Assembly (NCBI GenBank): GCA_963783575.1 | Contig: CAWAOD010000003.1 | Span: 192,001 to 256,000 of the forward strand | Direction of reading: 5' to 3' | Source: an uncultured Spirochaetota bacterium | GTDB taxonomy: Bacteria; Spirochaetota; Brevinematia; Brevinematales; JAOACQ01 | DNA length: 64,000 nt | Part shown: one piece after another, positions 1-64,000 of the stretch | Position numbering within the stretch: position 1 is the stretch's first letter | Layout: every line of letters starts with the position of its first letter | Notes under the pieces: generated by a model | What the model saw: only the letters and a program-made list of their open reading frames with translations | Databases searched by the model: none | Told to the model about the DNA's origin: nothing | Program-made: the position numbers and the translations under genes

Positions 1-621
1 GATAACAGTGGAATTACAAATAAGACACCAGTTAAATCCAAAGAAAATACCGGTTTGATGGAAATCGAAATCATAAGTTATCCGGTGCTTATGGATGGAG
101 ACCTGATTGAATTGATTAAAGGAAGTTTCAATGTTAATGTCGCAGTCGTAAATAGCAGCATCGGTTTAAAATACGGTTGTTCATTTTTTCAATACACTGG
201 TCTTGAAGCTGAAGTTCAATATATAAACCTTACAATGATACCTGATGGATATGATTCGATGTCTGTGGGAAATATGGAAATATTAAAATTAGGAATTTTT
301 TATCGATTTCCGGTTTTTAATAACAGCTTTTTTGTATTGTTTCTAAAACCGCACTGCGGTATGAACTACACATTATTCAGTTTTACTTCCGATTTTACCG
401 ATCTGTTTTCTACCCCATATCCTTATTATTCCAGTTACAATGGTATTTTGGGCGGATTTGGGGGGCAGGCTGGTCTTAATTTCTGTTTGATGTTTAACTT
501 AAATCTGGAAATAAATTATGGCATTGAGATATGCATGGAACGGGTTTCTGTAACAGGCTTACCGAAAATATTTAATATCCGGAATATTTCTTTTCCTATA
601 TCCATAGGATACAGGTTTTAA
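1..621 (+). CDS. Hypothetical outer-membrane beta-barrel-like protein, 5' partial
   Basis: Frame 1 is open from base 1 (DNSGITNK...) into the 55..621 ORF; alternating aromatic/Gly strands; C-terminal ISIGYRF beta-signal. Confidence 0.6.
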   Translation, partial: DNSGITNKTPVKSKENTGLMEIEIISYPVLMDGDLIELIKGSFNVNVAVVNSSIGLKYGCSFFQYTGLEAEVQYINLTMIPDGYDSMSVGNMEILKLGIFYRFPVFNNSFFVLFLKPHCGMNYTLFSFTSDFTDLFSTPYPYYSSYNGILGGFGGQAGLNFCLMFNLNLEINYGIEICMERVSVTGLPKIFNIRNISFPISIGYRF

Positions 622-641
622 TATAAGCTATGGAGACAAAA

Positions 642-1640
642 ATGAGAAATTTCAAAACAGCAACGGTTTTGTTATTTTTTATATTTACGATATATTTCCT
701 CTGGGGTGAAGATAAGATTCCTATGAGTTTTGAGGCTGGAATAATCACCGAATATCTTACCGGGCAAACTCTTTACCAGATAGGCGATTATATTAAAAAC
801 AAAGATGGAAAAGTTTTCGATGTTCCTTTTAATATGAGCCAGCTGAAATTTACGATAAATGATCCCCTTATTCATGCCGGGTTTAAGCTTAGTGAATTTA
901 AACCGGGCTGGTCAATTGAAGCAGGGATAAAAAAGAATATACCGTTAATAAAAGATACACTTTATGATTCAGACTGGGGGGCCTGGTATCTTGACGGTTA
1001 TCCATGGGCCAATTATTATACACTGGATATCTATTCAACAAGCGGATGCACTAAAGACATCTGGCTTGGTTATATTTATACAGCTGTTAAATTCTGGTCG
1101 TTTAAAAATTTAAGCCTGTCTTTTAATTCCGGTCTTGAGTACGATTACTATTTCTTTGAAGCAAGCGATGGCAACCAGTACTATCCTTCTTATAACCAAT
1201 ATAAGGACTATCTTCCTTCATCTTATTCGGGAACGGATATATTTGATTCAGTCGGGATCCGTTATACTATCAATGAGATTGTATTACCCATTCTTACTTA
1301 TTTCAAAGCAGACATGTGGCTTTTCCATCTTAAAATAGGAGGCGGCGGCCTGTGCGGACTTTATTATGACAATGATGACCATGTCCTGCGTTCAAAGAAA
1401 TCAATCGGGACCGGCATGCTTATTGGCGCAAGGGGCGAGATAGGCCTTGAATATGAAATTTCAAAGAATTTAACTCTGAAAGCCGATGGCCGGTTTGACT
1501 ACCTGACAGGCTCCGGTGAACAGACCCAGACAAGATACCAGGATACTCAGGAAGGCCCGGCAGGCTTCATCGGCACCCTGGGCCAAAAAATCGAGACTTA
1601 TTTTTGGAACGTCGGCATCGGTATTAGTTATAAACTCTAG
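642..1640 (+). CDS. Omptin-family outer membrane protease
   Basis: Signal peptide; DSDW and DNDDH motifs match the omptin Asp-Asp and Asp-His catalytic pairs; SQLKF near N-terminus; C-terminal GISYKL. Start could be 630. Confidence 0.75.
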   Translation: MRNFKTATVLLFFIFTIYFLWGEDKIPMSFEAGIITEYLTGQTLYQIGDYIKNKDGKVFDVPFNMSQLKFTINDPLIHAGFKLSEFKPGWSIEAGIKKNIPLIKDTLYDSDWGAWYLDGYPWANYYTLDIYSTSGCTKDIWLGYIYTAVKFWSFKNLSLSFNSGLEYDYYFFEASDGNQYYPSYNQYKDYLPSSYSGTDIFDSVGIRYTINEIVLPILTYFKADMWLFHLKIGGGGLCGLYYDNDDHVLRSKKSIGTGMLIGARGEIGLEYEISKNLTLKADGRFDYLTGSGEQTQTRYQDTQEGPAGFIGTLGQKIETYFWNVGIGISYKL

Positions 1641-1651
1641 GGGGAAGAAAT

Positions 1652-4600
1652 ATGAAAATTATTAGTTTATTAATATCTATGGCTTTCATCGTTCTTTTTT
1701 CCTGCAGTATAGAAAAGAACGGTGACTACAAAGTAGCAGACAAAGGCTCTCCCGACCTTACAGTTACCTTCGACAGCATCGGTTACAACAGCAATTATAA
1801 TGTAATCTGCTTTTCAAATATAGTGATTGAAAACATAGGCACGGCCGATTCTAAATATTGCGATATCGCTTATGGCCTGAGCCCCGATACCGTGATATTC
1901 GACTCAAACGATATTATTATATACGCTCAATTGAATGACACTACCCTGCGACCCGGAGAGAAAATGGTCATTCCGGTTGCATCAATTAATATAACGAATA
2001 CCCTGTCAAACTCATTTTATATCCCATATATTATTGTTGATTTTGAGAGACGGGCAAACGATATGAATTATAAGAACAATGTTTATTATAGCATTAACAA
2101 AAACCTTTCCGGAATAACATTCCCGGAGCTTGTCCTCTGCGGCTGGTCGCCGACAAACGCCGTTTTCTCAGTATTAAATAACAAAAACGATTTTACCTTA
2201 AGCGTTTTCAGGGACCAGAACAATTCCGGCAGTTATATCTATCTTGGAAACATGACCGGGAATGTTTTTACCGACAATTCAATCAGCACAAATTACGATT
2301 ATACTTACCGCGTTATTACTTATTCTAAATCCATAAATATTACCTGGACAAACACCGTTGGTTTTCCTTTAAAGTCTTTACAGGCGGATATCGGAAATAT
2401 AACTTGCCTTTCGAACACGGCAGGGAGTTGTTGGCAGATCGATTACGGTACCTATTACGACGGCGCTATGAGCCTCTGGAGCGGCTCTGTATATAATAAT
2501 AGCACATCGGAATTTACCATACAGGCTGATACGGCTTATCTGTCTTATTATTACAAAATGAGCGACAGCTATAACTGCTCCCTGGAGTTGTGGATTGACG
2601 GAACTAAAAGCGCTTTGATGCCCGTGAATTCTCAGTGGACTTTCTTTGAAACCAATCTTTCACCGGGAGGCCATAATATAAACTGGAAGGCAAAATGCTC
2701 AAGTTATTATCCGGGTTATGTCTGGATTGATAATTTTACATTAGGAGCTAAAGCACCGGCAAATATTACTTTTACAATAACAAATACCAACACCCTGGTT
2801 TTAAGCTGGCCTTCAGTTGCGGCTGGCGCCACTTATAAAATTTTTTGTAGTCTAGACAATACAAATAATTTTATTGAAATAACCAATACTCAAAGCACAA
2901 ATTTTATATATGGGTTAATTTCGTCAGACCATGATTATTATTTTCAGATTAAATCTGAAGACTTTGGATATAATAGCACAAAATGTTTGATTTATCCTTT
3001 TTATCAAAAGAGTTATAGTGATGCTATTGACTTTAACCCTATTTGTTGGAACTATATCACAGTTAAGCCCTGGATTGTTGATGTTTCAAATGCAATAAAA
3101 GGTGGAAGCAGTATTTATAGTGGAAACTATACCTTAAATAGTTCCAATTATATTGAGGCTATCTTTACAGGTGATTATTTATCTTTTAATTATAAATTTA
3201 ATGCTTACTATTCAGATCAATTCACGTTCTATATAGATGGAACTAATTTGTCAACTTTCTCTAACACAACAAACTGGACTAATCAATCTTTTTATATGAC
3301 AACTGGAACTCATTCTTTAAAATGGATATATTATCAAGCTTACATAAACGCTAATTCTGGAATATGGCTTGACTTTATTACTAATGAACCTAATAATCTG
3401 TCTGAACCAACAAATTTCCATTGCATATATGGCACTGGAAATTCTTTTAATCTCATATATGACTCTGTTCCCGGAGCTTATACTTATGATATATATCGTA
3501 GCATTGATAACTCAAATTCATTTACACTGATAGGAACCACAAATGGAAACGCATTTATAGATACAAATATAAACCAAAGCCATAATTATTACTATAAAGT
3601 AAAAGCAAAGAGAAATAACCTTAGCAGTTCATATTCTAAGACTATATTTATATTAAATAACTTTAATCCAGTATTGGATACAACAGGATTGATTTGGAGT
3701 AAAGATGGTACTTGTCTATGGGCTTTGGACACTTCAAATTATGTAATTGGTGGAAGCAGTCTATATAGCGGTAAACTTTCAAACTTTTGTTCGAATTATA
3801 TTCAGACTACAATAACTGGAGATTATATCGCATTTTATCATAAATATAATACGGCATGGACACCTGACGGTGAATTGAATTTTGCGATTGATGGAACGAA
3901 TTGGTTTGAAATAGAAGAAAATACTTGGACCAACCTGGAATTATATATGACACCTGGTACTCATACATTAACATGGGCAGATGTACATTGGGGTAGTGCT
4001 TATTCAGAAGCCTGGATTGATGATGTTACTAATGAGCCATCATTTCTATCAAATACAGAAAATTTATATAGTACTTATAATACAGATAGTTCAATTTCAC
4101 TTCTTTGGGATGCTGTACCAGGAGCTTTTTCATATAATATTTACCGAAGCAAGGATAACACTAATTCTTTTTCACAAATTGGTACGGCTATTACAAATAA
4201 ATATATAGATTCTTCTATAAACCAAGACAATAACTATTACTATAAAATACAAACCAGACGAAATAATCTAACTAGCCAGGATTCAGAATATTATGCTGTA
4301 ATAAATAACCTCAACCCAGTTTTAGATACAACAAATTTAATTTGGATAAAAAATGGTTTAAGAATGTGGACTCTTGATTCATCAAATTTTATAGTAGGTA
4401 GTAATAGTCTTTATGTCGGGCCTAGAAATTTTTCAAGTTCCAATTGGATTCAAACAACTATTAATAGTGATTTTATTTCTTTTTATTGGAAACTCAATAC
4501 ATCTTTCAATTATGACTATTTTAAATTCTATATTGATGGTATAAATTCAGCCAGCATAAATCAGGCAACTGAATGGACTAATCAGGCATTCACTTTGACA

Positions 4601-5350
4601 CCGGGAACTCATACTTTGAAATGGTTATATTATAATAATTTTTATAATTATTATACCGGAGCATGGATTGACGGGATATCAATTGAACCTTCAACTTTAA
4701 CTACCCCTCTAAATATTTATTGCATTTCAAATACAGGTAATTCAATTACACTTGTATGGGATGCTGTACCGGGAGCATATTCTTACGAAATTTATAAGAG
4801 TATAGACAATACAAACTCATTTATTCTTATTGGTTCAAATACAAATATGATATTTTTTGATAATGATATTATCCAAAGTCATGATTATTATTATTATAAA
4901 ATAAAAGCTAAAAGAGACAATATTACCAGCCCTGACTCAGATCTTTATCTTTTATATAATAACCTTAACACTATTTTGGATACTACGGGATTAATTTGGA
5001 TAGATAATGGAAAAAAATTATGGATACCAGATACAACAAATTCGATAATAGGTGACAGTAGTTTATACTGTGCTATACTTCCAGCAAATAGTTCAAATAT
5101 TATACAAACAACATTTACGGGCAATTATATCTCTTTTTATCTAAAATTTAATTATAATGCATATTATCCCAACAATTTGAAATTTATTATTGATGAAACA
5201 AATATAATAGATTTGACTTGGCAAAGAGATTGGACAAAACTTAGTTATTCTTTAACTCAGGGAACTCATAATTTGAAGTGGATATATTTTGAAAGTTATT
5301 ATTATGATAATTCCGGTGCCTGGATCGACGGAATCAGCTTTACACCTTAA
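1652..5350 (+). CDS. Large surface lipoprotein with CARDB/Ig-like N-terminus and tandem FN3-like + jelly-roll repeats
   Basis: Lipobox LFSC; PDL..IENIGTA CARDB-like start; recurring WDAVPGA.SY.IYRS.DN (FN3-like) and FYIDG..GTHTLKW..AWID modules. Confidence 0.75.
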   Translation: MKIISLLISMAFIVLFSCSIEKNGDYKVADKGSPDLTVTFDSIGYNSNYNVICFSNIVIENIGTADSKYCDIAYGLSPDTVIFDSNDIIIYAQLNDTTLRPGEKMVIPVASINITNTLSNSFYIPYIIVDFERRANDMNYKNNVYYSINKNLSGITFPELVLCGWSPTNAVFSVLNNKNDFTLSVFRDQNNSGSYIYLGNMTGNVFTDNSISTNYDYTYRVITYSKSINITWTNTVGFPLKSLQADIGNITCLSNTAGSCWQIDYGTYYDGAMSLWSGSVYNNSTSEFTIQADTAYLSYYYKMSDSYNCSLELWIDGTKSALMPVNSQWTFFETNLSPGGHNINWKAKCSSYYPGYVWIDNFTLGAKAPANITFTITNTNTLVLSWPSVAAGATYKIFCSLDNTNNFIEITNTQSTNFIYGLISSDHDYYFQIKSEDFGYNSTKCLIYPFYQKSYSDAIDFNPICWNYITVKPWIVDVSNAIKGGSSIYSGNYTLNSSNYIEAIFTGDYLSFNYKFNAYYSDQFTFYIDGTNLSTFSNTTNWTNQSFYMTTGTHSLKWIYYQAYINANSGIWLDFITNEPNNLSEPTNFHCIYGTGNSFNLIYDSVPGAYTYDIYRSIDNSNSFTLIGTTNGNAFIDTNINQSHNYYYKVKAKRNNLSSSYSKTIFILNNFNPVLDTTGLIWSKDGTCLWALDTSNYVIGGSSLYSGKLSNFCSNYIQTTITGDYIAFYHKYNTAWTPDGELNFAIDGTNWFEIEENTWTNLELYMTPGTHTLTWADVHWGSAYSEAWIDDVTNEPSFLSNTENLYSTYNTDSSISLLWDAVPGAFSYNIYRSKDNTNSFSQIGTAITNKYIDSSINQDNNYYYKIQTRRNNLTSQDSEYYAVINNLNPVLDTTNLIWIKNGLRMWTLDSSNFIVGSNSLYVGPRNFSSSNWIQTTINSDFISFYWKLNTSFNYDYFKFYIDGINSASINQATEWTNQAFTLTPGTHTLKWLYYNNFYNYYTGAWIDGISIEPSTLTTPLNIYCISNTGNSITLVWDAVPGAYSYEIYKSIDNTNSFILIGSNTNMIFFDNDIIQSHDYYYYKIKAKRDNITSPDSDLYLLYNNLNTILDTTGLIWIDNGKKLWIPDTTNSIIGDSSLYCAILPANSSNIIQTTFTGNYISFYLKFNYNAYYPNNLKFIIDETNIIDLTWQRDWTKLSYSLTQGTHNLKWIYFESYYYDNSGAWIDGISFTP

Positions 5351-5369
5351 TTTTTTTGAGGCACTCCTG

Positions 5370-6095
5370 TCAGCTTTCAAACCCCTTTTTACCATACCTG
5401 TTGTGATGCGTAAAATCATCCAAATCTCGGCGCACTCTCAGCGGTTTCGGCGGTTCGGGCATAGGATAACCAAGCCTTATTGAAAAAGCGATCTTCAGAT
5501 TTTCGGGAATGTTGAGGATTTTCTTTACATCCTTTTCAACCGGTCCGGCGCTTATAGAACTGACTATGTGAAGGCTTATTCCAAGGGACTCTGCCATAAG
5601 CCACATGTTTTCCATCGCGCAGCCAAGGCTTATGATCCCAAGAAAATCCCCTTCGGACGCTGGCGCGCGCCTTTCCGGGTCATAAAGTAAAATCAAAAAA
5701 ACAGGAGTGGATTGAATCGTATTACCAAGCGACATATTCATTGTCTCACCGGCTGCTTCTTCAATCTTAAAATCAGGCTTTCTCCATGATGGGGGAAACA
5801 TTGTACCAAGTATTCCGGTTTTTTTCTTCTTGAGCTCATATTCTGAGAAAGACAGTTGCCGGAAGTTTTCCCTAACGAAGGTTTCGGATACCGGATAATT
5901 TATTTTTCCGATAGCTTCCAGAATCTTTTGGTCATCAATAACTATAATTTCGAAATTCTGCATATTATGAGCCGTCGGTGCCCATCTTCCGGCCTCCAGA
6001 ATCTGTTCCAGATCCTGCTTTGAAATCTTACGATCGGGATCGAACAGAACCCTTGACGATTTTCTTTCCCGGATAATCTTCAAAATTTCATTCAT
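5370..6095 (-). CDS. Nitroreductase family protein
   Basis: RKSSR, APTAHNMQ, ENMWLMAESLG and LGYP motifs. Confidence 0.9.
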   Translation of the reverse strand: MNEILKIIRERKSSRVLFDPDRKISKQDLEQILEAGRWAPTAHNMQNFEIIVIDDQKILEAIGKINYPVSETFVRENFRQLSFSEYELKKKKTGILGTMFPPSWRKPDFKIEEAAGETMNMSLGNTIQSTPVFLILLYDPERRAPASEGDFLGIISLGCAMENMWLMAESLGISLHIVSSISAGPVEKDVKKILNIPENLKIAFSIRLGYPMPEPPKPLRVRRDLDDFTHHNRYGKKGFES

Positions 6096-6115
6096 TAAGA
6101 CCTCCCTTTTTACAT

Positions 6116-6166
6116 CTATCCTTCGACTGGAGTTTATTCTGAGCCTGACGAAGTGCTCAGGATGGC
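6116..6166 (-). repeat. REP-like palindromic intergenic element, copy 1
   Basis: Reverse complement GCCATCCTGAGCACTTCGTCAGGCTCAGAATAAACTCCAGTCGAAG closely matches 50678..50721. Confidence 0.75.
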
Positions 6167-6197
6167 CAGCAGTATTTTTTACTGAAAAGCACGCCTG

Positions 6198-7208
6198 TTA
6201 GGCGCCGATTTTAAGGACCGACCTGAAATGCACTTTTGATGTCATCATTTTCTCAAAAGCCAGGGCCGCCTCTTCAAGTGGAAAAACCTCAACCATCGGA
6301 ATAATTTTAAACAGCATACTGAAACGTATGGCGTCTTCAATATTACCACCGACAGAGCCGCTGACTGAACGGCCTCCTCCCAGAAGGAGCGATGTCGGGA
6401 ACTGCATCATATCCCTGGCGCCGGTAACTATTATTGCCTGTCCGTTCCGTCCGAGGCCGGGCAGCAGCTCCGAGATGGCTTTACCATTCGGCGCAGTACA
6501 AAGGATTACTTTCGCGCCTCCAAGTATTTTTAATTCCCCAACCGTATCTGAAGAAACAGTGTCAATATAATAGTGAGCTCCCAGCTTATAGGCCAGCTCC
6601 TCTTTCTCCTTTCCACGTGATAAAACAACTGTTTTAAAGCCCATTTTAACCGCGTATTGCACAGCAAGATGTCCCAACCCTCCAAGTCCATGGATGGCAA
6701 CCAGGTCCCCTCCCCTCGCACCGCTGTTCTGCAAAGCCCCGAAAGTAGTTCGGCCGGCACATAAAATCGGAGCAGCGTCCGTGGAAGCCAGTTCCTCCGG
6801 TATGGGAACAAGAACATCAGCTCTGGCTGACATATATTCGGCATAACCGCCATCGATTGTAATGCCCGTGGTTAGTGAATTCTCACAGGCCCAGAAATCA
6901 CCTTTCCGGCATGCACTGCATTGAAGGCAATGCCCTCCATGCCAGCCGACTCCGACCCTCTGACCGATTTTCCAGTTATTAACTCCGGATCCTGTTTTAT
7001 CTATAGTACCGGCTACCTCATGGCCCGGAATCCTCGGATATTCTACGCCTGGGAAATGACCTTCTTTAACTATTGCGTCACCATGGCAAATTCCGCAAGC
7101 CTGTACTTTAATAAGAACCTCATTTTCTTTTGGCACCGGAATTTCCCTTTCCACAAGCTCAAAACCTGCTCCGGGGGAATTTACCTGAATTGCTTTCATC
7201 ATTGCCAT
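6198..7208 (-). CDS. Zinc-dependent alcohol dehydrogenase
   Basis: CGICHGD, GHEVAG, structural Zn Cys cluster and GLGGLG motifs. Confidence 0.93.
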   Translation of the reverse strand: MAMMKAIQVNSPGAGFELVEREIPVPKENEVLIKVQACGICHGDAIVKEGHFPGVEYPRIPGHEVAGTIDKTGSGVNNWKIGQRVGVGWHGGHCLQCSACRKGDFWACENSLTTGITIDGGYAEYMSARADVLVPIPEELASTDAAPILCAGRTTFGALQNSGARGGDLVAIHGLGGLGHLAVQYAVKMGFKTVVLSRGKEKEELAYKLGAHYYIDTVSSDTVGELKILGGAKVILCTAPNGKAISELLPGLGRNGQAIIVTGARDMMQFPTSLLLGGGRSVSGSVGGNIEDAIRFSMLFKIIPMVEVFPLEEAALAFEKMMTSKVHFRSVLKIGA

Positions 7209-7237
7209 TAAAATTACCTCCCCTTTAAAGATAACTA

Positions 7238-8011
7238 TTATTTAAACATGTTGTCTTCAAAAGCAGCGACATCATTATAATAAGCCCTGGCTATTTCTGC
7301 GGATGAAGTATTGGTATAAATTTCAGGTTTCGGATTTTTTATAAGTTCCATTAGGATATCAGCTACTTCTTCAGGTGTTTGGGGCTTCATGCCTGTCGCT
7401 GATCCCATTGGCATTTGCGGTGTTCCATAAAGAGCGTTTTTCGCGAAATCCGTAGATACCATACCCGGCATAACAAGAGAAACTTTTATTCCGGGATGAG
7501 TCCTTCTTAAATCCGTTCGAAGGTTAGCGGTAAGCGTATTAACAGCGCTTTTTGCAGCATTATAGGCTGATCTGAAATTCGCGAATGGTACTCGTCCCAG
7601 AAAAGACGAAATGTTTATAATATGCCCCACGCCATGTTCCTGGAAATAAGGAACAATTGCCTGCATTCCGAAAAGCACTGATTTGACATTAACGTTCATC
7701 ATTTCATCAAAATCGTCTTCGGTTAGATCCAGAACCTTTTTCCCTATCCCTCTGCCGGCATTATTGACCCAGAGGTCGATCCTGCCGAATTTTCTCAAGG
7801 CTTCGGTTTTCAGGTTATCAATATCCGTCCGCTTTGTAACATCAGTAACGACAACAAGCGTATTTTCACCCGACCTGGCAGCGATTTTATAAAGTTCATC
7901 ACGCCGCCTTGCAGCAAGCGCAACATTCCAGCCTTCGCCACCAAGCTTGATGCAGAGTTCCGCTCCAATGCCTCCGCTTGCCCCTGTTACTACAGCAGTT
8001 TTTTTATCCAT
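7238..8011 (-). CDS. Short-chain dehydrogenase/reductase
   Basis: TGASGGIG, NNAG and YNAAK motifs. Confidence 0.93.
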   Translation of the reverse strand: MDKKTAVVTGASGGIGAELCIKLGGEGWNVALAARRRDELYKIAARSGENTLVVVTDVTKRTDIDNLKTEALRKFGRIDLWVNNAGRGIGKKVLDLTEDDFDEMMNVNVKSVLFGMQAIVPYFQEHGVGHIINISSFLGRVPFANFRSAYNAAKSAVNTLTANLRTDLRRTHPGIKVSLVMPGMVSTDFAKNALYGTPQMPMGSATGMKPQTPEEVADILMELIKNPKPEIYTNTSSAEIARAYYNDVAAFEDNMFK

Positions 8012-8170
8012 AGAGATGCTCCTGATTTATTATTTATCCTAATAATGTAACTTTAAGTAGAAATATAACCAATTATATTTCAAAAATCCACTTTGATCCG
8101 ACTTAATAAGTTTATTTTAAGATAAATTAGGAAGGCAAAATTGATGTACCGAACAACAAATGCATAAAAA

Positions 8171-8212
8171 ATAATAAAATACTCCGTTTCGATATGCGGA
8201 GTATTTTATTAT
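8171..8212. terminator. Probable intrinsic terminator
   Basis: ATAATAAAATACTCCG-loop-CGGAGTATTTTATTAT inverted repeat just downstream of the 8246..8776 gene. Confidence 0.65.
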
Positions 8213-8245
8213 AATGGTTCCCATTTAAAGGTGCTTATTAATTCT

Positions 8246-8776
8246 TTACCGCCTATGAAACCTGCGATGAGGACCATAATGTAAATACCATCTTGGTCCA
8301 TAATAGTAAACGTCGAAAGGAACATATCTATAGCCGATTATAAACCATGGCCCGCCGTAGAAAGATGACCGGTACCAGATATTATCCGCATTCTGCCACC
8401 AATAACCATTGTAATAATAAAGTAGTTCTCCATTAGAATAAGTGTAGTAGACACTGCTTCCCGGTATAAGCACAAGATTGGGATCCGGCTCGACATTGGT
8501 TGCAGGCTGATTCTGTGCCATATTTTGCGGAACATTTGTATTTATTGTAAGATCCAGCGGTTTGCCGTTTCCGGCATCAAAAACAGTTTTGATACCGGCC
8601 AGTTTCAAAACCTCGGCTTTCCTGTTTGTACCCTCAAAATACAGTTCATCCGCCGTTTTACCGAGCATATTTCCTTTCATTATAGTACCGTCTTTCATTA
8701 CTATATTTACGTCGATAGCCCATAAACCGGCACTAAATATAGTAATGCCGACAATAATCGCTAAAATTCGCTTCAT
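8246..8776 (-). CDS. Exported hypothetical protein with Tyr/Trp-rich C-terminus
   Basis: Signal peptide; IVMKDGTIMKG N-domain; YYYNGYWW...GGPW region; basic His/Arg tail. Confidence 0.7.
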   Translation of the reverse strand: MKRILAIIVGITIFSAGLWAIDVNIVMKDGTIMKGNMLGKTADELYFEGTNRKAEVLKLAGIKTVFDAGNGKPLDLTINTNVPQNMAQNQPATNVEPDPNLVLIPGSSVYYTYSNGELLYYYNGYWWQNADNIWYRSSFYGGPWFIIGYRYVPFDVYYYGPRWYLHYGPHRRFHRR

Positions 8777-8798
8777 ATTCTGCCTCCGAAAGGTATTA

Positions 8799-9635
8799 TT
8801 AAAACGCGTAACCTAAATTCAAACCAAATGTGACATTATTTTCGATACCATATAGCGTATGATAACCTGATCCGTTAGTGTAAACTCCGGTTGTACTGAT
8901 TTGTTCATTCCAAGTACCGAATGGGATTAACACGGCAATGCGCGGTTCCAGAAATAAGCCACTGTTCATTCCGAATATGATCTTGTTTCCGAATTCGATC
9001 CCTGCCAGCGGAGCAGGCGGATAAGTACCGGTCACATTGTATGACCCATGACGGTCGGAATATGAATAATTTATTGATCCGCCCTCATAGCCGAACATAA
9101 GACCTGCGTAAAAACCCCTCAAGCCATTATTCCAGTTTGGAAACCAGCCGAAACTGTGCCCTGCGTAAAACCGCGCGGACAAAGCAGCTTCCCAGTAATT
9201 GATGCCGGTACCCCAAAAATAATCGGGACTGTAGGAACCGTAAATCATCAAAGAAATCCAATCGTTTAAAGCCCTTTCATAGGAAAGCTGGAAGTTGTAG
9301 CCGACTAAACCGGCTATATCCAGTCCGATCGCATTATAAGGTCCTTTTACCGGCGGATTTGAAGCCGCTGTTTGGACCGGACTTCTTGATATTTGATTCA
9401 GATCGGAAATATTTACAGGATTACCTGTAGTATCGTTAAAAACCGCTTTAATATCGGTCTGTTTAATAAACACAGCCCTGTCATTATCCTGCCTGACATA
9501 AATTTCATTGGAAACAACCCCAATAAATTTACCTTTAATAATTGAATTATCATTCAATATGATATTCAAATCCAAACCAAAAATTCCCGATGAAATTATT
9601 AATATAGTAAAAATTGATATTCCCAAACGAAGCAT
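8799..9635 (-). CDS. Outer-membrane beta-barrel protein with small N-terminal domain
   Basis: Signal peptide; LSYERAL and FLEPRI strands; terminal GLNLGYAF. Confidence 0.7.
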   Translation of the reverse strand: MLRLGISIFTILIISSGIFGLDLNIILNDNSIIKGKFIGVVSNEIYVRQDNDRAVFIKQTDIKAVFNDTTGNPVNISDLNQISRSPVQTAASNPPVKGPYNAIGLDIAGLVGYNFQLSYERALNDWISLMIYGSYSPDYFWGTGINYWEAALSARFYAGHSFGWFPNWNNGLRGFYAGLMFGYEGGSINYSYSDRHGSYNVTGTYPPAPLAGIEFGNKIIFGMNSGLFLEPRIAVLIPFGTWNEQISTTGVYTNGSGYHTLYGIENNVTFGLNLGYAF

Positions 9636-9805
9636 ATTGTGCCTCCAATTATCATAATATTATATAATATTAATCATTTTTAAGGCAAAAAAGATTCATT
9701 TGAATAAAAATTATTTTTATTGTTTCGGATAAATATTATTCGGAATGGAAGAGCCAAGGTTCGATAATAATTTTATTAGAAACGGCTTGATCAAATTCAT
9801 CTTTT

Positions 9806-9834
9806 TTGACAGAACTTTCCGATTTAAATATACT
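9806..9834 (+). promoter_or_regulatory. Sigma70-type promoter
   Basis: TTGACA-17 bp-TATACT upstream of the GNAT gene. Confidence 0.6.
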
Positions 9835-9878
9835 TATCAAGATGGAAGGAATAAGAAATTGAAAGGTTATAAGAGTTT

Positions 9879-10388
9879 ATGAACTTACGAAATGCCCGGT
9901 TGGGCGATGAAATACCGATCGCTGAAATCAGGGACAAAACATGGAAAGATGCCTACCGGGGAATATTGCCCGATGAATATCTCGATGGGATGGACTATAG
10001 CGAGTCCGTCAGGAAATTCGCGGAAAAGCTTTCCGGCGGAAGGGAAATCTTTTACCTGGCTGAGGATGAAAATGGAAAAGCTGCGGGTTTTATAGCAGGA
10101 AAAATCCTCTTGGATTCGCATGACGGATGTGAACTCATCGCAATTTATGTCCTTCCCGGTCATCAGAAAAAAGGATACGGCAGGGCATTATTCCTGAAAT
10201 TGGTTAAAGACTTTATAGAAAGGGGCCAAAAAAGTATGATTCTCTGGACTTTTGAAAAAAATAAAGACCGGGAATTTTATAATAAACTGGGCGGAGTTCC
10301 AAAAGAAAATAAAACAATTACTTTCGGCGATGCTGAACTGCGCTTAACCTGTTATTACTGGGACGATATTCGAACTATATTGAATTAA
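9879..10388 (+). CDS. GNAT family N-acetyltransferase
   Basis: AIYVLPGHQKKGYG acetyl-CoA motif; FYNKLGG. Confidence 0.9.
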   Translation: MNLRNARLGDEIPIAEIRDKTWKDAYRGILPDEYLDGMDYSESVRKFAEKLSGGREIFYLAEDENGKAAGFIAGKILLDSHDGCELIAIYVLPGHQKKGYGRALFLKLVKDFIERGQKSMILWTFEKNKDREFYNKLGGVPKENKTITFGDAELRLTCYYWDDIRTILN

Positions 10389-10417
10389 TTCAAGCCAATT
10401 GTGAATTCATAAGGAGA

Positions 10418-11979
10418 ATGTTTATGTTAAAAATTTATGGCTTCTTGATTTCAGCGGTTTTATTTTTAATCTCATGTTCGATTAATTCAGGTATCAATAA
10501 AGATAATAATAATTCAACGCCACTTGGAAATCCGAGTAATTACAACGTTTACATTCTGACGGGGCAATCCCTGGGCGATAAAACCACCGCAATAAATGGT
10601 TTATCTGTCGATACTTCTTCCGTTGATTCAATTTCCGCATCAGTCCAATCTATTTTGATATCAACAAATAAACTTAAGGTAGTAACGGAAATCTCCGGCA
10701 CATACTGGGATTATACCGCTGATTTTACGGCCACAGCAAAACAGGTCCCCGATCTTTTTTACGGGGCCGGCTTGCAGTGGGGAAGCAAGTATTTTCTGAC
10801 AATGCCCAAATACCTGGAACTGGTGAAGCATCTCCGTATAAATATTATCCGCTTTCCCGCGGGACAGGAACGCTTCCGATACAACCGGCTTGCTGTTACA
10901 ACTTCAACAGATTCTTTGGGAAACTATCAGCCTTACCAGTATATCCTTACCGGAGAGGATATATCCAACTTCATTTCTCTCTGCAGGAATTTCAATATAC
11001 AGGCTGAACCTGAAGTAAACATATATAACGACGATGTTACAATGTGGAGCAATATGGCTGACCAGGTTGTAAATGAACTGGGGTATGATTTGAAATATAT
11101 CTCTTCCGGAAATGAGCCGGAGTATAATGCATTTTCAAACTGGATTTATTTAAATGCCACCAATCAATACCAGGGTATATCCAACTATATGGACCGTTTC
11201 CTCCGGTATTCGGCAGCCATAAGCGTCGTTAAGCCCGGAATAACTTTTTCCCTGGGGGAGCTGGGAAGCGACGCGTTATCTGATTTAAGCCAGTATATTG
11301 ACTGGATGATCTCAGGAAGGAACATTACTGTGCCTGTTGTCCTTTCTGCGCACTGGTATATGCTGGGAGACTATGGACAGCCTTTCTCTTACAGCGATTA
11401 TCCTTCAATCAGCAACCTGATTATCGGTAACGGAAATCCGAATCAGATAACCTTTCTTTCCAATTATTACAGCGTGTTAAGGCAGAAATCCGATCAGTAC
11501 CTTAATGGGGCTGGGATTTTCCTGGGTGAGTGGGCCACATCCTGGAGCGCTTCAGCGGGAGGCGAGCAGGTTCAGGACACTGTTGCCACTGCTATCTTCG
11601 TCGCGGAAGTCATGGAATACGCAAAAAAACTGGGCTTTAATTCAATGGAATATTTCGGGTCTCAGACCCGGTATCTTATTCCCCCTGGTGCACCTCAATG
11701 ATTTATGTGAACGGCGGTGATGTGTTTATCCGCCCCCAGTATTATATTTATATGATCTACAATTATCTCTGGGGAAACAAAATAGTAGATATTCCAAACG
11801 GGCAGGCCGATGATTATTCCATTTACGCTTCAAAAGATAACACTTATAATTATATTATGCTGATCAACCGGTCTGGCACCAGCACATTTACAAAGACAGT
11901 CAAAGTCATAACCCCAACCGGTACAAAATGGCTGCAACTAAACATATATCCTCATTCCGTTACCGTAATCCGATTTTAG
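10418..11979 (+). CDS. Lipoprotein glycoside hydrolase of clan GH-A, split by a frameshift near 11660
   Basis: Lipobox LISC; IIRFPAG, GNEPE and FLGEW motifs; shifting frame after YFG gives SDPVSYSPWCTSMIYVNGG..RPQYY, joining ORF 11698..11979 (C-terminal beta domain). Confidence 0.75.
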
Positions 11980-11994
11980 GCCGCCAGTAATTGA

Positions 11995-12014
11995 CAAGGG
12001 GCTTAAGCCCCTTG
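11995..12014. repeat. Perfect 20-bp palindrome (REP-like or terminator)
   Basis: CAAGGGGCTTAAGCCCCTTG. Confidence 0.7.
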
Positions 12015-12081
12015 CAGAACCAAGGCCGGTTTCACCCAGCGTAGTTGCAATTATTTATAAAATAATTTATAATTATAACCT

Positions 12082-12116
12082 TAACCTTGACGTTAAGGTT
12101 ACTGTCTTGGTATATT
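12082..12116 (+). promoter_or_regulatory. Promoter with overlapping MerR-type operator
   Basis: Dyad TAACCTT-gacgtt-AAGGTTA (12082..12101) overlaps TTGACG -35; TATATT -10 lies 18 bp downstream; directly upstream of merR-family gene. Confidence 0.65.
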
Positions 12117-12133
12117 TAATAAAGGAAGATAAA

Positions 12134-12559
12134 ATGGCGGAAAAGAAACAGAACTATTGTAAAATTGAAGAAGTGGCTATAAAGACAGGCCTGACAAAAA
12201 GGGCACTGCGGTATTATGAGGATATTCAGCTGCTCCACCCGATCCGCAAAGAATCCGGTTATAGATTGTACGCCGAGGAAGATATTGAAAAGGTTATCAG
12301 GATCAAGGAATTTAAAGAAAGCCTTGGATTTTCACTTAACGAGGTCAAAGATATTCTTGAACTGGAGAATAAATTAAAATCAATATTAAATGAAAACCGG
12401 GTCCATGACGATGAAATCCGGATATCAATAGAAAAGGTTAAAAAACAGATCCAGCTGATAGAAAGTAAGGAGAAAACCCTAATGAGGGTTAAGGCAAAAT
12501 ACAGGGAAACATTGAATAAACTGGAAGATTTATCAGGTAAAACTATGGAGGAGAAATAA
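12134..12559 (+). CDS. MerR family transcriptional regulator
   Basis: RALRYYEDIQLL, SGYRLY and LGFSL motifs; ATG at 12134 follows AAGGAAG. Confidence 0.92.
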   Translation: MAEKKQNYCKIEEVAIKTGLTKRALRYYEDIQLLHPIRKESGYRLYAEEDIEKVIRIKEFKESLGFSLNEVKDILELENKLKSILNENRVHDDEIRISIEKVKKQIQLIESKEKTLMRVKAKYRETLNKLEDLSGKTMEEK

Positions 12560-14046
12560 TGAAACGGGTTAATTATAAGTGGATAGCGCTTTCATGCACA
12601 TCGCTGGGAGCTTTGCTGTCCATCTTAAACGGAAGTACGCTCGTCATTGCGCTTCCGGAAATTATGAAGGATTTAAAAGCGGACTTAAACACTATTATCT
12701 GGACAATGATGGGCTACCTGCTGGTTTTAACAATCATTGTGCCTGCTATCGGCAGGATCGCGGATATTATCGGAAGAAAGATGCTTTTTGTTAGCGGATT
12801 TATTGTGTTTACCATCGGTTCATTTCTTTGTGGAATGTCTCATACCGGAATGGAACTCATATTATTCAGGCTTATTCAGGCAGTCGGAGGCGCTCTGCTT
12901 GTCGCGAACAGCGCTCCCATTGTAACCGACGCTTTTCACAGGAAAGAACTGGGAAGGGCGCTGGGTATAAACAGTATGATTATAAGTATTGCTTTTGTCG
13001 CCGGCCCTATACTTGGGGGCTTTCTTATGCAGTTCGGCTGGAGAAGCATATTTTATATTAATGTACCGATCGGGATTGTTGGATCAATCTGGGCCTGGAT
13101 ACAGCTCAAGGAACTTGACAGGCTACCGGCTCACCAGAAGTTTGACTGGAGCGGAATGCTGGCGTTTACCGCAGGAATGTTTTTGCTCCTGATAGCGCTA
13201 ACATTCGGCGGGTTTGCCGGATGGCTGAATATATATATAATAGCGATGTTTATTGTTTCCATCTTATTTCTTGTACTCTTCTTTTATATTGAAAATCATA
13301 AAGAACAGCCGATGCTTGATTTGATGCTGTTCAAGAGCAGGCTTCTCGCTTACGCATTCAGCAGCACACTCTTTAACGGAATCGCGAGGGGAGCAGTTAC
13401 TTTTTTGCTTGTATTCTACTACCAGGGAATAAGGGCAATGGACCCGCTTCTTGCCGGAATAATGCTGACGCCTTTTGCGGTATCGCAAATGGTTGTGTCT
13501 CCGGTCAGCGGCTGGCTTTCGGATAAACATGGATCAAGGGTTTTAAGCTCGGTTGGATTACTGATCTCCGCAATAGGCCTGATCGGCTTTATCAAACTGA
13601 CTCCTACGACATCATACCTGGAAATGATAATCTGGATGCTGATCATGGGATTCGGCTCAGGTATGTTCTTCTCTCCGAACACAAGCGCGATAATGGGTTC
13701 GGTACCTGTTGAAAAAAGAGGGATCGCCGCAGGTGTCAGGACAATGATGAATAATATGGGGACAGTTATAAGCATCGCCCTGGCTATGGCAGTCATTTCA
13801 ACCAGCATTACTTCCGAAGCCCTGCAGGGACTTTTTACAGGAACTCAGGTGGGTTCAAAAGGCATTGCCGTAGCTGAGTTTATGGCAGGTTTGAGGGTAG
13901 CTTTTATAATATCCATGATTTTCAGTATACTGGCGGCATTTTTATCCTACCTTAGAGGCAATCACCCGGTCTGGAAGCATGATTCAATTGAAAAGCCTGT
14001 CAAACATGTAAAGCCGATCGAATCCGACTGCAAAGAGATAATATAA
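12559..14046 (+). CDS. MFS drug efflux transporter (DHA2/EmrB-like)
   Basis: About 14 hydrophobic segments; GRIADIIGRK motif A; WRSIFYINVPIG. Confidence 0.92.
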   Translation: MKRVNYKWIALSCTSLGALLSILNGSTLVIALPEIMKDLKADLNTIIWTMMGYLLVLTIIVPAIGRIADIIGRKMLFVSGFIVFTIGSFLCGMSHTGMELILFRLIQAVGGALLVANSAPIVTDAFHRKELGRALGINSMIISIAFVAGPILGGFLMQFGWRSIFYINVPIGIVGSIWAWIQLKELDRLPAHQKFDWSGMLAFTAGMFLLLIALTFGGFAGWLNIYIIAMFIVSILFLVLFFYIENHKEQPMLDLMLFKSRLLAYAFSSTLFNGIARGAVTFLLVFYYQGIRAMDPLLAGIMLTPFAVSQMVVSPVSGWLSDKHGSRVLSSVGLLISAIGLIGFIKLTPTTSYLEMIIWMLIMGFGSGMFFSPNTSAIMGSVPVEKRGIAAGVRTMMNNMGTVISIALAMAVISTSITSEALQGLFTGTQVGSKGIAVAEFMAGLRVAFIISMIFSILAAFLSYLRGNHPVWKHDSIEKPVKHVKPIESDCKEII

Positions 14047-14077
14047 CAGCGGAAATTATTGTCATGGCGTTTGATTT

Positions 14078-15052
14078 ATGAATATAATTGAAGTCAGCCA
14101 TTTAAAGAGGAATTTCGGTAATTTCATGGCTGTAAAGGACATATCTTTCACTATTAAAGAAGGTGAGATATTCGGACTTCTGGGACCGAACGGCGCCGGA
14201 AAATCCACGACCATCAAAATGCTTGTAACACTGCTTAAAAGCTCGGGCGGAACCGCAAAAATAAACGGATTTGATATTGACAGGGAAAATAAGAAAGTCA
14301 GAAAGTCAGTAGGGATAATCTTTCAGGACCCAAGCCTTGATGAAAGGCTTACCGCATGGGAGAATTTATATTTTCACTCTAAACTTTATCATATACCTTC
14401 TTCCCGTATAAAAGACTGTATAAATAATGCCCTCGAACTGGTAGACCTGACTTCAAGAAAGGACGATCTTGTCATGAACTTTTCGGGAGGAATGAAGCGC
14501 CGGCTTGAGATAGCAAGGGGTGTTATCCATAGTCCAAAAATACTGTTTCTCGATGAGCCGACTATCGGGCTTGATCCTCAAACCAGGAAGCATATATGGC
14601 AGTATCTTGAAGGCTTAAGGAAAACAAACCGCCTTACTATGCTTCTTACGACTCACTATATGGAAGAAGCCGAGATAAGCGACCGGATCGCTATAATTGA
14701 TCATGGGGAAATTATCGCCCTGGATACCCCGGAAAACCTGAAAAAGAACCTGAAGAAAGACTTCCTGCTGATTAAATCGGATAATAATGAAAAATTTTCA
14801 GCACTGATAAAAAAGCATTTTAAGATCGAGCCTGAGATGGAAAACGGCGTGATAAGACTTGCCGTTGAAGACGGGAAAACATTCCTTCCTCTTCTTTTCC
14901 GGCAATTTGCCGGGTATATTACAAGCGTTGACATCAAGAAGCCCGGGCTTGAAGATGTTTTTATCAAGCTTACCGGAAGAAAAATCCGGGAAGAGGAAGC
15001 AAGTTCTACTGACAAACTTCGCAATAATGTAAAGAGAAGGGGTAGAAAATGA
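14078..15052 (+). CDS. ABC transporter ATP-binding protein (DrrA-like)
   Basis: GPNGAGKST, FSGGMKRR, LFLDEPT and THYMEEAE motifs. Confidence 0.93.
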   Translation: MNIIEVSHLKRNFGNFMAVKDISFTIKEGEIFGLLGPNGAGKSTTIKMLVTLLKSSGGTAKINGFDIDRENKKVRKSVGIIFQDPSLDERLTAWENLYFHSKLYHIPSSRIKDCINNALELVDLTSRKDDLVMNFSGGMKRRLEIARGVIHSPKILFLDEPTIGLDPQTRKHIWQYLEGLRKTNRLTMLLTTHYMEEAEISDRIAIIDHGEIIALDTPENLKKNLKKDFLLIKSDNNEKFSALIKKHFKIEPEMENGVIRLAVEDGKTFLPLLFRQFAGYITSVDIKKPGLEDVFIKLTGRKIREEEASSTDKLRNNVKRRGRK

Positions 15053-15804
15053 TGACAGGCATACTTGATGCGCTGACAATAGCAAGAAGGGACATCATAC
15101 GAAGTTTCAGACAGAAAAGCCAGCTTTACGGATCGCTTGTTAGGCCGTTGATATGGCTTTTCCTGCTCGGGAACGGCCTGAGAGCTTCGTTTACAAGCCT
15201 TCCCGGAGGATTCAATTATACGCAGTATATCTTCCCGGGAATGCTCGCAATGAATGTCCTTTTTGCCTCAATAATGGCGGGGACTTCCATCATCTGGGAC
15301 AGAGAGTTCGGTTTTTTAAAAGAAATAATGGCCGCTCCAGTTTCCAGGTTATCTATAGTTTTCGGAAAGACTTTGAGCGGAAGCGTGGTGGCTGTTATCC
15401 AGGGAATTATAGTACTTGTCTTTTACCCACTATTGGGGCTTAGACTTTCCGTATTACAGATTATCCTGACTATTCTGGGAATGTTTGTCATGGCTTTGGC
15501 AATCTGTTCAATCGGAGTTTTAATCGCAACCAGGATGCGTTCTTTTGAAGGTTTTGGGACAATTAATAATTTTCTGGTTATGCCTTTATTTTTTCTAAGC
15601 GGGGCAATGTATCCTATAACTTCAGTTCCCGCCTGGCTTAAAGCCCTGACTGTTATAAATCCGGTTACATACAGTGTAAATCTTCTCAGGGGAATCGTCT
15701 TGAAGCTTCCCGTAAATTACGGCTTAAGCATAGCCATGCTTTTCATAATTACCGCTGTAATCCTGTCAATGTCATTGTATCTGTTCAGCCAGGAAGGAAA
15801 ATAA
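15049..15804 (+). CDS. ABC-2 type permease
   Basis: DREFGFLKE, FFLSGAMYP and NPVTY motifs; overlaps the ATPase stop. Confidence 0.92.
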   Translation: MMTGILDALTIARRDIIRSFRQKSQLYGSLVRPLIWLFLLGNGLRASFTSLPGGFNYTQYIFPGMLAMNVLFASIMAGTSIIWDREFGFLKEIMAAPVSRLSIVFGKTLSGSVVAVIQGIIVLVFYPLLGLRLSVLQIILTILGMFVMALAICSIGVLIATRMRSFEGFGTINNFLVMPLFFLSGAMYPITSVPAWLKALTVINPVTYSVNLLRGIVLKLPVNYGLSIAMLFIITAVILSMSLYLFSQEGK

Positions 15805-15813
15805 AAAGCCATC

Positions 15814-16389
15814 CTAAAAGAGCCTTGTCAATTCATCCGTTGTGAGAAGAATCATCATGTTTTTCATATTTTGAAGCGAGCGAGTGTGTCCTTCCTGATT
15901 GTAAGATGACACTGCATCCGCTATTATAACAGGTAAGAATCCCCTGTTGAGGGCATCTCTGGCGCTTGATTCCACGCCAAGTTCGGTTGCGATACCTGAA
16001 AAGATAATTGTTGATAATCCGGCGTTCCTCATCATAAGTTCAAAATTTGTTCCGATGAATATGCTTGCGGTATTCTTGTTCAGTACGACATCATCTTTTT
16101 GCGGTTCAATTTCAAACTCGAGTCCTTCGGGACTATAATCCCCTGCCCTCTGCCTCAATTTCATCAGAAATTTTCTTGCGGGCGATTCAAATTTTTCGGG
16201 TAAAGGTGTAATCTTTGTAAAAAATATAGGAATCTTTTTCAGTCTGGCAATATCAATGAGTTTCTTTGTGCAGGTCAAAAACTCTTCCCTGTTGAAAATA
16301 TTGTTTACCAGCATTTTTTGGACATCCCAAACAACCAGAACTGTTTTTTCAGGATCAATGATTCCCCTTAATTCATGAATATTTTCCAT
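15814..16389 (-). CDS. Isochorismatase-like cysteine hydrolase family protein
   Basis: [14 protein letters not shown] and [15 protein letters not shown] motifs; ATG at 16389 follows GGAGG. Confidence 0.88.
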
Positions 16390-16434
16390 AGTCTTATTCC
16401 TCCTTTTATTGATAAAAATCATTCTATATTCTTT

Positions 16435-16772
16435 CATCCATTTATAGCAAAAATCACACCATTTGACGTAACCAAACTATCTGTTAATGTAAAGGCTACC
16501 GGAATCGTGCCGTCGCCAAACAGCTTTTTCCCTCCGCCAAGCGTCAGCGGGAATGTCTTGAGCCAGAGTTTCGTCCACTAGATCGTTCTTGAGCAGCAGT
16601 TGAATGAGCTGACTGCTGCCGTGCACCTGAATGTCAGATCCTTCCGAGCTTTTAAGCTTCTTAATACCTTCTATGTCTTTCAGGAACACTGAGTTTCCCC
16701 AATCCGATGTATCCATAGTATTGGACAGCACGTATTTTGTAACATCATTGATACCTGGCCAATAGTCTGCAT
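16435..16772 (-). pseudogene. Fragment of dihydrofolate reductase/RibD C-terminal family gene
   Basis: KYVLSNT...IQVHGSSQLIQLLLKNDLVDE, then frameshift to LWLKTFPLTLGGGKKLF; N-terminal half absent. Confidence 0.8.
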
Positions 16773-16833
16773 GTAACTACTCAGTTAAGTTTAATTTTGG
16801 AAACAGAGCAAAATCAGCACTGAGTAGTCACAT
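16771..16833. repeat. Small element with 15-bp terminal inverted repeats (MITE-like)
   Basis: ATGTAACTACTCAGT ... ACTGAGTAGTCACAT (14/15 match), located at the pseudogene breakpoint. Confidence 0.6.
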
Positions 16834-16840
16834 TAATTTT

Positions 16841-17584
16841 TTAGAAATATGCTGCGATTCCCATTTGAATGCTCAGTGGATTTATTGATATACCATTTCC
16901 GGTAAAGCCGGTTCCTGATTCGAATAATTCACTTGTAGATACAGATGAATTTGTAGAATTTCCATACAACTGGTTATAGCGCACAGACAAACCGTATTCA
17001 GCAAAAAGGCTGATATTCTTTGTAATAAACCACTCTACACCAAGACAAAGCCTTGCTCCAATACTCCATGAAAAATTCCAGTATTTTGAACTTTGTATTT
17101 CTGTAGAGTCCGCCTGATCATCAATCTGTATATTGCTGGAAACTGAATTATTGTATCCAATGGATATCATGGGTCCGATCCCAATATAGGCCTTAACCGG
17201 ATCAAATGGGTTTAAAAAATATTGATAATCGGCATTAATACCGAAAGTAATTGAAGTTCCTGTATTAGTAACCAGTGAACCGAGATTATTTGTTTCCATA
17301 GAAGAAATGTAATTATTAGTAATGGACTGAATCCCGTTGGTAACGCTGAATGATCCGGAAAGCCCCAACCGGATGGCAGAATTATTGTTTAATTGAAATT
17401 TTGCAGCAATCAGATTATTACCGCTGTAGCTGCTGAGATTAAATAAACCGCTAAGACCAAACTCTAATGCAAATCCATTTACTGGATACAGATTGTTAGT
17501 CGAAATTTCTTCCGTAAATACAATTGAGCTTGATAACATAAAAATTACCAGGATCATTACCATTAAAATTTTTTGCATTTTCAA
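16841..17584 (-). CDS. Outer-membrane beta-barrel protein
   Basis: Signal peptide; LGVEWFITKNISLFAEYG strand pattern; terminal AAYF. Confidence 0.75.
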   Translation of the reverse strand: MKMQKILMVMILVIFMLSSSIVFTEEISTNNLYPVNGFALEFGLSGLFNLSSYSGNNLIAAKFQLNNNSAIRLGLSGSFSVTNGIQSITNNYISSMETNNLGSLVTNTGTSITFGINADYQYFLNPFDPVKAYIGIGPMISIGYNNSVSSNIQIDDQADSTEIQSSKYWNFSWSIGARLCLGVEWFITKNISLFAEYGLSVRYNQLYGNSTNSSVSTSELFESGTGFTGNGISINPLSIQMGIAAYF

Positions 17585-17864
17585 CTCCTTTATAAAATTT
17601 ATAATAGTTATTTTTATAGAATTTCATAAATTAGCAATTTGTCTAAATAATAAAAATGAAATTTTCATCCCTGGTAATTCAGAATATGTTAACTGCAATT
17701 GTTCATATAAGTCTAATTTTTTAATTTGGTTGCACTTTCCAAATATTTTTTACCGCTGATCAATTTCCTCAACAAAAATATTAATTTATAGTTCTGCTAA
17801 TAGTGCAAAATAATTGTTTTTTTTATGCAGATTCGATATTATATTGTTTTATAGGAGCGATAAT

Positions 17865-19031
17865 ATGAAAGGATTAAGCTATTTATTGATCGGTTTTATT
17901 ATATTGGCAGCGGCTTGCTGTGCAATATCAAATAATAACAGTTCAAGCAACTCGTCATCATCTAAAGTTACCACCGGGAGTTCATCATCACAGGTAACCC
18001 TTTCCTTTCTTGGGGTTCAGGGGACTTCATTCACAAATGCGGATAGCGCTAATTTCCGCTTTATCGGTATTAATCTAGATCCCTGGCGCTTCATTGTTCA
18101 GTCCGGGGAGGTTTATTCCAAATCCGATTTCGACTTATGGCTTAATGAAGGAAAATCATTGATTGGAGTGAAAGCCGTCCGTATGCACATCAACGGCGGA
18201 GCTTTCGAACCTGCAATCGGCAATTATTCGGAATCCGCTTTTCGGCAGCTGGATGAACTGCTTGCCTCAGCACGCGATAATGGCTTGTATGTGATCATCG
18301 CGCTTCGGGATTATCTCTGGAGTCCCTGGCCGGCAAGCGCTTATGATCCATACTGGTATCTAGGCGGCGGAAATGTTTCAATCCCGAATAAAGACGCCAT
18401 ACTTACCAACCAAACTGCAAAAGCTTATTTTAAAAATTTTATACAGTATGTTCTTTTCAGAACCAATTCTCTGAATCAGGTTGTTTACAAAGACGATCCT
18501 GTAATAATGGCATGGGAAGTCATCAACGAGCCGAACGTCATTGACGGTGTTTTCAGCAACTGGCTCATAGAAATGGGTAATTTTATACATTCCAACGATA
18601 CCAAACATCTTCTTACCGTCGGAATTGGCGGGGCTGAGGGATCGTGGTGGCATTCCGGAAATTCAGACTGGTCCGAATTGAATGTCCCTCAGATGGATTT
18701 CATAGACCTGCATTATTACGCCGATGCCGGTCTTTATAATCCTGTCGATACGCAAAACACCCTTGAAATTCAAGACAGGGCCTCAGCCGTTCTATCGATT
18801 GGCAAACCGGTTGTTTTCGGAGAATTCGGCTGCATCAACACCAATTCCGATTTGACTATCAACAATCTGTACAAAACCATACTAAGCAATTCTGTCATCG
18901 CAGGCGGATCGGGAGGATTTCCTTATTCCTGGGGCCCTCCAGGACCAAACGGCTGGGGCGGAGAAGGCGGTTTCTGCATTTTCACAAACCGTCCGGCTGT
19001 TTTTAACGGGCTTAAAAATCTATTGAATTAG
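17865..19031 (+). CDS. Glycoside hydrolase family 5 (mannanase/cellulase-like), probable lipoprotein
   Basis: AWEVINEP acid/base, DLHYY and FGEFG nucleophile motifs; Cys-containing signal and Ser-rich linker; ATG at 17865 follows AGGAG. Confidence 0.87.
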   Translation: MKGLSYLLIGFIILAAACCAISNNNSSSNSSSSKVTTGSSSSQVTLSFLGVQGTSFTNADSANFRFIGINLDPWRFIVQSGEVYSKSDFDLWLNEGKSLIGVKAVRMHINGGAFEPAIGNYSESAFRQLDELLASARDNGLYVIIALRDYLWSPWPASAYDPYWYLGGGNVSIPNKDAILTNQTAKAYFKNFIQYVLFRTNSLNQVVYKDDPVIMAWEVINEPNVIDGVFSNWLIEMGNFIHSNDTKHLLTVGIGGAEGSWWHSGNSDWSELNVPQMDFIDLHYYADAGLYNPVDTQNTLEIQDRASAVLSIGKPVVFGEFGCINTNSDLTINNLYKTILSNSVIAGGSGGFPYSWGPPGPNGWGGEGGFCIFTNRPAVFNGLKNLLN

Positions 19032-20121
19032 CATGTTTTTGTTTGTTTTTAATATAACAAAAAGCCGGAGATTGTGCGCCGTCATTCCACAAGTGGATGG
19101 AGCTTCCAAGGCAGTATTTAAATTCTTTACATCCGGTACAGATACCTGTTTTCATCCAGCCTCGGTTTCTGAATTGATGGAATCCATTTTCCCAGAGATT
19201 TCGAAAATCATCCCTAATAATATTGCCTTCATAAAAATATGCCGCATTATTTGAACAACCGGTGATACTTCCGTCGCTCAATATTGACGCGATATTTACT
19301 CCTGCGCGGCAGAAAAATGGAAAATCACGAACTTTCCTGTCGGTTGCAAAATTCATATATCTTTCACAGCTGTAGTTCAGAGAAATCCCGCGTTTTTTAT
19401 AATAAGGCCTGTTTTGGGAGACCCAATCGAGAAGTTCTCTAGTTTTGTTAAAATCAAGATTAAGTTCAGGGTGTTTAAAAACTCTACCTGAAGGGAAAAT
19501 ACGGAAAATCCTCCATGAATTCATACCGGAATCGATGATTATTTGCCCAATAAGATCGAGATTATTGAAATTACCGGGATGAACACATGTTACCACATCC
19601 TTGAAATCCGGCCCGGCAGAAGTTTTACCGACAAGTTTTATTGCATTCACCGCTTTTTTAAATGACCCTTTTTCATTGCGCAATTTTTCATGAGCTTCCT
19701 TCCCGCCGTCAAGACTTATTGTGATACTTTTTATGCCATGGTCTAAAAATCCCTTCCAGTTAGATTCAGAGAGAAGCTGGCCATTCGTGACCATACTCCA
19801 TTGAAATCCTTTTTCATAAAGCGCACCGGTTATTTGCTTGAGTCCGGGATGCATAAGCGGTTCACCGCCTGTTATTACAATAGATGGTTTTTGAGAGAAA
19901 CTTTTATCCAGATATTCTATTATCTTTAACCAGGAATCTGTTGTTAATTCGCCGTTCTGTATATCAGACCTGCAGTCCGAACCGCAATGAAGGCAGTAAA
20001 GGTTGCAAAGACGGGTTATCTCAAAGAATAAATAAAGTAGAATGTGATCTTTAATTTCAAGACTCTTATAATAACGATGTAAAACTTTTTGAAACTGGAA
20101 AGTTATTTTATTGAACATCAT
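19012..20121 (-). CDS. Radical SAM/SPASM domain protein
   Basis: CNLYCLHC, TGGEP, CRAG...GSITGC and CTGC...YCLGS...C SPASM cysteines. Confidence 0.92.
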   Translation of the reverse strand: MMFNKITFQFQKVLHRYYKSLEIKDHILLYLFFEITRLCNLYCLHCGSDCRSDIQNGELTTDSWLKIIEYLDKSFSQKPSIVITGGEPLMHPGLKQITGALYEKGFQWSMVTNGQLLSESNWKGFLDHGIKSITISLDGGKEAHEKLRNEKGSFKKAVNAIKLVGKTSAGPDFKDVVTCVHPGNFNNLDLIGQIIIDSGMNSWRIFRIFPSGRVFKHPELNLDFNKTRELLDWVSQNRPYYKKRGISLNYSCERYMNFATDRKVRDFPFFCRAGVNIASILSDGSITGCSNNAAYFYEGNIIRDDFRNLWENGFHQFRNRGWMKTGICTGCKEFKYCLGSSIHLWNDGAQSPAFCYIKNKQKHANSIDF

Positions 20122-20155
20122 TCCTCTATTTTAGAATGAAATCAGAACGGACGTT

Positions 20156-20518
20156 CTAATTGGACATTATAAACAACTGATCATCGGAATCATCAAGCTT
20201 GTTTGTTTCAGTTTGAAATACACCGCCATTGTTTGTGCCGTCCGTATCACTGCTGATGGCGCAATAATCGTTGAAACTCTGAACATCCGGAATTGAAAAT
20301 TTCACTATGCCCTGATTATCTGTATTTTTACTAAAACTTCCTGATTTTGAAATCAATTCAACATATAAATCGGGAATAGGGACTGAATTTGTATCAGTAT
20401 ATTTTAATGATTTTATCTTTTCATTCACAGAAGCAACACCGCCGTAACAAGCCGCCAAAATAAGGCTACCGAAGCCTGTTGTCAATAAAAGGAGGAATTT
20501 TTTCATTTTATTAATCAT
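20156..20518 (-). CDS. Small radical-SAM-associated putative lipoprotein
   Basis: Lipobox LAAC followed by YG; DTDGTNNGGVF motif; immediately upstream of the radical SAM gene. Confidence 0.75.
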   Translation of the reverse strand: MINKMKKFLLLLTTGFGSLILAACYGGVASVNEKIKSLKYTDTNSVPIPDLYVELISKSGSFSKNTDNQGIVKFSIPDVQSFNDYCAISSDTDGTNNGGVFQTETNKLDDSDDQLFIMSN

Positions 20519-20608
20519 AGCCTCACTCCTTTAAATTATTATTTTTATCATAATAAATCCAGTTATTTCAGTCAAGTTATGTGCTTAATCTGATAAAAAT
20601 CAAACTTA

Positions 20609-21397
20609 TTAATATACCTTCTTCCTGATTATTTGCATAATAATTGAGAGTGTAATAATGACCATTCCTGTGATCACCGCAGCTATAACGGCCTGCGCAG
20701 GAATACCAGGATTGGCGAGCCTCTTTAGCAGTATTCCCAGCAATGCCCAGTCCACAACAAGCGCATAAAATATATCTTTACGCTTATATACCATGATCAA
20801 CGCCAGAGCAATACCTGCCAGAATAACAATAATCGTCCAGAACTGTTCGCTCAGACCAAAACGGTTCCAGTTTATTTTTACCAGAAAAGCAGTTACATTT
20901 GCGATAGTCGCTATTGATATCCAGCCTGAATAAACGCTGACAGGCAGGTGGATCAAATACTTTTCACCGGCGCCAGCGGTTGATATTCCAATCCGCAATC
21001 TCTGATAGATAACAATCAGGCTCAATAAAAGCAGTACCATTAAAAGAAGCGAAAGTGCCACATTTTCATAGTGCCAGGCAAAAATCCAGCCTGCGTTTGC
21101 AAGGGAACTTATCAAATAAAAAACATCGATTTTGTCTAAATATGAAGGCTCATCCTCACTGGAGCGGAAGGCTGAAACTAATAAAAATACGCTGAAAATA
21201 AGCAGTAAAATGTAAATTACTCCCCAGACTGCAAATGTCAAACCGGCCGGAACAAACAGATTGGAGTATTTATCCGATAAGGCCCCGGTATTCTTGTCGT
21301 TTATCGGCAAAATATTAGCGAGGGCATTCACCGTTACCATAAAAATAAATCCCAGCATGTTTATTAACGCCCAGACTATCCTTTTTGTCTTTCTCAT
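20609..21397 (-). CDS. TspO/MBR-related membrane protein
   Basis: PAGLTFAVWGVIY, NAGWIFAWH and SVYSGWISIATIAN motifs; about 8 TM segments; ATG follows GAGGAGG. Confidence 0.8.
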   Translation of the reverse strand: MRKTKRIVWALINMLGFIFMVTVNALANILPINDKNTGALSDKYSNLFVPAGLTFAVWGVIYILLLIFSVFLLVSAFRSSEDEPSYLDKIDVFYLISSLANAGWIFAWHYENVALSLLLMVLLLLSLIVIYQRLRIGISTAGAGEKYLIHLPVSVYSGWISIATIANVTAFLVKINWNRFGLSEQFWTIIVILAGIALALIMVYKRKDIFYALVVDWALLGILLKRLANPGIPAQAVIAAVITGMVIITLSIIMQIIRKKVY

Positions 21398-21504
21398 TTG
21401 ATGATTCCTCCTCTGGCTATTCTTATACATATATAAATTTTATTTTATTCCAGTAATTAACTCAATTATTATTAAACCTGGGTTAAATAATTTCTGATTT
21501 ACTA

Positions 21505-21561
21505 TTGACAGAATAATTATTGTAATTTATAATATACATATTATATTTGTTTATATGTATA
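21505..21561 (+). promoter_or_regulatory. Consensus sigma70 promoter followed by candidate TetR operator
   Basis: TTGACA-17 bp-TATAAT (21505..21533), then dyad TATACATA...TATGTATA. Confidence 0.7.
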
Positions 21562-21583
21562 AGTAATTTAAGGATAATTAATT

Positions 21584-22186
21584 ATGAGAGCCATTAACGA
21601 GGAAGAAAGGGGATTTATACAGCAAAAACTTTTGTTTAAAGGCAGGGATATTTTTGCGCAGTTCGGAATAAAAAAAACCACTATAAGGCAGCTATCCAGA
21701 GCCGCTGGTATATCCAGCGGAAGTTTTTACATGTATTTTGAATCGAAAGAGGAATTATTTTTTCAGATATTAACCCTGGAAATAAATAACACAATTAATG
21801 GAAACATGGAAATTATGTCTTCTCATTCTTATGAACCTGGAATTATGATAAAGATGATTATAAAGAAAGCTGTCAGTAATTTTGAACAGAATCCTATACT
21901 AAAAATATTATTAATCCGGGAAGAATTTGAACTGCTGCATCAGAAGTTTTCTTCAAGATCAAAGGAAATGCGGGACATCCTGATTAATTTAGTTTCTAAA
22001 TGGAATGAAATGGGAATTTTGATTTCAGAGGATTCGGATGTATTGGCTGGAGCCATAAGAGCATTGCTTTTTATGACTTTTCATAAAGAAGAAATCGGGA
22101 TAAATAATTTCGAGAGAAGCATGGAATTATTGATCGATTTTACAGCAAAAGGGATTGTAAAAGAATCAAAGGAGGAATCATTATGA
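21584..22186 (+). CDS. TetR/AcrR family regulator
   Basis: GIKKTTIRQLSRAAGISSGSFYMYFESKEELF HTH. Confidence 0.92.
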   Translation: MRAINEEERGFIQQKLLFKGRDIFAQFGIKKTTIRQLSRAAGISSGSFYMYFESKEELFFQILTLEINNTINGNMEIMSSHSYEPGIMIKMIIKKAVSNFEQNPILKILLIREEFELLHQKFSSRSKEMRDILINLVSKWNEMGILISEDSDVLAGAIRALLFMTFHKEEIGINNFERSMELLIDFTAKGIVKESKEESL

Positions 22187-22713
22187 ATATCACAGCCGTA
22201 TCGTTTAACAGCAATTCGGTTTTTAATTTTCCAATAGTTTTTCTGTTTTGGGGTGTTGTTATCACTTACGTTTTACATGTTTTTGAGGAAACAATTCTAC
22301 CCGAAATTTTTGTTGAAAAAGTTAAGAGGCTATACTGGCCTCAGTATAGCTGGAATAAATTTTTTTGGTTTAATACATTTATCCTTATTATAAATATAAG
22401 CGCCGTTCTTTGTTTTGAAGGTATGGGAGGTAAATGGATTATATTTCCTTTAGTTATGGCGGCTGAAAGATTTTTCAACGGTCTTTATCATTTATTTGAG
22501 ACAATTTTAACAAAGAAATTTTCTTCGGGTTTATTTTCATCAATAATACACTGGATAATTTGCTATATGATAATCCGTTATGCACTTTTACCAGGAGAAA
22601 TAAGAATTAATTATTTTTTACCTGCTGTTATCACCGGTTTTTGCATATCGTTTTTAATGATTGGTTATTTGATTTTAATAAAAGTTGTCAATAAAACCAA
22701 AACTGTAAAATAA
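22183..22713 (+). CDS. HXXEE domain membrane protein
   Basis: LHVFEE motif; multiple TM segments. Confidence 0.82.
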   Translation: MNITAVSFNSNSVFNFPIVFLFWGVVITYVLHVFEETILPEIFVEKVKRLYWPQYSWNKFFWFNTFILIINISAVLCFEGMGGKWIIFPLVMAAERFFNGLYHLFETILTKKFSSGLFSSIIHWIICYMIIRYALLPGEIRINYFLPAVITGFCISFLMIGYLILIKVVNKTKTVK

Positions 22714-22719
22714 AATAAA

Positions 22720-23094
22720 ATGAAATTCTCTATTTTTTATTTCAGTGGCACTGGAAATACAAAATGGGCTGTTGAAGAATTCTGTAGAATGGCATTTGAG
22801 TTGGGACATCAGGCAGAAATGCTATCAATCGAAGATAATTCACTTCTTGATAATATAATTATAAAGAATATTTTGCATTCTCCGGGTATAACCGGGTTTG
22901 CATATCCGATCATCGGAGCCGACATGCCTTTAATTATGAAAAGGTTCCTGGATAGTCTCAGGCCAATGATGGAAAAGGAATCATCAAAACCTTCTTTCGT
23001 TTTAACAACGGCTGGATTTGTTAACGGATTCGGCCCATATACGGCAGGAAAAATTCTCAAAATAACAGGATTCAATAATTCTGCGGGAAGGTAA
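22720..23094 (+). pseudogene. Flavodoxin-domain (EFR1-like) protein, probably C-terminally truncated
   Basis: YFSGTGNT and GFAYP motifs; ends at 124 aa without the usual ferredoxin Cys motifs. Confidence 0.6.
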
Positions 23095-23220
23095 ATACGC
23101 CGATCCTGTTTTGTATAAACGTTATCTTGGTCCGGATAAAGGCTATAAAATATAATCATAATTGACAAATAACAATTGATTTATTAATCTTTATTGATGA
23201 TGGATTTCAGAGGAGTAGTT

Positions 23221-24265
23221 ATGGAAGAAAACATACTGGAAGATATCTATTATGACGATTCGGACGTTCAATATAGCGCCGTTAATGACGAATCTATCCG
23301 GGATGATATTCTGCTCGATGCATATTCGAAGACGGTAATCACCGCATCGAATAAGATCAGCCGGGCTGTAGTTCATATTATGGTTTTTCATGACAATTCC
23401 AAAAATGGAAGGCCTAATGACAATCCTGGGCAGGAACCCGACGGAAGCGGGTCCGGCTTTTTATTTACACCTGACGGTTTTATTATGACAAACAGTCATG
23501 TCGATACATGATGCAGTAAAAATAAACGTTGTACTTACCGATGGCCACCGTTATGAAGCATCTGTTGTCGGGGATGATCCGGATACCGATCTGGCAGTTA
23601 TTCGGGTTCCGGAATCAGGGTTCAAACCGGCCAGGTTTGGCGATTCGGGAAGTATCAAAGTCGGACAGATCGCAATAGCAATCGGAAATCCTTACGGGTT
23701 TCAAAGTACAGTAACTGCAGGGGTTGTCAGTGCTTTGGGACGGTCATTTTATTCCAAGAATGGCAGGCTTATCGACAATATAATCCAGACCGATGCGGCT
23801 CTAAATCCCGGAAATTCCGGAGGCCCCCTCCTGAATTCAAACGGGGAAGTTATAGGCGTCAATACGGCGGTAATCATGCAGGCGCAGGGGCTCTGTTTTG
23901 CAATACCGAGCAATACGGCAAAATACGTGGCTTCTTTATTAATGAAAAACGGGAAGATTAAACGCGGCTATATCGGAATCGGGGGACAGAATGTACCTGT
24001 CCATAAACGAATTGTCAGATATTTTCAGCTCCCGGTTGAAAACGGCGTTTTAATTATTGAGCTTGATAACAATGGAGCCGCAAAAGCTTCCGGTTTAAGG
24101 GATGGGGACATTATCATAGAAATGGACAATAATCCCGTGACCTCCATGGATGATCTGCATAAGCTGCTTACTGAGGACAGCATTGGAAGAAGCAGTAACA
24201 TTACTGTTATCCGCTATAATGAAAAACTGTCGTTTAACATTGTTCCGGGTGAGTCAAAATTGTAA
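23221..24265 (+). CDS. HtrA/DegP-type trypsin-like serine protease with PDZ domain, +1 frameshift near 23503
   Basis: GSGSGF..TNSHV in one [23 protein letters not shown] and PDZ in the next; removing one G restores TNSHVIHDA. Confidence 0.88.
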
Positions 24266-24303
24266 GCATTTCCTATATTATAATTTTACCTATCCCAAAA
24301 ATA

Positions 24304-24332
24304 TTGATAAATAGAAACTTACATTTTATAAT
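24304..24332 (+). promoter_or_regulatory. Sigma70-type promoter
   Basis: TTGATA-17 bp-TATAAT upstream of the Lrp gene. Confidence 0.55.
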
Positions 24333-24359
24333 CTGATCATTAATAATTAGGGGTTAATT

Positions 24360-24842
24360 ATGATGCAGGAACTTCTTGAATTGCTGGAAAAAAACAGCCG
24401 TTTAACTACGGCAGAGCTTGCTGTTATGCTGGGAAAAACCGAAGATGAAATCCGGCAGGCAGTCGGTCAATATGAAAAAGAGAAGATTATCCTCAGTTAT
24501 AATACAATGATCGATTGGGACAAAACAGACAGGGAAAGCATAACCGCGCTGATTGAAGTAAAGGTTATTCCGCAAAGGGGCTTTGGTTTTGACAAGGTTG
24601 CGGAAAGGATCTACCAGTATTCCGACGTAAAGGCATGTTATTTAATGTCCGGCGGTTTTGACCTTACTGTTATTATTGAAGGAAAAACAATGAAGGAAGT
24701 CGCATATTTTGTTGCGGAAAAACTAGCCCCGATGGAATATGTCCAGAGTACGGCTACCCATTTTGTCCTTAAGAAATATAAAGATAACGGCGTTATTTTT
24801 GAAGAGAAATCTTCAGACGACAGGGAGCCTGTCGTTTTATGA
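24360..24842 (+). CDS. Lrp/AsnC family regulator
   Basis: N-terminal HTH; YLMSGGFDL RAM-domain motif. Confidence 0.9.
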   Translation: MMQELLELLEKNSRLTTAELAVMLGKTEDEIRQAVGQYEKEKIILSYNTMIDWDKTDRESITALIEVKVIPQRGFGFDKVAERIYQYSDVKACYLMSGGFDLTVIIEGKTMKEVAYFVAEKLAPMEYVQSTATHFVLKKYKDNGVIFEEKSSDDREPVVL

Positions 24843-26008
24843 ATATTTCGGATATGATATCGCCGGTTGTTAAAAACACCCCTCCTTCCGGTATTCGAAA
24901 ATTCTTCGACCTGGTTAACGAGATGAAGGATGCAATATCGCTTTCAATCGGAGAACCGGATTTTATTACTCCATGGAAAATACGGGAAGCCGGAATATAT
25001 TCATTGGAACAGGGACATACCCATTATTCTCCCAATGCCGGATTTATAGAACTGAGGATTGAAATATGCAGTTATTTAAAAAGAAGATTTCATCTCGATT
25101 ATGACCCGAAAAACCAGGTTATAGTAACTGTCGGCGGAAGCGAGGGCATTGATATCGCGCTCAGGTCGATTGCCGGAGCCGGCGATGAAGTTATAATTCC
25201 CGAACCGAGTTTTGTTTCTTATAAGCCATGCTCTGTATTTACAGGTGCCACTCCTGTAGTTATTGATCTGAAAGCGGAAGATCAATTCCGTTTAACACCG
25301 GAGCTTTTATCAAAGGCTATCACTCCAAAGACAAAAGTTCTTATACTTCCATTCCCTAATAATCCGACAGGCGCTATTATGACTAAAAAAGACCTTGAAA
25401 AGATAGTTGAAGTAATAGCGGATAAAAATATAATAGTCATTTCCGATGAAATTTACGCCGAATTGACTTATGACGGCAAACACACATCCATTGCAGAATT
25501 CCCCGGGATAAAAGACAGAACCATTCTAATAAACGGTTTTTCAAAAGCCTACGCGATGACGGGCTGGCGTCTCGGATATGTCTGCGGACACCCCGATCTG
25601 ATCACGGCTATGTATAAAGTCCATCAATACGCACTGATGTGCTCTCCTACAATGGCGCAGCATGCCGCTGTTGAGGCTCTCCGTAACGGCGATGATGAAA
25701 TCTTGGCAATGACAAAAGAGTATAATTACCGAAGGCGGGTAATGATTGACGGTTTTCGTAAATCCGGCCTGGAGTGTTTTGAGCCTCTCGGCGCTTTTTA
25801 CACTTTCCCCTGTATTAAATCAACCGGGCTTTCATCGGAATATTTTTGTGAAAGACTCCTTTTGGAGGAAAAAGTGGCTGTTGTCCCCGGAACGGCATTC
25901 GGGCAAAGCGGCGAAGGATTTGTAAGGGCATGCTATGCTTATTCCATTGATAATATCCGGGAAGCCTTAAAAAGGATAGGAAATTTCACATCAAAACTAA
26001 AAAAATAA
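24839..26008 (+). CDS. Class I/II PLP aminotransferase
   Basis: GEPDF, PNNPTG, SDEIY and FSKAYAMTGWRLG motifs. Confidence 0.95.
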   Translation: MNISDMISPVVKNTPPSGIRKFFDLVNEMKDAISLSIGEPDFITPWKIREAGIYSLEQGHTHYSPNAGFIELRIEICSYLKRRFHLDYDPKNQVIVTVGGSEGIDIALRSIAGAGDEVIIPEPSFVSYKPCSVFTGATPVVIDLKAEDQFRLTPELLSKAITPKTKVLILPFPNNPTGAIMTKKDLEKIVEVIADKNIIVISDEIYAELTYDGKHTSIAEFPGIKDRTILINGFSKAYAMTGWRLGYVCGHPDLITAMYKVHQYALMCSPTMAQHAAVEALRNGDDEILAMTKEYNYRRRVMIDGFRKSGLECFEPLGAFYTFPCIKSTGLSSEYFCERLLLEEKVAVVPGTAFGQSGEGFVRACYAYSIDNIREALKRIGNFTSKLKK

Positions 26009-26018
26009 AGGAATAACA

Positions 26019-26975
26019 TTATGAATTTTTTTTGATAAGGTTTGCAAGTTCATAGCGGTTTTTTGCACCGGTCTTTTCATAAATATTGTGGATGTGGTTT
26101 TTGACAGTCCCCGGAGATATGAATAATTTTTCACCGATATCCGAATTTCCCTTCCCCTGAATTATTAGGCAGACAATCTCGCTTTCCCTCACAGAGATAC
26201 CATATTGTTTTTTGAAATTTTCCGATAGGGTAATCCCTGAAACTTCCAGAAATTTACTGCCGCTGCCAACGGATGGAACGAACATATATTTTGCTGAATA
26301 TACAATGCTGAATATGCTCCAGAATAAATAAAAAACCGGCATAAAATTGATATATCGTGGAATAATCTTTAATTTTTCCTGGAATAATTTCCAGTAACCG
26401 TCAAGAATAAAAGCGGGAAGGAATATTATCAAAAGTAAAAGTCCTGCCCGCAGGATTATTTTAGCCCTGTTATTCTTAATATTTCTATAATTAAATATTG
26501 CAAAAAGGATTGTATATAAATAAACGCCGAAAAAAAGATTTATATAAATATTGTAGAGTAAAAACCAGAAAAGGTCCAAAAGCCTATTCCGATCACTTAT
26601 TAAAATCAGGGGGATCAGTATAAAAAAAAGAGATATACCGCCCGCTGTTCCGAAGACGATTTTCTTCCATAATTCGAAATGTTTTCCTATCAATTGATGT
26701 ACAACATACGGTCCTTCAAAAATAAGTGATCCGAATGTCAGTAAAAAAATCATAGAAAAGAATATATGTAAAGTATTATTTTGAAAATCTGCGATTGATG
26801 TGATGTAAAAATAGAATGTATTTGTAATGACAAGGATTGATAAGAGCATATAAAAAATGAAGAAATGTAGTACGATTTTGATTCGTGTTTTTAAATAAAT
26901 CATTAATGATATTACCAGTCCGATCAATCCGGTTGAAAACGCTATGACATAATAAAATGTAACCAGGTGTTTCAT
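26019..26975 (-). CDS. Membrane-anchored LuxR-family regulator
   Basis: About 7 TM segments plus C-terminal RESEI..LFISPGTVKNHIHNIYEK HTH. Confidence 0.88.
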   Translation of the reverse strand: MKHLVTFYYVIAFSTGLIGLVISLMIYLKTRIKIVLHFFIFYMLLSILVITNTFYFYITSIADFQNNTLHIFFSMIFLLTFGSLIFEGPYVVHQLIGKHFELWKKIVFGTAGGISLFFILIPLILISDRNRLLDLFWFLLYNIYINLFFGVYLYTILFAIFNYRNIKNNRAKIILRAGLLLLIIFLPAFILDGYWKLFQEKLKIIPRYINFMPVFYLFWSIFSIVYSAKYMFVPSVGSGSKFLEVSGITLSENFKKQYGISVRESEIVCLIIQGKGNSDIGEKLFISPGTVKNHIHNIYEKTGAKNRYELANLIKKNS

Positions 26976-27328
26976 ATTAAATCCTGATATTTATTAAAAT
27001 TTCCGGTAATTAATCAAAACCGGACCGGAGGTTAATTTCAATAATTCATTTATTGATACATAAGCAGTTCGGAAATCTCATTAAAACCAATTTTAATAAA
27101 ACGGAACTGTGGGCAGTTTCAAATGCCTTTAAGTATTTGTAACTAAATATGGTATAAAGACAAAAACTTCTTCTATATTATAGTAATGTAAAAATTTTCT
27201 GTCAAACCATTCACTTCACTATTACTTTCTTAACCGGTCGATTTTTAAAAACTTTTTTTTGCGAAAAATGCGGCTTAATGGTATTATATCTGTAGCCGAT
27301 AAGATTCAAAAGGAAAGGAGGGCATTAG

Positions 27329-28513
27329 ATGGTTAAAAATATCAGTGAAGGATTCTCAACAAAGGCTGTTCATGCCGGAGAAATTCGCTATAATGAATAC
27401 GGTTCGATAACAACTCCCATTGTTCAAAGTTCAACCTTTATATTTAAGAATACAAAAGAGATAGGCGAACTTGCAAAAGGCGCGAAGAACAGGTATGAAT
27501 ACGGCAGGTACGGCCATCCGACTCAGCTGGCTGCAGAGAGAAAACTTGCAGCACTGGAAGGAGCCGAAGACGCGGTTCTATTTTCAACCGGTATGAGCGC
27601 TATAACAACAACCCTCTTTGCAATGCTCAATGCAGGAGATCATGTTATTCTTACGGATGACGCATATAAGCGGACGATAGATTTCTGCAAAACAAGGCTG
27701 CAAAAATTCAATATCGAATGCTCCATAGTTAAAATGTGCGATTACGAAGCTATTGAAGCCGCAATAAAAAAGAATACCAGAATCTTCATTTCCGAATCTC
27801 CTACAAACCCTTACCTTAACATTATGGATCTGAAACGGCTTATGGGCATTTTTAAAAAACATCCCGGTATAACCGTTATATCTGACAGTACTTTCGCGAC
27901 ACCTTTTAACCAGAGACCGCTTGAATACGGTATACACCTCGTAGTGCATAGCGCCACCAAGTATTTTGGCGGTCATAACGATCTTCTGGCCGGGGTTGTG
28001 CTGGGTAAAAAGGGTCTTACCGATCCCATCCGTGATTTTCTTAAAACTACAGGCGGCGTTATAGATCCGCATTCCGCATATTTATTGATACGAGGATTGA
28101 AAACATTTGAATTGCGGATGATACGGCATAATGAAAACGGACAGAAAATTGCAGAATTTCTGGAATCAAATCCGAAGATCAACAGGGTTTACTACCCCGG
28201 GCTGCCCAGCCACCCGCATTATAAAGTAGCAAAAGAGCAGATGAGCGGATTCGGCGGTGTAGTCACTTTCGAGATGAAGGAAGACATTCAATATGTACAT
28301 AAATTTTTAAGTTCACTGAAAATAATCAATATCGGGCCAAGTCTTGGCGGTGTTGAGTCATTAATAACTCATCCGGCTTCAATAAGTTATTATGATTATA
28401 CCCGGGAGGAACGCCTTAAAATCGGCATCAAGGACGGATTGATAAGGCTTGCAGTGGGTGTGGAAAATGCCGAAGATATTATTAACGATATCAGGCAGGC
28501 GATTCCTGAATAA
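27329..28513 (+). CDS. Cys/Met metabolism PLP enzyme (cystathionine gamma-synthase/lyase family)
   Basis: YGRYGHPT, ESPTNP, DSTFATP, HSATKY and SLGGVESL motifs. Confidence 0.93.
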   Translation: MVKNISEGFSTKAVHAGEIRYNEYGSITTPIVQSSTFIFKNTKEIGELAKGAKNRYEYGRYGHPTQLAAERKLAALEGAEDAVLFSTGMSAITTTLFAMLNAGDHVILTDDAYKRTIDFCKTRLQKFNIECSIVKMCDYEAIEAAIKKNTRIFISESPTNPYLNIMDLKRLMGIFKKHPGITVISDSTFATPFNQRPLEYGIHLVVHSATKYFGGHNDLLAGVVLGKKGLTDPIRDFLKTTGGVIDPHSAYLLIRGLKTFELRMIRHNENGQKIAEFLESNPKINRVYYPGLPSHPHYKVAKEQMSGFGGVVTFEMKEDIQYVHKFLSSLKIINIGPSLGGVESLITHPASISYYDYTREERLKIGIKDGLIRLAVGVENAEDIINDIRQAIPE

Positions 28514-28678
28514 ATAAAAAAGGGAATGCGTCCCAAATACCATACCTCTAATTATGCATAAAGCAAAGACCAGCAGGATTAAAATGGCAAACTGCCTTTC
28601 GTCAACAGGCTCGCATTCCCAACAAAATATTTTAAAATATAATTTCGAGATTACTGCCGTTCATTTTTCGCCGATACA

Positions 28679-29890
28679 TCAATTGGTTATCTTCATTGCA
28701 AAGCCGAACATCGCCTGGAAATCGTTGTTAGTATCATATGAACTTCCATGTCCAAAGCCAAGCAATGCCATACTCAAATCCGCAGACGGGACTAATGCGC
28801 CGCCGCCGCCGGAATTTGTCGGCCTAGCAAAATAAACCACAGAGTTAAGAGGGTAATCTATAATAGCACTATCCGCTAACATAGTAGTCACGTAATTATA
28901 ATCAGCATCGTTTGTGGACGTATAAATATCCACATTTGGCCCATTGTTGGATAGAATGGCATAACCTCGTACTACATTATCCTGTGTCAAAACAGTTTCA
29001 TTTCTATTTCTACTCTGATCCAGGTACATCAGGATATATTTACCTGCATAATCCGCTGGCTGTATTTGAGTTTGTCTCAGCAGGCAGCCGAAAGAAAAGC
29101 CCGCGTCCTGGCCTAAGTCCGCTACATAAGTATAGCCGTTCGCAGAAGCCGGAATATAATTCGTGCCGACACCATTTTCCCCGGGGCTGGGGCCGTAAGT
29201 TGTATTGTTGGAATAGATAACAGTCCCGGTAAATCCGTTTGGACTGATATGCTGATTGCTGGGGTTACTTTGAAAGACAGTAACACTTGCGTTTGTGATA
29301 TAAACACCCATTTGATTTATAGAATAAAGCCCGATCTCCCATGGGTTGCTGGAATTTGTTACCTTACTTGCTAATAATTGAAAATACATACCGTTCATAT
29401 TGGTTAAACCGGCTGAGTTTGTTATCGTATTCGGAGTGAGGATGGCGAGAGCGGGTTTATAAGGTGCTCCGCCTCCTGAGCCTGTACCGATCTGAAACGT
29501 TACAGCAAGCACTTTATCCGGAATTTCAATAAAATAGGCGGCTGTACTGTTGCCGAAACCGTTCGGTAAATTAAACATACGGGAACCGTCCGGCTGAACG
29601 GTAAAATTTGCGCTCCATGAATAGCCGCGTGTCATATTGGAATAGATCAGCTGATTATTGCTATTGTCAATTACATAGCTGATAAAGTCCCCGACCGATG
29701 CGGAGCCCATATAGAGCTTGAGCTTCAAATTATTCTGTGTGGTTGGTATACTGGAAGAAGAATTGTCAGAGATCTTTGTTGAGGAACTGCTGGAGTTATT
29801 AGATGCTACACTGCAGGAATAGATAAGTAACACAACAGACGGGATTAGAATTGCTAATCCATAAAAGAAAATGGAACGTTTTTTAAACAT
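28679..29890 (-). CDS. Hypothetical lipoprotein
   Basis: Lipobox IYSC; Ser-rich linker; beta-rich body. Confidence 0.7.
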   Translation of the reverse strand: MFKKRSIFFYGLAILIPSVVLLIYSCSVASNNSSSSSTKISDNSSSSIPTTQNNLKLKLYMGSASVGDFISYVIDNSNNQLIYSNMTRGYSWSANFTVQPDGSRMFNLPNGFGNSTAAYFIEIPDKVLAVTFQIGTGSGGGAPYKPALAILTPNTITNSAGLTNMNGMYFQLLASKVTNSSNPWEIGLYSINQMGVYITNASVTVFQSNPSNQHISPNGFTGTVIYSNNTTYGPSPGENGVGTNYIPASANGYTYVADLGQDAGFSFGCLLRQTQIQPADYAGKYILMYLDQSRNRNETVLTQDNVVRGYAILSNNGPNVDIYTSTNDADYNYVTTMLADSAIIDYPLNSVVYFARPTNSGGGGALVPSADLSMALLGFGHGSSYDTNNDFQAMFGFAMKITN

Positions 29891-30051
29891 CTTAGTCTCC
29901 TTTTGATTAATTTATAAATGGTCTCTTTAGTCCATATTTAAATGGGTTTAATCATAAAAATTAAAAAGATAATTTAGTACAAATATATTACTATGTCAAG
30001 AAATAAAAAGATGAAATTTTTTTATTTATTTGAAATACGATATATAAACTG

Positions 30052-31836
30052 TCATTGAAGATCATTTTTTGTGACTTCGAATATAAGTGTCTTATCGGCA
30101 ATCTGCCTGAGGCTTCTATTACTGCTGCCGCGGGGAATTATCCAGCAGACAGCCCGTTTGCCTTCATAATAATTCATTGCTGAAGAAAGAACTTTTCGCA
30201 AAGAGTAAGGCTTATTTGAAACAATATTAATCACTATCATCAACCAGTTCTCCGAATAATGGCTTATGTTTGAACCCTGCTTTAAAAGTTGCGTTACTGA
30301 AGGACCGGCTGTCTTTTTCTTGGCATGCCCGAAATCCGGAGCTTCGGTATTGCCCATAGGATCTAACCCGGACGCGCGGCAAAAATCAATAGAAGCCCAC
30401 TTAGCGACTGATTCCGATGAAGAAATTTTTGAATAATTGCAGTCGTACAAATCGATTATCAGTTCAAAAGCTTCGGAAAATCCTTCCTCTACAGGCAGTT
30501 TATAACCGGATGACAAAATTCTGGAACAGTCAGTAAGTTTCGGTTTGAATATTACATCAATGTCTTTTAATTTCTTCCCCAATAATTCCTCCTGGTAGAT
30601 ATAACAGCATTTCCTGATCTGCCGGAGGTCACTAAATGAACCGCGCGGTATATGCCAGCAGACAGCCGAATCCGCCCCAAAATAGCTTAAAGAATAAGCT
30701 GACGCATCTTCCACAGGCAAAGAGGCGCAGGTAAAGCAATTGGCGCTGCCGGTCGACCCATACTGCCGGTAATTGATAGCACTGGTTTCTATATATTGAA
30801 CCAGCGTTTCGCCCGGTCCGAAATTTGAATTCGATACAATAGGTTTACCGAAGGCTTTCATTTTTATAGCTTCGCAAGTCTCTTTACTCCATCTCGCCAC
30901 CTTATCCATTGCCGGAAATTTAGCATCCTTAAGATGAAGATCCATTATTATTTCTTCGCCGTATTTATCCTGTTCAAGCCTTCTCTGGAATTCCGGATAT
31001 ACCATGGTTGAAATATTCGGGGAATACCATCTTGTTTTAATTCCTGATTCCTTAAAGGCTTTTTTAGCATTCTGAGGTGCTCTTTTGAAAACTTTTCTGC
31101 CCTTTGATCCGGCTGTAAGGCTGAATGGCCCTCCGATATAGCTTGCGTTTGCGAATTGAACCACCCTTACATCATCAAAAGAACACTCTATCTGCCGCCA
31201 GCTTGCCGGACACTCAGAAGGCTGAAGTATCAGCGAACCTGTCTGATGTATTGCAATTCCCCCGTCTATAAGCGCGTTATAAACGCTCTGGTAAAAGTCC
31301 GTGCTGAACAGTGATTTTGCCGGACCTATAGGATCGGTTGAATCAATAATAACAACGTCGCAGGTTTCTTTCATTTTTCTTATCGCTTCGGCGCCGTCCC
31401 CGGTAATTACATGAAGCCTTTTATCATCCCAGATTCCTTCCGATACCGAAGGCATTAATTTCCTGCAGTAATCTATGACCATTTTATCAATTTCTACAAT
31501 CGTCACTGAATTTACCGATTTATGCTTCAAAACTTCCCTTGCAACTCCACCGTCACCACCGCCGATTATCAGGACTTTTTCGGCCGGTTTGAGCAGAGAA
31601 AAAAGCGGCCAGTGAGTAATCCATTCATGATAAATTCCTTCGTCTTCTTCTGTTAACTGGACGACTCCGTCAAGAATCAGGACACGCCCAAGCCTCTCCG
31701 TTTCAAGGATCATGATTTTCTGAAATCCCGTATCCGTTTCTGGTAAAAGAATTTTCGAAACTTTAAAGCCGTAAGTAATATCCGGATAGAGTTCTTCATA
31801 GAACCAAAATTCATTTTTTTGGTTGGTTAATCCCAT
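30052..31836 (-). CDS. speE: Spermidine synthase fused to two tandem AdoMet-decarboxylase-like domains
   Basis: LDGVVQ, YHE, LIIGGGDGG, VEID and DSTDPIGP in the first ~290 aa; duplicated C-terminal module ending AVCW(H/I)IPRG. Confidence 0.85.
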   Translation of the reverse strand: MGLTNQKNEFWFYEELYPDITYGFKVSKILLPETDTGFQKIMILETERLGRVLILDGVVQLTEEDEGIYHEWITHWPLFSLLKPAEKVLIIGGGDGGVAREVLKHKSVNSVTIVEIDKMVIDYCRKLMPSVSEGIWDDKRLHVITGDGAEAIRKMKETCDVVIIDSTDPIGPAKSLFSTDFYQSVYNALIDGGIAIHQTGSLILQPSECPASWRQIECSFDDVRVVQFANASYIGGPFSLTAGSKGRKVFKRAPQNAKKAFKESGIKTRWYSPNISTMVYPEFQRRLEQDKYGEEIIMDLHLKDAKFPAMDKVARWSKETCEAIKMKAFGKPIVSNSNFGPGETLVQYIETSAINYRQYGSTGSANCFTCASLPVEDASAYSLSYFGADSAVCWHIPRGSFSDLRQIRKCCYIYQEELLGKKLKDIDVIFKPKLTDCSRILSSGYKLPVEEGFSEAFELIIDLYDCNYSKISSSESVAKWASIDFCRASGLDPMGNTEAPDFGHAKKKTAGPSVTQLLKQGSNISHYSENWLMIVINIVSNKPYSLRKVLSSAMNYYEGKRAVCWIIPRGSSNRSLRQIADKTLIFEVTKNDLQ

Positions 31837-32074
31837 TTTATTTTCCTCTTAATAAACAAATGAATATATTGACCTGAAATTATCTTTTTAATATTAATAA
31901 TTAGTTAATAACTCAACAATCCCTTGCATTGGCTGGTTGATAGCAGCCAGAGACCAGCAGCTCACCGCTAATTTTATGCCGGAAGTGATTTTATTACAGG
32001 CATTTAAAAATGTCAAATGAATAGGCTATACAGGGAAAATAATCATAAATTGATTATAAAATTATTGTAATGAT

Positions 32075-33706
32075 TTACTTCAAAGCAGTATTGTTTTCTT
32101 CTTTTTTTAATTTCTTATTCCGGTACATTTCAATATCTGCTATTCTTATTAACTCATCTACAGTTAGCGGGTTATTTGGATCAAACTCTGCAAGTCCGTA
32201 GCTGAAACTCAAGTGATAGGGAGGCATATGTGTCAGGTTGTAATCCTGGAGAGTATTTTCGATAACCCGGCAGACATACCCGCACTGTTCCAACGAAGAA
32301 CCGGGCAGGATGACAAGGAATTCATCGCCGCCCATCCGGCAAATCGCATCCGATTCACGGAGATTTTCCTTAAAAAAACGGACAATCTTTAGTATATAAG
32401 CATCGCCTTCATGATGTCCGAAGTTGTCATTTACCCATTTAAGATTATTTAAATCAATAAAACAAATTGTAAAAGGAGTTGATATTCTTTTGCTGCGGAT
32501 AATTTCCTGTTCAAGTAAAATAAGACCAATGCGCCGGTTGTAAACCCCGGTCATTGTGTCGGTCGTAGCGTAAGATTCCAGTTCTTTTGTCCTTTCCTGC
32601 ACCTTGATTTCCAGTTCCTCTTTTGATTTATTAAGATCATCTTCTATTTGTATTCGTCTATTAATTTCATTTTCCATTCTTTTAATAAACCTTAAATCCT
32701 GGCATACAAAAATATGCCCCATTTTTATTCCCTCTTTATTGGTTAAAATTGAACTGTATAAATTTACCGGGATTAATTCTTTATCCGGTTTGATTATATG
32801 GAAATCCCAGAATTGATTCATTTTAAGCAGAATTTCATTCTCAATGTTTTCCTGAAAAATATTAACGATATTCAGGGCTGAAGCTTTCTTCTCGGTAATA
32901 TTCAAAATATTTTTAGCGGCACTATTTAAAAGAATTATATTCAAATCCGAGTCTGTCATAAAAATATAATCATTTATATGAGAAAGAATTTCATCGATCG
33001 CTACAGCAGGAGTCGGGACCATCAATTGATAAAAATGAATCGAATGAGCCATGCCTATCATCCATATTAAGCCGAAAACCGGGGCTATATGAGGGACAAT
33101 ATAAATATTTAAAACCGGGAAAATAACATCGGTCAATGAAGCAAGAAAAAATCCAATTCCGCATGTGCCCAAAATTAAAAAAGCCTGTTTCTTTTCAACA
33201 TAACTTATTCTTTTATTGTGCCAGATAAGGGTAATTATCATCGTTAAAAGAAGGTAAGAAAAATTATATATAAGAAACAATAAGCCCCATAAATTTTTAT
33301 TATCTCGAATTTCATATGTATTTCCCCGGATCTGTATGTAATCTGTGGGTAGAATAATTCCGGCCATTGCCAGAATGATAAATATTACAGGAGGCGTATA
33401 ATTGAAAATATAAATTAAATGAAATTTGTTGTCAGATATGGTTTTTGTAAACCTTAAAGCGAAATGGAATGCAAACGATGGGAAAAGACACCAGCCCAGG
33501 GCCGCTATTCTTTCAAGAAAATCCAGATTATTCCGGTCGGTTTCAGGATATATGAAAGTATTGGCTAAAGCCCATAATACAAGGGAAATGTTCAGCAGAA
33601 GGAATATACGGTTTAATATACCATTTTTATTTTCCCTGTAAACTGTAACACCCAGCCATATATAAAAAATAGAGGCAAAGAAAGACAGAAGGGAATAATA
33701 GTTCAT
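32075..33706 (-). CDS. Membrane diguanylate cyclase (7TM + PAS-like + GGDEF)
   Basis: DTMTGVYNR, FIDLNNLK and RMGGDEF motifs; N-terminal TM segments. Confidence 0.92.
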   Translation of the reverse strand: MNYYSLLSFFASIFYIWLGVTVYRENKNGILNRIFLLLNISLVLWALANTFIYPETDRNNLDFLERIAALGWCLFPSFAFHFALRFTKTISDNKFHLIYIFNYTPPVIFIILAMAGIILPTDYIQIRGNTYEIRDNKNLWGLLFLIYNFSYLLLTMIITLIWHNKRISYVEKKQAFLILGTCGIGFFLASLTDVIFPVLNIYIVPHIAPVFGLIWMIGMAHSIHFYQLMVPTPAVAIDEILSHINDYIFMTDSDLNIILLNSAAKNILNITEKKASALNIVNIFQENIENEILLKMNQFWDFHIIKPDKELIPVNLYSSILTNKEGIKMGHIFVCQDLRFIKRMENEINRRIQIEDDLNKSKEELEIKVQERTKELESYATTDTMTGVYNRRIGLILLEQEIIRSKRISTPFTICFIDLNNLKWVNDNFGHHEGDAYILKIVRFFKENLRESDAICRMGGDEFLVILPGSSLEQCGYVCRVIENTLQDYNLTHMPPYHLSFSYGLAEFDPNNPLTVDELIRIADIEMYRNKKLKKEENNTALK

Positions 33707-34030
33707 TGCCCCAACCCCCACATCTTTTGCAATGATGCTCTTATTAATGACCTAAAAGTTGTTATTTTTTTTATTTTTCATTACAGGTTTGGAAAAATCG
33801 TAAAATTGAGAAATATCCTTGCATATAATATTATAACTAAATTATAATAGATATATTAAAAAAAGCAATAATTCATTTCATTATATTTTATTATTACCCC
33901 GATTAAAATTATTTTCATTGGAATATATGAGTTATAAGACCTAACCGGTGTTGAGATTGCGGGCAAGAATTATGCAGGAAAGCTTATGATCAAAATAAAA
34001 AATAATCTAAAATGAATCGAGGTAAATCAA

Positions 34031-34897
34031 ATGTTTAAACGGGTTTTATTTCCTGTGATTATGAATGAACATACGGAGCAAATTATAAATTGCCTTGGCG
34101 GATTGGCAAAGAATGGAGTACAGGAAGTGCTTCTTTTCCATGTCTTAAGCGTCTCAGAAATGGCAAATGGCAGGATTAGCAGGAAACACGATGAAGATAT
34201 GCTGATCCGGTGGAAAAAGATACTGGAAGAGACTGGAATAGTTGCCGATTATCGGATTATGACCGGAATCCCCTGGCTTGAGATTGTCGAGGCTGCCGAT
34301 AAAAATGATTTTTCATTTGTGCTGCTCGGTTCTCACAGGAATTATTATCTTGACAAGGTTTTTTTTGGAAGCGTAACGGAGAATGTTGTTCATCATTCAA
34401 AAAAACCAATCTTTATTTTCAAACTTAAGCTGAATGAAAATGAAAAAAGCGGACCATTCTGTATGGATATTTTCGGAAAGATCCTGTATGCAACCGATTT
34501 TTCAGAATCATCCGCAGAGTGCATACCTTACATAGATGAGATGCTAAATAGTAAAAACCAGGAAATCATAGTGCTTCACGTTCAGGATTTAAGAATTTTG
34601 AAGCATGTATCCGCTGAAAAAATCGATGAGTTTAACAGGGTTGATCTTGAACGGCTTGAAAAATTAAAACAGCATTTTGAAAAAAGCGGATTTAAAAAAG
34701 TTATGACTTTATTATCAACCGGTTTTTCCATACCGGAAATACTGAATTATATAAAGACCGAAGGACCTACAATTGTAGTAATGGGCAAAAAAGGAAAATC
34801 TAATCTTAAAGAAATGCTCCTTGGAGGAGTCGCAGACACAATCATACGCAAATCTGAAATTCCTATTTTTATTGTCGAAGGCATCAAATCGGTATAA
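34031..34897 (+). CDS. Universal stress protein, tandem Usp domains
   Basis: FFGSVTENVV, ILYATDFS and LLGGVADTII motifs. Confidence 0.9.
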   Translation: MFKRVLFPVIMNEHTEQIINCLGGLAKNGVQEVLLFHVLSVSEMANGRISRKHDEDMLIRWKKILEETGIVADYRIMTGIPWLEIVEAADKNDFSFVLLGSHRNYYLDKVFFGSVTENVVHHSKKPIFIFKLKLNENEKSGPFCMDIFGKILYATDFSESSAECIPYIDEMLNSKNQEIIVLHVQDLRILKHVSAEKIDEFNRVDLERLEKLKQHFEKSGFKKVMTLLSTGFSIPEILNYIKTEGPTIVVMGKKGKSNLKEMLLGGVADTIIRKSEIPIFIVEGIKSV

Positions 34898-35174
34898 AAA
34901 CTCCAGCTAATTCTCTCAAAAACTTGATTACCAAACACCTAAACATGTAATCTTCAATATCAATTACTTTGTTTGCGCATCAATATTTTGCTAAATTCCT
35001 CAAAAAATAAATATTTTTTCTCATCTACGTATTTACCCCGATGACAAAATAATTGAAAGAATGTAAAATTTAATTCTAATAATAAAAACATCACCGACTA
35101 TAAATAATTATCTGTCGCTTAATTTATAAAAATCAATCAAACGGATTGTTTTTTATAAAATCCAGGAGGATTTT

Positions 35175-36728
35175 GTGAAAATTTTATATTTAAATTATTT
35201 ATTAATCGCATTGTCTTTTCTGGGTTATGTTTCCTGTTCGGCAGGGGACCCTGATAAAATAACTCAGAGCCAAAGCAGGAACAATCCCAACGACCCGGGC
35301 GGCGGGAATTATTCGAGCGCCGCAGGTTCATCGACTGGTAATTCATCATCGATTAACGGCAGTTTGAGTGCGTCCAGTGCAGATATTTTGCCTAATGCGC
35401 CTGTAGTAAGCGGAACAAGCCCAACACTTAATAAAATGCCGACCTGGAACTGGGTTTCGGGCGGAGGTGGAAGCGGAACATACCGGTATAAACTGGACAG
35501 TTCCGATCTTACAGCAGGCGCAGTAGAAGCTGCAGCCGTAAGCTTTACTCCGGCATCAGCGCTTTCTCTGGATAATCATACCCTGTATGTTCAGGAACGT
35601 AATTCGTCCGGGAACTGGTCTGTAAGCGGCAATTATACCATCCTTATTTCGGATTGCATACCCGTTGGCTGGATCGGCGGTGGAAGTGACGGGTGGAAGA
35701 CCAATTCCGATCCTATAAGCGGTGGCGATTACCGGTCATTCAGGTATCCCGGTGATGTTTTTGTAGACAGCGCCGGAAATATCTATATATCTGATTCTAT
35801 AACCAATAGAATTTCAAAATGGGACTCAAGCGGAACAGCTTTAGGATGTATCGGCGGGGGAAGCGATGGATGGAAAACCGGAAATTCACCGATTTCTGCC
35901 GGAACAGATTTACGGAGTTTCAAGAATCCCGAGGGAGTTTTTGTCGACAATTCAGGAAATATATATGTCGCGGATTATAACAATCACAGGATCAGCAAAT
36001 GGGATTCTTCCGGAACAGCCTTAGGATGGATCGGCGGTGGATACGACGGATGGCAGACGGGAAGCGCTCCTGGCGCTGCGGGAAACTTTAAATATTTCAG
36101 CGGACCGTCATCAGTCTGTGTAGACGGATCTGGAAATATTTATGTTGTCGATTGCGGTTATGTAAGCAAGTGGAGTTCAAACGGCGTTGAAGTGGGCTGG
36201 ATAGGCGGGGGAAGCGACGGATGGCAGACAGGCATGCATCCGGGCACGAACACTGATTACAGGAGTTTCAGTTATGCCCATGGCATCTGCATTGACGGCT
36301 CGGGTAATCTGTATGTCACCGAGGATTATAACAACAGGATCAGCAAATGGGATTCTTCCGGAACTGCTTTGGGCTGGATTGGCGGTGGTAGCGACGGGTG
36401 GAAGCAGACAGACGGCGCAGTATCGAATGTTGATTACAGGAGCTTCAGGCTCCCGCGGGATGTTTCGGTGGATGCGGGGGGAAATATCTATGTCGCGGAC
36501 TGGTATAACAACAGGATCAGCAAATGGAATTCTTCCGGTACGGCCTTGGGCTGGATCGGCTATGGAAGCCCGGGGTGGAAAAAAAACGATATTCCTTCAA
36601 CATATTCCGGGACCATTAGGGATTATGATTTTTTTAATTACCCGATTGGCATATTTGTCTGGAATTCTACCAATATCTATATTGCCGAACAGAATAATTA
36701 CAGAATATCCAAATGGCAGCAGCCGTAG
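35175..36728 (+). CDS. AGDPD-tag lipoprotein 1: Ig-like domain + NHL-repeat beta-propeller
   Basis: GTG start after AGGAGG; VSCSAGDPDK tag; about 6 repeats of VDxxGNIYVAD.xN.RISKW..GWIGGG. Confidence 0.85.
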   Translation: MKILYLNYLLIALSFLGYVSCSAGDPDKITQSQSRNNPNDPGGGNYSSAAGSSTGNSSSINGSLSASSADILPNAPVVSGTSPTLNKMPTWNWVSGGGGSGTYRYKLDSSDLTAGAVEAAAVSFTPASALSLDNHTLYVQERNSSGNWSVSGNYTILISDCIPVGWIGGGSDGWKTNSDPISGGDYRSFRYPGDVFVDSAGNIYISDSITNRISKWDSSGTALGCIGGGSDGWKTGNSPISAGTDLRSFKNPEGVFVDNSGNIYVADYNNHRISKWDSSGTALGWIGGGYDGWQTGSAPGAAGNFKYFSGPSSVCVDGSGNIYVVDCGYVSKWSSNGVEVGWIGGGSDGWQTGMHPGTNTDYRSFSYAHGICIDGSGNLYVTEDYNNRISKWDSSGTALGWIGGGSDGWKQTDGAVSNVDYRSFRLPRDVSVDAGGNIYVADWYNNRISKWNSSGTALGWIGYGSPGWKKNDIPSTYSGTIRDYDFFNYPIGIFVWNSTNIYIAEQNNYRISKWQQP

Positions 36729-36745
36729 AAAAGAGGAGGAAGTTT

Positions 36746-38140
36746 GTGATAAGAATAAACTTTTATCTTTTATTAATCCTTGGTTTTACTTTCGTTTTGA
36801 TTTCCTGCGCCGCAGGCGACCCTGATAAAATATCACAAAGCAACAGCAGGAACAACCTCAACGACCCGAATGGAGGCAATTATTCCTCCGTTAGTTCCGT
36901 AACAAGTTTTTCATCTTCTTCCACGGGAGGTACAGTAAGTCCAACAGTCATTTCCGCAAGTCCGCAAAATAATGATCAGGGAGTCTGGATTTCACAAACA
37001 ATAAATATAACATTCTCTAAAACAATGAATAAAAATCTTACAACGAATGCGTTTTCTCTAAAAGACCCGGGGAATTTCAACATTGCCGGGACCTTTCAAT
37101 GGGTAAACAATGATCAGAATCTGGGGTTTACTCCATCCGGAACTCTTTCATATGATAAGGAATATACTATGACCATAGGAACAGGAGCGGAAGATATATC
37201 GGGTAATCCTTTGCCGGCAGCGTTTACAAGCAAATTTACAACCGGATGGGCTCAGGCGACGACAAACGGAGGATGGCCCGGAAGAACATTATCTACGTGC
37301 GTTTCATTTAAAAACAGCCTGTGGCTTTTGGGCGGCTTTTCCACTACAATTTCCAATAACGATGTCTGGTGCAGTTCCGATGGGGCAGACTGGAATCAGG
37401 CTATTGAAGTCGCGCCCTGGATTGGAAGACATTGGCATACAAGCGTTGTATTTGATAATAAGATATGGGTTATGGGCGGCTGTTGTATCAATGGAGATTG
37501 GACAAATGATGTCTGCTACAGTCCCGATGGAACAAACTGGTATCAGGCCACAGCCGCTGCCGGATGGAGCGGGAGAGAAGGACATACCAGCGTTGTATAT
37601 GACGGCGGTATGTGGGTCATTGGAGGCTTAGATACAACAGGCCATTATAAGTCAGATGTCTGGAATAGTGCCGATGGAACAAACTGGTTTCAAATTTCAC
37701 CATCTGCCGGATGGAGCGTGCGATACGACCATGCCAGCGTTGTTTTCAATAATGCGATATGGGTTATGGGCGGTTGTGACGGTAATTATATGAACGATGT
37801 CTGGTACAGTACCGACGGTGTTAACTGGAGCCAGGTTACGGCTTCAGCCCCCTGGTCAAAAAGATCGGGATTTTCAGCCGTAGTCGCCGGTCAGAAGATA
37901 TGGATTATGGGTGGTAACAACTCAACAACCGGTTATCAGACAGATGTTTGGTATAGTTCCGATGGAACAAACTGGATGCAAGCTATGGCTTCGACAGGAT
38001 GGGGAGGCAGGGAATGGCAAGTATGTACTGTGGATAAAATGTTCGTCAGTATTATTCAGTCGATTGACAGAATCTGGCTTATCGGCGGTTACCAAGACGG
38101 GCAGGGAAAGAAAAGCGATGCATGGTGGATACTACCGTAA
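36746..38140 (+). CDS. AGDPD-tag lipoprotein 2: bacterial Ig-like domain + Kelch-like repeats
   Basis: GTG at 36746 after GAGGAGG; ISCAAGDPDK tag; ITFSK.M..DISGNPL Ig-like domain; repeats of WVMGG..NDVW.S.DG.NW. Confidence 0.85.
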   Translation: MIRINFYLLLILGFTFVLISCAAGDPDKISQSNSRNNLNDPNGGNYSSVSSVTSFSSSSTGGTVSPTVISASPQNNDQGVWISQTINITFSKTMNKNLTTNAFSLKDPGNFNIAGTFQWVNNDQNLGFTPSGTLSYDKEYTMTIGTGAEDISGNPLPAAFTSKFTTGWAQATTNGGWPGRTLSTCVSFKNSLWLLGGFSTTISNNDVWCSSDGADWNQAIEVAPWIGRHWHTSVVFDNKIWVMGGCCINGDWTNDVCYSPDGTNWYQATAAAGWSGREGHTSVVYDGGMWVIGGLDTTGHYKSDVWNSADGTNWFQISPSAGWSVRYDHASVVFNNAIWVMGGCDGNYMNDVWYSTDGVNWSQVTASAPWSKRSGFSAVVAGQKIWIMGGNNSTTGYQTDVWYSSDGTNWMQAMASTGWGGREWQVCTVDKMFVSIIQSIDRIWLIGGYQDGQGKKSDAWWILP

Positions 38141-38168
38141 AATTTAATTTTAATTATCGGAGGCTCAT

Positions 38169-39251
38169 ATGAATTTAAAGTCATTAAAATATCCATTGAT
38201 TACGGCGATTTTGTTTATATTAACATCCTGCTCTGCGGGCGATCCCGATAAAATATCGCAAAGCAACAGCAGGAACAACCCTAACGACCAGAACGGAACT
38301 GCTTATTCCAGTATAAGCAGTTCTGCAGGTGTATCTTCATCTGCAGGTACATCTTCATCTGCAGGTGTATCTTCATCTACAGGCTCATCTTCAACTGCTA
38401 GTGCTTATACAGTGGGGGCAAACTGGACTCAGGCAACCGCTGCGGCGGGTTTCTCACCCCGCGGGGGGCATGCAAGCGTTGTTTTCAACAATGCCATGTG
38501 GGTAATCGGCGGATTTGATTCTTCAAACATATATAATGATGTGTGGTATTCCAAAAACGGCACAAACTGGACTCAGGCAACTCAAAACGCGGGGTTCAGT
38601 ATACGGGATTCATTCAGTTGTCTGGTTTTTAAAGGCAGCATGTGGGTGATCGGCGGAAGATCCTACACTTATACAAACGATATCTGGTATTCAAGGGATG
38701 GGACAAACTGGAGCCTGGCGACGGCCGCTGCCGCATTCTGCCCGCGTGGCAGTTTTGCCGGCGTGGTCTATAACAATATGATGTGGGTAATTGCCGGAGG
38801 ATATTCTCTAAGTGGAGAAACCAATGATGTCTGGTATTCAAGCGACGGGACAAACTGGTCAAGAGCGACGGCAGGGGCTTCGTTCTCCACGCGTAAGGAA
38901 GCCGTGTGTCTGACTAATAACAATTTGATGTGGCTGATCGGAGGGAGTATAAATGGCGAGGCATGGTATTCAAGCGACGGCATCAACTGGGCCTGTTCAA
39001 CCGCAAATGCTCCATATTCATACAGATTCGAACATTCAAGTGTGGTTTACGACAACAAAATGTGGGTAATATGCGGCATCAACGTTTCCGGAATATACTA
39101 TTCAGGCAACGGCACGAACTGGACCCTGGCGGGTAACCCGGAAATAACCAATAAATACGGACATACGACATTGGTTTATAACAATGCCATGTGGACGATT
39201 GCCGGTTATAACGAAAACGGAAGCACTAATGATGTATGGTATGCGCAGTAA
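38169..39251 (+). CDS. AGDPD-tag lipoprotein 3: Kelch-like repeat propeller
   Basis: TSCSAGDPDK tag; repeats of MWVIGG..NDVWYS.DGTNW. Confidence 0.85.
   Translation: MNLKSLKYPLITAILFILTSCSAGDPDKISQSNSRNNPNDQNGTAYSSISSSAGVSSSAGTSSSAGVSSSTGSSSTASAYTVGANWTQATAAAGFSPRGGHASVVFNNAMWVIGGFDSSNIYNDVWYSKNGTNWTQATQNAGFSIRDSFSCLVFKGSMWVIGGRSYTYTNDIWYSRDGTNWSLATAAAAFCPRGSFAGVVYNNMMWVIAGGYSLSGETNDVWYSSDGTNWSRATAGASFSTRKEAVCLTNNNLMWLIGGSINGEAWYSSDGINWACSTANAPYSYRFEHSSVVYDNKMWVICGINVSGIYYSGNGTNWTLAGNPEITNKYGHTTLVYNNAMWTIAGYNENGSTNDVWYAQ
38322..38393 (+). repeat. 4 x 18-bp tandem repeat encoding a Ser-rich linker
   Basis: TCTGCAGGTGTATCTTCA-like units (SAGVSS). Confidence 0.8.
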
Positions 39252-39297
39252 AGATATCAATAAAATATATGTTTCAATTGAAAATCAGGAGGAACAT

Positions 39298-40257
39298 ATG
39301 ACGATAAAGATACATATAATTTTACTATTACTAGGTTTTCTGCTATTTACGCTTTCCTGCGCCGCGGGCGATCCCGACAAAATATCTCAGAGCAACAGCA
39401 GGAACAATCATAACGATCCTAACGGAACCGCTTATTCCAGTGCTGTCAGTACATCGAGCGCTTCCAGTTCATCGGCGGGCAATTCATCTTCCAGCGCAAG
39501 CTCAAGTTCTTTTAACCCGCAGAATTTGCATGTCATAAAGACAGTAGATACAGGCGACGAAGCCTCCGGGGTTTGTGTCAGCGGGAATTATGCTTATATG
39601 GCCGATACCGGCGGGCTTAGGATTATTGATATAACCAGCCTGGCCGGCGCCTCACTTACAAATACTGTAGCTATAAGCGGCTATGCTCAGGGAGTCGCTG
39701 TCAGCGGGAATTATGCCTATGTGACCACATACAGCAGCGGGGTTCAGATCATAGACATATCAAGCCCGGCAAGCGCTTCTATTATTAAAACTGTTAATAC
39801 AGGCTATTCTTATGGAGTCGCTGTAAACGGGAATTATGCTTACGTGGCCGGTAATAACGGGCTTCTGATTATAGACATATCAAGCCCGGCAAGCGCTTCT
39901 ATTATTAAAACTGTTAATACAGGCGGTTCGATGGATGTCGCTGTCAGCGGAAATTACGCTTATGTGGCTGATGAAAGCGAGTTTCGTGTTATAGATATAT
40001 CAAACCCGACCAATGCTTCTATTTTAAAGACAATAAGTACAATGAGTATTGGTGGTGGAATTTATGTCAGCGGAAATTATGCGTATATGGCTGCCGGAGA
40101 TGCAGGCCTGTATGTTATGGATATATCAAGCCCTGCCAATGCTTCTATTTTAAAAGTAGTTGATACAAGTATAAGCGGCGGCTCTATTAAAGTCACTGTA
40201 AGCGGGAATTATGTTTTTGTGACTGGTTTTAGCGGGTTTGAGGTAATCGGGCAATGA
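39298..40257 (+). CDS. AGDPD-tag lipoprotein 4: LVIVD-repeat protein
   Basis: ATG at 39298 after AGGAGG; LSCAAGDPDK tag; repeats of VSGNYAYVA...GL.IIDIS.P; identical 54-bp DNA repeat at 39751 and 39871. Confidence 0.85.
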   Translation: MTIKIHIILLLLGFLLFTLSCAAGDPDKISQSNSRNNHNDPNGTAYSSAVSTSSASSSSAGNSSSSASSSSFNPQNLHVIKTVDTGDEASGVCVSGNYAYMADTGGLRIIDITSLAGASLTNTVAISGYAQGVAVSGNYAYVTTYSSGVQIIDISSPASASIIKTVNTGYSYGVAVNGNYAYVAGNNGLLIIDISSPASASIIKTVNTGGSMDVAVSGNYAYVADESEFRVIDISNPTNASILKTISTMSIGGGIYVSGNYAYMAAGDAGLYVMDISSPANASILKVVDTSISGGSIKVTVSGNYVFVTGFSGFEVIGQ

Positions 40258-40312
40258 ATTATATTTGCATAACGAGATTATTTAAATAAAAAAATAAACG
40301 GAGGTATTTTAT

Positions 40313-40900
40313 ATGTTAAGGAAATTGGTTTTTGCTCTGCTTTTTGTAATGTCTGCGGGTCTATTTTACGCCGAACAGGATTTGCCTGCCGCTTCTTTTC
40401 CGGGACTGAATACACAAATTCTCGCATTCAACCCGGCCTTTTCCGTTGATTTACAGAGTTGTTTTGGTCAAGATAAAGGTATTTATGAAGCTACTACAAA
40501 AAAATCCACAACACCAATTCAAAAGAAGCCAACACCGGCTAATAATGGCGGAGGACCTTCGATTCTGAATATATGCGGATATGTTTTAATAGCCGCCGGA
40601 GTCGGCGGTCTTGGAGCGGGATATTATTTCGATACTCAAGCGGCAGCCAATTTGAAGGATGCACAGAAGAATTACGATGATTATAAAAATGCGACAAGCG
40701 GATTTGATGATAAGTGGAGCGCTTATCAGGATAAACTGAACCAGGCCAGACTGAATATTCAGTACCGGAACTATAGTTATATAGGCGGAGGAGTTGCCCT
40801 CGGTGCAGGCCTTATACTAGCCTTTATACCATCCGGCCCTAAAAAGAAATATAGTATTTATGTAACACCGGATTCTATATATGCTGTTTACAGGTTTTAG
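40313..40900 (+). CDS. Exported hypothetical protein with Gly-rich hydrophobic hairpin and C-terminal beta-signal
   Basis: Signal peptide; two Gly-rich hydrophobic segments flanking a charged helix; ends SIYVTPDSIYAVYRF. Confidence 0.7.
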   Translation: MLRKLVFALLFVMSAGLFYAEQDLPAASFPGLNTQILAFNPAFSVDLQSCFGQDKGIYEATTKKSTTPIQKKPTPANNGGGPSILNICGYVLIAAGVGGLGAGYYFDTQAAANLKDAQKNYDDYKNATSGFDDKWSAYQDKLNQARLNIQYRNYSYIGGGVALGAGLILAFIPSGPKKKYSIYVTPDSIYAVYRF

Positions 40901-41094
40901 TGATAAGGGGAATACAGGCTGTTTCATCCGAATAATCCGGCGTTGGGGCTTAATATTCGACCGGATTTGGAATGAAAAATTTTCTTATTAAAAAATGAAG
41001 CAGCTTTTATCCGGAGTTCCGCCATGTTTTATTTTAATATGACGGAACTTCACGTTTTTATTGTTAAAATATTGATATTTAATGGAGGCTGTTC

Positions 41095-42093
41095 ATGATA
41101 AGAATAGTAACCGGTTTTTGTATGGCGATTGGAATATCATTTATGTTGTTTTCCTGTGCCGCGGGCGATCCTGATATAATATCGCAGAATAACAGCAGGA
41201 ATAACCCGAACGACCCGAAAGCCGGAAATTCTTCCAGCGGCGGCTCGCAGGCCGGGGGTTCAAGCAGTACCGGCGGTGGGACAAGCAGCTCCGTGACTAC
41301 CACCAATACATCTTCTCAAGGAACGTCTCTGGCAGCCGGTCCTGTCTTAACAGTACCTTCCACCGCTTCAGGCAACTTCAATATATCCTGGACATTCACC
41401 TGGCCTTCATTGACCGGCGGACAGGATCATTATGAATTGGAAAAATCATTACAATCACAAGCCGGGTATTCAATTGCCGAATCGACTCCGAACGATACAA
41501 GGACATCTCCATATATCACCGTCTATAGTCCGGTTGCCAGCGACTATGGCAATACTCTTTATTTCAGGGTAAGAGCTCGTACAAGCTATGGGTATACTGC
41601 ATACAGCCAGGAAAAATCCGTTGCCCTAACGCAGCAGCAGCAAAAGTATTATATTAAATTGGTAAATAATATGTCCGGCGGCGGAAGTGATGAAATTGTC
41701 CAGGTAAGAATTAGCAGCGTGGGAAGTGAAATATTTAAAGATGCTAATGAGCTTTTATCTCCTGATGATTATACATCGCCCATCTTGCCTGGTGATTCTA
41801 TAAATCCCGGGGGTTACCAGACATGGGATGTAACCGCCATAAAATCCAGATATTATGTGTTTATTGGGCTTGGAATGTGGGATTATGATGCGGTATTAAA
41901 TAATGAATGGTTCAAAGAACTTCAGAATGATCAAAATTATTATATTTATTGTTCCTTTTATATAGACAGCCAGACAAGTACTACGGTGACAGTTACCGTA
42001 GGATGTGATGCAAATAATAATATAAAGGCCTTCTTTGATTTTGGAGGTTCGGCGGGCTTTGTTGCATCAACAACTGATCCAACGCCAAATTAA
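41095..42093 (+). CDS. AGDPD-tag lipoprotein 5: FN3-like + unknown beta domain
   Basis: FSCAAGDPDII tag; Ser/Gly/Thr linker; ISW...YEL...YFRVRA..GY..YS FN3 pattern. Confidence 0.82.
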   Translation: MIRIVTGFCMAIGISFMLFSCAAGDPDIISQNNSRNNPNDPKAGNSSSGGSQAGGSSSTGGGTSSSVTTTNTSSQGTSLAAGPVLTVPSTASGNFNISWTFTWPSLTGGQDHYELEKSLQSQAGYSIAESTPNDTRTSPYITVYSPVASDYGNTLYFRVRARTSYGYTAYSQEKSVALTQQQQKYYIKLVNNMSGGGSDEIVQVRISSVGSEIFKDANELLSPDDYTSPILPGDSINPGGYQTWDVTAIKSRYYVFIGLGMWDYDAVLNNEWFKELQNDQNYYIYCSFYIDSQTSTTVTVTVGCDANNNIKAFFDFGGSAGFVASTTDPTPN

Positions 42094-42129
42094 CAACAAT
42101 AACAAAAGGACGGATTCAAGATCATGTAA

Positions 42130-42147
42130 CCCCGGCTTTAGCCGGGG
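42130..42147. repeat. GC-rich hairpin between convergent genes (terminator or REP-like)
   Basis: CCCCGGC-TTTA-GCCGGGG. Confidence 0.6.
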
Positions 42148-42162
42148 CCTAAACTATAATAT

Positions 42163-42591
42163 TTAAAGATTATACAAATCCTTCGCACCTATTAAAGCGA
42201 CATCCTTACCCTTCAGCTTTTCCATTACTTCTTTATTATCCTCAAATCTGAATATCAGAATGGCTTTATCCGGGATTTTCGCAAGGAAAGCATACATATA
42301 TTCTACATTGATGCCGTTATCATCGAAAATTCCGAGAATTTTTGCCAGTCCGCCGGGCTTGTCCATCACTTCAATGGCAACAACATCGGTTGCTGATACG
42401 GTATAGTTCCCCTGCTTCAATACTTCGATGGCCTTATCCGGATTATCCACAATAAGCCTCAATATTCCGAAATCGGAAGTATCGGCTACAGAAAGAGCTC
42501 TTATATTCAAATTATGATCTGACAAAAGTTTAGTGACATCAAATAATCTTCCCGTTCTGTTTTCCAGAAAAATGGAAACCTGTTTAACCAT
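42163..42591 (-). CDS. Tandem ACT domain protein
   Basis: QVSIFLENRTGRL, DTSDFGILRLIV and DKPGGL..INVEYMYAF motifs; typical neighbour of paaK. Confidence 0.9.
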   Translation of the reverse strand: MVKQVSIFLENRTGRLFDVTKLLSDHNLNIRALSVADTSDFGILRLIVDNPDKAIEVLKQGNYTVSATDVVAIEVMDKPGGLAKILGIFDDNGINVEYMYAFLAKIPDKAILIFRFEDNKEVMEKLKGKDVALIGAKDLYNL

Positions 42592-42630
42592 AAAAATTGC
42601 CTCCTTTTATTTTACCAGGTATCATCTTTG

Positions 42631-43950
42631 CTAAATCTGTCTCTTATCAACAATACGCTTGGCCTTTCCTTCGCTCCTTTCGACCGTACGCGGCTCAACC
42701 AGTTTGATCTTGACGGAAATGCCAAGAACGTTTTCGATCTCTAATTGTATCTTTTTTTCAACCATCTCAAGCGCTTTTATTTCATCCGAAAATACCTTCT
42801 GATTGACCTCTACCATCACCGTCAGGATATCGAGATTATGTTCCCTTTCAACAATCAATTGATATTGGGGAGATACTTCCTCAATCTGTACAAGAACTTC
42901 CTCAATCTGTGATGGGAAAACATTTATTCCGCGGATAATAAGCATATCGTCTGTCCTGCCCATAATGCGGTCAATTCTGGGATGGGTTCTTCCGCATTTA
43001 CATTCTCCGGGGATAAAGCGGGTTAAATCCCGCGTTCTATAGCGGATGAGCGGTATGCCCTTCTTGGTCAGTGTTGTTATTACCAGCTCACCCTGTTCGC
43101 CTTCTTTTACATGCAGGCCTGTCGAAGGATTAACGATTTCAGCATAGAAATGATCATCATAGATATGAAGGCCGTTTTGTTCAAGGCATTCGTTTGCAAC
43201 GCCGGGGCCAATAATTTCTGAAAGGCCGTATATATTCAAAGCTTTGATCGGAAGGCGTTTCTCAATTTCTTTCCGCATCGCTTCCGACCATGGCTCGGCT
43301 CCGAAAACCCCATATTTCAAATTAAGTTTATTAAAATTTAAACCCTTCTTTTCGGCTTCCTCAGCAAGGTATAATGTGTATGAAGGAGTGCATGTCAACA
43401 TATCCGGGCCGAAATCCTCCAGTAATAGCAGCTGCCTTGCTGTATTGCCCCCGGATATAGGAATAACGGCAGCTCCCATCTTCTCAACACCGTAATGAAT
43501 ACCCAGGCCGCCTGTAAAAAGGCCGTAACCGTATGCATTCTGAATGATGGAATGCCTGGTGGCACCGGATGCGGTCAGAGAACGGGCCATAACCTCAGAC
43601 CAGGTTTCGATATCTTCCTGGGTATAGCCGACCACGGTCGGTTTGCCTGTAGTTCCGCTGGACGCATGTATCCTTACTATCTTTTCCATGGGTACTGCAA
43701 ATAGGCCGTAGGGATAATTATCACGTAAATCCAGTTTGGTCGTAAACGGCAGCCGTGTTATATCGTCCAGCGAATTAATTTCATTGGGTTTGATCGACAT
43801 TTCGTTAAACTTCTTTTTGTAAAACGGAACATTATCATATACATACCAGACCAGTTCCTTTAAGCGGAATAACTGCAGAGATTTTCTGACCTCACGGTTC
43901 ATGGTTTCCATTTCTTCATTCCAGATAGGATAAGGAAAATTTCTTTTCAT
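42631..43950 (-). CDS. paaK: Phenylacetate-CoA ligase
   Basis: [32 protein letters not shown] and GRTDDM motifs. Confidence 0.92.
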
Positions 43951-44027
43951 TCATGCCTCCTACAATTATTATTTTATAGACTATTATGACCTTTTTACAG
44001 ATTAAAGTCTCCGGCTTAAACCCGATT

Positions 44028-44613
44028 TTAATCTCTTATCCAGGCCCTTCCTGCCTCAAACGCTTTAATATTTACATCAACAAACTTTTCTTTGACATTT
44101 ATTTTTATGGCATCAATCCATACATCCGGATCTATATTTTCAATAAATCCCGACAGTACGCCCAGAAGAAGGACATTACCGGTCCTGGAATTACCCAGAT
44201 TTTTAGATGCTTCAAAAGCATTCACAAAATATAGAGATCCGGTTATTTCTTTAAAATAATTCATTGTTTGTTTCGGATATTCGACAAGGCCAAGTACTAC
44301 AGGAGTCGGCGGTATTTCCATATCATTGATAACGGCGTAGCCGTTCTTTTTAAGGTAATGAATGTTTCTCATCGCCTCCAATTTTTCAAATCCGAGCAAG
44401 TAATCCGCTTCACCTTCGGAAATGACGGGAGAATATATTTTCTCACCATAACGGATAAAGCTCACAACCGAGCCCCTCCCTCTGGCTCATTCCATGTATT
44501 TCATTTTTTTTAATGTCTAATCCGCTATTAAAAAGCGCGCACGAAAGTATGTCTGAAGCAAGTATAATGCCCTGTCCTCCAACGCCGCAAATTATTATGC
44601 TTTTAGATTCCAT
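44028..44613 (-). CDS. iorB: Indolepyruvate:ferredoxin oxidoreductase beta subunit, frameshift in G-run near 44475
   Basis: From ATG 44613: MESKSIIICGVGGQGIILAS...EIHGMSQR; one extra base before SVVSFIRYG (ORF 44028..44465). Confidence 0.88.
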
Positions 44614-44631
44614 AAACAAAACCTCAATAAA

Positions 44632-46176
44632 TCATAATTTTATTACCATGATAGTCCTGTCATCCTTTTGTATAGCCCCTTCAAAAAAATCCTCGGTTTT
44701 CAGAAGAACATCGCCGATTATGTTTGAGGCTGTATCGGATTTAAGACAGGCTTCAAGAAATAAATCCTCCAGTCTTTCCTTTCCCAGCAGTTCCCCGGCC
44801 GGGTTTGTCCCTTCAATAATCCCGTCGCTGAAAAGAAGCAGTACATCCCCCTTCTGGCATGTGATCGATTCCGCACTGTATTTGGCTGTACGGAATATTC
44901 CGATAATAGGATTCTTGTTCCGGATTCTGTTTATGGCCTGCCCTCCGGAATAGAAATAAAGCTGGTCGGTATGTCCCGCAGAAATATAGCTTACTTCCCG
45001 GGTTTCAAGATTAATAAGGCATGCAAAAAGTGTGGCGTATGAGTATGTATTCTCCAGAATCCTGCTTATTCGGTTATTTAAAAGGTTAAAAGCCTGGGAC
45101 AGGTCATGAAACATATTATCCTCAATCAATTCTTCAACTTCCACTTTTAAAATTGCCCAAATCATCGCGGCATAAACTCCATGACCTGAAGCGTCACCCA
45201 GTAAAAGGAGTATATTTTTATCATCCAGCTTATAAAAATCGTAATAATCCCCGCCCACACTTTGCATAGGCATATATGATATTTCCATATCTATAAAGTT
45301 CTGAATAATTTTCTGTTTATCCAGGGGCAGTAGAGAAATCTGAAGCGATTGCGCCGTTCTGACATCATACATCATCTGGCGGTTTAAATCGGATAGTTTT
45401 TTGTTTGCCTCATTGGCGCGTGTCAGCACATCCATGTATTCAAAAACGAAATTCAGACTGAGACCGATGGATAATATCGTAATACCGTACATATAAAACG
45501 AACCGTAATGTTCCAGAAAACTCAACCATCCATTTATCCTGACAGCTATTTCAAAAACGATAAAAATTATCGCAGCTATTCCGCTGCCAAGTATCGTACA
45601 GTAGCGGAAAAAATTAATCGGGGTAATTTTACCGCTTTCTTTTTTTAAAATATTCCTGAAAGCAAAAAATTCTATAATCCCTGCAATAAGGATAATTACT
45701 AATAGCGATATAAGGAATAAGCTATGTGTTAGGCTTAGTTCCCTGTATGAAAAGTCTATTGAGATAATAAATCCTGCAAGAACTATTGAAAGTATAATGA
45801 AAACAATCTGGTATTTCCTGCTGTTCTGCTTATACCCATCCGTTTCGACAAAAGACATGTCCTTGATTTTAATCATTATATATCTTAAAAGCATAACATA
45901 AAAATTAATTATGAAAATTCCGAATATCAATTTAAGCTTATTGAATATCACTATATATAAACGGCCTTCAAGGGTTACGGAAAATGCGCCCGAAAGCCCT
46001 GAAAGGATAATTGAGAAACCTATTAAAATAATATATATTGAGTCTTCATTGGATTTTTTGATTTCATTCTTTTTCATTATTAAAAAAAAGAAAAGAATGT
46101 ACTGCAGGGTCAAAAAAATACCGAAACTGCCTCCAATGATATAAGACACCAATTCTAAATTCATCTGATTCCCCAT
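44632..46176 (-). CDS. Membrane PP2C/SpoIIE-type phosphatase
   Basis: About 7 TM segments; VGGDYYD, GDASGHG, SAGH, FSDG and DDRT motifs. Confidence 0.9.
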   Translation of the reverse strand: MGNQMNLELVSYIIGGSFGIFLTLQYILFFFLIMKKNEIKKSNEDSIYIILIGFSIILSGLSGAFSVTLEGRLYIVIFNKLKLIFGIFIINFYVMLLRYIMIKIKDMSFVETDGYKQNSRKYQIVFIILSIVLAGFIISIDFSYRELSLTHSLFLISLLVIILIAGIIEFFAFRNILKKESGKITPINFFRYCTILGSGIAAIIFIVFEIAVRINGWLSFLEHYGSFYMYGITILSIGLSLNFVFEYMDVLTRANEANKKLSDLNRQMMYDVRTAQSLQISLLPLDKQKIIQNFIDMEISYMPMQSVGGDYYDFYKLDDKNILLLLGDASGHGVYAAMIWAILKVEVEELIEDNMFHDLSQAFNLLNNRISRILENTYSYATLFACLINLETREVSYISAGHTDQLYFYSGGQAINRIRNKNPIIGIFRTAKYSAESITCQKGDVLLLFSDGIIEGTNPAGELLGKERLEDLFLEACLKSDTASNIIGDVLLKTEDFFEGAIQKDDRTIMVIKL

Positions 46177-46183
46177 ATCAAAA

Positions 46184-47797
46184 TCATCGTATTTTCTCCA
46201 TGGCTTTCCTGATCATGGCTTCACCGATAACGCAGATCTCGTCAATTATTACTACCGATGGTTCTTCAGCCTGGATTTCTTCAAGCAAAATTTTGCTTAA
46301 AATGTCTTTTTTAAAAGCATTGACTTTTGTAACCCTTTTTACTCCCAATCCCCTTACAAGTCCTTCAAGATCAATTTCACAAGTCTTCTCAAACTTATTA
46401 TCAAGCGAAGTACATACATTCGGCTGATGACCGGTCATGGCCGTAATATGATTATCAAGGATAACAAGGGTTATCGGCGTTCCGTTATAAACTGCGTCGA
46501 TAAGGCTCGTCATTCCGGAATGAATAAACGTAGAATCGCCTATTACTGCGATTGAATTAGGCTTTTTACCAGTTATCCGGCCCGCTTTTTTAAATCCGAT
46601 CTCATTCCCCACGCTTGCGCCCATACATATTGCCGTATCCATTGCGTTGTAAGGCTGAAGTGCTCCAAGGGTGTAACATCCGATATCTCCAAATACGGTT
46701 ACATTATGGTCCCTCAGGACTTCAAACACAGGTATATGCCCGCAGCCTTTACATAGAACCGGCGGCCTCCCGGGCAAATTGATCCCGCTGACATCATTCT
46801 CTTTTTTCGATGCGATTTGCTGATTTATTTTATCCTCCCCGGTATGAAAAGCTTTGCGGATGGTATCGGGAAAAATTTCACCATACATCGGAATGATCTG
46901 TTTTCCTATAATATCAATCCCGTTAGCCCTTATTTCTTCTTCAATAATAGGGTCCAGTTCCTCGACAACATATAAAACCTTAACCTGCGATGCGAATTCT
47001 TTGATCATTGCCATCGGTATCGGATAAAATGATATTTTTAAAGTACTGGCTTCCGGTAATGCGTCCCTTACATAATTATATATAAGGCCATGTGTAATTA
47101 TCCCGATATCCTTACTGCGGTATTCAATAGTATTGTACTCAAACCGGCCGGAAAAATTACATAACTTTGAGTATCTTTCCAGTACTACCCTGTGCCGGGG
47201 AATGGCATTCGCCGGTACCATGACAAACTTCGATGCATTTTTCCGATAAGTAAATTCCGGAATTTTACGGTTGGCCTTGTCGCAATGCACGACTGTTTTT
47301 GTATGAGAAATTCGCGTCACGGGACGCATCAGAACAGGAGTATCAAATTTTTCCGATATCGACATGCCGATTTTAACGAATTCTCTGGCCTCATTGCTGT
47401 CACAGGGTTCCAGAAGGGGTATTTTAGCAAATTTGGCATAGTTTCTTGAATCCTGCTCGTTCTGAGAAGAGTGCATCCCGGGATCATCGGCCACAATTAT
47501 AACAAGACCGGCATTGACGCCTGTATAAGAAGCCGTCATCAGAGGATCGGCGGCGACATTCAGCCCTACATGCTTCATCGTGGCAATCGATCTTATCCCT
47601 GCTAGTGAAGATCCGATAGCGATTTCAAGTGCTACTTTTTCATTCACGCTCCACTCTGAATCGATTTCACTGTATTTTTCAGTTATTGTTTCAATAATCT
47701 CCGAACTCGGGGTTCCGGGATAACCGGCTGCCACCCAGACATTTGCTTCATAAGCACCCCTCGCTATGGCTTCATTTCCAGATAATAATTCTCTCAT
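46184..47797 (-). CDS. iorA: Indolepyruvate:ferredoxin oxidoreductase alpha subunit
   Basis: GNEAIARG, GYPGTPSSE, MKHVGLNVAADP, DIGCY and GDSTF.HSG motifs; no C-terminal ferredoxin domain. Confidence 0.92.
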   Translation of the reverse strand: MRELLSGNEAIARGAYEANVWVAAGYPGTPSSEIIETITEKYSEIDSEWSVNEKVALEIAIGSSLAGIRSIATMKHVGLNVAADPLMTASYTGVNAGLVIIVADDPGMHSSQNEQDSRNYAKFAKIPLLEPCDSNEAREFVKIGMSISEKFDTPVLMRPVTRISHTKTVVHCDKANRKIPEFTYRKNASKFVMVPANAIPRHRVVLERYSKLCNFSGRFEYNTIEYRSKDIGIITHGLIYNYVRDALPEASTLKISFYPIPMAMIKEFASQVKVLYVVEELDPIIEEEIRANGIDIIGKQIIPMYGEIFPDTIRKAFHTGEDKINQQIASKKENDVSGINLPGRPPVLCKGCGHIPVFEVLRDHNVTVFGDIGCYTLGALQPYNAMDTAICMGASVGNEIGFKKAGRITGKKPNSIAVIGDSTFIHSGMTSLIDAVYNGTPITLVILDNHITAMTGHQPNVCTSLDNKFEKTCEIDLEGLVRGLGVKRVTKVNAFKKDILSKILLEEIQAEEPSVVIIDEICVIGEAMIRKAMEKIR

Positions 47798-48009
47798 ACG
47801 ATTTCCACTCCGGTTTAAAATAGATATATCCATTTTTTTGAACAAATTTATGATATATTATTGTATATTTTCAGTATTTATATTGATGAATATAACAGGC
47901 GGTTCTAAAAGCTATTAAATTACTTTTTTAGAGCAGCTCATATTATAAATACAGGCTTTTGAAATATCAAATACTGAACCGCAGTATAATCACAAAGGAG
48001 GGCAATTTT

Positions 48010-48447
48010 ATGAAAAAAATAGTAATTCTTATTATAATCCCATTCATCGCATTCTTTATTATAGAACTTGCCGGTTGCAGCAATCCGTCGGTTTCGGTTC
48101 CATCCGGTATGGCTTACCTTACCGGAACAATCAGTGCACCGACGGGTGTTATACCGTCAAACAGGTTCCTTGGGGTTTTCATCCATACGGCAATTCTTGA
48201 CACGACAAACAGCGGTACAAACGCGGCATGGTTCGCTCTATGCAGCAGTTTACCGCTGACTTATACTGTCGGGATCGAGCCTGGAATCTATTTTGTATAT
48301 GCCTGGCTTGATTATAATGGCGATTTAAAAAACAATTCCGGCGATTATTCCGGCTGGGGTGGAGGTATTTTTCCTATCAGTCCAAATATAACACTGGAAG
48401 CGGGAAAAACAAATATTTGCAATATATCACTGAGTTCAAATTTTTGA
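48010..48447 (+). CDS. Hypothetical lipoprotein
   Basis: ATG after GGAGGG; LAGC lipobox; PGIYFVYAWLDYNGD motif. Confidence 0.7.
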   Translation: MKKIVILIIIPFIAFFIIELAGCSNPSVSVPSGMAYLTGTISAPTGVIPSNRFLGVFIHTAILDTTNSGTNAAWFALCSSLPLTYTVGIEPGIYFVYAWLDYNGDLKNNSGDYSGWGGGIFPISPNITLEAGKTNICNISLSSNF

Positions 48448-48472
48448 CACTCCCGATTATTATGCTTAAAAT
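48444..48472 (+). promoter_or_regulatory. Sigma70-type promoter upstream of uvrB
   Basis: TTGACA-17 bp-TAAAAT. Confidence 0.6.
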
Positions 48473-48633
48473 AGATATGGTAAATTTCATCTCGGTTTCC
48501 TGCCTTCCTGTGAAACACACATACCCCCGGTTGAAATATTCGCATAGAAGTTTTGAAAAATATGCGAATCCCTTAATAATTATAGGTATAAATGAAGTTG
48601 TAGAATCTCAATAGCTTTTATTTGGAGATACAA

Positions 48634-50631
48634 ATGCCGGAATTTAAAGTACAGGCAAACTACAAACCCTCCGGTGACCAGCCGGCGGCAATAGAAAGCC
48701 TGACAAATAATTTTATAAACGGAATAAAGGCACAGACGCTGCTTGGCGTTACAGGCAGCGGGAAGACATTTACAATGGCCCACGTTATAAATAACCTGCA
48801 GTTGCCAACTCTTGTTATGTCGCACAATAAGACACTTGCCGCCCAGCTCTTCAGGGAATTCAGGGAATTCTTTCCGGACAATGCTGTGGAGTATTTCGTA
48901 TCGTATTATGATTACTATCAGCCTGAAGCCTATGTTCCACAAAGGGATTTGTATATTGAGAAGGATTCCAAGATCAATGATGAAATAGACAGGATGCGAG
49001 TCTCGGCGGTAGCCTCATTGATAGACAGACGGGATGTCGTTATTGTAGCTTCCGTGTCATGCATTTATGGATTGGGCGCCCCAACGGATTATAAAGAACT
49101 GATGCTGATGATAAAGAAGGGAATGAAGATCGGCAGGGATGAAGTAATCCGCCATCTTATCAGGATTCAGTACGAAAGAAGCGACTTTGACTTAAACCGC
49201 GCCGCTTTCCGCGTAAAAGGAGATATAATAGATATCCATACCGCATATTCACGCGAGGTTGTAAGAATTGTCTTTTTCGGCGATGAAATAGAATCAATCA
49301 GAAGACAGCACTTTTTAACAGGGAAAATGATTGGCGATCTTGACCGTGCCGTCATTTATCCGGCAAAACTTTTTCTGACAACCGATGAAAAAATGAAGAC
49401 AGCAATTGAACTTATAGAGGAGGAGCTTCAGGAACGGCTTAAAGAATTAAAGGTCCAGGGCAAGGAAGTAGAAGCGTACAGGCTTGAATCGAGGACTCAT
49501 TACGACCTTGAGATGATGCAGGAGATGGGATACTGTAATGGAATAGAGAATTACTCGAGGCATTTGTCCTTCCGTAAGCCGGGCGAAAAACCGTTTGTCC
49601 TTCTGGATTATTTCCCGGAAGATTTTCTGGCCATTCTTGACGAATCGCACCAGACAATACCTCAGATTGGCGGGATGTACAAGGGGGACCGCTCAAGAAA
49701 ACAGACCCTGGTTGATTTCGGATTCCGCCTACCATCAGCCCTAGATAACCGGCCTTTGCATTTTGAGGAATTTGAAAGCATGCTCAAGCGAGTGCTTTTT
49801 GTTTCCGCTACACCTGCGGATTATGAAATTTCGCATGGCGGTGCAATAGTCGAACAGATAATCAGGCCGACCGGGCTTATAGACCCCAATGTTGAAGTCA
49901 GGAAAACCGATGGACAGATCGAGGATATTATCCTTGAAGTAAGGGAAAGAATCAAGAATAAGCAGAGGGTATTGATTACTACCCTTACAAAAAAGATGGC
50001 CGAAGACCTGACGGATTTTCTCTCGGAAAACGACCTGAAAGTATCCTATCTCCATTCCGAGGTTGAGACTATCGAAAGGGTTGAAATCCTGAAAAAGCTG
50101 AGGCTCGGAACTTTCGATGTACTCGTAGGTATCAACCTTTTGAGGGAAGGCATAGACCTGCCGGAGGTATCGCTTGTTATAATCCTTGATGCGGATAAAA
50201 TGGGGTTCCTGCGTTCGGCAAGGTCCCTGATCCAGATCATAGGGAGAAGCGCAAGGAATGTAGACGGTAAAGTCATAATGTATGCCGATGTTATTACGGA
50301 TTCAATGCGGCAGGCCATTGATGAAACAAAACGTAGAAGGCAGATCCAGCTTGAATTTAATAAAGTTCATAATATCACCCCGAAAACCATTGAGAAAGAG
50401 ATTACAGATATCCTAGAGCGGAAAATCCAGACCGAAGAAAGGGAAGAGAACAGGATTGCGGAATATAAAAGAAAATATGTTGAGAAAGAGGTGCTTGTTA
50501 AAGAACTTGAAAAGCTTATGTTCAGCTATGCGGAAAACCTTGAGTTTGAGAAAGCCGCCCAGGTAAGGGACGAGATTCAGGAACTGACGGCTAAAAAAGA
50601 ACAGGCCGGCGGTATCCCATCCGAAGAGTAA
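48634..50631 (+). CDS. uvrB: Excinuclease ABC subunit B
   Basis: GVTGSGKT, SYYDYYQPEAY, DESH and GINLLREG motifs; C-terminal UVR domain. Confidence 0.97.
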   Translation: MPEFKVQANYKPSGDQPAAIESLTNNFINGIKAQTLLGVTGSGKTFTMAHVINNLQLPTLVMSHNKTLAAQLFREFREFFPDNAVEYFVSYYDYYQPEAYVPQRDLYIEKDSKINDEIDRMRVSAVASLIDRRDVVIVASVSCIYGLGAPTDYKELMLMIKKGMKIGRDEVIRHLIRIQYERSDFDLNRAAFRVKGDIIDIHTAYSREVVRIVFFGDEIESIRRQHFLTGKMIGDLDRAVIYPAKLFLTTDEKMKTAIELIEEELQERLKELKVQGKEVEAYRLESRTHYDLEMMQEMGYCNGIENYSRHLSFRKPGEKPFVLLDYFPEDFLAILDESHQTIPQIGGMYKGDRSRKQTLVDFGFRLPSALDNRPLHFEEFESMLKRVLFVSATPADYEISHGGAIVEQIIRPTGLIDPNVEVRKTDGQIEDIILEVRERIKNKQRVLITTLTKKMAEDLTDFLSENDLKVSYLHSEVETIERVEILKKLRLGTFDVLVGINLLREGIDLPEVSLVIILDADKMGFLRSARSLIQIIGRSARNVDGKVIMYADVITDSMRQAIDETKRRRQIQLEFNKVHNITPKTIEKEITDILERKIQTEEREENRIAEYKRKYVEKEVLVKELEKLMFSYAENLEFEKAAQVRDEIQELTAKKEQAGGIPSEE

Positions 50632-50677
50632 TATAAATTGAAAAATAATTACTCAGATGAGTTTTCACTTAGGGAAA

Positions 50678-50740
50678 GCCATACTGAGCACTTCGACAGG
50701 CTCAGTGTAAACTCCGTCGAATTCGGAGTCGAAGTATGAC
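50678..50740 (+). repeat. REP-like palindromic intergenic element, copy 2
   Basis: GCCATACTGAGCACTTCGACAGGCTCAGTGTAAACTCCGTCGAA...GTCGAAGTATGAC; matches 6116..6166 in inverted orientation. Confidence 0.75.
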
Positions 50741-50808
50741 CATATAAAATCAATAAAGTAGAACCAGATAAAACCTGGTAAGCAATCTAAAAAATTAAGG
50801 AGAAAAAA

Positions 50809-51366
50809 ATGAAGCGGATGAAAAAAGTAAATAATATTCTTGTGATAATAGTTGTGAGTTTTACGGTAATTTTTCCTGCCATTGTTTTTTCAGCTACGGC
50901 AAGACAGATCAATATAGGCATTAACAAAGCTTTAATCCGTTTTGTTAGGCAGGTTAAGGGCGCAAAGGCATATCTCGATTCCGCAAAAGGCGTTCTGGTA
51001 ATTCCGGAGGTCAAGCAAGCCGGGTTTATTGTAGGGGGAGAATACGGTGAAGGCGGATTAAGAGTCGGCGGACAAACCGTTTCTTACTACAATATTGTTT
51101 CCGGTTCGATCGGCCCTCAGATCGGCGCTCAACAAAAAGATATCATCCTGGTTTTTATGAAAGAAGGAGCTTTAAATAAATTCCGCGCAAGCAAGAACTG
51201 GCAGGCAGGCGTTGACGGAACTGTAACAATCATTGAAAGCGGAGCAGAAGGTTCAATCGATACCACCAAAATCAATCAGCCGATCGTCGGCTTTGTTTCA
51301 GGTCAAAAAGGACTTATGGCCGGAGCAATGATCGAAGGATCAAAATTTTCAAGAATGAAGAAATAA
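50809..51366 (+). CDS. Ysc84/SYLF lipid-binding domain protein
   Basis: AKGVLVIP, AGFIVGGEYGEG, GSIGPQIGAQ and KGLMAG motifs; start could be 50818. Confidence 0.88.
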   Translation: MKRMKKVNNILVIIVVSFTVIFPAIVFSATARQINIGINKALIRFVRQVKGAKAYLDSAKGVLVIPEVKQAGFIVGGEYGEGGLRVGGQTVSYYNIVSGSIGPQIGAQQKDIILVFMKEGALNKFRASKNWQAGVDGTVTIIESGAEGSIDTTKINQPIVGFVSGQKGLMAGAMIEGSKFSRMKK

Positions 51367-51409
51367 ATTCGATTTTCTCAAGAATACCGGCTAAAAGTCT
51401 TGTTCCCAT

Positions 51410-52243
51410 TTACTTGCCGCGACAAACACGAAAACCCGTATCGTTGCCCTTGTTATATGGTTCATAGCCGTACCGGAAAGATGACTCGCAGCTGAAGTCG
51501 GATCCAAGCCAGCCGCCGCCCCTCCAGACCCGTTCAGCGCCGCTTATAGTCTCCAAAGATTCTCCGAACCAATCCCAGCACCATTCTCTTACGTTGCCCG
51601 ACATGTCATAAAGTCCCAATTCATTGGGTTTCTTGGAGCCGACCGCTTTTATTCTGTCATGATTACTTTCTATTACTTTTTCGTTCCAAAATCCTGTTAA
51701 AACTTTGTCTCCGGAATTCTGCCAATACCATGCTACTTCATCTATATTATCGCTACCGCTGTAAGTGTAACTCTTGCTCTTCTGCCCTCCGCCGGCGGCA
51801 TATTCCCACTCCGCTTCCATCGGCAGCCGGTAACCGCCGGCTCCCGCATTGACCGTTACTGTCCATTTTATATAATCGCTGTAATTCGTATTATTCGGGT
51901 CTTTTTTGTCCTTGTCTATGTTGTAATAGGGATTTAAGCCCTCTTTTATGCTCCTTTTATTGCAGTACTCAACACAGTCATACCAGCTCACCGTTTCTAC
52001 CGGCAGATTGCCGCCCCTGAATGTTGAGGGATTGCTTCCCATTACCTCAATCCATTCTTTTTGAGTTACCTCATACCGGCCGATATAAAAGTCCGGTATG
52101 GTTATGCTTTTTCCGTAGAGGTTGGACTTAGTGTTTATAAAAGTCCCTCCTTTGACGAATACCAGGTTACCAGGTTCTTTTTGCACACAAGCGCTGATAA
52201 AAAAAATTATTGCCGTTATAAGAAAAAAAAATTGTTTTCGCAT
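51410..52243 (-). CDS. FGE-sulfatase (SUMF1) domain lipoprotein
   Basis: ISAC lipobox; YEVTQ, RLPMEAEWEYAA, GLYDMSGNVREWC and GFRV motifs. Confidence 0.9.
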   Translation of the reverse strand: MRKQFFFLITAIIFFISACVQKEPGNLVFVKGGTFINTKSNLYGKSITIPDFYIGRYEVTQKEWIEVMGSNPSTFRGGNLPVETVSWYDCVEYCNKRSIKEGLNPYYNIDKDKKDPNNTNYSDYIKWTVTVNAGAGGYRLPMEAEWEYAAGGGQKSKSYTYSGSDNIDEVAWYWQNSGDKVLTGFWNEKVIESNHDRIKAVGSKKPNELGLYDMSGNVREWCWDWFGESLETISGAERVWRGGGWLGSDFSCESSFRYGYEPYNKGNDTGFRVCRGK

Positions 52244-52281
52244 GGAAATGTCTCCTCTCAATGATAGTAAAAAGTCAGGGT

Positions 52282-52314
52282 AAAAAAAAGTGCCGCTTGA
52301 TTTCCAAGCGGCAC
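52282..52314 (-). terminator. Intrinsic terminator after GH11 gene
   Basis: GTGCCGCTTG-atttc-CAAGCGGCAC stem followed by 8 T on the minus strand. Confidence 0.8.
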
Positions 52315-52367
52315 ATAATTAATACGTAAATACAAACATTAGCAGACCGGATAACTGTTATGACTTT

Positions 52368-53168
52368 TTAATAAATTCCGCCGACAGCCGCCCCTGTAAC
52401 GGTTTGACCGGGAATGTTCGTGCCGTTAGTTTGTTTTGACCAGAATTCAGCAAAAACTATCTGGTAATCATGGGTCCCTAGATTCAGTCCTGCGTTTGCC
52501 CAATAATTAACATGATTTTTAAAAGTTATAGTCCTGCCGGCACTTTCATAAAAACCTTCCGTAATATCCATATACTGCCAGAAACTCGCTGTTCCAATAA
52601 TGGAAGGTTTGTTAACCCTGTAATTCTTCCATGCACCATAAGCGGCATTATCAGAACCCATAAATCCCACATAAGTATGTTTTTGACCGTCAATATCGGG
52701 ACTATTAACCGGGTTTTCTTTAGCGCCCTCATGTTCGATGACATAATATTCCACGAGCGGGTTTTTCGTCCAGCCATATAGGCCGAAAGCTCCGCCATAG
52801 CTGTTACTCCAAACTTTGTTCGTGATGGTTACAACCCTGCTCGACGACCCGGTTTGCCAGCCTTTGCCGATAACAGTCCCGCCGCAAAAATTGGTAACGC
52901 CGATACTAAAGCCTTTACCGCCATCCATAGCCGCTTTGATTGTGCCGGTGGCGCCATCACTTTTCCAATAAGTCCAGAAATAGCCGCCATCACTGCCAGT
53001 GCCGGGGTTTACGGCGCCTTTTGTCATAAACACATCATCACCCTGGGATGACGATTGAGCCAATGCGGATTGCTGTTGTGTGGCAGTTAGAGAACATCCG
53101 GCTAAGAACATAACAGTAACCGCTGTTACTAGAACCACAGAGACTAACACCATACGTTTAAAACTCAT
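52368..53168 (-). CDS. Glycoside hydrolase family 11 (xylanase-like) lipoprotein
   Basis: LAGC lipobox; GKGWQTG, YGWTKNPLVEYY, PSIIGTASFWQY and YQIVFAE motifs. Confidence 0.88.
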   Translation of the reverse strand: MSFKRMVLVSVVLVTAVTVMFLAGCSLTATQQQSALAQSSSQGDDVFMTKGAVNPGTGSDGGYFWTYWKSDGATGTIKAAMDGGKGFSIGVTNFCGGTVIGKGWQTGSSSRVVTITNKVWSNSYGGAFGLYGWTKNPLVEYYVIEHEGAKENPVNSPDIDGQKHTYVGFMGSDNAAYGAWKNYRVNKPSIIGTASFWQYMDITEGFYESAGRTITFKNHVNYWANAGLNLGTHDYQIVFAEFWSKQTNGTNIPGQTVTGAAVGGIY

Positions 53169-53297
53169 AAGAACCTCCTACCCTAAATTTTTACCATCTT
53201 AATTTATGATGATAAAAAAGTCAAAATAACGAATTGCTTTATAATAAATCTACTCGAAAATTGTACGAAAATAATCCCAGCAAAGCTTGGAGGATTT

Positions 53298-54340
53298 ATG
53301 GGGTTAACGATGAAAGAAAGAAAATCAATTTATCGAGAATACGCTGAAAAATATCGTAAAGCAAAAAGAAAAAAAAGTAAAATGGAGATTTTAAATAATT
53401 TTATTGAGACAACTGGATTGAACCGTAATTATACCGCAACGTTGCTTAGAAACCAGGTAAAAAGGTTAAAATTGGCGGTAAATCATGGAAGAAAAAAGAA
53501 ATATGATGAAACAGTATTAAAACCTCTGTTGCGAATTTGGAAGATTATGGACTTTATATGTGGCAAACGGTTAAAAGTAGTACTAACGGCAGTTATTATA
53601 AATTTGAAGGCTCATGGATGGTTGAAATTAAACAATGAAGTTGAACAGAAATTGAACGAAATAAGTGCTTCCAGTATTGATAGATTGTTAAAACCTGAAC
53701 GCAAACGACTACAACTTAAAGGCCATAGTGGAACAAAGCCTGGGACACTACTCAAGAACCAGATAGCAGTTCGTACCTGGGCGGAGTGGGATGAAAACTG
53801 CCCTGGATATTTTGAGATAGATTTAGTCGGACATGACGGTGGGATATCCGTGGAGATTTTGCCCAGACATTGGACATGGTAGATGTATATAGTTGGATGG
53901 AAACCGTAGCCATAAGGAATAAAGCCTCGAAATGGGTTAATGAAGCAGTAGACAAAATTAAAAAGCAGCTTCCTTTTCTATTGTTGGGGTTGGATTCAGA
54001 TACCGGGGCGGAATTTATTAATAATATTATGAAAAAATATTGTGAAGAAAAAGATATAAAATTCACACGTGGTAGAAGCACACGATCCAATGATAATTGT
54101 TATATTGAGCAGAAAAATTATTCTGTTGTGAGGAAGACCGTAGGATATGTCAGATATGACACTGAGGAGGAAGTAGATATTCTCAACGAATTATATGGTT
54201 ATCTTCGGCTTTATACAAACCACCTTCAGCCAGTTATGAAATTAAAGGAAAAAGAAAGAATTGGAAGTAAAGTAAAAAAGCGTCATAAAAAACCTGTATT
54301 GCCTTATAAACGAATTATTAAATCAAAAAGTGTAAAATCA
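53298..54340 (+). mobile_element. Degenerate DDE integrase-type transposase (IS remnant)
   Basis: MGLTMKERK, ICGKRL, SASSIDRLL, EIDLVGHDGG, DSDTGAEFIN and NDNCYIEQKN motifs; frameshifted near 53845 and apparently truncated at the 3' end. Confidence 0.8.
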
Positions 54341-54437
54341 ATGACCCTTCCCCGAGTATTACACTACGCCCTTCAATTCTTCAGGGCAGGCTCTACCGAA
54401 TGCGTCAACAGCACTATGATGGGAATATCAATAAATA

Positions 54438-56777
54438 TTATTCTATTAAAATCTTTTCAAGAACCTCTTCAACCCTTTCAACATAAAAGATATTCAAATC
54501 CTTAAGAATCTGCTCCGGCATTTCTTTGACATCTTTTTCATTCTTCCTTGGAATTATTATGCTGAATATTCCCCCTCTTTTTGAAGCAAGGAGTTTCTCC
54601 CTCAATCCCCCTATCGGAAGGACATCCCCTTTAAGTGTAATTTCACCTGTCATAGCATAATCGTTCCTTGCTTTCTTACCTGAAAATGCAGAAATTACGG
54701 AACTGATCATTGTCACGCCGGCCGATGGGCCGTCCTTTGGAATTGCGCCTTCGGGCACATGAATATGAAGATCGTTTTCCCTGAATTTATTGGGATCGAT
54801 CGCATAGTTCTCCGCTACCGATTTGGCATAAGAAAAAGCTATCTTGGCCGACTCCTGCATGATCTCGCCTATCTGGCCTGTTATTATCAAATCCCCTTTG
54901 CCTTTAAAGATGGAGCTTTCGACATAAAGCACATCGCCGCCGTTCTCCGTCCATGCAAGCCCGGCAATTACTCCGGATCTTGGTTCCTTCTGGACTTTTG
55001 TATAATCAAACCTCTTTATCCCGAGGTATTTTTCAAGCCTGGTGGGTATGATATTTATAGAACTTATATTTTTTGTAAGTTTTTCCCTGGCGATTTTACG
55101 GATTACTTTACCTATATTTCTTTCGAGGCTCCTGACACCTGCTTCTTTTGTATAATATCTGACAATATCCAGTATGGCGGCGTCATTGAATCTTATTTTA
55201 ACGTTCGACAAACCGTTTTCCACTGCCTGTTTCGGTATTAGAAACTTTTTTGCTATTTCCTTCTTTTCGAGTTCAGTATAACCGGGAATCTCAATAACTT
55301 CCATTCTGTCCCTCAGGGGAATCGGAATATTGTAAAGATTATTGGCCGTTGTAATAAAAAATGTATATGATAAGTCAAAGTCCAGTGAAAGATAATGGTC
55401 ATTGAAAGAATTATTCTGCTCCGGATCCAGAACTTCAAGAAGAGCAGAACTGGGATCGCCCCTAAAATCCGTGCTCATTTTATCGATTTCATCCATCAAA
55501 AATATAGGGTTCATCGAACCGGCCTTTTTCATCATTTGTATTATTTTCCCCGGTAATGCTCCGACATAAGTCCTTCTGTGCCCTCTGATTTCCGCTTCAT
55601 CCCTCACGCCGCCTAAGGATACCCTTACAAAATTTCGGTTTAGCGCATGAGCCACCGATTTGGACAGAGAAGTTTTACCGGTACCTGGCGGCCCTACGAG
55701 ACAAATGATCGGCCCCTTTGATTTTGGGTTCAACTGCCTTATGGCAATAAAATCAAGGATCCTTTCCTTGGCTTCTTTTAAACCGTAGTGTTCCTTTTCA
55801 AGAATTTCCTCGGCTATCTTTAAATCCTTATTGTCATTGGTATAAATACCCCAGGGAAGATCGACCAGCCATTCTATGTAGTTGTACAAAACCGTATATT
55901 CCGGCGACATATTCGGTATCTTTGCCAATCTTTCCAGTTCGCTGTTGAATTTTTCCTTTACGGCTTCCGGCATTTCTTTTCCCTTGGCCCTTTCTTTTAG
56001 CTCGGAAATCCCCTCATCGGCAGCCTCACCCTCATCGAGTTCTTTACGGATTTCCTTCAATTGCTCATTAAGGAAATACTTTTTCTGCATCTTTTCCATT
56101 CTATCCTGAACACGCTTGTTAATATCATCCTCTATCTTTAAAACATCGATTTCCTTATGAACCAGCGCCAGGGCTTTAGTCAATCTTTCGTTTATATCAT
56201 TTTCCTCGAGAATAATTTGTTTATCCATAACCTGTGATGGAATATTAGCCATTACTGCGTCTATCAACTTCTCAGAATCATCAATTGCAACAACAGATGC
56301 CGCAGTTTCTTTTGGAATCTTCGGGTTGAGCGAAATGTATTCAACAAACTTGTCTTTCAGACTCCTGACCAAGGCTTCGAGTTCGGTATTGTTGCTGGTG
56401 ATCGATTTAAGATCATCCAGATCGACAAGAAAGAAATCGTCCTCGGTAATATATTTAGTAACTCTCGCCCTTTTCAGCCCTTCTACAAGGATCCTTACCA
56501 TACCGTTGGGCATATTTATAACTTCAAGAATAGTAGAAACACATCCGACATCGTAAATATCCTTATCGGATGGATTTTCGACATCTTTGCTCTTCTGCGC
56601 AGATAAAAACAGCGGCAGGTTATTTTCAAATGCATGCATCACCGCCCTGACCGATGAATTCCTGCCGATTATAAGCGGTACAACCATATATGGAAAAACT
56701 ACTATACCTCGCAGCGGTATTAATGGAAGTTTATCTTTCTTTTTAGATTCTGCCTTTTCGTTAACTAATTCTGTCAT
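54438..56777 (-). CDS. lon: Lon protease
   Basis: [28 protein letters not shown] and TGEI motifs. Confidence 0.97.
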
Positions 56778-56787
56778 GGATTCCCCT

Positions 56788-58085
56788 TTACGCTATTTTC
56801 GGCGCCACGCCTTCCGTTATAACATCCCTGTCAACAGTGCAGCGTGAGATCTTAGTCATAGAAGGCACTTCAAACATTATATCAGTCATTATCTCTTCTA
56901 TAACCGCTCTTAATCCTCTCGCTCCGATTTTTCTATCTATTGTCTTTTTTACAATCTCATTTATCGCATCTTCGGTAAAAATAAGCTCGATATTTTCAAG
57001 TCCGAGCAGTTTCTGATACTGCTTTATTATTGCGTTCTTCGGATCTGTCAAAACGCGCTTCAATTCTTCATCCGTCAATTCATGGAGCACGGTAGTTACA
57101 GGCAATCTCCCGACGAGTTCCGGAATTAAGCCGTATTTTATAAAGTCATGAGGAATTACTTCCCCAAGTATCAGGTCGATCGATTTTTGCTTTTCAATAC
57201 CCTTACTCATGAATCCAACTTCTTTTTTACCGACCCGGTTTTTGATAATATCTTCCAATCCCACAAACGCCCCTCCGACAATAAATAAGATGTTAGAGGT
57301 GTTTATAATGAGATTTTTCTGCTGAGGGTGCTTTCTTCCTCCGTTTGCGGGGACTGTTGCATCTGTTCCCTCGATGATCTTCAGTAAAGCCTGCTGAACA
57401 CCCTCTCCGGAAACATCACGCGTTATTGACATATTTTCGCTTTTCCTTGAAATCTTATCAATCTCATCGATATAAACTATACCTACTTCAGCCCTGGATA
57501 TAACTTTATCAACATCTGGAGATTCGGGATCAAAATCTCCGCCGGCGGCATTTTGAATAAGCCTGAGAAGCACATTTTCAACATCATCGCCTACATACCC
57601 GGCTTCAGTCAGTGTCGTTGCATCGGCAATCGCGAAGGGAACATCAAGCATCCGGGCAAGAGTTCTCGCAAGAAGGGTCTTTCCGCTGCCCGTCGGGCCG
57701 ACAAGCAGGATGTTACTTTTCTCAATTTCAACATCATCTTTATCGTTAAGATAATTGTTTGAAAAAATCCGTTTATAATGATTATAAACCGCGACCGCCA
57801 GAACTTTTTTAGCGTAATCCTGGCCGATAACATAATTATCAAGAAAGGATTTTATTTCTTTGGGCTTGGACATTTTATTAAGAGAAAACATCATAGTGTT
57901 TTTATGCTCGGTCTGAAGTATCCTGGTAGGAATTATAAAGGCAATTGTCGCATATATAAACCTCACCGTCACCCTTAAACATTTTATAAACTTCAGTTGA
58001 TAAAGCGCCGCAGAAATTGCACTTTATAACCGGTTTATATTTTGGCGCTGTACCTGAATAAATATTATTCCTTTTTTGTGGCCAT
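56788..58085 (-). CDS. clpX: ClpX ATPase, N-terminus disrupted by apparent frameshifts
   Basis: [15 protein letters not shown] and [10 protein letters not shown] motifs; Zn finger KCNFCG...VYICDNC lies in another frame at about 58022..57940; probable ATG at 58085. Confidence 0.92.
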
Positions 58086-58088
58086 AAA

Positions 58089-58670
58089 TTATAACCTTCT
58101 TTCGATAATCTCGTCTACTATTCCATAATTCTTTGCTTCGGTTGCAGACATAAAGAAATCACGGTCGGTATCGACATCGATTTTTTCAATAGGCTGTTTT
58201 GTGTGTTTGGCAAGAATATTATCCAGCAGTGATTTTGTTTTAAGCATTTCTTCCGCCTGAATTTTAATATCGCTCGCCTGCCCCTGCGTTCCGCCGGAAG
58301 GCTGGTGTATCATAATCCTTGAATAGGGAAGTGTAAATCTTTTCCCGGGTTTCCCGGCAGCGAGAAGAACCGCTCCCATAGACGCGGCCTGGCCGATGCA
58401 GATCGTGGAAACACTGGATTTAATATACTGCATCGTATCATAAATCGCAAGACCAGCCGATACAATTCCTCCCGGAGAATTAATATAGAGGCTAATATCT
58501 CTTTCCGGATCCTCCGCTTCTAAAAATAAAAGCTGAGCTATTACAAGATTAGCCACATCGTCATCAATAACAGCTCCAAGAAAGACAATTCTATCTTTCA
58601 ATAAACGTGAATATATATCATAAGCCCTTTCACCCCTGTTGCTCTGTTCGATAACCATTGGTATCAACAT
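58089..58670 (-). CDS. clpP: ClpP protease
   Basis: [22 protein letters not shown] and MIHQP motifs. Confidence 0.97.
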
Positions 58671-58835
58671 GTTTTACTCCTATAAAAATAAATATAATTC
58701 TTCTAAAATATTAATAATTTAATGCAAGGAAATCATATATAAAAAACATTCATATGTTTCGGTATAATATGCTGTATAAATTAATCGATTATAAATATAA
58801 ATATAATCATTATTAAATAAAAAGTGAAGTTAATG

Positions 58836-59598
58836 TTATATTATCGAATTCTCAAGATCATCCAGCCCTTCAATGCGGATAATTATTCTATCGCCTTTCT
58901 GCATCGGGCCGATGCCCTGAGGCGTTCCTGTGGCAATAATATCACCGGGGTATAATGTCATGATTTTACTGATAAAACTAACCAGAAAATTAATGGGAAA
59001 TATCATATCCGAGGTATTGGAATTCTGTTTGACTTCGCCGTTTAAAATCGATTGAATTTTAAGTTTCTGCGGATTATCGATTTCAGTTTCAATATAAGGG
59101 CCAAAAGGCGCAAATGTATCGAATCCTTTCGCTCTTGTCCACTGTCCGTCTTTTGCCTGCAAGTCCCTGGCTGTAACATCATTAAAGCAGGTGTAACCTA
59201 AAATGTAATCTGAAGCATCCTTAATCTCAATATTCTTAGCTGTGGTCTTTATTACAACACCAAGTTCGGCCTCAAAATCAAGCCTATTCACGGATTCCGG
59301 ATAAATAACGGGTTGTTTGTGGGCTAGAATACTGCTTGAAGGTTTAATAAATAAAAGCGGTTCTTCCGGAAGTTTATCCTTCATTTCATCTGCATGCATT
59401 TTTATAATTTAAACCGACTGCAACTATTTTTGCCGGTATGACGGGAGTTGAAACAATAAGTTCATCAATCGGATATTCTACTGATCTCACTCTTTCAATG
59501 TAATTATTGATACGGATAACATGATTCTCTTTGACAATTCCATGAAAACCATTAATGCTTCCATTTTCAAAAAAAAATCCCAGTTTCATTTTCAACAT
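58836..59598 (-). CDS. Fumarylacetoacetate hydrolase family protein, frameshift in A-run near 59400
   Basis: KIVAVGLNY in ORF 59386..59598 joins HADE..FIKP, DFEAEL, NDVTARD and TGTP of ORF 58836..59399. Confidence 0.88.
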
Positions 59599-59673
59599 TT
59601 CCTAAACATATTCGGATTTCCCTATTAACTATTGGAACTGAATAATTATACAGCATAATAAGACTGATTACCG

Positions 59674-60012
59674 TTATGAAATTGCTTCTCTAAATTCCCT
59701 GCCGCTTTGTAAAATAAGATTTGAGACATACTTATCAATTTTTTCAGTATTTTCTTTTGATATTTCTTCATATCTTAACCCGATAACATTACCGGTTACA
59801 TTTCTGACAATCCCCCAAAAATCAATCTCTTCATTATGTGCATCCGGAATTCTGAAAATTACCCTGACAAGGTCCCCGACAACAAAAATTTGTTTAACCT
59901 CCAATCCCAGGCCGCCGGTAGAAATATCCACAATGTGCCCATCACCCTGAAAACCCTTTAACATATAAGAAGCTTTAATATTTACAGAGATCCTGGTCGG
60001 TCTAACCGGCAT
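59674..60012 (-). CDS. PilZ domain protein
   Basis: RPTR and DISTGG motifs. Confidence 0.82.
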   Translation of the reverse strand: MPVRPTRISVNIKASYMLKGFQGDGHIVDISTGGLGLEVKQIFVVGDLVRVIFRIPDAHNEEIDFWGIVRNVTGNVIGLRYEEISKENTEKIDKYVSNLILQSGREFREAIS

Positions 60013-60074
60013 TTTTACACCTCCCTAATTATATTTTTATAACACTGATTATTAGCCCGGTCATATTATTAATA

Positions 60075-60326
60075 CTAACCGAATAGCCCCACATCAAGCT
60101 TATTATCCTCTCCCGATGCGAGTTTCGATATATTTTTTACCTCATAAACTTTTCTTTCAATATCAGCCAACCGCAATTCCAGTTTACCGGATAATTTCAT
60201 ACCTTCTTCATACAAAACAAGAGCTTCTTCAATTGAAAGCCCCGATTCCAGCTTCTCCACTATCTCCTCAAGGCGTTTCAGATCTGCTTCAAATGTTGGC
60301 CCTGTTTTCTCAACCTTCTTAGGCAT
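60075..60326 (-). CDS. xseB: Exodeoxyribonuclease VII small subunit
   Basis: TFE..LKRLEEIVEKLE..LSIEEAL.LYEEG. Confidence 0.88.
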   Translation of the reverse strand: MPKKVEKTGPTFEADLKRLEEIVEKLESGLSIEEALVLYEEGMKLSGKLELRLADIERKVYEVKNISKLASGEDNKLDVGLFG

Positions 60327-60452
60327 CTAATTTTTCCTGCGGTAATTTTTATACTTTCCAAAGATTATAAATTATCATTAATAAAAAATAAAGAAATCGT
60401 ATTGAAACATAAGCTATAAATAAAACCTAAACTGCACATATTAGGTAAACTG

Positions 60453-63347
60453 TTATTTACCAATTTTGTCAAGCAGTTCTTTTGATTTTATAGCCCAATC
60501 GCTTCCCGGATATTTATCAATGATTCGCTCAAGATACTTCCTTGCAGTATCCGCATTATCAGTTTTATAATAACAATAGGAAAGGCCGTAAAGGCTCTGG
60601 GGATAAAGCCCGGTATATTTATAAACATAAAAGATATTCCCATACTGCTTTATGGCGTCAATATAATTCCCCTTGTTTTTATTGTATTCGGCTAATTCAA
60701 AAATTGATAACGCAGCTTCATCACCGGTTGAAATATTTATGACATCATTGAACAATTTTAATGCGTCTTCAATTTTTTCTTCTCTCTTATAGACAAGCGC
60801 CAGTTTATACATTGCAGAGGCTTTTGCCTCAGGAGTTTTGCTCTGATCGATAAGGAGCCTGTACATTTTTTCTTCATTGCCGCCGCTTTTTTGTTTCAAT
60901 TCAATATCCGAAAGCTGAATCTTCGCTTTTTCGGCATCTGGTGAACCGGGGAACAAATCTATCAGTTTTTTTAAATAATAACCGGCTTTATCAAAATTAC
61001 TTAAATTGTAATAAATAAGAGCGGCTCTCCATAAGCTTTCATCGGAATAATCGCCTTTCGGATAGCTTAAGAAATATCTTTCAAACATATTGACTGCATT
61101 TATCATATCATTCATATTATTATATGACCACGCCATCCAGTAAATCGAAGCCGGGGCAAAATCTCCGGCCTGCTTCAGTGTTAAAATTTTATTATAATAA
61201 TCCACAGCTTTTTTATATTCCGCAAGATTATAATAATATTCCGCAAGCTTAAACAGCGCTTCCGCAGTATAGCCTGAATCCGGGTAATTATCCGTAAGAT
61301 TCTGATAAATCAGAGCGGCCTTCTGCTGTTCACCCATTTTTATATTACACCATGCCATATCCGATAAAGCGGCAGGGATATCATCCTTGATTCCGAAAGC
61401 AGTTGCCCTATCAATGAACTGATTGTAAGAATCTATTGAATTCGTATAATCCTCAAGATTATAATAGGATTTGGCAATATAAAGCCAACCTTCCAGTATT
61501 TTATTTTTGTCCTGGGTTAAAGCTATGGAATTCTTAAAATAACCCGCGGCATCATAATATATTTTTAAACGGAAATTCGCCCAGCCAAGAAGATTGTATA
61601 CTTCGGATTTCTGCTCCTGATTAAGATTTTGCTTATCCAGATTTTTAAGATAATCATTCAGTTCTTCAAATTTTTCCTGCTTATAATAAATCCATGCGAT
61701 TTTAATGGAAGCGTCAGCTGAGTATGTTGAAGTTTTATAATCTTTTGTAACCTTTTTAAAATTCTCCTCCGCGTTATTGTAATCTTTATCGTTATAGCCG
61801 ATTATGCCCATACTATAATAAGCTTCAGGCACAAGTGGACTTGACGGATAACCGCCGATCAACCTTTTATAATTTGTCAGCGCTTTAGCATAGTCCTCTT
61901 TTTTTATATAAACCCAGGCAGCTTCGCTGAGAGCCTCATCGCGCAGAGAGCTTCCGGTATTGCTAATAATTACGCCGAATGATTCAAGAGCCCAGTCATA
62001 ATTAGTCAATCCCGCATAAGCATGACCCTTATAAAGAAAAACTTCATCCGATTTGCCGTTTATCGGATCTGTTCTTGAATAATTTTCAAAATATGAAATC
62101 GCGTTTTTATACTGCTCCAATTCAAGGCAGCATCTTCCCATCCAGTAAAGCGCCTTCTTTCCATATTCCATATCGGGGAATTTATTATTAATCTTTTCAT
62201 ATTCGGAAAGAGCCCCGGGATAATCTTTTTCCAGAAATTCCAGTTCGGCAATCTTCGAATAAGCCAGGACTTCGCTTTCCCCGCCGGATAAAGCGATTTT
62301 TTCATAAACCGCAAGGGCGTTTGAATAATCTTCCTTTAAAACATAACATGAAGCCAGTTCAATTATACTTTTTTTTGAATATTCGGGATCATTATTCGAA
62401 TTTGTCAGCTGAACCAGGTATTTCACCGCTGAATCAATGTCATTCTTAAGCTTATAAAGAAGTGCAATTTTATACAGAGCCTCATCCCTGTATTCATTAA
62501 TGACAACTCCATTGCTTAATGTCCGGGAAAGTTCCGTCAGATACTGCAGCGATTCGCTGAATTTATCCTGTTTGATATAACACATCGAAGTATAATAAAG
62601 CGCTTCATACTGAAAATTAAGATTGGTTTTCGATACAATCCCAAGCAAATATGGAAGAGCTTTATCAATATCATTATTCAAATAATAAGCTTTTCCGGTA
62701 TCAAAAACCGCTTCATCCCTGTAAACCGAAGAAACATATTTATCAGAAAACTGTTTAAGCACATCAATTGCATTTTTGTAATCGGAATCATAAAGATAAG
62801 CCTGTCCAAGCCTGAAAAGGCTTTCTTCAGAATATGCCGAGGCCGGATATTTCTGATTGAGTAGCTTGAATTCATCTGAAGCCGCGTCATATTTACCGCT
62901 CAATAAATAATCAAAAGCAACAATATAAGTAGCTTCGGGTATAAGTTTACTGCCCGGATATGTTTTTATAAAACCGGTAAGGTTTTGAATTGATTTTTCA
63001 TAATTCTTTAATTTATAATAAGCCGCGCCGATTAAATATACAGCTTTTTCTTTAAACGGCGAATCCGGGTAATTGTTAATAAATTTATTGAACGACACTA
63101 TTGCCGTATCGAATTTATTGTCTTGAAAATAACACATGCCTATATAAAATGAAGCATCATCGGCAAATTCCCCGTCAGGATCGCTGGAGACAGCTTTTTC
63201 AAACAAATTGACAGCTATTGAATAAGCGCCGTCATTGAATGAAGCGAGGCCCGAATTGAAATATCTCTGGGAATCGCTTTTTGCAGCATAATTTATTGAA
63301 AAAATAAATAATATCATTAGTATTGGAAGAATTAATTTTTTCATCAA
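60453..63347 (-). CDS. Exported multi-TPR protein
   Basis: Signal peptide; many A.F/Y..G..YY...Y..A...F....YP.S repeats. Confidence 0.88.
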   Translation of the reverse strand: MMKKLILPILMILFIFSINYAAKSDSQRYFNSGLASFNDGAYSIAVNLFEKAVSSDPDGEFADDASFYIGMCYFQDNKFDTAIVSFNKFINNYPDSPFKEKAVYLIGAAYYKLKNYEKSIQNLTGFIKTYPGSKLIPEATYIVAFDYLLSGKYDAASDEFKLLNQKYPASAYSEESLFRLGQAYLYDSDYKNAIDVLKQFSDKYVSSVYRDEAVFDTGKAYYLNNDIDKALPYLLGIVSKTNLNFQYEALYYTSMCYIKQDKFSESLQYLTELSRTLSNGVVINEYRDEALYKIALLYKLKNDIDSAVKYLVQLTNSNNDPEYSKKSIIELASCYVLKEDYSNALAVYEKIALSGGESEVLAYSKIAELEFLEKDYPGALSEYEKINNKFPDMEYGKKALYWMGRCCLELEQYKNAISYFENYSRTDPINGKSDEVFLYKGHAYAGLTNYDWALESFGVIISNTGSSLRDEALSEAAWVYIKKEDYAKALTNYKRLIGGYPSSPLVPEAYYSMGIIGYNDKDYNNAEENFKKVTKDYKTSTYSADASIKIAWIYYKQEKFEELNDYLKNLDKQNLNQEQKSEVYNLLGWANFRLKIYYDAAGYFKNSIALTQDKNKILEGWLYIAKSYYNLEDYTNSIDSYNQFIDRATAFGIKDDIPAALSDMAWCNIKMGEQQKAALIYQNLTDNYPDSGYTAEALFKLAEYYYNLAEYKKAVDYYNKILTLKQAGDFAPASIYWMAWSYNNMNDMINAVNMFERYFLSYPKGDYSDESLWRAALIYYNLSNFDKAGYYLKKLIDLFPGSPDAEKAKIQLSDIELKQKSGGNEEKMYRLLIDQSKTPEAKASAMYKLALVYKREEKIEDALKLFNDVINISTGDEAALSIFELAEYNKNKGNYIDAIKQYGNIFYVYKYTGLYPQSLYGLSYCYYKTDNADTARKYLERIIDKYPGSDWAIKSKELLDKIGK

Positions 63348-63448
63348 TTTCCTCTAACATTATTCAACATATCATTCATTATAATAATTTTAAAAAAAAA
63401 ATACAAGTGAAAAATATGATCGGGAGCTACCCGAAATTAGCTAAATCA

Positions 63449-63477
63449 TTGACAACCAATAAAAATATATATATTAT
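63449..63477 (+). promoter_or_regulatory. Sigma70-type promoter
   Basis: TTGACA-17 bp-TATTAT. Confidence 0.5.
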
Positions 63478-63534
63478 TTATGCAGATTAAATCAATCCGG
63501 CACTGATATTAAGTTATTTCAGAAGAAGGCTGGA

Positions 63535-64000
63535 ATGAAAAGCGTATCAAAGAATAATAATTTAATAAACAACCTGCTGTATTTTTCACTTACTTGGTTT
63601 TTCAGCCTGGTTATCTGGCGGCATAAGGTTACTGGATTTGCCAATATACCGGTTAAAGGCCCCGCGGTTCTTGTCGGTAATCATATGGGCTCGATCGGGC
63701 CGATTACCATTATGTCCTCGCTTCCAATCAGGCTTTACCCCTGGATAACCTCGGAAATGACAAATTTAAGGGAATCCCCGGAATATCTGAGGAAAGATTT
63801 TGTAGAAAAAGAGCTGAAGCGAAAGCCCCCATTCAGCACTCTACTTTCCTTAAGCATTACAAGCATTGCAGTACCCTTGATTAACAGCCTTCACTGCATA
63901 CCAGTTTATAAAAACCCTTTCAAGCTGAAATATACATTTGAAAAATCGATTGAACTTTTAAAGAATAATAACTTTATACTGCTCTTTCCCGAAGACACAT
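63535..64000 (+). CDS. PlsC-like acyltransferase, 3' partial
   Basis: Manual translation MKSVSK...GPAVLVGNHMGSIGP...LLFPED; runs off the window end. Confidence 0.75.
   Translation, partial: MKSVSKNNNLINNLLYFSLTWFFSLVIWRHKVTGFANIPVKGPAVLVGNHMGSIGPITIMSSLPIRLYPWITSEMTNLRESPEYLRKDFVEKELKRKPPFSTLLSLSITSIAVPLINSLHCIPVYKNPFKLKYTFEKSIELLKNNNFILLFPEDT

Follow-up and report, generated by a model that had tools for sequence, protein, structure and literature searches.

A bacterial spermidine synthase fused to a duplicated AdoMetDC-fold unit with divided catalytic residues: a probable single-chain ornithine decarboxylase-spermidine synthase

Spermidine synthase and two modules in one chain

The window, i.e., the whole stretch of 64,000 nucleotides that was analyzed, carries a gene for a 594-residue fusion protein on its minus strand (30052..31836; all coordinates of this locus refer to that strand). 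The protein consists of an aminopropyltransferase (SpeE) domain, a first module, a linker and a second module. A Shine-Dalgarno-like AGAGG, read off the sequence, is located 8 bases 5′ of the ATG (31845..31849). The neighbors of the gene in the window are a lipoprotein-like ORF and genes for a GGDEF protein, a Cys/Met PLP enzyme, a Usp and a LuxR regulator. No conserved polyamine operon was found around the fusion gene, in the window or across the 56 loci described below, and promoter and terminator scans gave results near chance (11 vs 6.4 ± 3.0).

The SpeE domain comprises residues 1 to 288 (30973..31836). Its YHE, GGGDGG, EID, DG and DSTDP motifs are all intact; we take the SpeE motifs YHE, GGGD, EID, DG and D-S-T-D-P to be involved in binding dcAdoMet and the amine. 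Residues 7 to 282 matched PRK00811 with 288.6 bits, above the cut-off of 260, and scored 244.8 with TIGR00417, slightly below the cut-off of 249.55. The top match in the PDB was the spermidine synthase 3o4f (E 5.5e-57), and residues Y69, H70, E71, D95, E115, D117, D147, D165 and D168, aligned to that structure, are invariant (40/40).

An earlier note on this DNA had described a complete SpeE domain followed by two homologous modules, and this description holds. Module 1 (residues 292 to 415; 30592..30963) and module 2 (residues 456 to 594; 30055..30471) flank a linker (residues 416 to 455; 30472..30591) whose mean identity among homologs is 27%, compared with 58% and 61% in the modules. The motifs named in that note are all present, starting in module 1 at residues 295 (EIIMDLH), 346 (VQYIETS), 368 (FTC), 391 (AVCWHIPRG) and 404 (LRQI), and in module 2 at residues 458 (ELIIDLY), 511 (GPS), 524 (ISH), 562 (AVCWIIPRG) and 576 (LRQI). 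The modules are identical at 31 of 130 positions (24%; BLAST E 6e-8), and their Smith-Waterman score of 84 is eleven standard deviations above the 28.6 ± 5.0 obtained with 1000 shuffled sequences, the maximum of which was 59. Both tests rule out a chance resemblance.

In profile searches, Pfam AdoMet_dc matched residues 306 to 399 weakly (E 1e-5; 26.3 vs 25 bits), but no NCBIfam family, including TIGR03330, matched residues 289 to 594 at E ≤ 1. PF01536 gave no match at the same threshold, and a search of the PDB by sequence with the C-terminal region returned no match. The structure prediction bore out the AdoMetDC fold that had been proposed for residues ~290 to 594. The AlphaFold2 model of residues 289 to 594 (pLDDT 94.4, pTM 0.93) has AdoMetDCs as its top fold matches. 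It overlays both halves of the human proenzyme 1jl0 (Z 17.6, rmsd 3.4, 231 residues aligned over model residues 4 to 306, 8% identity), and Thermotoga maritima SpeD overlays one module (Z 14.2, rmsd 2.2). In the alignments with processed human alpha chains, the first aligned pair is model residue 65 and chain residue 69; from these range ends, model residue 64 (Ser352) would fall on human Ser68. The model thus supports an AdoMetDC fold for both modules, in a predicted single-chain arrangement like that of class 2 AdoMetDC. Our PDB search turned up no structure of SpeDC, so that AdoMetDCs are the nearest fold to be expected.

In prokaryotic homodimeric AdoMetDC, the His and the second Ser of the active site are supplied by the partner protomer. 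We determined the conservation of the corresponding positions in an alignment of 120 rows (A3), made of the C-terminal region of the window's protein, 118 full-length homologs and one fragment; a damaged paralog from the same genome (P0014) was excluded. In module 1, Ser352 of the ETS motif, the predicted self-cleavage and pyruvoyl site (30781..30783), and Cys370 of FTC (30727..30729) are present in 120/120 rows, and the cleavage strand keeps Q347, E350, T351 and S352. The FG loop and the His are lost from this module. Residues 355 to 358, where the His is expected, are Asn/Ser, Tyr/Phe/Leu, Arg (120/120) and Arg/Gln, with only one His, at position 358, among the 120 rows. By count the His should be five residues past Ser352, where the invariant Arg is found; MAFFT places Asn355 in the His column.

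Module 2 shows the converse pattern, as the earlier note had read it. Both Ser513, the Ser of a GxS motif located eight residues N-terminal of the cleavage position (30298..30300), and His526 (30259..30261) are found in 120/120 rows; we take Ser513 to be the equivalent of T. maritima Ser55 and human Ser229. The PDFGH..KT loop is kept as well. Within residues P500 to T509 (30310..30339), F502, G503, H504, K506, K507, K508 and T509 are each conserved in 120/120 rows, and this stretch is likely to be the substrate-side loop of a shared site. In contrast, the cleavage Ser is replaced by Gly521 (120/120), and the Cys position is variable (among others Arg in 57, Gln in 17 and Asn in 10 of the 120 rows), so that module 2 is predicted to be incapable of self-cleavage. 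The catalytic residues thus appear to have been lost reciprocally, the cleavage Ser and the Cys being kept only in module 1, the second Ser and the His only in module 2. Cys370 and His526 correspond to Cys83 and His68 of T. maritima SpeD, whose essential residues are S63, H68 and C83 (PMC10407285). The equivalents of these three residues, required within one domain in class 1b, are split over two in the fusion.

Descent from a single SpeDC-type module

A protein search with the 594-residue fusion yielded 353 matches. The best 120 of these are full-length, with 60 to 75% identity over 98 to 100% of the length, and the only names given to them are spermidine synthase or polyamine aminopropyltransferase; the present results correct that annotation among these best 120 of 353. 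In species-representative genomes, 102 pattern matches led to 57 confirmed cases, and the tandem fusion was located in 56 loci. The titles of their records are mostly Aminicenantes, Acidobacteria or Chrysiogenales, and the loci nearest to that of the window, at 70 to 80% identity, belong to Brevinematales or Spirochaetota. Within the family of the window's genome (f1), the fusion is present in 8 of the 12 genomes.

SpeDC evolved from class 1b AdoMetDC and decarboxylates L-ornithine by means of a pyruvoyl group (Li, Liang, Phillips and Michael 2023, PMC10407285). Its reported kcat/Km values are of the order of 1e2 to 1e3 per M per s. Searches with the C-terminal region, the first of which was exhaustive and returned 57 matches, also identified SpeE fusions of 418 to 469 residues with one module, in which Ser, His and Cys occur together in that module. 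We built a quick tree (79 rows, 142 columns, one empty row dropped; SH-aLRT support, no bootstrap) including 15 tandem proteins, 11 single-module fusions, 32 stand-alone SpeDC-like proteins and 6 class 1b proteins. The SpeDC-like set was defined by motif and its rows include no assayed protein; its pattern QLIETS...HF...Y..FSC is shared, in a comparison by eye, with the assayed ornithine decarboxylase (ODC) domains in Fig. S5 of PMC10407285. A search of phages for assayed SpeDC sequences returned only distant matches in Sinorhizobium phages.

Module 1 and module 2 each formed a clade (support 100). The two grouped with the single-module SpeE fusions P0127, P0222 and P0231 (SH-aLRT 94) inside the SpeDC-like set, and class 1b SpeD lay outside, separated from this set including both modules (SH-aLRT 94). 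In line with the tree, the window's modules 1 and 2 are 39% and 39% identical to P0127, 21% and 16% to a class 1b SpeD, and 24% to each other. Forty alignment columns are conserved in 8 or more of 10 single-module fusions. Of these, module 1 alone retains 13 and module 2 alone retains 14, while 6 persist in both modules and 7 are gone from both, as counted over 27 tandem proteins. Precursor stages were found in metagenome loci: speD, speE and speDC are neighboring genes in one (L180), speE adjoins speDC in two (L172 and L212), and two carry single-module fusions (L161 and L168), in the latter of which a class 1b speD directly follows. Because of the tree, the column partition, the identities and these loci, we conclude from sequence comparison that the tandem unit arose by internal duplication of one SpeDC-type module and is not related to class 2 AdoMetDC. 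The tree and the identities rule out a hetero-fusion of SpeD and SpeDC such as that of Victivallis. The earlier note had expected the unit to be either convergent on class 2 AdoMetDC or informative about its origins. The tree and the identities favor the first of these, convergence, and not ancestry, since the modules trace to single-module SpeE-SpeDC fusions.

The history would then have begun with the fusion of neighboring speE and speDC genes; a duplication of the SpeDC module within the joined gene would have followed, after which the catalytic residues were shared out between the two copies. We speculate that a single module tethered to SpeE must find its partner through the SpeE oligomer, and that a doubled module would complete the site within its own chain.

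We compared the residues that distinguish SpeDC from AdoMetDC, at positions assigned from the text and Fig. S5 of PMC10407285. A branch of SpeD homologs with diagnostic Gln, Thr, Phe and Tyr residues decarboxylates ornithine (PMC10407285). The Gln is kept in both modules (Q347 and Q516, each 119/120), and so is the Thr before the cleavage Ser (T351, 120/120); the position of the Phe after the His, 527, is Tyr in 114 and Phe in 6 of 120 rows. The Tyr in the strand before the Cys is not kept, being replaced in module 2 by V, L or M (V535) and in module 1 of the window by Ser364; in P0127, the nearest single-module fusion, it is retained. A Pro is completely conserved in bona fide AdoMetDC (PMC10407285). 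It is absent in 120/120 rows, where position 529, assigned via the H-x-W-P-E pattern, is V, I, M, E, A or T. The Glu that follows this Pro, which we take to be the ribose-binding residue of AdoMetDC, is Asn530 in 120/120. For comparison, the stand-alone SpeD of carriers scores 129.7 with TIGR03330 (cut-off 75.65).

Polyamine genes of the carriers and the proposed reaction

The polyamine genes were surveyed in 55 carrier genomes (56 were searched, one being a duplicate of another). These represent two or three related lineages rather than independent cases and, since the genomes are kin, the counts below describe a pattern and are not a statistic. A separate AdoMetDC candidate was found in 54/55 carriers, of three mutually exclusive types. 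All 7 of the other f1 carriers have a class 1a SpeD, compared with 0/4 of the f1 genomes that lack the fusion. Class 1b SpeD occurs in 17 of the 47 remaining carriers, and the other 30 of the 47, with no overlap, encode a class 2-like protein of 407 residues. The latter gave weak PF01536 matches in 5/5 tested, and its first half contains E-S-H and T-C-G motifs. Its predicted structure (pLDDT 66) overlays human AdoMetDC (Z 16.7, rmsd 3.8, 277 residues aligned). Among the 30 genomes, one copy is cut by a contig end, one is in two pieces and one is without its first 56 residues. This unannotated protein is a candidate class 2-like AdoMetDC, as judged from its model.

We found no other SpeD in the window's own genome, the assembly of which is 89.85% complete. 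This assembly also gave no close match to rpoD, dnaG or nadD, and rpoD and dnaG flank speD in 5 of 6 f1 loci examined. The argument that the modules must be the AdoMetDC of this genome is thus undone by the class 1a SpeD of its relatives and by the rpoD, dnaG and nadD gaps. Similarly, the 30 carriers without a PF02675 match lend no weight to an AdoMetDC function of the fusion, as the class 2-like protein is found in all 30.

The usual sources of putrescine show a different distribution. SpeA is absent from all carriers (0/55) and present in 4/4 f1 non-carriers. Matches to PF01276 and PF01862 were found in 2/55 and 1/55 carriers, AguA in 0/55, and full-length arginase-family matches in 6/55, none of them among the 8 f1 carriers. 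The alanine-racemase fold (PF02784) was matched in 21/55 carriers, at 28 places, in a search that was not exhaustive, as it missed CASDC genes detected with TIGR01047. LysA was the best match for all 22 of the 28 places that were scanned; 14 are above the LysA cut-off, including all 8 from f1, and the other 8, none in f1, are below it. Ornithine carbamoyltransferase is present in 5/5 carriers tested. CASDC, which requires a diamine, was detected in 11/12 f1 genomes, including 7 of the 8 f1 carriers; in one of them (G001), casdc (C12:782-1867) is located just upstream of the fusion gene (C12:3236-5017). In f1, the fusion is the sole PF01564 match. The step missing in the carriers is putrescine supply, and the fusion occurs in genomes that have no SpeA.

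Our preferred reading, to which we assign a probability of roughly 70%, is that the protein combines an ornithine decarboxylase, with a single composite site, and a spermidine synthase, and that it arose by internal duplication and is convergent on class 2 AdoMetDC rather than ancestral to it. The proenzyme would cleave itself once, at the Thr351-Ser352 bond, into chains of about 351 and 243 residues, generating a single pyruvoyl group. Within one chain, the two modules would pack their sheets against each other and form a pseudo-dimer, in which Ser352 and Cys370 of the first and the F502 loop, Ser513 and His526 of the second would form the one working site, the symmetry-related second site being dead. 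This site would convert L-ornithine to putrescine, and the attached SpeE would convert putrescine, possibly received by channeling, to spermidine, using dcAdoMet from the separately encoded AdoMetDC. In Brevinematales, the putrescine may also feed CASDH/CASDC.

The earlier note had taken the unit for SpeD, an AdoMet decarboxylase that supplies dcAdoMet to the fused SpeE in a SpeE-SpeD-SpeD′ protein. The weak Pfam AdoMet_dc match and the best fold matches point in that direction, as does the window's 89.85% complete genome, where no other SpeD was detected; furthermore, published SpeD-SpeE fusions are described as having an active AdoMetDC (PMC11107197, PMC12803844). However, AdoMetDC fold matches are expected as long as the PDB search finds no SpeDC structure. 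The lack of the conserved Pro and the presence of Asn530 instead of Glu, each in all 120 rows, the absence of a TIGR03330 match and the descent from the SpeDC branch argue against this function, as do the AdoMetDC candidates encoded elsewhere in 54 of the 55 carriers, none of which has SpeA. The claim that the unit is SpeD is therefore not sustained, and we consider this function very unlikely. We give equally little credence to an arginine decarboxylase whose agmatine is aminopropylated by SpeE, i.e., the N1-aminopropylagmatine route. The fusion does replace SpeA in f1, N1-aminopropylagmatine synthase is a known aminopropyltransferase activity (PMC11107197), and the SpeDC clade includes one arginine decarboxylase, from pelagiphage HTVC201P (PMC10407285), and one enzyme active on both arginine and ornithine. 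Nevertheless, the CASDC of f1 needs a diamine, and, with arginase-family proteins scarce and AguA absent among the 55 carriers, no evident path would lead from agmatine or aminopropylagmatine to putrescine or spermidine.

The shared site might instead have moved to another amino acid, such as lysine or 2,4-diaminobutyrate, or the unit might be processed but serve mainly a structural or regulatory role, with diamine taken up from outside. The site does differ from canonical SpeDC by Asn530, Trp531, the HAKKK loop and the loss of the diagnostic Tyr, and in human spermine synthase the AdoMetDC-like domain has no activity and plays a structural part (PMC12803844). Against both possibilities, the four catalytic positions are invariant and complement each other exactly as one working site requires, and the loss of SpeA tracks the fusion. 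As to lysine, not one of the SpeD homologs whose assays are given in PMC10407285 used it. We regard these alternatives together as unlikely, and retain the ornithine decarboxylase-spermidine synthase as the probable identity of the protein. This predicted activity would complete the polyamine pathway in Aminicenantes and in some Brevinematales, and would do so without a PLP-dependent decarboxylase.

Comparison with known pyruvoyl decarboxylases and fusions

The tandem unit resembles SpeDC in its branch of descent, in its Q-x-x-E-T-S cleavage motif and in its genomic setting, i.e., genomes with a separate SpeD, without SpeA or SpeC, and with speE or casdh/casdc (PMC10407285). Unlike it, the SpeDC proteins described in that paper are stand-alone proteins of 127 to 197 residues (Table 1) or domains fused to SpeD, with full residue sets. 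In the tandem fusion the module is located behind SpeE and is present twice, both copies being incomplete.

SpeD-SpeDC fusions have been described in Desulfotignum, Ca. Omnitrophica and Victivallis vadensis and put forward as a model of how class 2 arose (PMC10407285). They likewise have two AdoMetDC-fold domains in one bacterial chain, and the second domain of V. vadensis cannot cleave (PMC10407285). However, they join two different paralogs, the first being a complete, bona fide SpeD that itself contains the Ser, the His and the Cys (PMC10407285, Fig. S5), whereas the tandem fusion contains a single duplicated SpeDC module that underwent reciprocal loss, with ODC activity predicted and SpeE in the same chain. 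Bacterial fusions of AdoMetDC with an aminopropyltransferase, in Pelagibacter and others, also combine both folds in one chain, but in those reported a single, true AdoMetDC forms the N-terminal part (PMC11107197, PMC12803844), whereas the decarboxylase unit of the tandem fusion is C-terminal, doubled and of SpeDC type.

Our literature search brought up no description of SpeE fused to a doubled SpeDC module, and no assay of a member of this family or of the single-module fusions. Green et al. 2011 reportedly lists many bacterial fusions, and an earlier mention there is possible. SpeDC, the SpeD-SpeDC proteins with a dead second domain and the class 2-origin model had been published before, and it is the reciprocal split of one duplicated module that was not found in the literature searched.

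In class 2 AdoMetDC, the cleavage site lies in the first half and the His in the second. The tandem unit shares this division, with cleavage predicted only in its first half and the His in its second, and its model shares the single-chain sandwich of two halves with the human (1jl0, 1msv), potato (1mhm) and Trypanosoma brucei (AdoMetDC/prozyme) enzymes. Class 2 AdoMetDC has itself been described as a fused duplicate (PMC5201418). The tandem unit has an identity of 8 to 11% to it, and is set apart by the absence of a PF01536 match, a separate origin and a different predicted substrate. The tandem fusion would thus be a replay of the class 2 step in a sister branch, not its ancestor. Sequence cannot reveal how eukaryotic AdoMetDC arose from a bacterial homodimer, since its halves are by now too dissimilar. 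In the tandem fusion, duplication followed by reciprocal loss is directly testable, through mutants and through a comparison of the single with the doubled form, as the precursors are 39% identical to both halves.

On balance, we lean towards the view that bacteria arrived independently, and by a traceable path, at the class 2 layout of two halves with one site. A homodimeric pyruvoyl ODC carried on an oligomeric SpeE would have been duplicated and would have split its residues, giving a single-chain ornithine-to-spermidine enzyme, with the adjacent-gene, single-module and doubled stages all extant. In 30 of the 55 carriers this enzyme is paired with the class 2-like AdoMetDC candidate and, if the proposal is true, both pyruvoyl decarboxylases of their polyamine pathway would be pseudo-dimers. 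The tandem fusion resembles a class 2 pseudo-dimer in its layout and most likely SpeDC in its chemistry and, by the tests applied, is a full member of neither group.

Additional copies of the fusion

The genome that carries the window contains a second copy of the fusion of SpeE to two AdoMetDC-fold modules outside this stretch (homolog P0014; contig C9 of genome G000, positions 516303-518045), which is 68% identical to the first. The first dozen codons of P0014 are out of frame with the rest of the gene, and six residues, equivalent to 364 to 369, are missing before the Cys residue. This second copy is therefore decaying or mis-assembled. Two genes upstream of P0014, an ORF resembles methylthioribose-1-phosphate isomerase, as judged by a motif. 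Another genome, G011, harbors two intact copies of the fusion with equal scores and a third copy that is frameshifted at the junction between SpeE and the module (contigs C2, C5, and C6). The presence of three copies may reflect an assembly error. Close matches to the rpoD, dnaG, and nadD genes of relatives were found nowhere in the G000 assembly, showing that its gaps are real.

Neighboring genes and other polyamine genes

Elsewhere in G000, casdc adjoins a gene that by eye looks like a CASDH-type dehydrogenase (C9, 198835-201182). As judged from sequence, this pair would provide a second, AdoMet-independent route to spermidine. In Aminicenantales (loci L067 to L078 and L085 to L087), the class 1b speD gene is next to a gene of the glutamine synthetase type and one for a regulator of the Lrp type; the glutamine synthetase-type product scores above the cut-off for GlnA and below that of the gamma-glutamylputrescine synthetase model.

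Visual inspection of the window revealed four tandem lipoprotein-like genes on the plus strand (35175-40257). All four share an N-terminal C.AGDPDKI.QS.SRNN motif, followed by Ser-rich linkers and then by differing repeat domains, which look like beta-propellers by eye.

Other proteins with an AdoMetDC-like fold

Locus L126 encodes an unannotated 407-residue protein (664-1884, plus strand) with a predicted class 2 AdoMetDC-like fold. Its model (pLDDT of 66) matches the human AdoMetDC proenzyme with a Z score of 16.7, making it a candidate bacterial class 2-like AdoMetDC. Most of its 41 homologs (P0177 to P0217) are labeled hypothetical. The protein is present in 30 of the 47 non-spirochaete genomes that carry the fusion, exactly those devoid of class 1b SpeD.

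Two other proteins, P0171 and P0175 (321 to 350 residues), comprise two SpeD-fold domains. By eye, the first domain appears degraded and the second intact, which is the reverse of the order found in class 2 AdoMetDC.

Follow-up and report, generated by a model that had tools for sequence, protein, structure and literature searches.

In curli (CsgG-CsgF) and in HfaB-type anchors, an N-terminal peptide of the client docks in an outer-membrane oligomer. For surface lipoproteins of diderm bacteria, selection and placement are still partly open, according to excerpts of PMC13721041. T11SS/Slam systems (DUF560, PF04575) have a dedicated envelope protein encoded beside lipidated or soluble cargo (excerpts of 10.1101/2024.09.26.615229 and PMC13721041). 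In the Bacteroidota LES and in Borrelia tether sorting, portable information lies just past the lipidated Cys (excerpts of PMC6222051, PMC13692018 and 10.1101/2022.12.21.521298). The LES is described in the excerpts of PMC6222051 and PMC13692018 as a di-acidic patch at +3/+4, lipoproteome-wide and routed through Lpt, its forms being CS(D/E)2, K(D/E)2 and QA(D/E)2 (excerpt of PMC6222051).

We analysed a cassette of six co-oriented genes, all on the + strand, in a 64,000-nucleotide stretch of DNA (the window) from an uncultured Spirochaetota bacterium. Five of them encode lipoproteins with a common tag behind the lipobox Cys, as the first-pass annotation had proposed; the open reading frames and tag sequences were as quoted there, the shared block measuring 21 residues. 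A GGAGG-type ribosome-binding site precedes every start codon, and the genes are spaced by 17-194 nt; promoter and terminator scans of the cassette gave signal no better than chance. Tagged lipoprotein 1 (35175..36728, 517 aa) has a signal peptide, the tag (35235..35312, starting at the lipobox Cys and closing with the Tyr that ends the general motif, with the core R-x-N-x-x-D-P from 35277), a Ser linker and an NHL β-propeller (Pfam NHL, E 1.5e-35); by eye, a short Ig/FN3-like stretch lies between linker and propeller. Tagged lipoproteins 2 (36746..38140, 464 aa; tag 36806..36883), 3 (38169..39251, 360 aa; tag 38229..38306, whose core ends in D-Q, not D-P) and 4 (39298..40257, 319 aa; tag 39358..39435) carry, by Pfam, a Big_5 Ig domain with a Kelch propeller, a Kelch propeller and an LVIVD propeller, respectively. 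The sixth gene, here called the partner (40313..40900, 195 aa), separates the fourth lipoprotein gene from the fifth (41095..42093, 332 aa; tag 41155..41232). The latter lies immediately 3′ of the partner, which is the usual arrangement of a client in other genomes. The passenger of lipoprotein 5 had no Pfam match at E ≤ 0.05; the FN3 domain given for it in the first-pass annotation is an Atlas lead only (score 0.81-0.83). In all five proteins the tag is followed by a Ser-rich linker and then by unrelated passengers.

The 21-residue post-Cys tag is under purifying selection, at the protein level and next to divergent signal peptides, both as earlier claimed. The residues encoded by the 21 tag codons are 84% identical, with pN 0.07 and pS 0.68 (from 10 non-independent gene pairs over a short region), and 10 of the 14 invariant residues vary synonymously; the signal peptides of the same genes show 24% identity, pN 0.55 and pS 0.62. 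A five-tag profile searched against 76,573 six-frame ORFs of the source genome matched these five alone (E ≤ 1.2e-13; next best E 0.26). A sixth, looser tag, however, lies elsewhere in that genome (G000:C3:56344), adjoining a second partner gene. A clear tag occurs in 6 of 281 candidate lipoproteins, all six beside a partner.

The tag, first described as one AGDPD-headed unit, falls into two parts. Its second half recurs in other phyla as a general motif, R-x-N-P-x-D-P-x-[GA]-x-[N]-Y, placed 6-16 residues past the Cys, whereas the AGDPD half is local: among 46 compiled neighbours, GDP was found in the window's protein only. In the window, the tag represents the local version of a motif shared by several bacterial phyla. 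The short-spacer family profile A8 matched tag 1 (E 4.8e-4); this profile contains no window tag and was built because the long-spacer profile A5 missed known short-spacer tags. The exact window tag was not confirmed in contigs of other genomes, was seen in 0 of 231 candidates of a protein search and, in a phylum search with signal peptide plus tag (400 genomes), had a best outside match of E 3.3e-5. As expected from the first-pass annotation, it matched no named family: 22 tag peptides found none in NCBIfam or Pfam (Pfam E ≤ 1; short peptides give low power), and a PDB search returned a single chance-level match. The isolated tag was modelled mostly as coil (pLDDT 66.6, pTM 0.23).

In other genomes the passengers behind the tag are likewise unrelated (Kelch, NHL, RCC1, LRR_5, PKD, Ig, C11 peptidase, HmuY-like, laminin G, Lcl and FGE-sulfatase). 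Five clients are C11-type peptidases (by Pfam for L054, by similarity for the remainder). In one genome, G270, five clients keep the tag and have Ser (TCG/TCA) in place of the lipidated Cys; their partners form a starred clade (100/99), separate from the three lipoprotein-type partners there, so that partner clade tracks tag class within a single genome. A second tag class, C-x-x-[LI]P-x-D/E, was recognized by eye behind five Fibrobacterota partners.

The 195-residue partner begins with a predicted cleavable signal peptide (by eye) and a low-complexity linker, and ends in a conserved C-terminal module. AlphaFold2 predicts for the module a helical hairpin (40562..40822; helices H10-52 and H57-96, pLDDT 92.5) and a C-terminal β-hairpin with Phe as the last residue (40850..40897; strands E106-110 and E115-119); the final residue is aromatic in 43 of 46 partners. 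In the helical hairpin, a Gly-rich hydrophobic segment, an amphipathic stretch of ~45 residues whose conserved aromatics lie close to the turn, and a second Gly-rich hydrophobic segment follow one another, the two hydropathy peaks being 1.55 and 1.71. Lengths of 146-195 aa were found for the window partner and at least seven more, and the C-terminal module (~115 aa) is therefore the constant part. Many Fibrobacterota partners lack the β-hairpin and end soon after helix 2, which counts against a universal barrel. Other partners carry N-terminal PEGA, CsgG/LpoB-like or, in one case, OmpA domains; a match to the N-terminal half of the Pfam CsgG profile (up to position 103 of 210) is found in many and is absent from the window partner. 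Foldseek with the partner model gave nothing at E ≤ 0.001, and a wide fold search gave generic helical hairpins only (best Z 11.3), with no transporter fold prominent. Atlas clusters for the partner are unannotated, and an ETRAMP label (21% of one cluster) was not adopted.

The partner core resembles DUF5683 (PF18935). Alignment of the two profiles by hhalign gave a probability of 89.7 and E 1.8e-6 over 67 columns, the comparison set including four partners from beside tagged genes, of which two had been retrieved by means of the query profile. Five tag-adjacent partners exceed the PF18935 cut-off (33-45 bits; gathering score 26.7 bits) and the window partner has no match to the model; it is therefore a probable distant DUF5683 relative rather than a member by the cut-off. 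In contrast to DUF5683, it lacks the GWGQ helix, and canonical DUF5683 loci have a tagged neighbour in 0 of 10 cases. We found no function for DUF5683 in the literature searched; one such protein is listed, with location 'unknown', in a P. gingivalis vesicle proteome table (excerpt of PMC13744359).

Co-occurrence of the tag with homologues of the partner, a check suggested by the first-pass annotation, was found in three phylum samples. A search by partner alone placed a tag in the neighbouring gene at 30 of 40 loci (5/8, 11/15, 12/13, 2/2 and 0/2), against a background of 4/275 other candidate lipoproteins in the source genome; the linkage profiles grew iteratively from neighbours, several assignments rest on inspection by eye, and related genomes do not count as independent. 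In the reverse direction, a search by tag alone found a partner directly upstream at 8 of 13 testable new Spirochaetota loci outside the training sets (9/13 in a second search by HMM) and at 20 of 45 Fibrobacterota matches (0.04 by chance). Bacteroidota tag loci had a partner in 8 of 20 cases, partner-headed arrays counted, and the partner stood at the head of 7 of 8 arrays inspected. Tagged genes without an adjacent partner thus numbered 5/13, 12/20 and 25/45 in Spirochaetota, Bacteroidota and Fibrobacterota, respectively; of the last 25, 14 were inspected and 3 had a partner-like upstream gene by eye. Some partner-less tagged genes adjoin sigma-54/kinase, TPR or anti-sigma genes (by eye). 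In a GTDB pattern scan, 12 of 15 post-Cys tags lacked an adjacent partner; the other 65 of the 80 fetched loci were not post-Cys tags, most of them lying, by eye, inside cyclophilin-like proteins or a propeller protein of Acidobacteriota. Four of six loci from a metagenome scan were PilO-like false matches (by eye).

The association of tag and partner, seen in a motif that is under selection, portable between passengers and linked to the partner gene, suggests that proteins are docked on the cell envelope by an undescribed route. We favour, at roughly even odds (about 0.5), a docking-and-display module of one partner and five clients, in which the tag is the docking peptide for the partner and swappable passengers are held at the outer membrane. 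A client would be exported and then lipidated at its Cys by the established lipoprotein pathway. The partner would be a membrane protein exported by Sec, probably oligomeric and in the outer membrane; both Gly-rich hydrophobic segments and the last, aromatic strand would lie within the bilayer, while the amphipathic hairpin would point toward the clients' side. We infer that the tag, as a linear motif, would bind the C-terminal hairpin module directly; the Ser linker would decouple it from the passenger, so that propellers, Ig stalks and enzymes could be exchanged behind a constant address, and transport and surface exposure would presumably follow. A complex prediction with three partner modules and one tag scored 0.00, but the controls were not folded either, so it was counted neither for nor against binding. 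Against the docking module stand the many tagged genes without an adjacent partner and the 10 of 40 partner loci without a tagged neighbour; two hydrophobic helices would suit an inner-membrane protein equally.

The partner might itself be a dedicated outer-membrane translocon or flippase that reads the tag and carries clients, lipidated or not, to the surface, as a two-gene secretion system. Client domain types of this sort often occur on cell surfaces; the partner-then-client order recurs, non-lipidated clients exist, and many partners have the CsgG-like domain. However, the module is small, with at most two strands per chain in the AlphaFold2 model, no transporter fold was prominent and the window partner has no CsgG-like domain; moreover, Lpt-type machinery is reported to serve the surface lipoproteins of Borrelia and Bacteroides (excerpts of 10.1101/2022.12.21.521298 and PMC13692018). 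We consider such a translocon unlikely. Its fuller form, a tentative idea that we find rather doubtful, would make the DUF5683-like hairpin protein a small oligomeric outer-membrane translocon of an undescribed two-gene export system, reading the N-terminal R-x-N-P-x-D-P address and displaying both kinds of cargo, each partner subfamily being paired with a tag class of its own across Spirochaetota, Fibrobacterota, Bacteroidota and Calditrichota. The tag might alternatively be an export or sorting signal for general machinery (Lol-, Lpt- or BAM-like), the partner being co-encoded for work with the passenger and not for tag reading. N-terminal export signals are known (excerpts of PMC6222051 and PMC13692018), and partner-less tagged genes are many, among them a type conserved as a single copy in genomes of the FCB group; G254 has 19 tag matches and 5 partner matches. 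Yet the rarity of the tag in the source genome, always beside a partner, the tracking of tag class by partner clade and passengers too diverse for a common functional partner leave a general signal quite unlikely.

Inner-membrane or periplasm-facing complexes, for sensing or as envelope scaffolds, would accommodate the two hydrophobic helices, the periplasmic-type N-terminal domains (PEGA, CsgG/LpoB-like, OmpA) and the regulatory and TPR neighbours of some partner-less genes. This arrangement is improbable in view of the conserved aromatic last residue, the moderate hydrophobicity and Gly-richness of the helices and the vesicle proteome listing. Processing, by Asp-Pro autocleavage or cleavage after Arg, has precedents in self-processing modules (GDPH-type Asp-Pro sites) and type V pilins. 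D-P is present in 29 of 39 family tags, Arg stands two residues before Asn in 20 of 39, and five clients are peptidases; but Pro is replaced in 10 of 39 (window gene 3 among them) and Arg in 19 of 39, and GDP is confined to the window, so processing, including at the Asp-Pro site suggested by the first-pass annotation, is very unlikely. Its polymerisation signal found no evidence. Finally, a functionless recent duplication of the 5′ gene end could account for the exact AGDPD form being found at this locus alone, but the pN and pS values beside diverged signal peptides, and a core that recurs next to partners in other phyla, contradict it and leave it barely conceivable.

In the families and literature searched (supplements could mention DUF5683 proteins), we found no description of the motif, of DUF5683 or PF18935, or of the tag-and-partner architecture. 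The finding supplies a ~12-residue motif and a candidate ~115-aa receptor, linked across several phyla, so that how surface lipoproteins are chosen and placed becomes testable with a single peptide and a small protein. For the DUF5683 superfamily it is also the first hint at a function that we found, and it offers a rule by which numerous hypothetical genes could be annotated. Should the pair prove functional in a laboratory host, a compact display tag would result, possibly with orthogonal variants.

Many partners share with CsgG an alpha/beta domain, but their matches stop within the first half of the profile and so do not amount to full-length CsgG with its membrane strands; the 22 tag peptides, short and thus of low power, had no Pfam match at E ≤ 1, the CsgF family included. 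In contrast to GDPH-type self-processing sites, the Asp-Pro bond is not invariant in the tags. With T11SS/Slam, as far as the excerpts describe it, the cassette has in common an adjacent envelope protein and cargo that combines variable passenger domains with a shared recognition part. Here, however, the proteins share a linear motif at the N-terminus, their C-terminal portions consist of NHL, Kelch and LVIVD propellers (gene 5 having no Pfam match), and the partner, which has no Pfam match to a DUF560 β-barrel, is modelled as a small helical hairpin plus two strands; a PF04575 search of the source genome was silent, as were its controls. The portable tag close behind the lipidated Cys is a likeness to the LES and the Borrelia tether, within the excerpts consulted. 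The LES di-acidic pattern occurs in 1 of 34 compiled lipidated tags, and the window tags start C-S/A-A-G. Unlike the LES, the tag is an Asn-Pro-x-Asp motif at variable distance; it is limited to few proteins, shows linkage to a partner gene and also occurs without the Cys.

The tag is a real, selected and portable N-terminal motif, and its partner gene recurs across several phyla. The five lipoprotein genes at 35175-42093, with their starts and tags, stood as the first-pass annotation had described them, and a profile of the five tags matched only these genes among 76,573 six-frame ORFs of their own genome. Over 21 tag codons pN was 0.07 against a pS of 0.68, and 10 of the 14 invariant residues vary synonymously; selection on the protein therefore keeps the tag, which confirms the earlier claim of protein-level conservation. 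In the signal peptides of the same genes pN was 0.55. The passengers are an NHL body, Big_5 plus Kelch, Kelch, LVIVD and one body without assignment. GC content across the cassette is 44.7%, against 37.4% for the genome, which may come from acquisition or from Gly/Ser/Ala-rich proteins. Contigs C7 and C17 of this genome, possibly assembly contamination, have a GC of 52% and 49% against 33-39% in the others. Elsewhere in the window, 30052-31836 on the minus strand encodes a spermidine synthase with a C-terminal fusion matching S-adenosylmethionine decarboxylase (26.3 bits; cut-off 25).

Searches of other genomes and proteins did not yield the full AGDPD form beyond this locus, and the untagged gene 40313-40900, encoding the partner, was therefore used as the query. 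It gave 8 further matches in 61 genomes, and at five of these a neighbouring lipoprotein carried a looser tag, in one case in the same genome (C3:56344). Aligned on Asn, 39 tags gave the consensus R(20)-x-N(39)-P(31)-[YLF]-D(39)-P(29)-x-[GA](25)-x-N(16)-Y(15), in which the N and D counts are no evidence because selection of the tags required both residues. In lipidated tags the motif lies 6-16 residues downstream of the Cys. A profile of 44 short-spacer tags, none from the window, matched the first window gene at E 4.8e-4, and aligned with the window tags at a probability of 96.3, the lipobox being part of that alignment. Confinement to the locus thus holds for the exact AGDPD form but not for the core, which recurs beside partner genes elsewhere. 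The second tagged locus of the genome (L040:6345-14009; G000:C3:56344-64008) consists of a 374-aa Ig lipoprotein, a 111 nt gap, a 1663-aa Ig/beta-helix ORF without evident signal peptide, possibly part of one split gene with the former, and a 425-aa partner, here downstream of the tagged gene.

We read the neighbouring genes at loci found by the partner profile alone. Among 301 Spirochaetota genomes it gave 24 matches in 17; a predicted lipoprotein adjoined all 15 new loci, with the N-x-x-D core at 11. A wider profile, applied to five genomes picked because they contained tags, added 13 loci, and 12 of these were tagged. Both real metagenome loci were tagged; neither of two partner-like genes in FCB-group genomes was. 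Altogether 30 of 40 partner loci had a tagged neighbour, against 4 of 275 other candidate lipoproteins of the window's genome (a heuristic list that includes false positives) passing the same score, all at its minimum, and the co-occurrence that the first-pass annotation suggested testing is borne out. By eye, no tagged neighbour was seen at 10 canonical DUF5683 loci in five genomes. At two loci (L273, L275) canonical DUF5683 gene pairs lie directly behind a large gene, which in L275 has an Omp85 match (E 3.8e-8) and in L273 no Pfam match in the part examined. PEGA-plus-hairpin partner-like genes at L260 and L261 follow a PQQ/BamB-like propeller gene (by Pfam for L261) and have no tagged neighbour. 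Lipoproteins beside own-family partners at L041, L045 and L046 keep only a C-x-x-hydrophobic-D-like start, without the N-x-x-D core.

The same linkage was observed in the reverse direction. A tag search gave 14 matches outside its training set, one at a contig end; at 8 of the 13 testable loci a partner lay directly upstream (6 by HMM, 1 by the wider profile and Pfam, 1 by eye). The 44-tag profile gave 72 matches in 21 of the 301 genomes, and 13 new loci among the matches listed had a partner by HMM (9), by eye (1) or none (3). In 61 Fibrobacterota genomes a partner match ended ≤300 nt upstream of 20 of 45 tag matches (0.04 expected), both profiles containing some Fibrobacterota sequences. A further 88 partner matches there lacked a tag match; the best 20, when read, showed 8 clear tags, 5 tags of a second class, 2 lipoproteins without a clear tag and 5 with nothing readable. 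The second post-Cys class, C-x-x-[LI]P-x-D/E-..., was seen by eye behind a subset of Fibrobacterota partners (L313, L314, L315, L317, L320). For 121 Bacteroidota genomes there were 26 tag matches in 20; of 20 loci read, the tagged gene came directly behind a partner in 4 and second in a partner-headed array in another 4, and in the remaining 12 there was no partner. A GTDB DNA pattern scan (80 of at least 120 loci) gave 15 post-Cys tags in KSB1, Calditrichota, Fibrobacterota, Latescibacterota and others, 3 with an adjacent partner among the loci listed. The linkage is strong, not obligatory. One partner heads one or two tagged genes in 7 of 8 arrays inspected; one genome (G254) has 19 tag matches and 5 partner matches, resembling the window's five to one. 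Partner-less tagged lipoproteins of ~330-480 aa, apparently single-copy, resemble one another at the start of their first domain (L072, L095, L326, L363, L367-L373, L375, L376); by eye, those at L072 and L095 lie upstream of a sigma-54-type regulator and a Ser/Thr kinase. At L281, L295, L299 and L303 tagged lipoproteins directly follow, by eye, genes ending in TPR-like repeats rather than the hairpin partner.

The confident model of the conserved partner module (pLDDT 92.5, pTM 0.75) shows a pair of long helices, packed antiparallel, and a beta-hairpin at the C-terminus, with Gly-rich membrane-like segments at the open end of the helical hairpin (hydropathy 1.55 and 1.71). Of 46 partners, 43 have an aromatic residue at the very C-terminus, a typical feature of outer-membrane proteins. 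N-terminal additions differ (none, CsgG/LpoB/TolB_N-like, PEGA, fn3 or OmpA). A library search returned 166 representatives at E ≤ 0.001, and fold searches with the model gave no informative match. Among the tag-adjacent partners, five score above the DUF5683 cut-off; the window partner does not. A DUF5683 protein appears in a vesicle table, its location given as unknown (PMC13744359).

Five clients in one genome (G270) keep the tag behind a signal peptide that ends in Ser, encoded by TCG or TCA, codons that a single base change would not turn into Cys. Their partners form a starred clade (100/99), apart from G270's three lipoprotein-type partners, in a tree of 45 rows (one with a stop; L229 omitted as too short) whose deep branches are weak. 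Together these observations argue against the motif being a mere lipid tether, and for a matching of partners to client classes. The same tree could be obtained by co-duplication of gene pairs. Another genome (G138) has a similar Cys-less tagged nuclease with no partner upstream.

We favour, with a probability of about 0.5, a docking mechanism in which the tag would bind the projecting hairpin of the partner, and this docking would keep its passenger at the outer membrane. The analysis establishes the motif and its linkage to the partner gene; the binding itself, the location and the direction are our inference. It is rather unlikely that the partner itself translocates its clients; if it does transport, this could be a new export system. 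Somewhat more doubtful is a role of the tag as a signal for general export machinery, and an inner-membrane or periplasmic complex seems improbable. The annotation's suggestion of processing at the Asp-Pro bond is weak, because 10 of 39 tags have no Pro behind the Asp and 19 lack the Arg, which leaves a processing site very improbable. Beside the selection on the tag, neutral duplication is scarcely credible.

No description of the motif and partner pair, or of the partner family, was found in the literature searched, subscription journals being mostly outside its scope. CsgF and HfaB serve as further comparators for docking, self-processing modules and type V pili as comparators for processing. 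T11SS gene pairs (10.1101/2024.09.26.615229; PMC13721041), LES signals (PMC6222051; PMC13692018) and tether signals (10.1101/2022.12.21.521298) work in a similar way, but the defining features that were compared at sequence level are absent here. The motif and its partner are a variant of dedicated partner-cargo envelope systems.
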